Part shown: positions 1 through 43,149 of the stretch, one piece after another
Layout: each line of letters begins with the position of its first letter
Position numbering within the stretch: the stretch's first letter is position 1
Origin: Flavobacteriales bacterium
Lineage (GTDB): Bacteria > Bacteroidota > Bacteroidia > Flavobacteriales_F > PHOS-HE28
Direction: 5' to 3'
Assembly: GCA_044229215.1 (NCBI GenBank)
Contig: JBGATL010000014.1
Coordinates: forward strand, 1-43,149
Length of the DNA: 43,149 bases
Made by a program: the position numbers and the translations under genes
Notes under the pieces: generated by a model
Seen by the model: the letters and a program-made list of their open reading frames with translations, nothing else
The model's database searches: none
Told to the model about the DNA's origin: nothing

Positions 1-1044
1 CTCGAAGAAGGCGCTGGTCCCTGTGATGGGATTCTCCAGTTCATCCAGGCGGTAACCGATGGCGAGCTTGCTGGCGATCTTGGCAATGGGATAGTCCGTC
101 GCTTGCGACGCAAGCGCACTGCTGCGGCTTACGCGCGGGTTGATCTCGATGGCGTAGATCTCCTCCTTTTCATCGGGGCTCACGGTGAACTGCACGTTGC
201 AACCGCCGGCGAAGTCACCGATGGAGCGCATCATCTTGATGGCCTCGGTGCGCATCTTCTGGTAGGTGCGGTCGCTGAGCGTCATCGCGGGCGCCACGGT
301 GATGCTGTCGCCCGTGTGGATGCCCATCGGATCGAAGTTCTCGATGCTGCAGATGATGGCCACGTTGTCGTCCTTGTCGCGCAGCAGCTCCAGCTCGAAT
401 TCCTTCCAGCCCAGCAGCGCCTTGTCGATGATCACCTCGTGGATGGGGCTCACCTGCAGGCCGTGCTTCAGCAGCTTGTCGAAATCCTCTTCCTTGTGCA
501 CGAAGCTGGCGCCGCCGCCACCGAGCGTGTAGCTCGCGCGGATCACCAGCGGGAAGCCGAACTCCTGCGCCACCTTCTTCCCTTCCAGGAAGCTGTTCAC
601 CACCTTGCTCTGTGCCATGGGCACGCCGATGCGTTCCATCAGCTGGCGGAACTGCTCGCGGTTCTCGGTGATGTCGATCGCCTTCACGTCCACGCCGATC
701 ATGCGCACGCCGTACTGTTTCCAGATGCCGAGCTTTTCGCACTCGATGGCGAGGTTCAGCGCGGTCTGGCCGCCCATGGTGGGCAGCACGGCATCGATCT
801 TGTGCTTCTTGAGGATCACCTCGATGCTCTCCACGGTGAGCGGCTTCAGGTACACGTTGTCGGCCGTGACCGGATCGGTCATGATGGTGGCCGGGTTGCT
901 GTTGATCAGCGTGACCTCGATGCCTTCGTTGCGCAGGGAGCGGCTGGCCTGGCTGCCGGAGTAGTCGAATTCGCAGGCCTGGCCGATAACGATGGGGCCG
1001 CTGCCGATGAGCAGGACGGACTTGATGCTGTTGTCTTTGGGCAT
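1..1044 (-). CDS. carB: Carbamoyl-phosphate synthase large subunit, N-terminal part (runs off the window)
   Basis: Minus-strand translation from ATG at 1044: MPKDNSIKSVLLIGSGPIVIGQACEFDYSGSQA...NSNPATIMTD...PTMGGQTALN...ENFDPMGIHTGDS...EINPRVSRSSALAS, the standard CarB motifs. Missing from the ORF track because there is no stop codon in the window. Confidence 0.97.
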   Translation of the reverse strand, partial: MPKDNSIKSVLLIGSGPIVIGQACEFDYSGSQASRSLRNEGIEVTLINSNPATIMTDPVTADNVYLKPLTVESIEVILKKHKIDAVLPTMGGQTALNLAIECEKLGIWKQYGVRMIGVDVKAIDITENREQFRQLMERIGVPMAQSKVVNSFLEGKKVAQEFGFPLVIRASYTLGGGGASFVHKEEDFDKLLKHGLQVSPIHEVIIDKALLGWKEFELELLRDKDDNVAIICSIENFDPMGIHTGDSITVAPAMTLSDRTYQKMRTEAIKMMRSIGDFAGGCNVQFTVSPDEKEEIYAIEINPRVSRSSALASQATDYPIAKIASKLAIGYRLDELENPITGTSAFFE

Positions 1045-1169
1045 TCCGGAAGAGCCTGCGCGCAGAAGGGCGCAGTATCCGGGTTGCGAAGGTACCCCGA
1101 AGGGCTAGGCAAGGCGCTGAATGTGGAAAAGGTTCGACGATCGTGGACAAGAAATGCAGGGACGGATGG

Positions 1170-1252
1170 CACCGGCGCAACGACGTAGCGAAATGCCGCA
1201 CTGCATTTGGACCTAAGTTGCGTTCCCGTCGCGTCGTTGCGTCGTCGCGGTG
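1170..1252. repeat. Imperfect intergenic inverted repeat (REP/MITE-like hairpin)
   Basis: cgcaacgacg (1176-1185) pairs with cgtcgttgcg (1232-1241); outer arms caccg/cggtg; inner arms imperfect. Confidence 0.55.
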
Positions 1253-1257
1253 GAACC

Positions 1258-1389
1258 ATGAGTTTGGCAGTTCCCTACTTCACCCACAGCCCCACCCTTG
1301 TCTATCAAACCTACGGCACCGGGGCTTTAACCGTTCTGGATTTCCAAGGCTTCGGGCGCACAAGCACGCTAACTTTGATTCCACGATGA
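1258..1389 (+). pseudogene. Truncated, diverged duplicate of the 5' end of the alpha/beta-hydrolase gene at 1943
   Basis: 1274-1364 aligns without gaps to 1950-2040 (70/91 identical by hand count): YFTHSPTLVYQTYGTGALTVLDFQGFGRTS vs YFTHGPTLAYRTFGNGPLTVLAFHGFGRTS. Confidence 0.8.
1370..1377 (+). promoter_or_regulatory. Bacteroidetes -7 promoter box (TAACTTTG) for the TA operon
   Basis: Matches the TAnnTTTG consensus and ends 8 nt before the antitoxin ATG. Confidence 0.55.
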
Positions 1390-1610
1390 AAACAGACGCC
1401 ATCCGCAACGAGTTGATCGAATGGATCAGCGGCTTGAAGGATAAGGAGCTCTTAGGGTCTTTGCTGGGCATTAAGAAGGCGACCCAAAACGCCGACTGGG
1501 CCGAAGACCTTTCGCCGGAGGAACGCCGATCGATCGAACGGGGCCTGGAAGACTTGAAGCATGGTCGAATGATCACCAGCAAGGACTTCTGGTCGCGCCA
1601 TGGGCGTTGA
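1386..1610 (+). CDS. Putative type II antitoxin (addiction-module-like), 74 aa
   Basis: MKTDAIRNELIEWI...DWAEDLSPEERRSIERGLEDLKHGRMITSKDFW; small protein overlapping the RelE/ParE gene; 'LS.EE...IERGLED...GR' pattern is typical of these antitoxins. Confidence 0.8.
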   Translation: MKTDAIRNELIEWISGLKDKELLGSLLGIKKATQNADWAEDLSPEERRSIERGLEDLKHGRMITSKDFWSRHGR

Positions 1611-1896
1611 ACGCTTCGTTCTTTGGTCGGACGAGGCCACTGAGCAGGTTGACGCGACGAAGACCCGCATCGGAGAAAGATGGTCCGATAAGGAAGTGGA
1701 GAGCTTCCTTGACCTATTGCAACGGTTCGAGGATCTCGTGAAGCGATTCCCCAACGGATACGAGCGCTCGAGGATCTACCCCGGATGCCGCAGAGCCGTG
1801 ATACACCCGAACGTCTCGGTGGTTTACCGGGTGAATGCCAACGATGTTGAAGTGGTGACCGTGTATGACAACCGCTCTGCCAGAAGCCAGCGATAG
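1600..1896 (+). CDS. RelE/ParE-family toxin, 98 aa
   Basis: VLWSDEATEQ start, ...FPNGY...GCRRAVI..NVSVVYRV....VEVVTVYDNR end; size and fold pattern fit; overlaps the antitoxin. Confidence 0.85.
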   Translation: MGVERFVLWSDEATEQVDATKTRIGERWSDKEVESFLDLLQRFEDLVKRFPNGYERSRIYPGCRRAVIHPNVSVVYRVNANDVEVVTVYDNRSARSQR

Positions 1897-1942
1897 GTTC
1901 CACGATGCGCGAACAGTGGAACCCAACTTGGATCGTTAAGAA

Positions 1943-2755
1943 GTGACCTCCTACTTCACCCACGGCCCTACCCTGGCCTACCGCACATTCGGCAACGGCC
2001 CATTGACCGTGCTGGCCTTTCACGGCTTCGGGCGAACGAGTGCCGACTTCGCGGTCCTGGAGCCGGAACTTGGGGATCGATGCACCATCCACGCCTTCGA
2101 CCTGCACTTCCACGGGAATAGTCCGGGCTATCCGGAGCGTGCCGAAAGACCGTTCACCACCACGGAATTGGCCACCTTTTTCACGACTTTCCTGGATCGC
2201 CTGGGTGTGTCGAAATGTGCGCTTTTGGGTTACAGCCTCGGCGGAAGGATCGCCCTGGGTCTGGTGGAACACATGGCGGAGCGGCTGGAGCATGTCTTCC
2301 TTGCCGCACCGGACGGGCTGATCACACGGCCATGGTACCGCACACTGGCCGCCTCCCGTATCGGGCGCGGGCTGTACAGACGTTTCGTGGAACACCCCGC
2401 CAGCATCCACGGCATGATCCATGGATTGCGTGCCGCAGGCCTGATGAATGAGAAGATGCACCGCTTCCTCATCGGCCAGACCGACAGTAAGGCCAAGCGG
2501 ATCCTGGTGCGTGATGTATGGCTGAGCTACCGCCTGATCGAGCCGGATCTTCGGAATGTGGCCGAACAGGCTTCCATCCACCGTATCCCCGTACACCTGT
2601 TCTTCGGGCGGTTCGACTCGGTGATCAAACCGGTATTGGGCGCCAACCTCAGCCAATTCGCCCCTGAATTGATCAGCCTGGAGGTGCTTCCCTTCGGCCA
2701 TGTGCTCCTGACCCCGGAACTGGGCCGGGCCATTCGCCACCACCTGCAGGCTTGA
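1943..2755 (+). CDS. Alpha/beta-fold hydrolase
   Basis: FHGFG oxyanion motif, GYSLGG nucleophile elbow, D and H near the C-terminus (FDSVI, FGH). Confidence 0.9.
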   Translation: MTSYFTHGPTLAYRTFGNGPLTVLAFHGFGRTSADFAVLEPELGDRCTIHAFDLHFHGNSPGYPERAERPFTTTELATFFTTFLDRLGVSKCALLGYSLGGRIALGLVEHMAERLEHVFLAAPDGLITRPWYRTLAASRIGRGLYRRFVEHPASIHGMIHGLRAAGLMNEKMHRFLIGQTDSKAKRILVRDVWLSYRLIEPDLRNVAEQASIHRIPVHLFFGRFDSVIKPVLGANLSQFAPELISLEVLPFGHVLLTPELGRAIRHHLQA

Positions 2756-2782
2756 TCCGTTGACCCGGACCACGTACCAACG

Positions 2783-2809
2783 AAAAAGGGCCGCCACAAG
2801 GGCAGCCCT
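2783..2809 (-). terminator. Rho-independent terminator of rpmH
   Basis: Minus strand reads agggctgcc-cttgt-ggcggccct followed by a T-run. Confidence 0.7.
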
Positions 2810-2829
2810 CCTCTGAGTTCACTTGAAGA

Positions 2830-2988
2830 TCAGCCCTTGTGCGAAGGCTCGTCGCTCGAGGTGAGCTTGTGACGGCCAGCGGCACGGCGGCTGGCCAGGA
2901 CGTTACGACCGGCCACGCTGCTCATCCGCTTGCGGAAGCCATGCTTGTTCGTGCGCTTGCGTTTGCTGGGCTGGAAGGTGCGTTTCAT
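2830..2988 (-). CDS. rpmH: 50S ribosomal protein L34
   Basis: [52 protein letters not shown] (52 aa; below the ORF-track cutoff). Confidence 0.97.
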
Positions 2989-3014
2989 CGCCGTTGGTCT
3001 TTCTTAAGGGACGG

Positions 3015-3022
3015 CAAATGTA
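3015..3022 (-). promoter_or_regulatory. -7 box (TACATTTG) of rpmH
   Basis: Consensus match upstream of rpmH. Confidence 0.65.
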
Positions 3023-3064
3023 GGGCTTTTCCCCTTTCTGGCAAACATCCGTCCGCAACTCCCG

Positions 3065-3805
3065 TTACCGAGGCGCAAACCGCAGACGATCAAGGCCATA
3101 GGCCCCTACCTCCCCGTTCTCCATCTCCACGATCAACCGGCCATGTCGGTCCACATCCATGGGCCGCGCCATGATCGGCTCCTCATCGCGCACGAACGCC
3201 GACCAACGCCCCCGCGACCAGAGCAGGTCCGAATAGGCCCGGTCCGCGCCCCGATCGCCGCCCTCCCACGCACTCCAACGGCGTTCCATGGCCGCGCATA
3301 GGTGAATGAGCACCTCCGACGGATCGGCTTCCCGACCCGAGTCCAACCAAAGGCTGGTGGCCACCAGTTCCTCAGGAAAGGCCCGACTGTTCACATTGAT
3401 CCCGACCCCTACGATGCTGCTCTGCACCAGTTCCCCCACCACCTCGTTCTTGATCAGGATGCCCGCCACCTTGCGCCGTTCCACCAGCACATCGTTGGGC
3501 CATTTCACCCGCACCGCGCCTGGCACCCGCTCCTGCACCACTTCGGCCACCGCAAGGGCCGCGAGTTTTCCCAGCATGAACTGGTCCTCGGCCCGCAGCC
3601 GGGTCGGCTTCAACACCAGGCTCACCGTCAGATCGGCGCCTGGAACCGCCTGCCATGATCGACCGCGCTGCCCTCTGCCATTGGTCTGCTCATGGGCCAG
3701 AATGACAGCACCGTGCTGCACCTTCGACAGCTTCAACAGTTCGGCCGCCGTTTTGTTGGTGCTTTCCAACGTCGCGAACCGGATGATCGGATCACCAATG
3801 GGCAT
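3065..3805 (-). CDS. birA: Biotin--[acetyl-CoA carboxylase] ligase (no HTH domain)
   Basis: STN, QTNGRGQRGRSW, VKWPNDV and KVAGILI motifs. Confidence 0.95.
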   Translation of the reverse strand: MPIGDPIIRFATLESTNKTAAELLKLSKVQHGAVILAHEQTNGRGQRGRSWQAVPGADLTVSLVLKPTRLRAEDQFMLGKLAALAVAEVVQERVPGAVRVKWPNDVLVERRKVAGILIKNEVVGELVQSSIVGVGINVNSRAFPEELVATSLWLDSGREADPSEVLIHLCAAMERRWSAWEGGDRGADRAYSDLLWSRGRWSAFVRDEEPIMARPMDVDRHGRLIVEMENGEVGAYGLDRLRFAPR

Positions 3806-3852
3806 ACTCCTTGCACACTTTCGCCAGCCCGCGACCAGCGTGGGTAACTTCG

Positions 3853-3860
3853 TACCTTTG
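3853..3860 (+). promoter_or_regulatory. -7 box (TACCTTTG) for the rsfS-ftsH operon
   Basis: Consensus match about 20 nt upstream of rsfS. Confidence 0.6.
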
Positions 3861-3879
3861 AGCGGACCAAGATAACCGG

Positions 3880-4266
3880 ATGAAGAAAGCCCCCGCAGTC
3901 CTGCGGGAGGGCGCTGCGGCCCTCCTTGTCGATTCCATCATCGCAGGTATCCAGGAGGTCAAGGGCAAGGACATCGTCCATCTCGACCTGCGCGAGGTAC
4001 CCAATACCGTGAGCGATCATTTCATCGTCTGCCACGGCGATTCACCCACACAGGTGGACGCGATCCAGCGCTCGGTTGAACGTTTTGCCAAGGAAAAGGC
4101 CGGTGAGCTGCCCTGGCACACCGAGGGCACCACCAATGCAGAGTGGATCCTGATGGATTTCGTCAACGTGGTGGTACACATCTTCCACCGGGACAAACGT
4201 GCCTACTACGCACTGGTGGTCCTATGGGGCGATGCGGCGACCAGGCGGTACGAGAACGTGGCATGA
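3880..4266 (+). CDS. rsfS: Ribosome silencing factor RsfS
   Basis: KGKDIVHLDL, DHFIVCHG, EG...EWILMDFVNVVVHIF, LWGDA; birA-rsfS-ftsH order. Confidence 0.95.
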   Translation: MKKAPAVLREGAAALLVDSIIAGIQEVKGKDIVHLDLREVPNTVSDHFIVCHGDSPTQVDAIQRSVERFAKEKAGELPWHTEGTTNAEWILMDFVNVVVHIFHRDKRAYYALVVLWGDAATRRYENVA

Positions 4267-4290
4267 ACACAAGGAGAACGAAAGAGAACC

Positions 4291-6288
4291 GTGGATAACG
4301 AGCGCAACAACAACGAGAAGGAACGGCCGAAACGATCGTTCAACTTCTATTGGATCTATGGCATCATCATCCTGGTGATCCTCTCCATCAACCTCTTCCA
4401 ATATGGAGGGGGCCTTGTGAAGATCGACCCCACCGAATACCAGGCCATGCTGGAGGCCGGTGATGTGCAACGGATCGTGGTGGTGAACGACCAACTCGTG
4501 AAGGTGTACATCAAGAAGGAGAAACTGGACCAGGAGCCGCACAAGGACCGGATCAAGGGCTCCCCCATCTCCGGCCCGAACACCTCCGGACCGCACTACG
4601 CCTTCAACATGGGCACCAGCAATGTGCTGAAGGACCGGATCGTGCAGGAGGCCGAGAAATACAAAGTACCCTACGAGTATGAAACGCAGGACAACTGGGG
4701 GCGAGAGATCCTGAACTGGATGATCTTCATCGGCGCCATGGTGCTGATCTGGGTCTTCGTGATGCGCCGCATCGGCGGTGGCGCCGGCCCCGGTGGGCAG
4801 ATCTTCAACATCGGCAAGAGCCGTGCACAGGTGTTCGAGGGTGGCAAGAGCACCAATGTCACCTTCAACGACGTGGCCGGCCTGGCCGAGGCCAAGGAGG
4901 AGTTACAGGAGATCGTGGACTTCCTGAAAACACCCAAGAAATACACCGACCTCGGCGCCAAGATCCCCAAGGGCGCCCTGCTCGTGGGCCCTCCGGGCAC
5001 AGGGAAAACCTTGCTCGCCAAGGCCATCGCCGGTGAGGCGAACGTGCCCTTCTTCAGCCTCAGTGGCTCCGATTTCGTGGAGATGTTCGTGGGCGTGGGG
5101 GCCAGTCGGGTCCGCGACCTGTTCAAACAGGCCAAGGAGAAGGCACCCAGCATCATCTTCATCGACGAGATCGATGCCATTGGCCGTGCCCGCGGACGCA
5201 GTGTGAGCATGGGGGCCAACGACGAACGTGAGAACACCTTGAACCAACTGCTCACCGAACTCGACGGCTTCGGCACCAACAGCGGTGTGATCCTGATCGG
5301 TGCGACCAACCGCGCCGATGTGCTGGACCGCGCCCTGCTTCGGCCCGGACGCTTCGACCGCCAGATCTTCGTGGACATGCCCGACCTGAAGGAACGCGAG
5401 GAGATCCTGATGGTACACCTGAAACCGCTGAAACTGGACGTGACCGTGGACGTGGCCTTCCTGGCACGTCAGACTCCGGGCTTCAGCGGCGCCGACCTGG
5501 CCAATATCTGCAACGAGGCCGCGCTCATCGCCGCCCGCAAGCGGAAGACCTCCGTGGATAAGCAGGACTTCCTGGATGCCGTGGACCGGGTGATCGGTGG
5601 TCTGGAGAAGAAGAACAAGATCATCACCGTGGAAGAGAAACAGGCGATCGCCTACCACGAGGCCGGGCATGCCACGGTGAGCTGGCTGGTGGAACATGCC
5701 AGCCCGCTGATCAAGGTGACCATCGTTCCCCGCGGCCGTTCCTTGGGCGCCGCCTGGTACCTTCCTGAGGAACGACACCTCACCACTGCCGAACAGATGC
5801 TCGATGAGATGTGCGCTGCGCTGGGCGGGCGTGCGGCCGAGGATGTGATGTACGGCCAGGTGAGCACCGGTGCCCTTAGCGACCTGGAGAAGGTGACCAA
5901 ACAGGCCTACGCCATGATCACCATGTACGGCTTGAATGACCGCATCGGGAACATCAGCTATTACGACAGCTCCGGCCAAAGCGAATACACCTTCGGAAAA
6001 CCGTACAGTGAACGCCAGGCCCAGACGATCGACGAGGAGGTGAGCAAGTTGGTGGAAGGACAGTACGCGCGTGCCAAACGGATCCTCACCGACAACAAGG
6101 ACAAGCTGACCGCACTGGCCACCCAACTGCTGGACAAGGAGGTGATCTTCAAGGAGGACCTGGAGAAGATCTTCGGGCACCGGCCGTTCCAGAAAACCAT
6201 CGCCGACGCACCGAACGGCAATGGAACGCCCACAGGTGCGGCAGCCACTCCTGAGCAGGCCACCACCGAGCGCACCGAGGGCGCTTAA
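4291..6288 (+). CDS. ftsH: ATP-dependent zinc metalloprotease FtsH
   Basis: Two TM segments, Walker A GPPGTGKT, Walker [19 protein letters not shown], zinc motif HEAGH. Confidence 0.98.
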
Positions 6289-6298
6289 TGCCCACCCC

Positions 6299-6505
6299 AT
6301 GGCGAATTGGACCCTGATCCATACCGCCCGTGACCGGCAGGAGGCCGAATTGCTGCGTGGACAGCTGGAAGCCCACGACATCCCCACCATGGTGATGGAC
6401 CAACGCTCTTCGATCTACCCCTCGATGGGGACCATCGAGGTGCTGGTGGACCGGGACCATGTGCTGCGCGCATTGCACCTGATCCACCAGTCCAGCGAGC
6501 CATGA
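6299..6505 (+). CDS. Small DUF2007-like (putative signal-transducing) protein, 68 aa
   Basis: W..I.T.....EAELLRGQLEAHDI...V.DQ.SS.Y...G.IEVLV pattern; ATGA-coupled to cdsA. Confidence 0.75.
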   Translation: MANWTLIHTARDRQEAELLRGQLEAHDIPTMVMDQRSSIYPSMGTIEVLVDRDHVLRALHLIHQSSEP

Positions 6506-7305
6506 AGGAGCTCGGTGTACGGGCCATGACCGGCGCGGTGTACGTGCTGCTCACCTTGGGTGCCGCCTGGGCCGGGCCGGTCACCACCTTCCTGCTGTAC
6601 CTGCCGGTGTGCCTGATCGGCCTGCATGAGCTGCATCGCCTCCTGCGCCCCCCCACCGAAGAGCCTGTCATGACCTGGACCATGCTCGTGGGCGCCACGG
6701 TCTACATCGCGGTGGGGCTGCATGCGGTGGTCCAGCAATGGGACCTGAGCCACGCCCTGGCTCTCTCCTTCCTCCTGTTGCTCATCACCATCACATGGTC
6801 GCTTTGGCGCGGCCAACCCGATCCTGGACGGGCCTTGGGGCTGGTGCTCACCGGTTTGGCGTTGGTCGTTGTCCCTTTTGGCCTGATGACGCACTTCTTC
6901 GCCATTGATCGATGGATGTTCATCGGTTTCATGATCCTGCTGTGGACCAACGATACGGGCGCCTACCTCGTAGGACGAGGGCTCGGCCGCACCCCTTTGC
7001 TGCCTGCCGTATCCCCGAAGAAGACCGTCGAGGGTCTGGTGGGGGGGATCCTGCTCACCCTTGGTGTGGCCTGGTGGCTCAGTCGCCTTCATCCTTTCCT
7101 TCATACGCAAGAATGGCTCTTGGTGGGTGGCCTCATCGCGCTCACCGCTACCCTTGGCGACCTGCTCGAATCGGCGTTCAAACGTGCGTGCGGGGTGAAG
7201 GATTCGGGGCACATCCTGCCGGGACATGGGGGGATCCTCGACCGGTTCGATGGATTCCTGCTCGCCGTACCGGCCGTGATCCTGTACCTGCACCTGATCC
7301 GGTGA
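6502..7305 (+). CDS. cdsA: Phosphatidate cytidylyltransferase
   Basis: DTGAY..G, SPKKTVEG, GDLLESAFKR..GVKDSG.ILPGHGGILDRFD signature. Confidence 0.96.
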   Translation: MKELGVRAMTGAVYVLLTLGAAWAGPVTTFLLYLPVCLIGLHELHRLLRPPTEEPVMTWTMLVGATVYIAVGLHAVVQQWDLSHALALSFLLLLITITWSLWRGQPDPGRALGLVLTGLALVVVPFGLMTHFFAIDRWMFIGFMILLWTNDTGAYLVGRGLGRTPLLPAVSPKKTVEGLVGGILLTLGVAWWLSRLHPFLHTQEWLLVGGLIALTATLGDLLESAFKRACGVKDSGHILPGHGGILDRFDGFLLAVPAVILYLHLIR

Positions 7306-7347
7306 TGGCTTGCCGAGCCGTCTATCTTTGACCGCTTCCCCCATCCG

Positions 7348-8010
7348 ATGCGCCTCCACCGCGAAGGAACTCCCACACTTCTCCTTGTCTCCGCCCTGGT
7401 CTGCTTCGGCCTGTTCACCTTGGCGAAATGGCCTGTGCTTCCGATGCCGATCAGTGTGCTGATCGGTTCCGTACTCGTTGCGGTCCTGGGTATCGTCCTC
7501 TGGTTCTTCCGTGTCCCCGCACGCCCCCTACCTCATGACGATACCGCCATCATCGCCCCGTGCGACGGTAAGGTGGTGGTGATCGAGGAGGTGTATGAGC
7601 CGGAGTATTTCAAGGACAAGCGCAGGCAGGTGTCCATCTTCATGAGCCCGCTGAACGTCCACATCAACTACCATCCCATCGCCGGTACCACGGCCTACTA
7701 CAAGTATCATCCTGGCAAGTACCTCGTGGCTTGGCATCCGAAGAGCAGCACGGAGAACGAACGCAGCACCGTGGTGAACGAACATCCCCGGCATGGCAAG
7801 GTGCTCTTCCGACAGATCGCAGGGGCGTTGGCACGCCGCATCTGCACCTACGCCCGCGAAGGCGCTCCTGCAGTGCAGGGCGCGGAGTTCGGATTCATCA
7901 AATTCGGGTCGCGGGTGGATCTTTTCCTGCCGCTCGATGCCAAGATCGAGGTCGCTCTGGGACAAGTGGTCACTGGGGCGCACACGGTGATCGCCCGTTT
8001 CAACCATTGA
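7348..8010 (+). CDS. psd: Phosphatidylserine decarboxylase proenzyme
   Basis: APCDGKV, SIFMSPLNVH, ENER, QIAG..ARRI and the IKFGSRVD cleavage motif; TATCTTTG box at 7323-7330. Confidence 0.95.
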   Translation: MRLHREGTPTLLLVSALVCFGLFTLAKWPVLPMPISVLIGSVLVAVLGIVLWFFRVPARPLPHDDTAIIAPCDGKVVVIEEVYEPEYFKDKRRQVSIFMSPLNVHINYHPIAGTTAYYKYHPGKYLVAWHPKSSTENERSTVVNEHPRHGKVLFRQIAGALARRICTYAREGAPAVQGAEFGFIKFGSRVDLFLPLDAKIEVALGQVVTGAHTVIARFNH

Positions 8011-8013
8011 CAG

Positions 8014-8547
8014 ATGAACAGCAGTATCAAGAACATCCTGGTCGCGATCATCGCCGTGCTGGCCATCGCGCTTATCGCCAAAAGCCTACTGGGGCCGAAA
8101 GCTCCCGCTGCGGACACCCCAACAGCATTAACGACCAAAGGTGCATTGGAGGGAACAGGCCTTCGTTTCGATGGCTACTACGTCCATCGTGTGGGCGACC
8201 TGTTCTACCTTATCCGATTCTTCCCCGAAGGACGCGTGGTGACCGTGAACGGCACCAAGGAGGTGCAGAAGGACCTGCCAGCCTACCTGGTGCGTGAAAC
8301 ACGCGGCAATCCTGGCCTGGGCCTGCACAATGTGCCCGTGACCGTGAAGGATGACAGCCTGCTGTTCGTTACGCGGCCGGAGAAAGGCGAGATCGAGTAC
8401 CGTGGCGCAGTGGTCAGCGGCTCCATGGTGCGTTTCATCCGCCACAGCCACATCACCGGGACCCGGCAGCTGATGGAATACATCTTCCACCTGGATGGTT
8501 CCCCACCCTCAGAGGAGGATAGCACGCAGGTCGTTCAGCCCGCGTAG
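8014..8547 (+). CDS. Hypothetical protein with an N-terminal membrane anchor
   Basis: Starts 3 nt after psd; hydrophobic N-terminus; host-like codon usage. Confidence 0.7.
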   Translation: MNSSIKNILVAIIAVLAIALIAKSLLGPKAPAADTPTALTTKGALEGTGLRFDGYYVHRVGDLFYLIRFFPEGRVVTVNGTKEVQKDLPAYLVRETRGNPGLGLHNVPVTVKDDSLLFVTRPEKGEIEYRGAVVSGSMVRFIRHSHITGTRQLMEYIFHLDGSPPSEEDSTQVVQPA

Positions 8548-9204
8548 CACATAGGTCGCCCGCTCATCGCCATCACCGTTCGGTGCGAAATGCGCCTGGT
8601 CCCAACCCGCGTTGCGAGCGCCTTCGATATCGGCCGCTGCACTATCGCCGATCATCAGGCTCTCCTGTGCCGTGGCCTTCGTGCGCTCCAGTGCCGCCCG
8701 GAAGATCCGGGGATCGGGCTTCTTCGCTCCCGCCATCTCACTGGAGAGCACCAGGTCCAAGTGCCTCCCAAGGCCGCTGCTGGCGATCTTCTCCTCCTGC
8801 ACCTCGTGGAACCCGTTGGTGATGATGTGGATCCGGTATCGCGGAGCAAGGTCGGCGAGCAATTCACCCGCACCCGGCATCAGGGTCTTGCGCTTGGGTG
8901 TCAAGGCCAGGTAATCCCGACCCATGCGATCGGCGAGGCGTTCATCCTTCACCCCGAATCGCAGCAGGGTGTTCCGGAAACGAAGCACACGAAGCACATG
9001 CCGGTCGATGTGGCCCAGCTCATACCGCTGCCATAGCCCCTGGTTGATCTCCTCGTATGCTTCGATGAACTCCGCGGCATCCGGGATCCCGCGTTCGGTC
9101 AACCGCTCGTACCGATGCAGATCGCGCAGGGTCTCCCGCGAATTGGTCTCGAAATCCCACAGAGTATGGTCCAGATCGAAGAAGAGATGGCGGTAGCGCT
9201 TCAT
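8509..9204 (-). CDS. yjjG: YjjG-family HAD pyrimidine nucleotidase
   Basis: FFDLDHTLWDF, ITNGF, KKPDPRIF and MIGDS...DI motifs. Confidence 0.92.
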   Translation of the reverse strand: MKRYRHLFFDLDHTLWDFETNSRETLRDLHRYERLTERGIPDAAEFIEAYEEINQGLWQRYELGHIDRHVLRVLRFRNTLLRFGVKDERLADRMGRDYLALTPKRKTLMPGAGELLADLAPRYRIHIITNGFHEVQEEKIASSGLGRHLDLVLSSEMAGAKKPDPRIFRAALERTKATAQESLMIGDSAAADIEGARNAGWDQAHFAPNGDGDERATYVLRGLNDLRAILL

Positions 9205-9659
9205 CGGATGAAACTCCAGGCCGTGCTGAGGACCACCGACCAAACGAGCACGGACAATAACAGGATGGGCAAGGTGCACCGCTCGTGGCGGAAGTACTTG
9301 GCCGCGAGCACCGCGGTGACGGGGATCGAAAGCGTGGGCGGTGCGAAGGCGGAAAGGCCGATGATGCCATAACGCTGTTTGATCCGGACGATGAGGCGGT
9401 TGGTACGAGTGAACACCCGTTTCCGTGGCAGGCCCTTCTGCTGGCGCGCTTCACTGCGGCGCAGGTAACGCAGTCGGAACCATTCCATCATCCCACGGCC
9501 CGCGAAATAGAACAGGCACATGCCCACACCGCCGCCGATCGCCATGTACAACAAGGTCTCCACGAAGCCGTGCCCCATGCCATAGGAGACCAGGCCGGCG
9601 AAGAGGAACTTCACCATGGCCGTGAAGATCACGGTCAGTGCAGCAAGGACGGCTTGCAT
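9201..9659 (-). CDS. Conserved membrane protein (DedA/small multidrug-export-like)
   Basis: Hydrophobic segments, KRVFTRTNRLIV..K.RYG..GL...P..LSIP; ATGA-coupled to yjjG. Confidence 0.75.
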   Translation of the reverse strand: MQAVLAALTVIFTAMVKFLFAGLVSYGMGHGFVETLLYMAIGGGVGMCLFYFAGRGMMEWFRLRYLRRSEARQQKGLPRKRVFTRTNRLIVRIKQRYGIIGLSAFAPPTLSIPVTAVLAAKYFRHERCTLPILLLSVLVWSVVLSTAWSFIR

Positions 9660-9661
9660 GA

Positions 9662-10312
9662 TCAGAGCTTGGCGCCGTAGGCCAGATCGCCCGCATCGCC
9701 GAGACCGGGGACGATATATGCTTGTGCGGTCATCTCATCGTCCACCGCACCGATCCAGAACCGTGTTCCGGCGGGCAGGTGTGCCTTCGCATATTCCAGG
9801 CCCTCGGCGCTCGCGATCACTGCGGCCACGTGCAGGGTCTTCGGTTTGCCCAATCGCAGTAGGGCCTTGTATACGAGCACCATGCTGCGGCCGGTGGCAA
9901 GCATGGGATCACAGAGTACCACCACCCGGTCCTCGAGCGAGGGGCTGCTGAGGTATTCCACTTCGATGTCGAAGGCATCCTCGCCCTTGCGGTGCTTCCG
10001 GTAGGCGCTCACGAACGCGCTGTCCGCACGGTCGAAGTAGTTCATGAACCCTTGGTGCAGGGCCAGGCCCGCCCGTAAGATGGTGGCCAGCACGGGTTGT
10101 TCGGCCATCAGTTCGGTGCGCGCCACGCCCAGTGGTGTGGTCACCTCCACTTCCTTGTACTCCAGTGTGCGGCTCAGCTCCAGCGCCATCACCTCCCCCA
10201 CACGCTCCAGGTTGCGCCGGAACCGCATCGGGTCCTTCTGCACGGCCTCATCCCGCAACTCCGCGATGAAGTGGTTCACCACGCTCCGTTCGTTCACCAG
10301 TTCCAACACCAT
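9662..10312 (-). CDS. upp: Uracil phosphoribosyltransferase
   Basis: ILRAGL, PRPP motif DPMLATG, YIVPGLGDAGDL. Confidence 0.97.
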   Translation of the reverse strand: MVLELVNERSVVNHFIAELRDEAVQKDPMRFRRNLERVGEVMALELSRTLEYKEVEVTTPLGVARTELMAEQPVLATILRAGLALHQGFMNYFDRADSAFVSAYRKHRKGEDAFDIEVEYLSSPSLEDRVVVLCDPMLATGRSMVLVYKALLRLGKPKTLHVAAVIASAEGLEYAKAHLPAGTRFWIGAVDDEMTAQAYIVPGLGDAGDLAYGAKL

Positions 10313-10319
10313 GCTCACC

Positions 10320-11225
10320 TTATCGCTTGAACCACCTGTAAGGGACCGGAAGTCGGTTCCGGACCAGGTGTAAATATAACCTTGACCGCGCTCCGAAGCC
10401 CTCGTTGAACCGGATCACCGACGGTGTGTTGGACCCGGCGAAGTCGAGCAGCAGGCCACTGCCCGCATGTTCCGCGATGAAATGATCGACGATCCGGAAC
10501 ATCGCCTTCCGCTCCTGTCCGGCCTCCGTATTGGCCGATTTCAAAAGGATCGCACGCCCTTCCCAGGAGATGAAACAGGCGGCCGCGAGGAGCTCCGCTC
10601 CCCTCCGCACGCCCAGAAGGGTGAGTTCGTCGCGCTCCTTCGCACCGGACAGGAGGTGACCCAACAGCTCGATGCCACCGACCGGTATGTTCCGGTAACG
10701 CCGCCCCGTGGTCCGCGCGAAAAGTGCGATGAACTCCGGGATGCCGACCCGATCGCTGACCTCCGGCTCATCCGCACCCGTCCGCAGGTTCCGTCGGTGC
10801 CCTTTGGAGTAAGCCGCGCGTAGAGCCTCCACATGGCTACGGAGGGATAGCTCCTGTGTGCTGTTGGTGGTGATGCGCAGGTCCTGCGATGGCATCAGTT
10901 GCATCCCCGTGTTCATATGGATGTCCCAGTATCGGAAACGTTCCGGTATGGCAGCGAGGAAGGCGGCATCGGTGGTGGCCGAACGCACCGGGCTGAAGAC
11001 CCCTTGGTACTGGATGGCATAAGGCTGGTAGAGATAGGCCATGCCATACTTCGACCGCCAGAGCAGCGGCATGATGGAACCATCGTCGCCGAGCAATGCC
11101 TCCCACTGCGGAGCACACCGATCGAGCACCCAGCTCTGCGCGTACCACACCCGATCGGGGCAGTGGAGCAGCATCCGATCCCATTCGGCCTTGTCGATCC
11201 CGCTATGTGGTAAGTGCCGGATCAT
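10320..11225 (-). CDS. GNAT/FemAB-like acyltransferase
   Basis: IDKAEWD, YLYQP, LLDFAGS...VIRFNEGFGA (acetyltransferase_6/FemAB-like C-terminus); ATGA-coupled to the upstream gene. Confidence 0.75.
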   Translation of the reverse strand: MIRHLPHSGIDKAEWDRMLLHCPDRVWYAQSWVLDRCAPQWEALLGDDGSIMPLLWRSKYGMAYLYQPYAIQYQGVFSPVRSATTDAAFLAAIPERFRYWDIHMNTGMQLMPSQDLRITTNSTQELSLRSHVEALRAAYSKGHRRNLRTGADEPEVSDRVGIPEFIALFARTTGRRYRNIPVGGIELLGHLLSGAKERDELTLLGVRRGAELLAAACFISWEGRAILLKSANTEAGQERKAMFRIVDHFIAEHAGSGLLLDFAGSNTPSVIRFNEGFGARSRLYLHLVRNRLPVPYRWFKR

Positions 11226-12505
11226 CGTGCTGCATGCGCCATTACTTGTTCGAACACCTCCGGCCAGGCCGCGAATTCCCGATGGCCGCTCAGGTAGCGG
11301 TCGTGCCACACGCTCACGAAATGGCCATGGACCCGACGCACCCGATCGTTCATCACCTGCATCGTGCGCACCACTTCCTCTGGACCAAGATGCTTCCGTT
11401 CGACCAGGGCACTGTCCATCACGGCGAAAGGGACCAGCATCAGCGCCGTTCCTCGCTCCTGCTCCAGATCGTACCACGGGAATGGTGTACACGTGCCCAC
11501 ACGGAAACCGACGCGGTCGGTGAAGCCCAGGCTGTGCTCTTCGGTCATGCCCGCGTCGATGGCCCAGCGCAAGGTCGTTGGCAGCCTCCAACGCAGGAAG
11601 TGCTGCCTACTCGCACGGACAGGTCGGCCTGCGATGTGCTCCAACGCATCCTTCTCCGCCCGCATGCGTACCTGATCGTCCCGTGTGATATAGGAGGGGT
11701 GAACCCCCACTTCCGCGCAGGCCGCCGCCCGCACGATCGCCTCCCGCGTTGCCGGGTGGTCCGCCGCTGCCGCATGGTCGTACGCTGTGCCTCCCCGCAT
11801 CAGGAAGAAGAGGATCGTACGGTCGATCATCCCACGATGCGCGTCCACCAGTTCGACCGACCGGAGGAAGGGATCGCCACGCCTTCCGGATCGTGTACCC
11901 CAGCGCTCGCGCAATGCCGACCACTCACCGCGGACAAGCTCCTTCACCGATGCGCCGATCGCCCGACCGAATGGCCGACCGGTGTACCGCAGGATGTTGT
12001 CCATGTCCACGGTGACCACGTTCATGTAGCCTCCTTTTCGCCGCGGAATACCTGGCCATCGCCGCTCCAGCTCATCGCCGAGTTCCATCGCCTTCTCCTC
12101 CACCCATGGCCGATCGGCGATACCGCTGCGCACCGTGAACAAGGCCTCCGCAGGGGTACGCCCATGCGCATCCAGCTCCCGGCACCGGATCTCATCCACC
12201 AGGCTCAGCAGGTGGAAGATCCCCGCGAACACATCCTCCTCCTCGTCCACATGGAAGAGCCCTGTTCGGTCGCCGACCCTCCGTACCGGAGGATCCCCGT
12301 TCGGTAGTGTATCGATCGCACCGCTCCAGGGCACGTGAAAAGCACCCGCCACCGGCTGCCTACCATAACTCAGTTTGGGGCCGGTGGCGCTTTGGAACCC
12401 GTCAAGATCGTCCACATACCGCACTTCCAGGCCCAGGATGCGTCCGAGCACATGCTGCACCACGTATCGGGCACGCGGGCCGGGGTGTTCAATGTGGACC
12501 AGCAT
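11222..12505 (-). CDS. Polysaccharide deacetylase (CE4-like) family protein
   Basis: TVDMD, EVGVHPSY, SRQHFLR, GFRVGTCTPF, MDSAL and VSVWH motifs. Confidence 0.82.
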   Translation of the reverse strand: MLVHIEHPGPRARYVVQHVLGRILGLEVRYVDDLDGFQSATGPKLSYGRQPVAGAFHVPWSGAIDTLPNGDPPVRRVGDRTGLFHVDEEEDVFAGIFHLLSLVDEIRCRELDAHGRTPAEALFTVRSGIADRPWVEEKAMELGDELERRWPGIPRRKGGYMNVVTVDMDNILRYTGRPFGRAIGASVKELVRGEWSALRERWGTRSGRRGDPFLRSVELVDAHRGMIDRTILFFLMRGGTAYDHAAAADHPATREAIVRAAACAEVGVHPSYITRDDQVRMRAEKDALEHIAGRPVRASRQHFLRWRLPTTLRWAIDAGMTEEHSLGFTDRVGFRVGTCTPFPWYDLEQERGTALMLVPFAVMDSALVERKHLGPEEVVRTMQVMNDRVRRVHGHFVSVWHDRYLSGHREFAAWPEVFEQVMAHAAR

Positions 12506-13346
12506 CGGCGTGGGCCAGTTGGATGGCAGGACGTGAAGGCCCCCGGGGCAATATGGTGCGCAAGGCGTCCCGAAGCCAGTTCCGCCAGGTGAAATGCACG
12601 ATGCTCCGCGCACCATTGTCGCGGATGTCCGCCACGATCACCGGATGGGCCTTGGCGATGTCCACCAACACCACGTTGCTCCCATCGATCTCCATGGAAC
12701 GGAGGGCACCCGCGGACTCGAGCAAGGGTCGCAGATCGCGCAGGCGGTTGGCATACCCCCAACGCTTCGCATACAACTTGAACGTAGTGGGCACATAGGC
12801 CCCCTCACGCCGATAGGCAATGGTATATGGCCGCCACTTCCGGTAGGGCACCTGCTCCAATTCCTCCACATGGTGGAAGTAGGAGAAGGCGTGGTCGAAA
12901 TCCAGGTCGATCCCCACCACGGTGAACGCCAGCTCGTGCATCAGCGCGAAGGGTGACCCCATCGAGAAGCTGCTCGGATCATCCAGTGCCATGAAGCGGT
13001 CCTGCGCATGGCCGGTGATGGCGAACGAATGCAGCGGATGAACCGTGCGCTTGAATCCTTCATGGAGGCATGCCTTGATCGCCAAGGTCCCGGTGATCGG
13101 ATCGGTGCGCTGCGGATCGTACCGTTCCCCATCCTGCAACTCATGGTCAAAGGCCGGAACAAGAATGGTGGCCTCCTCACCGAGCCCGATGCGGAAGGCA
13201 TCCAGTAACATCCCCGGGACCTTTGAGGCATCCGAACGGCGATGGCGCCAAGCAAGACGGGTGATGTCCACCGCGAGCACCACGTTCTGCCCGGGCCGCA
13301 GACCGATCCGGCCCGGCCATTCGGACAGGGGTAATGGGATGCTCAC
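12489..13346 (-). CDS. AAC(3)/Antibiotic_NAT-family acyltransferase
   Basis: TILVPAF, RTVHPLHSFAITG, SSF..GSPF, SYFHHVEE and VPYR motifs; GTG start overlaps the upstream stop. Confidence 0.85.
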   Translation of the reverse strand: MSIPLPLSEWPGRIGLRPGQNVVLAVDITRLAWRHRRSDASKVPGMLLDAFRIGLGEEATILVPAFDHELQDGERYDPQRTDPITGTLAIKACLHEGFKRTVHPLHSFAITGHAQDRFMALDDPSSFSMGSPFALMHELAFTVVGIDLDFDHAFSYFHHVEELEQVPYRKWRPYTIAYRREGAYVPTTFKLYAKRWGYANRLRDLRPLLESAGALRSMEIDGSNVVLVDIAKAHPVIVADIRDNGARSIVHFTWRNWLRDALRTILPRGPSRPAIQLAHADAGPH

Positions 13347-13822
13347 AACGTCACACGGAAATGGAGCCATTCCACGGCATATCCGTAGGACTGGACAAAA
13401 GGGATCGAACTCGGATGATCACGCACCACCTGGGTCTCCACGCTGCTCACCCCTTGCTCGCGGAACCAGGCATGCATCATGTCCGACATGGCACGGGACA
13501 CACCTCCCCTCCGATGGGCCGCGTTAACGTACAGGTGTGTCCAATGGCCAACGCGCGCACCGCCCAGGTATTCGGGGGCGAGTTTGAGCGAGCCACAGGT
13601 GAAGCCGATCACCTCCTCGCCGTGCATCGCGATCACCATCCGGTTGAACCGCTCCAGGCCGGCTTTCACCCCCTTCATCCAGAGCCGGGCACCATCGGGG
13701 GGGAGTTGCTGCATCATCCCGTGCCGGTGCATCACGGCGTGCAGGTCTTCGAACATGGGCAGGATCCTTTCCAGCCGGACATCGGCAGGATCGGTGATGG
13801 CGGTGACCGTGATGTCGTTCAT
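13343..13822 (-). CDS. GNAT-family N-acyltransferase
   Basis: LYVNAAHRRGGVSRAM (motif A) and FVQSYGY. Confidence 0.85.
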   Translation of the reverse strand: MNDITVTAITDPADVRLERILPMFEDLHAVMHRHGMMQQLPPDGARLWMKGVKAGLERFNRMVIAMHGEEVIGFTCGSLKLAPEYLGGARVGHWTHLYVNAAHRRGGVSRAMSDMMHAWFREQGVSSVETQVVRDHPSSIPFVQSYGYAVEWLHFRVTL

Positions 13823-14073
13823 GACCGCAGGAAAAGTTCAAGTACACCATCGAAGGTCGTGGCTCCAGGTGCGTCGAAGGCCGTGGCCAGGTCCACTTCA
13901 CGACCGACCACCTGTTCCAGTTCGGTGATGAGGTCCACGAACCCCAACGAATCCAAGAGGCCGCTGCGCACCAGGTCCAGGCTGCCACCCACCTCTTCCG
14001 CCCGCAGGCCGAGCCTTTCCGCCCGATGGATCAATCGTTCGCGCAGTTGCTGTGCCAATTCGGTCCTATCCAT
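13819..14073 (-). CDS. Acyl/aminoacyl carrier protein (DltC-like)
   Basis: 84 aa, acidic, with the GLLDSLGFVDLITELE phosphopantetheine site. Confidence 0.9.
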   Translation of the reverse strand: MDRTELAQQLRERLIHRAERLGLRAEEVGGSLDLVRSGLLDSLGFVDLITELEQVVGREVDLATAFDAPGATTFDGVLELFLRS

Positions 14074-15481
14074 GCTCCACCTGTTCTAACAATGCCCTGC
14101 GATCCAACTTCCCATGCGCCGTCATCGGCATCCGGTCCACCTGGAGGATCCGTTCGGGAAGCATGTACGATGGCAGGACCCTGCGAAGTTCGTTCATGAG
14201 CGCCGGTTGGTCCACCACACCCTGAACGAAGGTGTACAGGCGTACCGCCCCCCCTTCCTCGCGCGGCAGGGTGATGACCGGGGTTCCGCCAAGCAACGGT
14301 GCAAGTGCGGCATCCACCTCGGCCGGTTCCACGCGGTGGCCCATGATCTTCAACTGATCATCGGTACGCCCAAGGAAGTGCAGGACGTCTTGATCATCCA
14401 TCCGCACCCGATCGCCTGTGCGGTACCACCTCACTCCCTGCTCCACCCTGAAGGCACGGTCCGTTGCTTCCTGATCCCCTACGTAGCCCCGTGCCAGTTG
14501 GGGTCCGCATAGCTCCAATTCCTCCCCGGCGATCCGCCCGTCGGTGGAGCGGAAGGTGCGGCCGATCGGCACCACTCCTTCCTGGCCAAGGGATCCGCGG
14601 TCGGCTTCGTACGCCGCGATCGCGATGGTGGCCTCGGTGGGGCCATAGAGGTTGATGAGCCGGGCCTTTGGCGCAGCGGTGGTGAAAGCCCGCAGGACCG
14701 ACCAGGTGAGCGATTCACCACAGAACAGGGCGATGCGCACATCGGGCAAGGCTCCTTCATTCAGCGTGCGCAACCGTTGTTGTAGCACGACCAAGGATGG
14801 TACCGAGAACCAGACGGTGATGCCTGCTTCGCGCGCATAAGAGGCCGCACGCATCAACTCACTGGGCGTGGGTACGCACAAGCAGCCACCCACGGCCCAG
14901 CACACGAAGAGGTCGTGTACGCTCAGGTCGAAGGTGAGCGCGAAGAACTGGCTGAACCGATCCGTTGAGTGGAACTCGTTCACCGCCAATTGGTGCTCCA
15001 GGTAGGCCGCTACATTGGCGCGACCGACGCTCACGCCCTTCGGACCGCCGGTGCTGCCGCTGGTGAAGAGCACGTATGCTTCCCCATTCGTGGGCATGTC
15101 GGGCGGTGCGTGCGTTCCCTGTTCACCACCGTCGATGCCATCAAGGTCGTCCACCTGCTCACGACCCACCAACGCCCGCACTCCTGCACGCTGAAGCATG
15201 GTGGTCCAGCGCGTGGTAGGCCCATCCGGCGGCAATGGCACGTACGCCGATCCCGCTTTCATGATCCCGAGGATCGCCGCGTAGGAAGGGGCCTCTTTCC
15301 GTGCCACGAAAGCGATGCGTTCGCCCGCATGGCCCTGCCCGATGACCCGATGTGCGATGGCGTTGCTCCACGCATCAAGCTCCTGGTAGGTGATGGTGCG
15401 ACCTTCCACCTGCAAGGCCGCTCGCAAGGGCCATTGCTTGGCGGACTGCCGGAAGAGGTGGATCGGATCGGTCACGTTCAC
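14066..15481 (-). CDS. Stand-alone amino-acid adenylation enzyme (DltA-like)
   Basis: YVLFTSGSTGGPKGV, FDLSVHDLF, LFCGE, NLYGPTEAT, YRTGD and GKLDRR motifs. Confidence 0.9.
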   Translation of the reverse strand: MNVTDPIHLFRQSAKQWPLRAALQVEGRTITYQELDAWSNAIAHRVIGQGHAGERIAFVARKEAPSYAAILGIMKAGSAYVPLPPDGPTTRWTTMLQRAGVRALVGREQVDDLDGIDGGEQGTHAPPDMPTNGEAYVLFTSGSTGGPKGVSVGRANVAAYLEHQLAVNEFHSTDRFSQFFALTFDLSVHDLFVCWAVGGCLCVPTPSELMRAASYAREAGITVWFSVPSLVVLQQRLRTLNEGALPDVRIALFCGESLTWSVLRAFTTAAPKARLINLYGPTEATIAIAAYEADRGSLGQEGVVPIGRTFRSTDGRIAGEELELCGPQLARGYVGDQEATDRAFRVEQGVRWYRTGDRVRMDDQDVLHFLGRTDDQLKIMGHRVEPAEVDAALAPLLGGTPVITLPREEGGAVRLYTFVQGVVDQPALMNELRRVLPSYMLPERILQVDRMPMTAHGKLDRRALLEQVEHG

Positions 15482-16607
15482 CGGGCGCTGGTACCGCCCT
15501 GGGCACAAAGCAACGCGTCCACGAAGTATTTCGTGCCCCAGTTCGGGAAAGCGAACTTCTCATAACGCCCCCAAAGCGGGAATGAACCCGGCAGGGCGCC
15601 TACGGCATCGGGGGGGCCTTGCTTTCCAAGCGCCTGGATCGATACCAGTTGGTCGATCAGCCGGGCAGCGGCTTCCCGGTATTGCGACGAGCCTGTCAGT
15701 TGGGCGGCATGGGACCACACGATCACCATTTGGGCGCATCCGGTCATGATCGCATGTTCGCTTCCCCGCCAGCGCGCATCATAGCGCCCATACAGGACAC
15801 CATCCTTCAGGTATCGCTCAGCCAGCGGCTCCGCCGCCTTCAAGGCCGCCTTCGCCCAGCGCTCATCACCGGTGGTCCTCGTACACTCCAGAAGACCGTC
15901 CATGGTGTAGGCCAGCGTGTGTGTGATCGGCCGGTCGTTGTGCCGTAAGGTGTTGTCCGCGTTGGCGAACCAACCATTCTCCGCCTGCTGCCCAAGGACC
16001 CACTCCAGGTTCCTCCATGCCGCCGAACGGAAGTGCTCTTCACCGGTGATCGAATGCACTTGGAGCAAGGGCGCATCCACATACGTATCGTACACCCGTG
16101 CCACACCCATGAAGTTCGATCCACGCCAAGCACCATCGGCATCCTGTACCGCGATCATCCAACGACAGGCACGCACGGCGGCTTCCAGATAGGGTGTCGC
16201 GCGGGTGCGTTCGTGGACCGCCAATAGGCCACGTACCACCTGTGCCGTGTTGAAGACCACGCTCTGCCGATCCTCGCCGATGCGACCACCTTGCCAGCCA
16301 CCATCCGGACGCTGGATACCAAGCAGCCACGCGGCCGCTTTGAAGGCGGCATCGTGCAGGTCCGCACGCCCCAGGCGATCACCCGCGCTCAACAACGTAG
16401 GGATCGCATATCCGGTGGTCTCCGGATACGAGGCGCCCCAGCCTTCGGTAAGATGGTAGCTGCGCCTGTGGCATCCTCCAGGGCAAGCCGATGGTCTCCA
16501 GCACCATGCTTCAACCCGTCGGTGTGCGACACGATAAGCGCACGTGTTCGCGCATCGGTCATGGCCAACGCCACCTGGCGCGCGTAGGAGAGTGCCGATC
16601 GGATCAT
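15478..16607 (-). pseudogene. Prenyltransferase/squalene-oxidase-repeat (alpha/alpha toroid) protein with an apparent frameshift or deletion near 16465
   Basis: The ATGA-coupled start at 16607 reads MIRSALSY...HRLALEDAT and then leaves frame. The conserved body (SYPETTGY, WLLGIQRPDGGW, FNTAQV, QDADGAW, HTLAY, NWGTKYFVDAL) is in another frame. Confidence 0.7.
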
Positions 16608-17728
16608 GCGCCATCCAATAATGCGTGGCAGATGTGCTCCGCCGCATGTCCATCCCCGAAAGCGGTGGGTCGCACGGACCCTTGTGCCGCGAGTGCCGTT
16701 AAAGCACCTTCCACGATCCGTTCGCGATCGGTCCCCACCAGGGTGGAACCACCTGATCCGAGTAGTTCGAGCCATTCCGTTCGGTCCCGAAGGATCACAC
16801 AACGCTTGCCCAGGAAGCAGGCCTCTTTCTGCAGGCCACCGCTGTCGGTGAGCACGATACGTGCCGCATCAACCAGGCACAGCATGTCCGGATATCCCAC
16901 CGGATCGATGAGCCGGACACCAGGTCGGTCCGCGCACGGCTCGCCGAGGGTCTTCCGTGTACGCGGATGCAATGGCACGATCACCTGCATACCGGTGCGG
17001 TGGTACAATTCCCCGAAGGCATCAAGGATCCCCATCAAGGTCGGTCGGTCATCCACCGTGCCGGCGCGGTGCATGGTGGCCACGGCGAAGGTGGTGTGCC
17101 GTAGATCGAGGTGATCGAGCAGGGGGCGCGCACGGGCCATTTCCGTGAAGTGGATCGTATTGTCCAGCATCACATCACCCGTGTTCGAGACGTGGGGTTC
17201 CCGTATGCCGGGGGAGTTTCCTGCCGTGTTGGTGATCCCCTCCCTGCCCAGTTGGGCCACCGCGCTCGCGGTCGGGCAAAAGAGCCAGGTGCTCACATGA
17301 TCAGTGAGTACACGGTTCTCTTCTTCGGGCATGGTGTTGTCGAAAGACCTCAACCCCGCCTCCACATGGGCCAAGGGGATCCCGGTGCGGCAGGCGGCCA
17401 TGGCCCCGGCCAACGTGCTGGTGGTATCGCCATATACCAGGACCACATCCGGCCTGCTGCGTGTGATGATCGCCTCGACCCCTGCCATCATCCTTCCGAA
17501 ACGCGAGGCATCGCTCCCATCGCCCAGCAACCGGTGGTGCGGACCGTGGGATCCGAGCTCACCGAAGAAGACCTCGCTCATGGCGGGGTCCGCATGCTGT
17601 CCGGTGTGTACCAGGGTCTGGTGGATGCGGCCGGCGAATGGGCCGTCGATCGCGCGTGTGATCGCTGCTGCCTTGATGAATTGGGGCCTTGCGCCCACCA
17701 CCGTCAATATCCGCAGAGGGCGGGCCAT
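16604..17728 (-). CDS. wecB: UDP-N-acetylglucosamine 2-epimerase (non-hydrolysing)
   Basis: VGARPQFIK, HTGQH, YGDT, HVEAGLRS, PEEENR, TDSGGLQKEA. Confidence 0.95.
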   Translation of the reverse strand: MARPLRILTVVGARPQFIKAAAITRAIDGPFAGRIHQTLVHTGQHADPAMSEVFFGELGSHGPHHRLLGDGSDASRFGRMMAGVEAIITRSRPDVVLVYGDTTSTLAGAMAACRTGIPLAHVEAGLRSFDNTMPEEENRVLTDHVSTWLFCPTASAVAQLGREGITNTAGNSPGIREPHVSNTGDVMLDNTIHFTEMARARPLLDHLDLRHTTFAVATMHRAGTVDDRPTLMGILDAFGELYHRTGMQVIVPLHPRTRKTLGEPCADRPGVRLIDPVGYPDMLCLVDAARIVLTDSGGLQKEACFLGKRCVILRDRTEWLELLGSGGSTLVGTDRERIVEGALTALAAQGSVRPTAFGDGHAAEHICHALLDGA

Positions 17729-17731
17729 CGT

Positions 17732-18433
17732 TCAGGTGAGCTGCCCATTATCGGCGAAGCTGAAATACCCCGCATTGGTCACGATCAAATGGTCCTGCAC
17801 ATGGATCTCCAGGAAGCGCCCCCCCTCGACCAATTTCCGGGTGAGCTGGATGTCCTCCGCGCTCGGCCGCAGTTGGCCACTGGGATGGTTATGGCAAAGG
17901 ATCACGCTACTGGCCCGTTGATCCAGCGCTTCGCGGAAGATCAGCTTGGGGTCGGCCACGGTCCCGTGCATGCCGCCCTGGCTCACCTTCACCCGGTTCA
18001 TCAACCGATTACCACGGTCCAATAACAAGAGCCAGAATTCCTCGTAGGGCAGATCGCCCAGGACGGGTTGCAACAGTTCGAAGGCCGCACGGCTGTCCGC
18101 GATGAGCGGGCGCTGTGCCACGGCCAGGTCCCGCCGGCGCTGGCCCAGCTCCAAGGCGGCCACGATGCTCATGGCCTTCGCCTCGCCCACGCCGTGTATG
18201 CGCATGAGCTCGCTCACGCCCAGGGCCGCCAGTTTATGCAGGTCGTTCCCGGCTTTGTTCAGGATGATCCTGGCAAGGTCGAGCGCGCTATCGGTCGGGG
18301 TGCCGCTGCGGATGAGGATGGCCACCAGCTCGGCATCGCTCAGCGCCTTCGCACCACGGGCCAGCAGCCGTTCGCGCGGGCGGTCCTCCTTGGACCATTC
18401 CGGTATGCTCAGTTTGCCCTCTGCCGGCTTCAT
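17732..18433 (-). CDS. radC: RadC/JAB-domain protein
   Basis: DRPRERL, LSDAEL, HhH region, HNHPSG and DHLI. Confidence 0.95.
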   Translation of the reverse strand: MKPAEGKLSIPEWSKEDRPRERLLARGAKALSDAELVAILIRSGTPTDSALDLARIILNKAGNDLHKLAALGVSELMRIHGVGEAKAMSIVAALELGQRRRDLAVAQRPLIADSRAAFELLQPVLGDLPYEEFWLLLLDRGNRLMNRVKVSQGGMHGTVADPKLIFREALDQRASSVILCHNHPSGQLRPSAEDIQLTRKLVEGGRFLEIHVQDHLIVTNAGYFSFADNGQLT

Positions 18434-18504
18434 ACTACCCACTTGAACGCGAACAGGCCCTCGAATGGAGGACCTGCCCAAGGTAAGGTGTGCGTTGCGA
18501 CCGC

Positions 18505-18759
18505 TTATTTCAACGCGTTCACGTGGCGGCTCACGGACGACTTCAGGTTCGCTGCCTTGTTCTTGTGGATCTGTTTGGTCTTGGCCAGCTTGTCCAGCAT
18601 CGCGTTCACTTCGGGCAGCAGTTCCGCAGCCTCCTTCTTGTCGGTGAGGCCACGGAGCTTGCGCACGGCATTGCGCGTGGTCTTGCTCTGGTAGCGGTTG
18701 CGTTCGTTGCGGGTCTCGGTCTGACGGACACGCTTGAGTGCGGACTTGTGATTGGCCAT
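18505..18759 (-). CDS. rpsT: 30S ribosomal protein S20
   Basis: [13 protein letters not shown]...[11 protein letters not shown]; TATATTTG box at 18790-18797. Confidence 0.97.
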
Positions 18760-18861
18760 GACTTCTATGCCTTTCCCGGAAAGGGAGCGCAAATATAGTG
18801 GTTCTTTGGATCCATCGCCCCCCTGGCCGCAGAATTCGCTCCAAGGCCCCCGGAATGCCCG

Positions 18862-20004
18862 TCAATAGGCGTTCTCCTCCTTCCCCAGCATGTTGGTCAC
18901 GGTCTTCACCACGATCCGCACATCCAGCCAGAAGGACCAGTTCTCCAGGTACCAGACATCGAGCTCCACCCGGCGCTCCATGAGTTCCGGGGTACGGGTC
19001 TCCCCGCGGAACCCGTTCACCTGGGCCCAGCCGGTGATGCCCGGTCGCACGAAGTGCCTCACCATGTACTTGTCGATGATGTCGCGGTACTGATCGTTCA
19101 GGCGCAAGGGGTGCGGCCGAGGGCCCACCACGCTCATCTGTCCCAGGAACACGTTGAAGAACTGGGGCATCTCGTCCAGGTTGCTCTTCCGAAGGAATGC
19201 ACCCACCCTGGTGACCCGCGGGTCATTCTTGGTGGCCTGCTTGCTGTCCGCCTCGGTGTTCATCCGCATGCTGCGGAACTTCCAGCATACGAACTCCTCG
19301 TTGTCCTTGCCCAGGCGCACCTGTTTGAAGAAGACCGGCCCCTTGCTCGATAGCTTCACCATCAGGGCCAGTAGTGGGAAGAGCCAGGAGAATACGAAGA
19401 CGATGATGCAGAACGAGAAGATGATGTCGAAGGTGCGCTTGAGGCCCCGTGCGTACATGCTGTCCAGCGGCTCGCGACGGATCTTGCTCACCGGCACTTC
19501 GCCATGGAACTCCAGTTCGGAGGTCTTCACCACCGGGATGAAGCTCTCGGCGCTCGGGATCACCCGGAAACGGATGGTGTTGCGCTCACAGAACTCCATG
19601 AGCTCGGTGATGTCGGCCCGGCGTGTACCAGGTAGTGCGCAGTACAGGATGTCGATCCGGTTCTGGATCGCATAAGCCCGCACCGCTTGCACATCGCCCA
19701 CACGCCGTTCGCCCAATACCCCATCGATCGCCTCGTCGTTGAAGATCCCCCGGAACCGGTAGCCACGCACGGTCTGGTCCTCGCAATACCGGAAGATCTC
19801 CTCGGCGGCCGGTCCATCGCCCACGATCACCAGGTCCTTCACCGTGGTGAGCGGCTCCAGGGTAAGCACCTTGTTCAATCCCGTTTGCACGTTGTGTATG
19901 GAACTGCGCCCATTGCGGAGCAGGCTGGAAAGTTCGGTACTGAGCTCCGCTCCCGCCGCTGCACGGCCACTCGATCGACGTGTCGGTCCTACTGGCTTAT
20001 CCAT
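18862..20004 (-). CDS. Undecaprenyl-phosphate sugar phosphotransferase (WcaJ-like, lacking the N-terminal TM bundle)
   Basis: CoA-binding-like domain followed by LKRTFDI, WKFRSM, DPRVTRVG.FLRK..LDEMPQ, MSVVGPRP and RPGITGWAQV. Confidence 0.92.
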   Translation of the reverse strand: MDKPVGPTRRSSGRAAAGAELSTELSSLLRNGRSSIHNVQTGLNKVLTLEPLTTVKDLVIVGDGPAAEEIFRYCEDQTVRGYRFRGIFNDEAIDGVLGERRVGDVQAVRAYAIQNRIDILYCALPGTRRADITELMEFCERNTIRFRVIPSAESFIPVVKTSELEFHGEVPVSKIRREPLDSMYARGLKRTFDIIFSFCIIVFVFSWLFPLLALMVKLSSKGPVFFKQVRLGKDNEEFVCWKFRSMRMNTEADSKQATKNDPRVTRVGAFLRKSNLDEMPQFFNVFLGQMSVVGPRPHPLRLNDQYRDIIDKYMVRHFVRPGITGWAQVNGFRGETRTPELMERRVELDVWYLENWSFWLDVRIVVKTVTNMLGKEENAY

Positions 20005-20157
20005 GGTGTACAAGATCCAAGAACCGTTCGATCATCCGGTGAGTGTGCCAAATGTAATCAGCTCGTCGAACGATCGTCAAGTTGGTCGAAAATTTTATTC
20101 AATTCGTCGAAGCGTCCGATCGACCAGGGGTGCATTGCAAGGTACGTGCCATGGCCG

Positions 20158-21003
20158 CTATCCGCCCTTTCCTGAAAGGCTTGCGGGTCCACCACCCAAA
20201 AGCCAACGCACCCATGTCCCGAAGAATAGGACGAGGAACTGGCTATTGGTCACCAGGTAGCGCCGCCAAAGCCGCCTTGGCTCCAGCCAGAGGCGGTACA
20301 TCCATTCCAGGGAAAGATCGCGCATCCACTTGGGTGCCCGGGTGTCCACACCGGCGTATAGCAGGAAGGCCCCACCGACCCCCAGCATCACCGCATGCAC
20401 CTGTCCCTTCATGGCCGCCATCCACCGTTCCTGTTTGGGGCAGCCCAGGGAGACCATGACGATCCCGGCCCCGCTGGTATTGATCCGTGCCGCGTCCGTC
20501 ATCAGGTCCATCTGTTCCAACGGCGCGAACGGAGGGGACCAGTGGCCTACGATCCGCAGGGTCGGTAGCTCCCGTGCGGCCCGGTCCACGATGCGCTGCT
20601 GCACCGCCTCGGATCCCCCGAAGAGGTACACCCCGATGCCTCGGCGGGCGGCCTCCTCGAAAAGGGCAGGCATGAGATCGTTCCCCGCCACACGTTCCTG
20701 CCGCACCCGGTGGAACAATTGCAGGGCACGCAATACGGGCATGCCATCGGCGGTCGCGAAGTCGGCCGCGTTCACCACCTGGGCGAAGCCGGGTTCGCGG
20801 GCCTCCACCGTCATGTGGGCGTTCACGCAGCACACATAGCTCGATCGCCGCGCGGCACCGTGATCGGCAATGGCCCGTACGGTATCCTTGAAGCCACCCA
20901 CGCTGATGTCGGCCGTGAGCACCCGCCGTTTGGGAAGCGCTCGAAGGGGTATCTCTGGTGTGGCCGACACGCCGATCGGTGTTCTGGTGAGTGTGGTATG
21001 CAT
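20158..21003 (-). CDS. WecG/TagA/CpsF-family glycosyltransferase (GT26)
   Basis: ADGMP, ERVAGNDL, VSLGCPKQERW, RAPKWM...LEWMYRL..EPRRLWRRY. Confidence 0.92.
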   Translation of the reverse strand: MHTTLTRTPIGVSATPEIPLRALPKRRVLTADISVGGFKDTVRAIADHGAARRSSYVCCVNAHMTVEAREPGFAQVVNAADFATADGMPVLRALQLFHRVRQERVAGNDLMPALFEEAARRGIGVYLFGGSEAVQQRIVDRAARELPTLRIVGHWSPPFAPLEQMDLMTDAARINTSGAGIVMVSLGCPKQERWMAAMKGQVHAVMLGVGGAFLLYAGVDTRAPKWMRDLSLEWMYRLWLEPRRLWRRYLVTNSQFLVLFFGTWVRWLLGGGPASLSGKGG

Positions 21004-21013
21004 GCCATGCCCA

Positions 21014-22129
21014 TCACGGGAACAGGCCAATGAATTCCTGCTCCATGTGGTGGTGAAAGGCGTTCAACGTGAATTCGCGTTCAAAGATGCGCCGACCCTC
21101 CTGCCCCATCCGATGTCGAAGTTCCGGATCACGCAGAGCCAACAACCGGGAAGCCACCGCTTCGGGCTGCTGAACGGGCACTAAGAACCCGCTGTGCTGA
21201 TCGGTCACCACCGATGGAATGCCCCGCCACACGGTGCTCACCGCCGGCTTGGCGAACTGCATGGCCTCCAGGAGCACCAGACCAAAGGTCTCCGCCTCGT
21301 AGAAGGAGGGAAAACAGAAGATGTCGCACGCTGCGAACCGGGCGAATTTATCCCTTCCGCTGAGCACCCCGAGAAAGGATACGCGCTCCCCCAGGCCGTG
21401 TTGCGCCACGTAGGCCTCGCATCGCTCCCGGAATGCCTCATCGCTCCACTTGCCCATGAGCTCGACACGGGCATCCAGGCCCTGCGCCAAGGCCGAACGG
21501 AACGCTTCGAGCACCACCATAACCCCCTTGGTCTCGGTCATCACCCCGGTGAACAGGATCGTAAGCGGCTCTCCAGCGGCTGCGGTGCGCTCCGGTACGG
21601 TGCCGCGCATATCCTCCACCCCGTTCGGCACCACCACATTCCTGCGGGCACCGAAAGCCGCCCCGTCATCCGGATTCTGAGGGGCTGTGCGGATGGCCAG
21701 GTCCGGCACGGCATAGGCCAACCGGAAGAGGGGGCGAAGGAATGCCGGTAGCTGAATGCCGAAACCGGATACACCACCCGCGTGGAAATGGAGGACGAGC
21801 TTGCTGAACAGCCAGCGCGTGGCCAGCAGAAAGGCGAGGTCGCGCAGAACGGGCACCTTGCTGGGACCGCTGGGCGGGTAATAGAGCACGGTGGTGCCGT
21901 GGCGCAAACGCGCCCACCATACCCGACCGATGGTGGCAAAGAGGATCAGGACCTTGCGGAAGGCGAACTTCCCCACGCTCCCGATGTCGTCCGAATAGGC
22001 CAGCCGCACGTGGAAGAGGCGAACGCGGTCGCTTTTCAACTCCAATAACCGGGCGATCATGATGGCCTGCCCGTGGTGCGGAGGAGGGGTCTGTCCAACG
22101 ACGAGGACACGGATCACAGGGGCAGGCAC
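21014..22129 (-). CDS. Glycosyltransferase family 4
   Basis: KG..., DIFCFPS...ETFGLVLLEAM (EX7E motif); TACATTTG box at 22134-22141. Confidence 0.92.
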   Translation of the reverse strand: MPAPVIRVLVVGQTPPPHHGQAIMIARLLELKSDRVRLFHVRLAYSDDIGSVGKFAFRKVLILFATIGRVWWARLRHGTTVLYYPPSGPSKVPVLRDLAFLLATRWLFSKLVLHFHAGGVSGFGIQLPAFLRPLFRLAYAVPDLAIRTAPQNPDDGAAFGARRNVVVPNGVEDMRGTVPERTAAAGEPLTILFTGVMTETKGVMVVLEAFRSALAQGLDARVELMGKWSDEAFRERCEAYVAQHGLGERVSFLGVLSGRDKFARFAACDIFCFPSFYEAETFGLVLLEAMQFAKPAVSTVWRGIPSVVTDQHSGFLVPVQQPEAVASRLLALRDPELRHRMGQEGRRIFEREFTLNAFHHHMEQEFIGLFP

Positions 22130-22307
22130 GGCCCAAATGTACCGGGCCGCTCAGTGCCTGTCCGGCCCGCATCCGGTGCCTTTCAACAGCGTTGGGTGGA
22201 TCCATCCGCCGTGGACACTTGAGGATCCGTCGATGCTGGTCCGCCTTCCGTCGGATCATCGCAACCGCCTCCGACACAAGCGGGTTGAACAGCACGAGAA
22301 CCGCACC

Positions 22308-25037
22308 ATGCACGCACACCGCTACGCCCTCTTGTCCGCCTTACTTAGCCTGGTAGGCTCGGTCGGTGCCACCACCTATTACCTCTCGCCCACAGGCAAC
22401 GATGCGAGCAACGGGACCAGCGCGGCCACGGCCTGGCGCACCATCGGCCGGTTGCAGCAGGTGGCCGCAGCACTTCAACCCGGGGATCAGGTGCTCTTCG
22501 AGCGTGGCGGGACCTATCCGGGCCAGTTCACGATCAACAGCAATGGCTCGGCCGCCCAACCCATCATCATCGGCAACTACGGTAACGGTGCCCTGCCGGT
22601 GGTGAGCGGCTCGTTGAGCGTGAGCGGGTGGACCGTTCACCAAGGCAATATCTGGAAGGCCAACGTGGCCGGCGCCGTGAAGTATGTGCATGTGGGATCG
22701 GACCTCATGACCCTGGCCCGTTATCCCAATACCGGCTGGCTCCGGGTGAACACGGCTTCGACCACACAGCTCGCCAGCAGTGGGATCACCCAGCCCACGG
22801 GCCATTGGAATGGGGCCGAACTGGTGCTGCGCAGTACCAACTGGTGCTACGAGAACGCCATCATTTCCAACCACACCAACAACAGCCTGCAATTCCCGGC
22901 CATCGTGTACAACCCCGGCAACCATGGCTGGGGCTTCTTCCTGCAGAACAAATTGAGCGAACTCGACAGTCCGGGTGAGTGGTACCACGATGCCACCAAC
23001 GGTGTGCTTTACTTCCGCGCACCGGCCGATGCCGACCCGAACACGCTCAGCGTGCGTGCTTCGATCCATGACAGCGGCGTGGAGGTGGGCTGGCTGAAGG
23101 AGCACATCACCATTCAGGGCATCGAGTTCCGCCACCAGAAGTACGCCGGGGTCTACAACACCGGGGCTCATGTGAATGTGACCGGATGCACTTTCCAGCG
23201 GTCCCACTTCGGGATCCGTAGCTACGCGAACCACAGTAACTACACCGGCAACCTGGTGCATCACACCTATGCGTCGGGGCTGGGTGTGCTGGACAACAAC
23301 ACCACGGTGATCGGCAATACCGTGGAGGACATCGCTCTGGTGCCCGGACTGGGTGAGACGTTCTGGGGATACTATGGCATGTATGTATCCGGGGCAACGA
23401 ACGTGGTGCGCGGCAACACGATCTCGCGCACCGGGAACTCGGCGATCTTCCTTGGTGGCAGCCCCCTGGTGGAGAGGAATGTGATCTCGCACGTGTTGAT
23501 GACCGTGAACGATGGCGGTGGGATCTACTGGGACAGCGCGAACGGTGCGACGATCCAGGACAATATCATCTCCCACGTGGGCGGCAACATCGAGAGCGTG
23601 GCCATGGACTACGCCATCAACGAACCGCTCGGCATGGGCATCTATTTCGGCAACTCGGTGATCCAGAACGTGATCGTGCGACGCAACACCGTACACGATT
23701 GCAGCACGGCCGGCATCCATGTGGACCACACGATGGTCTCCAACAACCTGGAGATACGCGACAACGTGCTGTATGGGAACGATATCCAATTGAGCATCAC
23801 CGACCAGTCGAACGTGAACGGCCCCGGTGCAACCCCGCCCTACCACGTCGCGAACTTCAACGATGTGTACACCGGCAATACCCTATACTGCCTGACCAAG
23901 GAACAGCGGTGCGTGCAGCAGTACCACGTGCATGGCACCTCACTGACCGATTTCGGTACTTTCACCAATAACCGCTACTTCAATCCGTATGAGGAATTGA
24001 GCATCAAGGTGATCAACGCACAGGGCGGATACGTGAAGCACTATACCCTGGAGCGCTGGCGTACCGAACGCAATGAGGAGAACGGCAGCACGCGCAGCCC
24101 ACGGATCGAGAACGCACAGGAGGTCCTTACCCGCACACCGGCGAACCTGATCACCAACGGCGCATTCGATTACAACACCACCGGCTGGAGCGGCTGGCCC
24201 ACCCAAGGGCAGATCCAACATCAGGCGGGTCTTCTGGACAATGGCGCGTTGAAGGTGACATACGGTGCCAATGCCGGTTCACCCGAGTTCTACCTCCGAA
24301 GCGAAAACATGGTCTCCGTGGCAACGGGCAGTTGGTACGAATTGAAATTCACCATCCAGAGCAGCGCACACGGCACCGTGCGGGCCGACTTCAAGGGTCA
24401 ATCCCAGGCGGCTACGCCGAATTCGATCCATGCCCGCTACATCCCTTTCGATACCCAGCGACGCGATGTGACCTTGCTGTTCCAAAGCGACCGGGCCGAG
24501 CCGGGCATGATGATCTTCGCCAACCACTTCAGCGAACCCAGCTACCTATTGGACAATGTGGAGATCCACCAGGTGACCGTACAGACGGTGGACCCCCGCA
24601 CCCGCCACGTGCTCTTCACCAACCCCACCGAAGCCGCGGTGGAAGTGCCCCTGACCGGTTGCTGGCGCGATGTGCTCGGAGCCGTGCATTCCGGATCGGT
24701 CACCCTACAAGCCTTCAGCTCCATCGTGCTTGCCAAGGAGGATAATGCGCTCTGTGGCATGACCACCTCCATCGCCGACGAGGAGGCCGACAGCGATACC
24801 GAGGTGCGCCTTTACCCCAATCCGCTCCTGTCAGGGGCTCCCTTGTACCTCACCTCGCCACTGGACACCGATGCGCAGGTGGAAGTACACGACCCGGCCG
24901 GGCGGCTGGTACAACGTACACGGATCCCGCGGGGCCGTATCGAGGTGCCCCTGCCCCCAGGACTGGGCAGCGGAGCCTATGTGGTGGGGGTGACGGTCGG
25001 CCCGATCAGGTCAACACATCGGATCCTCATCCAGTAG
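22308..25037 (+). CDS. Secreted right-handed beta-helix protein with a CBM-like domain and T9SS C-terminal sorting domain
   Basis: Signal peptide, then TTYYLSPTGNDASNG...PGDQVLFERG, Asn-rich PbH1 repeats (DGGGIY), NLITNGAFD CBM4/9-like start, and a LYPNP...D..GR....GAYVV tail. Confidence 0.85.
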   Translation: MHAHRYALLSALLSLVGSVGATTYYLSPTGNDASNGTSAATAWRTIGRLQQVAAALQPGDQVLFERGGTYPGQFTINSNGSAAQPIIIGNYGNGALPVVSGSLSVSGWTVHQGNIWKANVAGAVKYVHVGSDLMTLARYPNTGWLRVNTASTTQLASSGITQPTGHWNGAELVLRSTNWCYENAIISNHTNNSLQFPAIVYNPGNHGWGFFLQNKLSELDSPGEWYHDATNGVLYFRAPADADPNTLSVRASIHDSGVEVGWLKEHITIQGIEFRHQKYAGVYNTGAHVNVTGCTFQRSHFGIRSYANHSNYTGNLVHHTYASGLGVLDNNTTVIGNTVEDIALVPGLGETFWGYYGMYVSGATNVVRGNTISRTGNSAIFLGGSPLVERNVISHVLMTVNDGGGIYWDSANGATIQDNIISHVGGNIESVAMDYAINEPLGMGIYFGNSVIQNVIVRRNTVHDCSTAGIHVDHTMVSNNLEIRDNVLYGNDIQLSITDQSNVNGPGATPPYHVANFNDVYTGNTLYCLTKEQRCVQQYHVHGTSLTDFGTFTNNRYFNPYEELSIKVINAQGGYVKHYTLERWRTERNEENGSTRSPRIENAQEVLTRTPANLITNGAFDYNTTGWSGWPTQGQIQHQAGLLDNGALKVTYGANAGSPEFYLRSENMVSVATGSWYELKFTIQSSAHGTVRADFKGQSQAATPNSIHARYIPFDTQRRDVTLLFQSDRAEPGMMIFANHFSEPSYLLDNVEIHQVTVQTVDPRTRHVLFTNPTEAAVEVPLTGCWRDVLGAVHSGSVTLQAFSSIVLAKEDNALCGMTTSIADEEADSDTEVRLYPNPLLSGAPLYLTSPLDTDAQVEVHDPAGRLVQRTRIPRGRIEVPLPPGLGSGAYVVGVTVGPIRSTHRILIQ

Positions 25038-26349
25038 CGGGTGCTGGTGTCGCCAGCAGGTCGCCATCCAAGGTACGCGGCTTGCGCGTGATCCGCTTCG
25101 GATCGATCACCACCGCAGCGAAAAGGCAAAGCAACAGGGCATTCCCGAAATCGTTCCCGTAGCAGATGATGTCGATCTGCAGGATGAAGAGCATGTACAC
25201 CATCAGGGCGAACAAGGGAGACTCCAGGGCCCCTTCCTGATACCGCTTCCGGAAGTAGGCGAAGGTGAACCACACGACGATCAGCAAAAGCGCATACCCC
25301 ACGATGCCTTGATTGATCAGGGTCTGCATGAAGGTGCTGTGCATGTGTACGTTCTGCACATCCTTCACGTGGAAGACATCGGCGATGTGGCCCCAGCCCT
25401 TCAGGTGGATCTGCCCTTGGTAACCGTGCCCGAACCAGAGGCCATGCCGGTCCTTCTCCAGCCAGTTCCAACCCACATCCCATACCGTTGTCCGGTTGTT
25501 GAAGGTGGTGACATCCTCTTTGTTCACGCGCGAAACGATGGCCCGCATGAAGGGCAACGTGAGGATCGTGTACACCAACAATGCGAAGTTGGTCAACAAG
25601 GGCATGGTGAAGAGCGAGAGCACGTACATGATGCGCGCCCTGCCGATCATGCGGAACAGGAAGAGGCCGGTGAGGATCACGAAGGTCATGAAGGAGAGGC
25701 GGCTGTTCACCTTGAGCATGAGCACCACGTTCAGCAGGTAGAACAACACCAGCCCGATGAAGGGCAACGGACGACGCACGAAGTCCTTCATGTAGAACAG
25801 CAGCATCAGGTTGATCATCGCCAACAGGTGCGCGGCATCGTAGATCCCCAGGACGAAGGGGAGGTTCAACCGGCCCTCGATGTGGTGCAGTACGTTGCGC
25901 ATGCCGACCGCCACGCCCAACAGGTTGATGAGCAGGAAGGACACCAGACCAAGGAGCACCATCCGTGCGAAGTCGAAATCGTCCTGATCCCGGTTGCGTA
26001 TGTGGACGATGATGGCCGCATGGTACGGGGCCAGGAACATGATCGTATAGGCCACCGTATTGGCCATGGTGGCGCCGGGGAAGTGCTCGGCCAGCGCCTT
26101 CCACATCGAAGCGATGAGGGAGATCAGGAACAGCAGCCCCCACCAATACCGCCGGGTGACCATGTTGCGCACCTGCCGCTGCGCGATGAGGTCGAGCACA
26201 TGGATGGCGATGATGCCCAGGAAGCCTCCAACGGCCACCACCGTTCCCTGTGAGATGCTCGTCCTATAACCCACGTACATACCGATCCCGTAGATCGGGA
26301 ACGAGAGCAGGAAGAGCGAATTGATCAGCTTGCGCTTGGAAAGCAGCAC
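25027..26349 (-). CDS. O-antigen ligase/Wzy polymerase-family membrane protein
   Basis: Many TM helices, SR motif, NRTTVW, WFGHG, HMHST...GIVG. The start may extend to 26379. Confidence 0.8.
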   Translation of the reverse strand: MLLSKRKLINSLFLLSFPIYGIGMYVGYRTSISQGTVVAVGGFLGIIAIHVLDLIAQRQVRNMVTRRYWWGLLFLISLIASMWKALAEHFPGATMANTVAYTIMFLAPYHAAIIVHIRNRDQDDFDFARMVLLGLVSFLLINLLGVAVGMRNVLHHIEGRLNLPFVLGIYDAAHLLAMINLMLLFYMKDFVRRPLPFIGLVLFYLLNVVLMLKVNSRLSFMTFVILTGLFLFRMIGRARIMYVLSLFTMPLLTNFALLVYTILTLPFMRAIVSRVNKEDVTTFNNRTTVWDVGWNWLEKDRHGLWFGHGYQGQIHLKGWGHIADVFHVKDVQNVHMHSTFMQTLINQGIVGYALLLIVVWFTFAYFRKRYQEGALESPLFALMVYMLFILQIDIICYGNDFGNALLLCLFAAVVIDPKRITRKPRTLDGDLLATPAPATG

Positions 26350-26418
26350 GGGGGGACCGGTTCTCTGGCTACTCCGCAAAGATGCGCTTTCGCCCGGCGA
26401 TCACCACCACTTGCCCGA

Positions 26419-27411
26419 TCAGCCACCCAAACGCCTCTGCAATCTGGAAAGGAAAGGCGTGATGGCATTGTCCACCTTCTTCGGGAGCATGCCCTTGATC
26501 GAGCTCTTCACACGCCTGAACAACGGCGGGCGGATGAACGCATTGAAATACGCCAGGTCCCGGACCTCGTCCACAACGATCGCTGTCGGGTGGACCAAAG
26601 GGAAGGGGGTTTCCCGCGCATTGTCCACATTCCGGGGATCGAGGCCCTGCAGGGTGTTGGTGCCGGTGCCCTCGAAGCCGATGTTCCGCACCAGGTTGTG
26701 CTCAGGGATCAAGGTGATCCCTTTATTCAGGATGCGTGCGAAATCGTGCTGGAAATCCCAGGTGTGTATCGTCCCGTTCCAAGTGGCCTCGAAGATCGCA
26801 CGGGCCTCCCGGCGCTCGGGTGCGCTCAAGAAGAACCGATCCCATTCCGGGGTGTCGCGCACGTTGGGCCAGGCGGTCATATCCCCATCGTACAATTTCC
26901 AGGACCGGCGCCAACCCGCCCAACCCCAGGGTGCCCCGTAACCATGCTGCGAGAAGTAATAGGATGCGGCGGGCTTCACCTCCGGATCGGACATGAGGTT
27001 GTTGCCCAGGATCCACCAGATGCGGCCTTCATCCCGGTAACGTTCGAGGAGTTCCTCGCAGAACCAGAAGAAGCTCAACACCGGCGCCGTGTCATCCTCC
27101 AGCACGATGCCCTCCGGCTCATGCTCGAAGAACCAGTCCAGGTTACCGATCATGGCCTTCTTCAGCCCTTGGTTCTTCTCCGCGAAACGGATATGCAGCT
27201 CACAGGGCCAATCGACCAGGTCCACCAGCGAACGCACCTTATCCGTACGTACACGCTCCTGCTCGTTCCGTGGGCCGTCGCACGCGAAGTAGAGCCTGGG
27301 GGGCTTGGCCACACGAATGGCCTCCATCACCTGCAAGGCGGTATCGTACCGGCTGAACGCCGTGAGCAGGACGGGTATCCGAAGCGGATGCGGAGGGGTG
27401 AAAGGCTTCAC
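26419..27411 (-). CDS. Nucleotide-diphospho-sugar transferase (GT-A)
   Basis: F.R.D, DGPR, WFFEHEPEGIVLEDD, WGWAGWRRSW, NLVRNIGF. Confidence 0.88.
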   Translation of the reverse strand: MKPFTPPHPLRIPVLLTAFSRYDTALQVMEAIRVAKPPRLYFACDGPRNEQERVRTDKVRSLVDLVDWPCELHIRFAEKNQGLKKAMIGNLDWFFEHEPEGIVLEDDTAPVLSFFWFCEELLERYRDEGRIWWILGNNLMSDPEVKPAASYYFSQHGYGAPWGWAGWRRSWKLYDGDMTAWPNVRDTPEWDRFFLSAPERREARAIFEATWNGTIHTWDFQHDFARILNKGITLIPEHNLVRNIGFEGTGTNTLQGLDPRNVDNARETPFPLVHPTAIVVDEVRDLAYFNAFIRPPLFRRVKSSIKGMLPKKVDNAITPFLSRLQRRLGG

Positions 27412-27427
27412 GGGAAAGGCTTCGGGC

Positions 27428-28762
27428 TTACTTCACGGACCGTAATTGCCAGAACGTGGTCATCCCACGCATCATGAGGCGGAAGTTGATACGGGTCTTC
27501 TCAGTGAAAAGATCCACGATGAAGATACTGACCAGGAAAGAGGCCACCGAAGCCCAGATCGCCCCACGGGAGCCGATCAACGGGATCAGCCAGGTATTCA
27601 GCCCGATATTGACCACCGCACCGATCACGGAGGTGACCAGGGAGAACTTGAAAAGGCCCTCGTTCGTGATGAAGCTGCCTTTCGCCACTCCCATGAACGC
27701 AAAGATGAGCCGGAACGCGAAAAGGGAGAGCAGCACCCCGGCCTCGTGGAACTCCTGACCATAGAGCAGCACGATGACCCATTCGGAAAGGAAATACATC
27801 GGGATCGCCGTGACCAGGAAGAGACAGAACATGAGCCTGTACTGGTTGGTGAGCCGTTCATGGTACAACTCCAGGTTGATGATCCTTGCTTTGGCGATGG
27901 CCGGGGCCACCGCGGCCTGCACCACAAGCGGCAGGAAAGCGATCGCTTCCAGCATCTTCACCGCCACGGAGTACTGCCCCAACTCGATGTGCGCGAAGGT
28001 CTCGCCGAGTTCACGACTGAGGATGTCCTTGATCATCACCTGATCCACCTTCAACTGCGCCTGAAGCGCGAAGCCATAGACGAGCATGGGCCAGGATTGG
28101 TCCATGATGTACCGGACCATCCTCCAGGTGGGCTTCCAATCGCGGTAGTGCAACCCGCACCTGCGGTACATCCACAGGAACCCGATCGTATAGGAGATGG
28201 TCTCCGCGAAATAGCCCCATGCGAACCACAGCAATGGGGCCTCCATCCAAACCAGCAGGAGCTTGTAGCCCGATGCGAACACCGTGCTCGCGATGTTCAC
28301 CTTGGCGGCCACATTGCCACGCACCTCGGCCATGAAATAATTGTCGATCACCGTGCTCCATTTCAGCAACTCGGCCGAGGCCGTGATCATCACGAGCATG
28401 ATGGTGAACGAGTCCAAGCCTTTCAGGAAGACATAGAGAAGCAAGCCGATGTTCAGCAAGACCCCGCCGAACAACTTGATGGCGAAGGTGCTCCCCATCA
28501 GTTCATCCCTTCGCTCGGGATGCCGCACCAGGTCGCGGGAGACCACCTCGTTGGCCCCCAAGGAGGTGAACACCATCGCGATGCTCACGATGGCCAGGGC
28601 ATAGTTGAGCTGTCCGATCCGCTCCACGCCCAGGTAACGGCTCACGATCACCGTGGTCCCCAGCACCATGGCCATGCGGACCACACGATCCACGAATATC
28701 CACGAGAAGTTATGGAGGTATTTCCTGAACCCCTGGGACCCGACGATCGATGCGATGCTCAC
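27428..28762 (-). CDS. wzx: Wzx flippase
   Basis: Multi-TM MATE-like protein: SRYLG...G, GQYSVA, LLYGQEF, N.WLIP..G..GA. Confidence 0.9.
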   Translation of the reverse strand: MSIASIVGSQGFRKYLHNFSWIFVDRVVRMAMVLGTTVIVSRYLGVERIGQLNYALAIVSIAMVFTSLGANEVVSRDLVRHPERRDELMGSTFAIKLFGGVLLNIGLLLYVFLKGLDSFTIMLVMITASAELLKWSTVIDNYFMAEVRGNVAAKVNIASTVFASGYKLLLVWMEAPLLWFAWGYFAETISYTIGFLWMYRRCGLHYRDWKPTWRMVRYIMDQSWPMLVYGFALQAQLKVDQVMIKDILSRELGETFAHIELGQYSVAVKMLEAIAFLPLVVQAAVAPAIAKARIINLELYHERLTNQYRLMFCLFLVTAIPMYFLSEWVIVLLYGQEFHEAGVLLSLFAFRLIFAFMGVAKGSFITNEGLFKFSLVTSVIGAVVNIGLNTWLIPLIGSRGAIWASVASFLVSIFIVDLFTEKTRINFRLMMRGMTTFWQLRSVK

Positions 28763-31102
28763 CTACTTCGTGTAGTATCCGTATCCTTCCCCGTTCCGGC
28801 TTCGCACATCGTTGAGCACAAGGCCGACGTTGCCCGCCTTCTTCTCATCGACCATCTCATTGATCATCCGGAGCGCACTACGGCCCGTCCTTCCCTCCCG
28901 CACCACATAAAGGGTGACATCGACGAGACGCATGAGCATGACGTATTCGCTCACCAGGCCCAATGGCGAAGCATCGATGATGATCTGGTCGTATTTGTTC
29001 CGGACCATGGAGATGAGTTCCGCCATTCGTGGGCTTTCGGCCAGGTCCAAGGGGTTGGGGGGTATGGGCCCTGCCGTGATCACGTCAAGGCCAGGCACAT
29101 CCGAGCGCACGATGAGCGACGAGATCTGCGCCTCCCCGATCAACCAGGTGGAGAGTCCAGGGCCCTCCGGGAGTTCGAGCATGCGTGCCACATTGGGACG
29201 ACGCATATCGGCATCGATCAGCAGGGTGGTCTTACCCGCCTGCGCCATGACCGTGGCCAAATTCACCGCGCAATAGGTCTTCCCCTCGCCGCTGGACGAT
29301 GAGGTGAAGCCGATCACCTGCCGGGCCGAACCTGCGCTGAGGTAGTGCAGGTTCACCCTGGTCGTCCGGAATGATTCCGCCAACAGCGACTTGGGTTCAT
29401 CGGCCAAGACCCGCTTTCGCTTGCTCGAAGGGATCACCCCCAACACGGGCAATCGGCTCAGCCGCCGTAGTTCACCCAGGTCATCGATCCGATCGCGCAC
29501 CAGGTCGCGCAGCAGGATGAATCCCATGGGCAACAGCAGCCCGATCGCCAGGGCCAGGCCGAGCATCTTGTTCCTGCTCGGCGAAACATGCTTGAAACCG
29601 AGCATCCGTGCGTTATCGACGATGGATTTATCCACCTGGTCACTGGCGATGGCGATGCCGGCCTCGGCCCGCTTCTCCATCAAGTAGTTGTACAGGTTGT
29701 CACTCAGCTTGAACTTACGCTCGATGTTAACCAGCTGGCGTTCGTTCTCTGGCAACTGATTGTATTGGAAGTTGGTGCGGCCCAGACGTCGGTTCACCTC
29801 ATCCAGGCTGATGTCCGCCTGTTCCACGAGGCTCTCCGCGGTCTGCGCGAGAGAACCCTTGAGGTTGTTGAGCTTGCGCTCCATGGCGATCACCGTGGGG
29901 TTGTTGCGCGGGCCGGTGCTCAGGTTGAGGGCCGCCAGGTCGGCGGAGAGCTTCGTGATCTCGATCACCAGGTTGTTCAACACCGGATCATCGATCCCGG
30001 AACTCGATGGCGCCGGCACGTTCCGCAGGTCCTTCGAGGTGCGGATCTTGTCCAGCACCGATGCACAATAGTTCCTGCGCCGCAGGATCGTGGACCGTTC
30101 ATCCTCCAACCGGCTGCGCTCCTGGAACAGGGCGTCCTGGGTATTGGCCGTACTGATCATACCGCCGCTCACCCCACGGAACTGTTCCATGCTGCTCTCC
30201 ACCTTCTGCAACGAATCGGACACCGTACCGATCTGTTTGTCGATGAAGTCGATGGTCTTCCTCCCCTTTTGCTGTTGTTTGTCCAGCTCATAGTCGATGT
30301 AGGTATCCATCAACTTGTTCAGGAAAGCCTGACCTTTTTCCACCACTTCCACCTGGATCGAGAGGTTCACCACGTTGCTCTCATCGCTCAAAGGCACAGC
30401 CATGGTCATCGCACGGTAGATCCGCACCAGGTCGCGCAGGCTGCTCAGCTCGAAGTGGTATTTCGTGTTCTTATCGTAGGTGCGATCCTCGGGGAACTTG
30501 ATCCGGAAGCTGAGACGATCGCCCACGAACATCGAATCCATCGGCACCACCTGGTCCACCTTGTAGTCGGCGATCAGTTCCGGCAGCACCTCCTGCGTCT
30601 TCACGTTGTACAGGCGCACGTTCTTCCCTTCGGCCTTCACCCGGTATGTGCGTGCGGCCGCATCCACCTCGATCTCTATCGGTACGTCGATGACCTGGAT
30701 GGCCATGCTATCCAGCTTCACGAAGAAGGGCGGGTACACATACTGCTCCTTCTTCAGGAAGAATTTCGTGGTGTAGTAGGTGATCCCGAAATCCAGCCGT
30801 TGCAACGTGCTGGTCAGGATCCTGTTCGAGGTGAGCACGGCGAGGTTGTCCTCCAGGTCCACACTGTTGCGCAGGTACGATGTGCCCTTGATGAACTCGG
30901 AGTCCTCGCTGAAACCCGTGCGCTTCTTGTTGCCCAGCAACATCACCGCCCCCACGTCGTACTTCTTGGGGGTGGTCTTCACATAGGCCACCGCCACGGC
31001 GACCGAGAGCGGCACGGTGATCAGGAACCACCACCATTTCGCCCGGATCTTCCGGGCCACGGTCCGCAGGTCGATGGTGTCCGCCGAAGGTCTCACGCTC
31101 AT
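28763..31102 (-). CDS. wzc: Polysaccharide co-polymerase / BY tyrosine kinase
   Basis: Two TMs around a coiled-coil, ESFR, GEGKT, IDADMRR, IIDA and a C-terminal Tyr cluster GYGYYTK. Confidence 0.93.
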   Translation of the reverse strand: MSVRPSADTIDLRTVARKIRAKWWWFLITVPLSVAVAVAYVKTTPKKYDVGAVMLLGNKKRTGFSEDSEFIKGTSYLRNSVDLEDNLAVLTSNRILTSTLQRLDFGITYYTTKFFLKKEQYVYPPFFVKLDSMAIQVIDVPIEIEVDAAARTYRVKAEGKNVRLYNVKTQEVLPELIADYKVDQVVPMDSMFVGDRLSFRIKFPEDRTYDKNTKYHFELSSLRDLVRIYRAMTMAVPLSDESNVVNLSIQVEVVEKGQAFLNKLMDTYIDYELDKQQQKGRKTIDFIDKQIGTVSDSLQKVESSMEQFRGVSGGMISTANTQDALFQERSRLEDERSTILRRRNYCASVLDKIRTSKDLRNVPAPSSSGIDDPVLNNLVIEITKLSADLAALNLSTGPRNNPTVIAMERKLNNLKGSLAQTAESLVEQADISLDEVNRRLGRTNFQYNQLPENERQLVNIERKFKLSDNLYNYLMEKRAEAGIAIASDQVDKSIVDNARMLGFKHVSPSRNKMLGLALAIGLLLPMGFILLRDLVRDRIDDLGELRRLSRLPVLGVIPSSKRKRVLADEPKSLLAESFRTTRVNLHYLSAGSARQVIGFTSSSSGEGKTYCAVNLATVMAQAGKTTLLIDADMRRPNVARMLELPEGPGLSTWLIGEAQISSLIVRSDVPGLDVITAGPIPPNPLDLAESPRMAELISMVRNKYDQIIIDASPLGLVSEYVMLMRLVDVTLYVVREGRTGRSALRMINEMVDEKKAGNVGLVLNDVRSRNGEGYGYYTK

Positions 31103-31884
31103 TTCTGTGCGTTGTTGATGGCCGTGTAGAGCAGGGCTGCGGCCGTGGTGGCCCCCACGAGCACGGTGACCAGTTCAAGGTTCAACCGTCCTGGTCGGGC
31201 ACGCAGGGCCGGGACATAGACCACATCGTTCGGCAGCAGGTAGTAGTACTCGGAGCTGAGCACCTGCGTGTTGGAGAGGTCCACATATAGGGCCTGAACC
31301 CCGCGTTCGCTCTGGCGCATCAGGGTAACATGCGACTTGTCCGCGAACTCGTTGGGACCACCGGCCATGGCCAGCGCATCAAGGATGGTTATCTGGTTGT
31401 TGTACACCTGGTACGAACCCGCACGACCCACCTCGCCCAGCACGCTCAAGCGCCAGTTCACCATCTTGAGGATGACCGTCGCATTGGTGAAGAACTCATT
31501 GATCTTGCGCTGCACCAGCTCCTGTGCCTCCCCGATCGTGAGGCCCTGCACCTTGATCTTCCCAACGGTGGGCAACTGCACCTGGCCGTTCTTGTCCACC
31601 GAATAGCCGTTCACATACATGGCCGCATCGGTGACCATGCTCCCATTGGCCTGGCTCTCCACGTTGAAGAACTTGCTTGTCGCATCGTCCAGGCCCATGA
31701 CCCGGATGGAGAGTACATCGTTCACCTGTAGCCGGTACTCGAATTTGCGGTTCTCGAAAAGCTTGCTCGACCCATTGCTCAAGGAGGGGTCGTTCAGGTA
31801 GTTGATGCTCTTGCTCCCGATGCAACCGCTCAATGCGATCGACATCACTCCAATGACCAGGACCCCGGTGTTCCGAATGTACAT
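31099..31884 (-). CDS. wza: Polysaccharide export lipoprotein
   Basis: Lipobox LSGC, Poly_export motif (YRLQVNDVLSI...G.V.LP.VG), SLBB domain, L.PNDVVYV; TATATTTG box at 31979-31986. Confidence 0.92.
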   Translation of the reverse strand: MYIRNTGVLVIGVMSIALSGCIGSKSINYLNDPSLSNGSSKLFENRKFEYRLQVNDVLSIRVMGLDDATSKFFNVESQANGSMVTDAAMYVNGYSVDKNGQVQLPTVGKIKVQGLTIGEAQELVQRKINEFFTNATVILKMVNWRLSVLGEVGRAGSYQVYNNQITILDALAMAGGPNEFADKSHVTLMRQSERGVQALYVDLSNTQVLSSEYYYLLPNDVVYVPALRARPGRLNLELVTVLVGATTAAALLYTAINNAQK

Positions 31885-32247
31885 GCGCGATAGGATTTGA
31901 TACCCGCACAACCGTTGCACCCCCGACCGAACTTGCGAGGGACCACTGCTGCAACCGCCTTGGCTGCGAAGGCACGGCCAAATATAGGTGGGCAAGCACG
32001 GCTTCATCCAGTCCTTTTAGAACGCAGGATCGTTCGCAAGTCACTTCCTGCGGGCACATGACCCGGCAAGGGCGCATTCCAGACCGGATGCAAGAACGCT
32101 GGACGGCACCCCATTCCACGCGTTGACCGCCGAGGTGCTCCATACTTCTTCACCATTGAGCCACTGAGGGCGTGGCGCAAGTTCCGTTCCTGCGGAATGC
32201 ATCGAGCAGCCACCTACGGTGGTTCGGGGTGCGGTGGTGGGCCGAAT

Positions 32248-32275
32248 GAAAGAACCCCAGGCAATTGCCCAGGGT
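32248..32275 (-). terminator. Probable native tRNA-Glu terminator, displaced by the island
   Basis: Minus strand accctgggc-aatt-gcctggggt-tctttc, 9 bp beyond the displaced tRNA 3' fragment. Confidence 0.65.
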
Positions 32276-32284
32276 CCAAGTAAG

Positions 32285-32300
32285 TGTAGCCCGTAGGGGA
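32285..32300. repeat. att core (displaced tRNA-Glu 3' fragment)
   Basis: tgtagcccgtagggga, identical to 38207-38222. Confidence 0.93.
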
Positions 32301-32416
32301 CTAATTCCAGCACATCCGCCTTTTTCCGCTTCAGCCGTCAAACCGCCAATTTCTCCAACAACGGCGGGGCATGTAGAGCGTATGAGAGAAAACGGGTATC
32401 GGAAGGAAGAAAGGAA

Positions 32417-32450
32417 AAAGGGTCAACAAAGGGTCAACAAAAGGGTCAAC
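32417..32450 (+). repeat. Three tandem AAAGGGTCAAC repeats (putative integrase arm-type sites, left)
   Basis: aaagggtcaac-aaagggtcaac-a-aaagggtcaac; the same motif recurs at the right end. Confidence 0.8.
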
Positions 32451-32454
32451 GATC

Positions 32455-32462
32455 TACATTTG
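32455..32462 (+). promoter_or_regulatory. -7 box (TACATTTG) of the integrase gene
   Basis: Consensus match 4 nt downstream of the arm repeats and about 30 nt upstream of the int ATG. Confidence 0.7.
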
Positions 32463-32491
32463 GGCATCCAGTATCGAAACCATGCGACCCG

Positions 32492-33859
32492 ATGGCCAAC
32501 TTTCATTTTTACCTGCGGGACTGGGATAGCCCCGACCAACCCACCGCCGTACACCTGCACATCCGTTGGGCGGGTCAACGCCTTGTGTACTCTACCGGCT
32601 GCAAGGTCATCCCCGGCCATTGGCAGACCGATAAGGAGAAAGTGACCGGCAAGGCACCCACGTGCCCCCATTGCACCCCGCCCCCCAGCGACCGGTTGGA
32701 CGCGGACGGTAAACCCTTCGCAGTTGAGGCCCACCGGGACATCAACGAACGCCTGAAGGTGTTGCAGGCCACCGCCGTGGGCATCTTGGACGCATTCGCA
32801 CGGGAAAAAGGGCGGGCACCTTCGCGCAACGAGCTACGCGATGCCCTCAACAAGGCGGACGGAAAGGCCACCGGGCAGGTGCCCACGGACCTGCTGACCT
32901 TCGCCCGGTCCTACATAGAGAGCGCACAAGGCCAGTTCAACAGCATACGCCTGAAACCCTATCACAAGGCCACCATTAGCCGGTACAAAGTGGCGTTGGA
33001 ACTGTTGAGGGCATACGCGGCCAAACGGTCCCGGCGGAAAACAGCCCCGCCCGTGGCCTTCGCCGAAGTGGATGCCGACTTTGTGGCCGGGTTCACCGCC
33101 TACCTGACCGCCCACGGCTACGCGGCCAATTCGGTGGTGAAGTACGGCAAGACCCTGCGGGAATTTCTCAAACGTGCCAAGGAACACAAGGAGCTGGGCA
33201 AGGAGGTGAATCCCGAAGTGTTCCAGCGCCACCTGACCTTGAAGGAGGAACCCAGCGAGCAAGTGTATTTGAACGCCGACGAACTGGCAGCCTTCTACTG
33301 GCTGGACCTTTCCGCACACCCGCGCCTTGAACGCGCCCGTGACCTGTTCATGGTGGGCGCATATACCGGCCTACGTTTCGGGGATCTTTCTCGCATCCAG
33401 CCGGAACACATCGAAGGGGACCGCCTGCGGATCCACACATCCAAGACCGGCAAGGATGTAACAATACCACTATCCCCGGTCATCCCTGCGATCATGGCCA
33501 AATACGGCGGGCGCATCCCTTCGGGCATATCGAACCAAAAACAGAACGACTACCTGAAAGAGGCCGCTGCCATGGTGCCGGAACTGCAAGTGAAAACCAT
33601 GCAGGGGCGTACCAAAGGGGGCATTCGGCGCGAAGTGGCACGGGCCAAGTGGGAGCGCATTACCACGCACACCGCCCGCCGCTCCTTCGCATCCAACATC
33701 TACCGCGAAGGCCGCACCCCCACCCGTACCATCATGGCCGTAACGGGGCACCAAACGGAGCAGGCGTTCATGCGTTACATCCGCCTCACGAACGAGGAAC
33801 ACGCGGACATCATGGCCAAGTCCAGCCTGTTCACCATGCCGGTATTGAAGGCGGTTTGA
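32492..33859 (+). CDS. Tyrosine integrase (Bacteroidetes arm-binding + SAM-like + catalytic domains)
   Basis: N-terminal YSTG.KV.P..W; catalytic R (TGLRFGD), K (SKTG), HTARR, TGH and Y (MRYI) are all present. Confidence 0.95.
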   Translation: MANFHFYLRDWDSPDQPTAVHLHIRWAGQRLVYSTGCKVIPGHWQTDKEKVTGKAPTCPHCTPPPSDRLDADGKPFAVEAHRDINERLKVLQATAVGILDAFAREKGRAPSRNELRDALNKADGKATGQVPTDLLTFARSYIESAQGQFNSIRLKPYHKATISRYKVALELLRAYAAKRSRRKTAPPVAFAEVDADFVAGFTAYLTAHGYAANSVVKYGKTLREFLKRAKEHKELGKEVNPEVFQRHLTLKEEPSEQVYLNADELAAFYWLDLSAHPRLERARDLFMVGAYTGLRFGDLSRIQPEHIEGDRLRIHTSKTGKDVTIPLSPVIPAIMAKYGGRIPSGISNQKQNDYLKEAAAMVPELQVKTMQGRTKGGIRREVARAKWERITTHTARRSFASNIYREGRTPTRTIMAVTGHQTEQAFMRYIRLTNEEHADIMAKSSLFTMPVLKAV

Positions 33860-33862
33860 GCG

Positions 33863-35149
33863 ATGGCGAAGAGAGCAGCGAAAAGAGCGGGTGAAGGGAT
33901 CCCGCCCATATACCTTCGGTACTACTACTATAACGACCCCAACGAGCCGTTGCCACCCCGTGGTTCGCTGACCCAAGGCCGCACCTTGCAAGATGCGTTC
34001 AACGAGCTGGCCAAGGAAGGTAAGGCGATATTGCACCGACTGTTCCGCCAGGGGGCCAGTGAGCAGTTGCGCGGCAAAACCGCACGGCATCTTGTGGTGG
34101 CGAAGAAGTGGGCCGGGTTCCTTGAAGAGCAGGACGGGGCCACGGTGGGCAGGCCCAAGGACTACGGTGCAACGCTGGACCGCACCCGCCGCACGTGGAT
34201 GAAGTACACCGTGCGCATCGGCACGGAGGAAGAGGCCGCGCATGAGCATGAGCGCAACGGATACCGCCCCACCGTGGAACGTCTGCTGGTGAACACGGCC
34301 AAATGGTACGCCACCAATTGCGAAAGGGAGGGCATGGAGCACAACCCCACGCCCGCGAACTTACAGCGGTTCCGGTCGGAGCAGTTCCTGTTGCCCGACC
34401 TGTCGGAGCAGGAGCTGGTGGAACACTACCAGGCGCACCCGCTACCGGCGTGGTATGCCATGGGTGTAGCTACCGACGCGGTGGAGGTCACGGGACCGGA
34501 TGCACCCGTCACCCCGCCGCTGGAATACATCCGACCCACGTGGAAGGACATGCGGGAGCGCATCCCACGCGATCAATTGTTCGATGGATGGCTGAAAGAG
34601 TATACTGCCGAGGTGGAGTTTGCCGCTGACCCGTTCGCGAACGATCCCGAGCTACCCGATACGTTCCGGTGGTTGGTGGAGGAACTGCGGAAGTTCAGGC
34701 CCGCCACATACGAAGCGAATGGGCTTCGCCAGGAGTTGGAGGGCATGGCCGATGGCGCGGCCTTCCTTTCAGCGATGGACCGGGAGCGGGAACGCCTTGT
34801 GCGGAAACTTGAAGACATTGCCCCATTGACTTCAACGGACGGCACCACCGCAACGCAAGGCACTACGAAACAACCCGTGGCACCGATCCAATGGAAAGGG
34901 AGCGTTCAGCAACTTGCGTGGCTGCTGCGGGAACTGGCCGAAAAGGGGTGGGTCGGGTACCCCGCCCAAAAGGGCAACACAACGAAGTGGAAGGCCGGGG
35001 ACATCAACGCATCCGCATTTGCACGGACCATGGCCCCCCACTTCAGGGACGTAAACCAAACAACTCTTGTCCAGCAACTGAAACCGGAAGGCGGCACGGT
35101 TCCGGCTGCGGACGTTGAAGGCTGGCAAATACCGAAACGCCCCGAATAG
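33863..35149 (+). CDS. Hypothetical protein, 428 aa, with a possible RteC-like C-terminal domain
   Basis: Starts 3 nt after int. The C-terminal IQWKGSVQQLAWLLRELAEKGWV resembles the W.G....L.EL...L segment of RteC-type regulators (weak, by eye). Confidence 0.7.
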   Translation: MAKRAAKRAGEGIPPIYLRYYYYNDPNEPLPPRGSLTQGRTLQDAFNELAKEGKAILHRLFRQGASEQLRGKTARHLVVAKKWAGFLEEQDGATVGRPKDYGATLDRTRRTWMKYTVRIGTEEEAAHEHERNGYRPTVERLLVNTAKWYATNCEREGMEHNPTPANLQRFRSEQFLLPDLSEQELVEHYQAHPLPAWYAMGVATDAVEVTGPDAPVTPPLEYIRPTWKDMRERIPRDQLFDGWLKEYTAEVEFAADPFANDPELPDTFRWLVEELRKFRPATYEANGLRQELEGMADGAAFLSAMDRERERLVRKLEDIAPLTSTDGTTATQGTTKQPVAPIQWKGSVQQLAWLLRELAEKGWVGYPAQKGNTTKWKAGDINASAFARTMAPHFRDVNQTTLVQQLKPEGGTVPAADVEGWQIPKRPE

Positions 35150-35158
35150 CGCGGGTTT

Positions 35159-35176
35159 CCCAAGTACGTACTTGGG
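35159..35176. promoter_or_regulatory. Perfect 18-bp palindrome, putative operator upstream of the excisionase operon
   Basis: cccaagtacgtacttggg is its own reverse complement and lies in the intergenic gap before xis. Confidence 0.6.
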
Positions 35177-35243
35177 TGGTATTTCGGACGGGGCACTTAT
35201 TGGATGCTTTTGCGGCACCGCTGAACAATTGGCGGCACCGCAA

Positions 35244-35534
35244 ATGGAAAACGTAGTCCTTAGTCCGATCCCGCTGCCCGACTTGGTGGGCGAGATCACC
35301 CGCGCCGTGCGCTCCGAACTGGATGCACGGGGAACCACCGCAACACCTGCGGAGGAACTTCTATCACGCCAACAAACCGCCGAACTGCTGGGCGTGACGC
35401 TGCCCACGCTGGCCAGTTACATGCGCCGGGGGCTGGTGCAAGGGTACCGCATTGGTGCGCGGGTCCGGTTCAAGAAGAACGAGGTGCTGGAAGGGTTGCA
35501 ACGCATCCGCACCGCAAAACAGGCCCGGCAATGA
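35244..35534 (+). CDS. HTH_17/MerR-like excisionase-family DNA-binding protein
   Basis: LLSRQQTAELLGVTLPTLASYMRRGLVQGYRIGARVRFKKNEV. Confidence 0.9.
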   Translation: MENVVLSPIPLPDLVGEITRAVRSELDARGTTATPAEELLSRQQTAELLGVTLPTLASYMRRGLVQGYRIGARVRFKKNEVLEGLQRIRTAKQARQ

Positions 35535-35983
35535 GCTATCCAGTATCCCCATCGTTCCGCGTCACCCACTACGCACTGGATTCGGTCACGGGCTGGTACG
35601 TGAAGGAACCGCAACGGATCCCGTTCGGCAAGGCACCGCAACGCCTGAAGGTGGAAGAAACCCAGGATGCGAAGATCCGGGCCAATGGTGCCCGCGAATT
35701 GATCCACGGCCCGCAAGTGAACGGCAAGTGCCCGTTCCTTACCGGGCTGGTGCCCTTGGAGGTGCCGGGCTGGCATGAAGGCAACGCATACGAATACCGC
35801 AAGGGCCAAGGCACCCGCAGCCTTGTACTGTTCCGGTTCACCGATCGCGATGCCGCGTTGACCCTGTTCTACTTCACCGGCTGGTACATGCAGGGCCGTG
35901 AACAGCGGCTGAAATTCGCGCGGGACTTCGCCCGCCATGTAGAGGCCCACGGCGTCCCTGAAAACAGCAACGCGGGCGTGTAG
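35531..35983 (+). CDS. Hypothetical protein, 150 aa
   Basis: ATGA-coupled to xis; beta-rich sequence; no family recognised. Confidence 0.75.
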   Translation: MSYPVSPSFRVTHYALDSVTGWYVKEPQRIPFGKAPQRLKVEETQDAKIRANGARELIHGPQVNGKCPFLTGLVPLEVPGWHEGNAYEYRKGQGTRSLVLFRFTDRDAALTLFYFTGWYMQGREQRLKFARDFARHVEAHGVPENSNAGV

Positions 35984-36023
35984 CCCGCGCTGCCTATCCA
36001 GTATCGCCCACACGGTTTCCCGA

Positions 36024-37298
36024 ATGATCGACGGAACGAAATTAAGGATCCACCCGGACGCGCAACGGCGGATGCGGGAACACGCCTTGCTGGTAGGCTG
36101 TTGGCGGTCCCGTGGCGAAGGGAAGGCCGGGGAGCAACGGCATACGGCCAAGTGGAACGGCTGGACCTTCACCGGCGATGCAACCCGCTGCTGGGAGCTA
36201 CGGGGATCGTTCCACAAGGCCCACCACGGCGGTACCAACTGGCAGGACTTCACGCTATCGCAATTCCGGCAAACCGTGGCCGCGCTATGCGATACCTTCG
36301 GGCTGCACGATGCGGGCCTAACCTTGGCCACGCTGGAAGTTGGGGCGAACATCGTCCCTCCGATCCCCACCTCTGCGGTGCTGCGGTCCATCGTGCTGCA
36401 CAAGAACGCCACGCCGGTGCCCATGCGTGAAGGCCACGGCATCCAGATCGTTCATGCAGGATACCGGTTCAAGCTCTACGATAAGGCGGCACAGTACCGG
36501 GAACACGTGAACGGCGAACTGTTGCGGTTTGAGCTGAAGGCAAACAAGATGCGCACCCTTGCCGGGTGCAATGTGCGCACCGTAGCGGACCTGCTGGACC
36601 CGGCGGCATGGACCCGGCTACGGGCCTTCCTGCTCGCCAAATTCGATGAACTGTTGATCGTGGAACCCGATATGCCCACCGGTGGACTTCAGCCCGCTCA
36701 ACGCGATCTTGTGGCCAACGCTGCGGTACCGTCCTACTGGCAGGAACTTCACCGGCGGACCCGATCGCGAAGGCGCACCGCATACACCACGCTGGTGCAA
36801 CGCATCCAACCCAACGGCCTGCAACCCACCCTGCGGACATTGATCGCGGCGAAGTTGTCCGAGGTCAACAGGTGGGACGTTTGCTCCAAGGGGACAACCG
36901 CAACCCCGAACCCTGAAAGTGGGACGTTTGCACCAAGGGGACAACACCCGGACAAGGCACCCCGAAAAGGCCAAAGTGGGACATTTGCACCACTTGCGAT
37001 AAGGGGTGCAAACGTCCCACCTACGGTTCCCGTTCCCGGTGAGGTTGCCCACCCTTCGGAGGTGCCTTCGGAGGGGGTGCGTAGGTGCCCGGTCTGCGGT
37101 CGGGACATCACCCATCAAGATCCCCGTTCAAGGGTTTGCAGTGAACGCCTCTACGGGAAGGCTGGGAAGAGGTGCCGGAACACGTTGAGTAACCGAACCC
37201 TGAGCCTTCGACGCATGGACCTGCGGAGCGTCTTGCTATTCGATCAACGGCCTTTCATTCGCCCCCCGCAGCACGGCAACACCGCACCACAGGTATGA
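36024..37298 (+). CDS. Putative rolling-circle replication initiator (Rep_trans / phage gene II-X-like) with a C-terminal Cys cluster
   Basis: MID start, GSFHK...N..DF, LEVGAN, FKLYDKAAQ (putative catalytic Tyr), LRFELK; C-terminal CPVC...VCS...RC. Confidence 0.75.
   Translation: MIDGTKLRIHPDAQRRMREHALLVGCWRSRGEGKAGEQRHTAKWNGWTFTGDATRCWELRGSFHKAHHGGTNWQDFTLSQFRQTVAALCDTFGLHDAGLTLATLEVGANIVPPIPTSAVLRSIVLHKNATPVPMREGHGIQIVHAGYRFKLYDKAAQYREHVNGELLRFELKANKMRTLAGCNVRTVADLLDPAAWTRLRAFLLAKFDELLIVEPDMPTGGLQPAQRDLVANAAVPSYWQELHRRTRSRRRTAYTTLVQRIQPNGLQPTLRTLIAAKLSEVNRWDVCSKGTTATPNPESGTFAPRGQHPDKAPRKGQSGTFAPLAIRGANVPPTVPVPGEVAHPSEVPSEGVRRCPVCGRDITHQDPRSRVCSERLYGKAGKRCRNTLSNRTLSLRRMDLRSVLLFDQRPFIRPPQHGNTAPQV
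36872..37020. repeat. Iteron-like repeats plus hairpin inside rep (candidate replication origin)
   Basis: GTGGGAC(G/A)TTTGC(A/T)CCA direct copies at 36872, 36919 and 36976, and an inverted copy at 37005-37020. Confidence 0.8.
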
Positions 37299-37648
37299 GC
37301 ATGAACAACGACCCGCACACTGGCCAGTTCACTAATGGCAACCCTGGTAGACCGAAGGGCACGAAGAACACCCGGACCCTGCAATGGGAAGAGCTGGGCA
37401 AAGAGATTACTGAGGCGAACGCCGGGCGGTTCAACGAACTGTTGGGCAGGTTGTGGGATAGTGCCGACCTATCCGATCAACTGCGGGCCGCTGAACTATT
37501 CCTGAAGGTGGCCGAGTTCTTCAAACCGAAGTTGCAGCGGATCCAAACGCCGGACCTGGAATGTGCCCCACGGCCTATCCATCGGATCATCATTTGCGAG
37601 AAGGACCACGGGGAGGATGGAACTTCAGGCGAAGACGGCGAACCGTAA
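37295..37648 (+). CDS. DUF5681/small-terminase-like protein, copy 1
   Basis: GQFTNGNPGRPKGTKN...AEFFKPKLQR; ATGA-coupled to rep. Confidence 0.75.
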   Translation: MSMNNDPHTGQFTNGNPGRPKGTKNTRTLQWEELGKEITEANAGRFNELLGRLWDSADLSDQLRAAELFLKVAEFFKPKLQRIQTPDLECAPRPIHRIIICEKDHGEDGTSGEDGEP

Positions 37649-37703
37649 TTATCGGCGGGTCTACGGTAGTGGATCACCAGAAAAGAACAGAGCAAGAACA
37701 GCA

Positions 37704-38042
37704 ATGGCAACGCAAACCGCCCGGCGCGGCACCTTCAGAAAAGGAGCATCCGGCAACCCCGCAGGCAGGCCCAAGGGCACCCCGAACAAGATCAACGAAC
37801 GCATCCGCGAAACCATCCACGCGGCCCTTGACGAAACGGCCCCGGACGTGGTGAAGTGGATCCGGCGGCTGGGCAAAGAAGATCCCAAGGGAGCGTTGCA
37901 GGTCTACGCCGCACTAGCAGAGTTCGCGCTACCGAAATTGAGCAGGCAGGAAGTGAAGGCCGAACTGGATGCCGAGGTGAAACACACGATAACGTTCATG
38001 CGGGGTGGCAATGTGATTACTCCCGGCCATGAGGCCCGCTAA
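37704..38042 (+). CDS. DUF5681/small-terminase-like protein, copy 2
   Basis: FRKGASGNPAGRPKGTPNK...AEFALPKLSR. Confidence 0.8.
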   Translation: MATQTARRGTFRKGASGNPAGRPKGTPNKINERIRETIHAALDETAPDVVKWIRRLGKEDPKGALQVYAALAEFALPKLSRQEVKAELDAEVKHTITFMRGGNVITPGHEAR

Positions 38043-38126
38043 GGTTGAGGGCAGCCCCATTCCGGCCCTGTTACCTGCCTTCCTGCTCCTTAGATCACAC
38101 ACCCTAAAAAGGGAGGAAGGGGATAA

Positions 38127-38148
38127 AAAGGGTCAACAAAGGGTCAAC
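38127..38148 (+). repeat. Two tandem AAAGGGTCAAC repeats (putative arm-type sites, right)
   Basis: aaagggtcaac-aaagggtcaac, same orientation as the left set. Confidence 0.8.
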
Positions 38149-38154
38149 ACCTTC

Positions 38155-38201
38155 AAAACGAAAACGCCGGAAACCCTTGCTATTGCTAAGGTTCCGGCGT
38201 T
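38155..38201 (-). terminator. Element-supplied terminator downstream of tRNA-Glu
   Basis: Stem aacgccggaa..cctt / aaggttccggcgtt, followed by T-rich ttcgtttt on the minus strand. Confidence 0.7.
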
Positions 38202-38206
38202 CCGGT

Positions 38207-38222
38207 TGTAGCCCGTAGGGGA
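38207..38222. repeat. att core overlapping the tRNA-Glu 3' end
   Basis: tgtagcccgtagggga, identical to 32285-32300. Confidence 0.93.
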
Positions 38223-38280
38223 ATCGAACCCCTGTTTCATCCGTGAAAGGGACGCGTCCTAACCCCTAGACGAACGGGCC
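38209..38280 (-). tRNA. tRNA-Glu (UUC)
   Basis: ggcccgttcgtctaggggttaggacgcgtccctTTCacggatgaaacaggggttcgattcccctacgggcta folds as a cloverleaf with a TTC anticodon and TTCGA T-loop; CCA not encoded. Confidence 0.97.
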
Positions 38281-38308
38281 ACGATGTCAATTCCCCCGAA
38301 AGGGACGG

Positions 38309-38316
38309 CAAATGTA
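38309..38316 (-). promoter_or_regulatory. -7 box (TACATTTG) of tRNA-Glu
   Basis: Consensus match; its 16-bp context is identical to the rpmH promoter. Confidence 0.7.
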
Positions 38317-38333
38317 TACAGATCGATCCAATT

Positions 38334-39041
38334 TCAATGCGGTTCGTCATTATCAGCCTGGAACCGGAACCCCAAGCGCTTCCCCGTGCTCAGTTTCATG
38401 TTGGCGTTCAGTTCATTCACCTCGCTCACGGTGACCTGTTGCACCTGGTCGTAAGGCGGGGCGAGCAGGTCGAATTCCAGTACATAGCTGATCAAGGAGT
38501 ACAACAGTTCCCTGAGCCGATCCGGGGTCATCACATTCCCCGCCAGGTCGTTGTAGAGGAACCCCATCTGCCGCTTGCCCTGCACCATGAAGTGGTTCTC
38601 CTTGTTCAGAAAGAGCCGGGCCACGAGGTAGCCCAGGTCGCGTTCCCGGTTGTACTTGAACGAGTCGGTGAGGAAGTTGTAGATGTTGATCACCCCGAAG
38701 AAGCCCCTCAACTCCTCTTCGGAGAGGTAGCTGGTGCGCCAGAGGCTGTGGCTCTGGTCCAGCCGGAAGATGTTGGTGTGCATGTGGAACAGGAGGGTAT
38801 CCCCCGCCACCCGCAACTCGCAAGCCCACTCCCCCTTGTCGGTGAAGGCGAAGACCAGGCGAGGGTCCTTGCCGCTCACGTCCTTCTCCAGGTCCGCTGC
38901 GATGGCCTGAAGGGCCTCCTTCATGTTGGACAGCAGGTCGTAGGTGAGCCGGTACACGTCCTGCTTCATCGCCGATTTGGCCAGCAGGGTGGTGGTGATC
39001 TGGTCGCGCGGACCCGGTTGCGGCTTCTCGGTCTTTGCCAT
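38334..39041 (-). CDS. Conserved hypothetical protein
   Basis: Coupled to the proS stop; host-like codon usage; HMHTNIF, YNFLTDSFKYNR and GKRLGF segments; no function recognised. Confidence 0.8.
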   Translation of the reverse strand: MAKTEKPQPGPRDQITTTLLAKSAMKQDVYRLTYDLLSNMKEALQAIAADLEKDVSGKDPRLVFAFTDKGEWACELRVAGDTLLFHMHTNIFRLDQSHSLWRTSYLSEEELRGFFGVINIYNFLTDSFKYNRERDLGYLVARLFLNKENHFMVQGKRQMGFLYNDLAGNVMTPDRLRELLYSLISYVLEFDLLAPPYDQVQQVTVSEVNELNANMKLSTGKRLGFRFQADNDEPH

Positions 39042-40510
39042 CAGTATGCCCGGGCGAAGATGACACGCTGTTGGCTGGGGGCCCCGGTGACCATGCAGCG
39101 ACCTGGGGTGCGGTCGCCTTCCAAGGGGATGCAGCGGATCGTGGCCTTGGTCTCGTTCTTCACCCGCTCCTCGGTCTCCACAGTGCCATCCCAGTGAGCC
39201 AGGATGAAGCCCCCTTCCTCGATCGCCACCTTGAACTCCTCGTAGGTATCAACAGCGCGGGTGTACCGCTCGCGCATGGCCAGTGCCTTCTGGTACAGGT
39301 TCTCCTGGATGGCCACGAGCAGGTGCTCGATCTTGGCATCGATGTCGGCCATGGCCATCACCTGCTTCTCCAAGGTGTCCCGGCGGGCCACCTCCACCGT
39401 GCCGTTCTCCATGTCGCGCGGCCCGATGGCGATGCGCACCGGATAGCCCTTGAATTCGTATTCCGCGAACTTCCATCCGGGCTTCTTCGTGTCGTCATCG
39501 TCGAACTTGACGGTGATGCCCCGTGCCCGCAGGGCCGCCAGCGTGGGTGCCACGTAAGCCCGAATGGCCTCCAATTGTTCGGCATTCTTCGCGATGGGCA
39601 CCACGGCCACCTGCACGGGCGCCAGTTTGGGCGGCAGCACCAGCCCATTGTCGTCGCTATGGGTCATGATGAGCGCACCGATCAGCCGGGTGCTCACGCC
39701 CCAGCTGGTGGCCCACACGTGCTCCTGCTTGTTCTCCTTGTTGGTGAAGAGCACGTCGAAGGCCTTGGCGAAGTTCTGGCCAAGGAAATGGCTCGTACCA
39801 GCCTGTAGCGCCTTGCCGTCCTGCATCATGGCTTCGATACAATAGGTGTTCACGGCACCCGCGAAACGTTCGCTCGCTGTCTTCACCCCTCGGATCACCG
39901 GTATGGCCAGCCATTCCTCAGCGAAACGGGCGTACACCCCCAGCATGCGTTCGGTCTCCTCCACCGCTTCCTGCTCGGTAGCATGTGCGGTGTGGCCCTC
40001 CTGCCAGAGGAATTCGGCCGTGCGCAGGAACAGGCGTGTCCGCATCTCCCATCGCACCACGTTGGCCCATTGGTTCACCAGTAGCGGTAGGTCGCGGTAG
40101 CTCTTCACCCAGCCCCGGTAGGTGTTCCAGATGATGGTCTCGCTCGTGGGGCGGATGATGAGCTCCTCCTCCAACTTCGCGGTGGGGTCCACCACCACCC
40201 CGTGCTCGGGGTCGCTCTTCAGCCGGTAATGGGTGACCACCGCACACTCCTTGGCAAAGCCCTCCACGTGGCTGGCTTCCTTGGCCAGGTAGCTCTTCGG
40301 GATGAACAGGGGGAAGTACGCGTTCACGTGCCCCGTCTCCTTGAACATGTCGTCCAGGGCACCGCGCATCTTCTCCCAAACCCCGTATCCATGCGGTTTG
40401 ATCACCATGCAGCCTCGTACATCGCTGTGCTCGGCCAGGTCGGCTTTGAGCACCAGGTCGTTGTACCATTGGGCATAGTCGTCAGCGCGCTTCGTCAAGT
40501 TATCCGCCAT
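39041..40510 (-). CDS. proS: Proline--tRNA ligase (archaeal/eukaryote-like type usual in Bacteroidota)
   Basis: [46 protein letters not shown] and a C-terminal FARAY. Confidence 0.98.
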
Positions 40511-40607
40511 CCCCGTTCCGTGGTATTATTTTTGTGTGTGAGAAGTGGCCCCTAAAGTACATCACCCGTTGCGGCACCTTGGTGCCGTGGCCAACGCATC
40601 GATCGCC

Positions 40608-41489
40608 ATGAAGACCCTCCATCGGATCCTGCTCCTTTCGGCCCCGGCCCTGTTGCTCGTGTCCTGCGCCTCCATGGGTCCGGGCACCAGTGTGTCCGAC
40701 GATGTGTATTACATGCCTTCCCAAGCACCGGTCCTGGCCTCCACGGCCAAGTCGATCCCCTTGGAAGAGCCCGCGCCACCAGCCCCCGTGCAGGAGGACT
40801 ATTATGACCAGCGCACCTCCAGAGAGGTGGGCATGGACCATGACCGGTACGACAACTACTATGATATGGCCTACAACGACCCGTACTATTACAACTACGG
40901 GCGTTTCGGCTTCAATGCTGCGCCCATGGGTTGGCAGACCGGCTGGAATGGACCCGGATGGGGCGGGGGCATGAGCATGGGCTTCGGGTACGGTTACGGT
41001 TGGGGCAATGGCGTGACCTGGGGTTTCGGCTCCGGTATTTATTCCGGTTGGTACCGACCCAGTTGGCGATACGACCCCTTCTACTGGAATTCACCTTGGG
41101 GCTGGGGCAGCCCGTGGGCGTACAACGGCTGGGGTTATGGGGCCGGCTATGGCTATGGCAACTACCACAGCCCCTGGGGTAACTGTTACGGCTGTTATGC
41201 CCCGGTGATCATCGGCGACGGAGTGGCGAACACCACCGTGGTGCGTCCGCGCCAACCGATCGGTGGCCGCAATGGTAGTGGGACCACCGGAGGCGTTTCG
41301 CATCGTGGCGCCGCCCGCGGCAGGGAGGGGAACCCCACCCACACACGCGAACATCGCATGCCGGAACCCTCGCGGAACGTGGAACGCAGCGCACCAAGCC
41401 GCGGTACGGACTTCGGTGGCGGCGGCGGTAGCCGCACCAGTCCTTCCCGCGATGGTGGCGGAGGCCGCACCAGTCCGGGTCGGCGTTGA
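40608..41489 (+). CDS. Gly/Tyr/Trp-rich hypothetical lipoprotein
   Basis: Lipobox LVSC, DDVYY, aromatic/Gly low-complexity core and an Arg/Gly/Ser tail. Confidence 0.8.
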   Translation: MKTLHRILLLSAPALLLVSCASMGPGTSVSDDVYYMPSQAPVLASTAKSIPLEEPAPPAPVQEDYYDQRTSREVGMDHDRYDNYYDMAYNDPYYYNYGRFGFNAAPMGWQTGWNGPGWGGGMSMGFGYGYGWGNGVTWGFGSGIYSGWYRPSWRYDPFYWNSPWGWGSPWAYNGWGYGAGYGYGNYHSPWGNCYGCYAPVIIGDGVANTTVVRPRQPIGGRNGSGTTGGVSHRGAARGREGNPTHTREHRMPEPSRNVERSAPSRGTDFGGGGGSRTSPSRDGGGGRTSPGRR

Positions 41490-41512
41490 ACCAAGCGAAG
41501 TGCCATACCACC

Positions 41513-43018
41513 ATGGAACGCATCACGCTACGGCTACTGGGCTTGACCTTGGGCCTGTCCTCTCTTGAGATGGCGACGGCCCAGAACGAGGTGGACGCCT
41601 ATCGCTTCGGCCGCACCATGGCCGGCGGCACCGCACGGAGCGCAGGCATGGCCAATGCCTACGGTGCGCTCGGGGCCGATGCCGGTGCCCTGTCGATCAA
41701 CCCGGCAGGCATGGGCCTGTACCGCAACACGGAGATCTCCTTCACGCCAGCGTTGGAAGTGAACACCGTGAACAGCCTGTACAATGGGAAAGAAGTATCG
41801 GACGCCAAGGCCCGGTTCCACTTCAGCAACGTGGCCCTGATCCTGCACTCCCCCGCCGAAAAGGCCGGAAGCCCCTGGCGAAGCGGCACCTTCGGGGTGG
41901 TCTACGACCGGCAGGCCACCCACCATTGGGGTCGGCAGGCCATGGGCGACCAGGTCCGTACAAGCATCCTGGACGATTTCGCCGCACAGGCCGAAGGGAC
42001 ACGCAACGATGATCTGTACGATATGTTCCCGTTCGCGGCAGGCCTGGCCTGGGACACCTATGGGATCGACCCGCTGGATCCTGCGGACAGCTTGGGCACG
42101 AGCTACCTTCCTGCGCTACCTCCGGGCGGCCTGGTGGACCAGGTGATCACCATCGACTCCCGCGGTGCCACCAATAACACGGCCTTCTTCTACAGCGGGA
42201 ACTATATGGACAAGCTGTACATCGGGGCATCGCTGGGCATCGTGGGCTACCGTTACAAGCATGTGCGCCTCCATACCGAGACCATTGCCGACGAGCAGGT
42301 GGACCTGAAGGACCTCAACTACCGCGAGGACCTGTCGATCACCGGGAACGGAGTGGATGTGAAGGCCGGTGTGATCTACCGCTTCCACGATCGTTTTCGC
42401 ATGGGCCTGGCCGTGCATAGCCCCATGTGGATGACGATGAACGACAGTTACAACACCAATATGAGCACCACCTTCCGGACCCCCTCAGCGGTGGATGGCC
42501 GGACGAGCTACTCCTCCGCCTCGCCCGATGGGGTGTTCACCTACAAGCTGGTGAGTCCGATGCGTGCGGTATTGAGCGCAGCCTATCTCGCCGGCGAGCA
42601 TGGCCTGTTCAGCGTGGACTATGAATATGCGGACTATGCCGCCATGCGTTTCCGGCCCAGCTCCCGGATCGACGACAGCTACACCTACACGGCCGAGAAC
42701 GGGATCATCCAGCAGGTGTTCCGTCCAGTACATGGGGTGCGTGTGGGTACGGAATGGCGGAGCAACGGCTGGTACTTCCGCTTGGGCTGGGCGTTCACCC
42801 CGGATGCGTACAAACCATCGGACTTCGCGCATGCCCAGGCCACGCGCACCTATGCGGCGGGGATCTGGTACCGCACCGACCACCTGAGCGTGGACCTCGG
42901 CGGGAACCTGGTGCAGGGCTACGCGAACTACCATCCGTATTCGCCTGCGTTCGCGAACGCGATCCGCGAGGAGCGTGGTACCATGCGCACCCTGCTCACC
43001 GTCGCGTTGCGGCCTTGA
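41513..43018 (+). CDS. FadL/OmpP1-like outer-membrane beta-barrel
   Basis: Signal peptide, GTARSAGMANAYGALGAD...INPAG hatch motif, amphipathic beta-strands. Confidence 0.88.
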   Translation: MERITLRLLGLTLGLSSLEMATAQNEVDAYRFGRTMAGGTARSAGMANAYGALGADAGALSINPAGMGLYRNTEISFTPALEVNTVNSLYNGKEVSDAKARFHFSNVALILHSPAEKAGSPWRSGTFGVVYDRQATHHWGRQAMGDQVRTSILDDFAAQAEGTRNDDLYDMFPFAAGLAWDTYGIDPLDPADSLGTSYLPALPPGGLVDQVITIDSRGATNNTAFFYSGNYMDKLYIGASLGIVGYRYKHVRLHTETIADEQVDLKDLNYREDLSITGNGVDVKAGVIYRFHDRFRMGLAVHSPMWMTMNDSYNTNMSTTFRTPSAVDGRTSYSSASPDGVFTYKLVSPMRAVLSAAYLAGEHGLFSVDYEYADYAAMRFRPSSRIDDSYTYTAENGIIQQVFRPVHGVRVGTEWRSNGWYFRLGWAFTPDAYKPSDFAHAQATRTYAAGIWYRTDHLSVDLGGNLVQGYANYHPYSPAFANAIREERGTMRTLLTVALRP

Positions 43019-43032
43019 GGATGGTTGGTGGT

Positions 43033-43149
43033 TAGAAGCCACCTCAAAATGATCCTTCGGGCTGCGCTGGGGCCTTTTCCGGCCATCCATCGTTGCTCAA
43101 CCCTTACAGAGCGTCCAGCTATGCGCGGGTTTCGCGCCTCGGCTGGCCG
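43033..43149. repeat. Palindromic MITE/REP-like element, truncated at the window end
   Basis: Imperfect hairpin cggcca...aaccc...gggtt...tggccg (43080-43149) in non-coding DNA. Confidence 0.45.

Follow-up and report, generated by a model that had tools for sequence, protein, structure and literature searches.

PICIs are islands that measure about 10-15 kb; their regulatory genes are divergent, their Rep is of the primase-helicase type, and capsid-size genes are often present. In the SaPI/PICI systems, as summarised in PMC9618062, a satellite TerS redirects the TerL of a helper phage to satellite DNA. Virion-encapsidated integrative mobile elements (VEIMEs; Eppley et al. 2022, PMC9618062) were defined by concatemers from marine virus particles. 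They are small, carry a tyrosine integrase, an excisionase or AlpA-type regulator and replication genes, lack virion genes, and some were found integrated in Flavobacteria, one of several host groups. Small-terminase homologues closest to those of co-occurring phages were reported in some VEIME modules, and the replication genes reported there are DNA primase/helicases, with a DNA polymerase in one module (PMC9618062). The phage-inducible chromosomal minimalist islands, or PICMIs, of the Vibrionaceae are about 6 kb long and hold few genes, namely int, an AlpA-like regulator and one replication gene, a primase. As described in PMC10803314, they lie next to fis and have neither a capsid-remodelling gene nor a terS or other gene for packaging redirection. 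PICMI115, of 6.1 kb, was shown to replicate by rolling circle and to be packaged as an 8-copy concatemer (PMC10803314).

An integrative element of 5.9 kb (32285-38222) was found in a tRNA-Glu gene of a Flavobacteriales bacterium (GCA_044229215.1), with dufA and dufB as its last two genes. The window, meaning the whole stretch of DNA that was analysed, comprises 43,149 nt (contig JBGATL010000014.1, positions 1-43,149, forward strand), and the features of the island are collected in the table below. We read the island as a minimal phage satellite of the VEIME/PICMI kind with two interchangeable TerS-like modules, at a rough probability of 0.5. Several traits of a satellite in the wide sense are present: an integrase and att sites with precise ends, a replication module of its own, and no virion or lysis genes, as searches of Pfam and PHROGs with its seven ORFs found no family of capsid, portal, tail or lysis proteins. 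Besides dufA and dufB, its genes are those for a tyrosine integrase, an Xis/AlpA-like helix-turn-helix (HTH) protein, a Rep_trans-fold initiator and two ORFs of 428 and 150 aa. The latter two have no assigned family in Pfam, PHROG or NCBIfam, and the claim of the sequence-only reading that dufA and dufB are the only cargo was therefore given up. A scan for promoters and terminators gave results at chance level only.

Small size, integrase and regulator are shared with VEIMEs and PICMIs, the lack of virion genes with VEIMEs and that of a capsid-remodelling gene with PICMIs. What the island has in common with SaPIs and PICIs is its integrase, its regulator and a rep gene whose iteron origin is internal or adjacent. 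It differs from VEIMEs in its Rep_trans-fold initiator and perhaps in its TerS-like genes, which are of the DUF5681 type, the VEIME description (PMC9618062) naming VOG06274; moreover, VEIMEs came from marine virus particles, whereas this island was found in a genome assembly and its habitat is activated sludge or wastewater. From PICMIs it is set apart by its tRNA-Glu site, its initiator and its two TerS-like genes; the fis site, the primase and the Vibrionaceae host of the strict PICMI definition were all lacking. Compared with PICIs, it is only 5.9 kb long, has all genes on one strand and carries two TerS-like genes without a match to a curated TerS family. At least nine studies, not counting those flagged as a possible source of the DNA, include sludge or wastewater runs with a near-identical element; test material should therefore be obtainable.

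Table. Features of the island and of its insertion site (positions in the window).
Feature	Position	Strand	Basis
Left att core, direct repeat (16 bp) of tRNA-Glu 3' end	32285..32300	.	Repeat search
11-bp direct repeats of the AAGGGTCAACA type, three copies, probably arm-type sites of the integrase	32418..32451	+	Repeat search
Tyrosine integrase, 455 aa	32492..33859	+	Pfam Phage_integrase 4.2e-14, Phage_int_SAM_5 2.8e-11; PHROG phrog_1 integrase 1.9e-28
428-aa ORF, variable part of backbone	33863..35149	+	No Pfam, PHROG or NCBIfam family
Xis/AlpA-like helix-turn-helix protein, 139 aa, HTH residues 82-128	35115..35534	+	Pfam HTH_17, PHROG phrog_66
150-aa ORF, conserved in sister islands	35531..35983	+	No Pfam, PHROG or NCBIfam family
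rep, replication initiator, 424 aa, Rep_trans (rolling-circle) fold	36024..37298	+	AF2 model, Foldseek, VIA-align
Iterons: repeat of 16-27 nt in three direct copies and one inverted copy	36872..37020	.	Repeat families D1/D7, inverted pairs I14/I18
dufA, DUF5681-like TerS-like protein A, 117 aa, ATG	37295..37648	+	ORF, A-B similarity, own clade of 73 homologues
dufB, DUF5681 protein B, TerS-like, 112 aa	37704..38042	+	Pfam PF18932, relatives upstream of terL
Two more copies of the 11-bp arm-type repeat	38128..38149	+	Repeat search
tRNA-Glu(UUC), 3' end contains right att core 38207-38222	38208..38280	-	ARAGORN and repeat search

The ends of the island are defined by the att 16-mer, which occurs exactly twice in the window (at 32285 and 38207), while two matches were obtained in 0 of 100 shuffles. 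For the 11-bp repeat, five matches were counted in the window, every one of them at an end of the island; none of 100 shuffles reached this number. In sister islands the sequence of this repeat varies with the type of integrase and not with the type of DUF5681 protein, and the repeats were for this reason rejected as a pac or TerS binding site. A minus-strand tRNA was found 109-331 nt past the gene at all seven close dufB loci. In run X7, one DNA contig, from a variant island aligned at 90% likeness, connects 38219 back to 32286; this joint may reflect the circle or head-to-tail multimer for which it is expected, and would equally arise from two islands in tandem. Four sequencing runs were compared, and none showed the joint of an empty site (32285 to 38207).

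The regulator passed the Pfam cut-off for HTH_17 (1.9e-07; 31.7 bits against 27) and matched phrog_66, annotated as excisionase and transcriptional regulator (1.1e-06), while its score for the NCBIfam model TIGR01764 'excise' (25.7 bits) lies under the cut-off of 28.8. The 150-aa ORF is 93-95% identical in the sister islands L011-L013 and 79% in L182. In sister islands the 428-aa ORF has only partial matches of 24-44%; for this ORF, the ESM Atlas points to clusters of DUF6043 at a score of 0.92, with 163-166 features in common, which is to be taken as a lead only.

The replication initiator was recognised by its fold. No Pfam family, and hence not Rep_trans (PF02486), was matched by the protein; none of 41 homologues scanned matched a replication-initiator family, three having an unrelated low-scoring match, and a profile search against the PDB returned 0 matches. 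The AF2 model, with a pLDDT of 87.5 overall and about 98 across residues 1-280, shows a Rep_trans fold followed by a disordered linker and a C-terminal helix region resembling a zinc ribbon. Foldseek matched it to RepDE (4cwe_A) at E 3.6e-07 and probability 1.00, and VIA-align gave Z 11.7 and an rmsd of 4.0 over 231 aligned residues, the next unrelated fold scoring Z 6.0. For RepD/RepDE of the pT181 family and RepSTK1 together (4cwe, 4cwc, 4cij), residues 1-285 aligned at Z 11.2-11.7 over 218-231 residues. An invariant tyrosine is present as well. Identity is 9-13% and the island protein lacks the Pfam Rep_trans match; unlike those proteins, it has the extra linker and the zinc-ribbon-like region, and its gene lies in the chromosome together with an integrase. 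E105, K150 and Y152 are invariant across 143 homologues. Rep is thus, by its modelled structure, a Rep_trans-fold initiator with Y152 as conserved putative active-site tyrosine. Within rep, the iterons are spaced 47 and 57 nt start-to-start and lie in the segment for residues 288-347, the disordered linker. L012, L182 and L184 keep the 47/57 spacing but differ in the sequence of the repeat. By this repeat pattern, the iterons are probably the origin of replication, and an origin located inside the rep gene is also known from pT181.

The two ORFs proposed as dufA and dufB proved to be real genes, with 73 homologues for A and 203 for B, the relatives being labelled Flavobacteriales. Both genes are under purifying selection, the pairwise dN/dS being 0.20-0.25 for A (four orthologues) and 0.13-0.19 for B (seven orthologues). 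The ATG of dufA overlaps the stop codon of the upstream 424-aa rep gene (ATGA). The listed ORF of dufB begins with GTG (37563..38042), and the internal ATG at 37704, backed by the N-termini of homologues in the alignment, gives the 112-aa protein. RNA-library contigs cover dufB together with the 3' end of dufA; owing to possible carry-over of DNA, they were rejected as proof of transcription. The common motifs noted earlier, GNP.GRPKG..N at the N-terminus and AEF..PKL.R at the C-terminus, were found again in both proteins, as QFTNGNPGRPKGTKN and VAEFFKPKLQR in A and as TFRKGASGNPAGRPKGTPN and LAEFALPKLSR in B. Assignment to the DUF5681 type holds for B, which reached 38.4 bits against PF18932 (E 1.9e-09, residues 8-41; 37.6 bits in the genome search at this place) where the gathering cut-off is 27.5 bits. 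Protein A falls short of that cut-off (16.2 bits, E 0.016), and a precomputed PF18932 match exists for 3 of its 73 relatives, yet A is a homologue of B by the shared motifs and by BLASTP (E 3e-5 at 26.2 bits, with an identity of 33%, or 23 of 70 residues).

Evidence on the function of these proteins comes from their relatives in phages. The locus scans used the alignments A3 and A4, the broad alignment A2 being too diverse, and a downstream ORF was counted if it lay on the same strand and had at least 150 aa. Such an ORF was found directly downstream at 83 of the 84 viral loci in the set of dufB relatives, mostly with an overlap of 3-31 nt. Pfam large-terminase domains were detected in 46 of these 83 ORFs (E<=1e-5), and 25 of 28 further ORFs scanned matched phrog_2, terminase large subunit, with five near-duplicates left out. 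TerL was thereby confirmed in 71/83; seven remaining ORFs comprised two methyltransferases, two HNH proteins, two of endonuclease VII and one without a match. In a second viral set, TerL was found in 25/29 downstream ORFs, including five of the six dufA relatives tested. The earlier expectation that relatives lie directly upstream of phage large terminases was thus borne out: a DUF5681-type protein occupies the small-terminase position ahead of terL in tailed phages. In the complete phage MW202462 (34.7 kb), a DUF5681 homologue (E 4e-9) starts the block of terL, portal, scaffold and capsid genes.

It is unlikely, in our estimate, that DUF5681 is some other small DNA-binding protein, such as a regulator of late operons or an AT-hook protein of the nucleoid-like kind, whose gene just happens to stand upstream of terL in phages; the island would then be a plain integrative rolling-circle replicon that retains one or two of these regulators. 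Such a role would agree with the lack of any match of A and B to curated TerS families (Pfam and PHROGs at E<=0.1, NCBIfam at E<=0.01), with the label 'unknown function' on all PHROGs that they match, and with some of the loci: in phiEa21-4 the homologue is separated from terL by about 4.9 kb plus a tRNA array, and in the viral loci L157, L164 and L165 the next ORF belongs to phrog_19255 (unknown family) and not to TerL. The only paper found for the term 'DUF5681' just lists the domain in a virion proteome, that of Salmonella phage STGO-35-1 (PMC8954984), which also suits a protein of another kind. Against it stand the overlap of start and stop with terL, seen at the majority of over 100 viral loci and involving several TerL families, and MW202462, where no other small terminase is annotated.

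The predicted structure of B bears on both sides of this question. The AF2 model consists of a disordered basic N-terminus, a helical hairpin (residues 29-75) and a short beta hairpin. An N-terminal HTH is absent from it, which favours a role other than TerS; residues 1-28, which carry GRPKG, were modelled at low confidence without regular structure. For the description of GRPKG as AT-hook-like there is a hint only, in that its profile weakly matches 2ezd, an AT-hook peptide of HMG-I/Y (E 0.11). The profile search of the PDB, run with 121 homologues of B, yielded no significant match (best E 0.03, unrelated), and Foldseek found nothing in the PDB for the model at E<=0.001, hence no solved TerS fold. 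VIA-align wide returned generic helical hairpins only (Z<=5.0), and matches in BFVD were limited to DUF5681 or uncharacterised phage proteins. When four copies of B(20-112) were modelled together, the median ipSAE was 0.51 (0.15, 0.51 and 0.52 in three runs) against 0.00 for the best of three controls, with a contact agreement of at least 71%, a partner pLDDT of at least 56 and the interface running through helices 30-79. In calibration, 20 of 30 proteins whose solved structure is a pair attained the ipSAE mark, as did 1 of 23 whose solved structure is a single chain. The modelling thus supports a putative self-association of B via its helical hairpin. Small terminases are in general built of about 100 aa with a self-associating helical region and a C-terminal beta element. 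Having a size of about 100 aa, a predicted self-associating hairpin and a C-terminal beta element, B therefore fits this build, which speaks against the non-TerS role.

A and B had been called tandem diverged paralogues. Their homology stands, but a local tandem duplication was rejected: in the DNA alignment, dufA plus about 25 nt forms a cassette between rep and the upstream spacer of the B type. The tree places A with two phage genes (SH-aLRT 100) and B in a clade of its own (97), though an AU test did not reject A and B as one clade (p 0.32). The same backbone was found with B only (L010-L013) and with A only (L179-L184), which likewise argues against duplication in place. Among 131 other genomes of the order, the A type was present in six, the B type in three and both in none. 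As a separate observation, six pairs of A-type and B-type homologue clusters have longest contigs of equal length and seem to share contigs. Judged by these sequence comparisons, dufA and dufB appear to be two exchangeable modules, of which dufA probably recombined in from an A-type island.

Under the satellite reading, the island would excise upon infection by a helper phage and replicate by rolling circle into multimers. The TerS-like proteins A and B would tag its DNA for the helper's large terminase, and concatemers would then be packaged by headful into helper capsids, as was shown for PICMI and proposed for VEIMEs. Rolling-circle-like replication with packaging of concatemers was shown for PICMI115 (PMC10803314) and is here proposed for the island. 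With both genes present, the island could use two kinds of helper terminase, or the pair may simply be a product of recent recombination. Close relatives of A or B were not found in IMG/VR, where the best identities were 44% and 45%, and GC is 36-39% in the viral relatives closest to A but 60.5% in the island. Packaging of the island into capsids is therefore only a proposal. A wider proposal, tentative and given a clear minority chance, is that DUF5681 represents an unrecognised class of phage small terminases in which an AT-hook-like GRPKG arm replaces the HTH; rolling-circle satellites of about 6 kb in Flavobacteriales would swap it as a cassette, and the two copies stacked here would address the packaging motors of two helpers.

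Proteins of the Rep_trans fold also act as relaxases of mobilisable elements, and such relatives serve as relaxases in ICEs and IMEs of Firmicutes. The island could accordingly be an integrative mobilisable element, with a MOB_T-like relaxase, conjugation functions supplied in trans and the DUF5681 proteins as accessory relaxosome or regulatory DNA-binding factors; its small size, tRNA integration and lack of virion genes would fit as well. Nor was a helper found nearby: the host's own assembly (87.7% complete) gave no match to Terminase_6N or Terminase_3, so that no terL was found there, and the island itself carries none; none of the 131 genomes surveyed in the genus holds a terL-linked DUF5681 gene, the strongest DUF5681 match there (G097, 63 bits) adjoining a replication-O-like gene and not terL; and viral contigs hold no close copy. 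We nevertheless consider this distinctly unlikely. In phages, it is the TerS slot that relatives of the two DUF5681 proteins occupy, neither a coupling protein nor any other gene for conjugation was detected among the island ORFs (Pfam, PHROGs), the iterons within rep resemble a replication origin, and we know of no MOB_T-type relaxases in Bacteroidota.

That the island instead serves chiefly defence, with one or both TerS-like proteins as dominant-negative decoys poisoning the invading phage's terminase and with transfer secondary or absent, is very improbable: the same homology and terL synteny would support it, satellite small terminases are listed among interference genes (PMC9618062) and two different modules could broaden the range of phages blocked, but the conserved, complete apparatus for excision and replication is needless for a pure defence gene, and the A-only and B-only islands indicate that each protein works alone. 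A prophage remnant was ruled out in view of the intact backbone, which several species conserve, and of the purifying selection on the genes.

If the satellite reading is true, the widespread DUF5681 would gain a function, either as a small terminase or as a packaging specificity factor. A family from activated-sludge Bacteroidota would join the minimal satellites of marine Vibrionaceae and plankton, and it would bring a new replication module of the Rep_trans fold together with an exchangeable packaging cassette. The islands with A only, B only or both A and B on one backbone would then represent a natural experiment on how the range of helpers is changed or widened.

The anatomy and the relatives of the 5.9-kb integrative element in the tRNA-Glu gene (the island) fit a minimal VEIME/PICMI-like phage satellite. 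The 16-nt 3' end of this tRNA gene recurs once in the window, and all genes between the two copies lie on the + strand in the order tyrosine integrase, 428-aa ORF, HTH_17/excisionase-like gene, 150-aa ORF, 424-aa ORF (rep), dufA and dufB, with no virion genes among them; the GC content of 60.5% is counted as equal to the 61.3% of the flanks. The 428-aa and 150-aa ORFs matched no family in Pfam, PHROG or NCBIfam. The former varies most within the backbone, with only 24-44% partial matches in sister islands, and might be the actual accessory or cargo gene; its ESM Atlas features lead toward Bacteroidota DUF6043 clusters (score 0.92, a lead only). An 11-bp repeat is found three times just within the left end and twice just within the right end of the island. 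Since it varies among sister islands by integrase type and not by DUF5681 type, it is read as integrase arm sites and was rejected as a packaging site. Outside the island, a 314-aa ORF was observed with a signal-like N-terminus followed by Gly/Tyr/Trp-rich GWGYG-like repeats.

Coordinates of the island, its genes and neighbouring features in the window
Feature	Position	Strand	Remark
Island	32285-38222		dufA and dufB last
Second copy of 16-nt tRNA-Glu 3' end	32285-32300		no other copy within the window
428-aa ORF	33863-35149	+	
rep (424-aa ORF)	36024-37298	+	
Repeats within rep	36872-37020		16-27 nt; three direct copies, one inverted
dufA	37295-37648	+	ORF list, 117 aa
dufB	37704-38042	+	internal ATG at 37704 of ORF 37563-38042; 112 aa
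tRNA-Glu(UUC)	38208-38280	-	
314-aa ORF	40545-41489	+	

Both dufA and dufB are real genes. The stop codon of rep overlaps the dufA start (ATGA), while the dufB start agrees with the N-termini of aligned homologues, and dN/dS is 0.20-0.25 for A (four orthologues) and 0.13-0.19 for B (seven orthologues). The ORF list, the alignment and BLASTP confirmed the two proteins with common end motifs that the sequence-only reading had described: both carry GNP.GRPKG..N near the N-terminus and, toward the C-terminus, AEF..PKL.R, with 23 of 70 residues identical (E 3e-5). B scored above the Pfam DUF5681 cut-off of 27.5 bits (38.4) and A below it (16.2); B has 203 homologues at E<=1e-3, and the 73 homologues of A form a clade of their own with strongly conserved motifs. 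Among these 73 dufA-type protein clusters, 16 have a longest contig of 4.4-7.0 kb, close to the length of a single island, which may reflect a multi-copy or excised element assembled separately.

A and B are homologues, but the DNA alignment speaks against tandem diverged paralogues in the sense of a local duplication. The window resembles B-only islands over most of rep, is of A type (as in island L182) from near the last rep codons through dufA and about 25 nt beyond, and then resumes with a B-type spacer and dufB. Because of this switch from B type to A type and back, the pair is read as the outcome of recombination between island types that inserted a cassette. The tree is in line with such an origin, in that A clusters with two phage genes (SH-aLRT 100) within a set of phage sequences and B forms a separate clade (97), although an AU test on the short alignment did not reject A and B as a single clade (p 0.32).

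A set of 40 genome loci included four islands (L010-L013) with the backbone of the window's island (integrase 78-90%, Rep 82-90% and dufB 87-94% identical) and no dufA, and three (L014-L016) with dufB (about 90%) after other backbones; in all seven a minus-strand tRNA gene (Glu, Asp, Val or Thr) lies 109-331 nt past dufB. Three of them (L011, L012 and L014) occur in one Flavobacteriales MAG (G071, contigs C21, C57 and C101), adjoining tRNA-Glu, tRNA-Asp and tRNA-Val. The contigs of L010 and L013 sit in MAGs labelled 'Proteobacteria bacterium' (dufB 89-94%, integrase about 90%, Rep 82-85% versus the window), probably as short, island-sized contigs that were mis-binned. Among 131 other genomes of the order, 130 of them from one genus, the A type was found in six, the B type in three and both together in none. 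The A-type islands (L179-L184) keep the order int-(428-like)-xis-(150)-rep-dufA-tRNA of the window. In one of them (L180, 9505-10186) a third DUF5681 gene, more distant and 29% identical to B (E 5e-8), comes after dufA, so that two-gene stacking recurs with another partner.

In a phage collection, B has matches in 71 records, led by the complete genome MW202462 (34.7 kb, E 4e-9). There the start of the terminase gene overlaps a 110-aa homologue, which heads a terminase-portal-scaffold-capsid block; the genome annotation lists no other small terminase. In phiEa21-4 a rightward block begins with the homologue, and a tRNA array and three small genes separate it from terL, the large-terminase gene. 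In 83 of 84 loci fetched from viral contigs as a first set, an ORF of 150 aa or more follows directly on the same strand, mostly with an overlap. Large-terminase (TerL) domains were found by Pfam (E<=1e-5) in 46 of these 83, and the PHROG terminase large subunit in 25 of 28 scanned among the 37 others, the scan omitting five near-duplicates (L051, L054, L055, L070, L071); the seven remaining ORFs comprise two methyltransferases, two HNH nucleases, two endonuclease VII and one without a match. A second set of 50 rows, seven from the A alignment and 43 from the close-B alignment, was reduced to 37 by dropping short or partial loci (L147, L152, L154, L162, L173, L174, L177), L166-L169 (in one 31%-identity group with L164 and L165), L159 (same contig as L004) and L005 (examined earlier). 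Such an ORF lies within 1 kb in 29 of the 37 and is TerL in 25; for relatives of dufA with a downstream ORF, it is TerL in five of six (L130, L131, L133, L134, L135) and an exonuclease in one (L136). Only four genome loci, all non-Bacteroidota (two labelled Proteobacteria, one Paracoccus, one Sphingomonas), have a TerL-sized ORF abutting the DUF5681 gene; one of these, L047, shares an identical DUF5681 protein with viral locus L178, where the next ORF downstream is TerL. Since the ORFs downstream of viral relatives are mostly TerL, the sequence-only reading was right to place DUF5681 genes beside phage large terminases, and the DUF5681-type family occupies the small-terminase (TerS) slot.

Neither A nor B belongs to a curated TerS family in Pfam, PHROG or NCBIfam. 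The AlphaFold2 model of B (pLDDT 74) comprises a basic disordered N-terminus, a helical hairpin (29-59 and 61-75) and a short beta hairpin; it has no helix-turn-helix and matched no solved TerS fold in fold searches. The AT-hook likeness proposed for GRPKG came down to a weak profile match to an HMG-I/Y AT-hook peptide (E 0.11). A rival reading, in which DUF5681 has a non-terminase DNA-binding role, is unlikely. The oligomer check proposed earlier was run for B with four copies of residues 20-112 in three runs and three controls, giving a median ipSAE of 0.51 (0.15, 0.51 and 0.52) versus 0.00 for the best control, with contact agreement of at least 71% and partner pLDDT of at least 56; of 30 proteins whose structures were solved as pairs 20 attain the ipSAE mark, against 1 of 23 with structures solved as single chains. 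The modelled interface follows the hairpin helices, and the model supports, but does not show, self-association of B.

The 424-aa protein has 1882 homologue clusters at E<=1e-3 and no match in Pfam, PHROG or NCBIfam; none of 41 homologues scanned hit a replication-initiator Pfam family, three having an unrelated low-scoring match. Its AlphaFold2 model, built from an alignment of 143 sequences (pLDDT 87.5; about 98 for residues 1-280), matched the rolling-circle initiators RepDE (4cwe_A, E 3.6e-07, probability 1.00) and RepSTK1 (4cij) in Foldseek. VIA-align gave Z 11.7 (rmsd 4.0, 231 aligned) and 11.2 against rolling-circle initiators, versus 6.0 for the runner-up, the unrelated TBP fold. E105, K150 and Y152 are invariant in the 143-sequence alignment. 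The repeats within rep lie in DNA encoding a disordered linker (residues 288-347), and their 47/57-nt spacing is kept in sister islands while their sequences differ. From the fold and the repeats the protein is read as a Rep_trans-fold initiator with a putative origin within its own gene. The rival view of the island as a mobilisable element with a Rep_trans-type relaxase is rather improbable.

Fourteen DNA runs (activated sludge, wastewater and one bioreactor) contained a near-identical island (87-99% of sampled words); nine of them, belonging to at least seven studies, carry no flag as a possible source of the window DNA. In run X7 one contig links 38219 back to 32286 in a variant island of 90% likeness, the joint that an excised circle, a rolling-circle multimer or tandem islands would give. 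An X7 contig of depth 31.3 connects 32087 with 37597 and 37655 with 38207; a related strain may thus have different content, or none, at this tRNA-Glu site. Contigs of RNA library X15 span 37522-38018 with zero differences, DNA carry-over being possible. IMG/VR yielded no close copy of A or B (best identity 44-45%), and the window's own assembly (87.7% complete) gave no terL. Elsewhere in the genus, the strongest DUF5681 match (L195 on G097:C102, 8703-9125; 63 bits, full-length) follows a replication-initiation-O-like gene and a 652-aa ORF without known function, with no terL found nearby; it apparently belongs to another kind of element.

Published accounts describe VEIMEs with small-terminase homologues (PMC9618062) and the 6.1-kb PICMI115, which replicates as a rolling circle and enters particles in the form of an 8-copy concatemer (PMC10803314). 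The present island differs from them in its Rep_trans-fold initiator and in packaging genes that are of DUF5681 type, swapped as cassettes and present in two. The observation of the sequence-only reading stands and its interpretation is partly supported. That the TerS-like proteins are mainly a defensive decoy is very doubtful. We infer packaging, helper dependence and the role of the two DUF5681 genes; the satellite case is coherent and open to testing, but its basis is synteny and models. As a satellite, the island would integrate and excise by functions of its own, form multimers through rolling-circle replication that it also encodes, and use the TerS-like proteins to present its DNA to the TerL of a helper phage.
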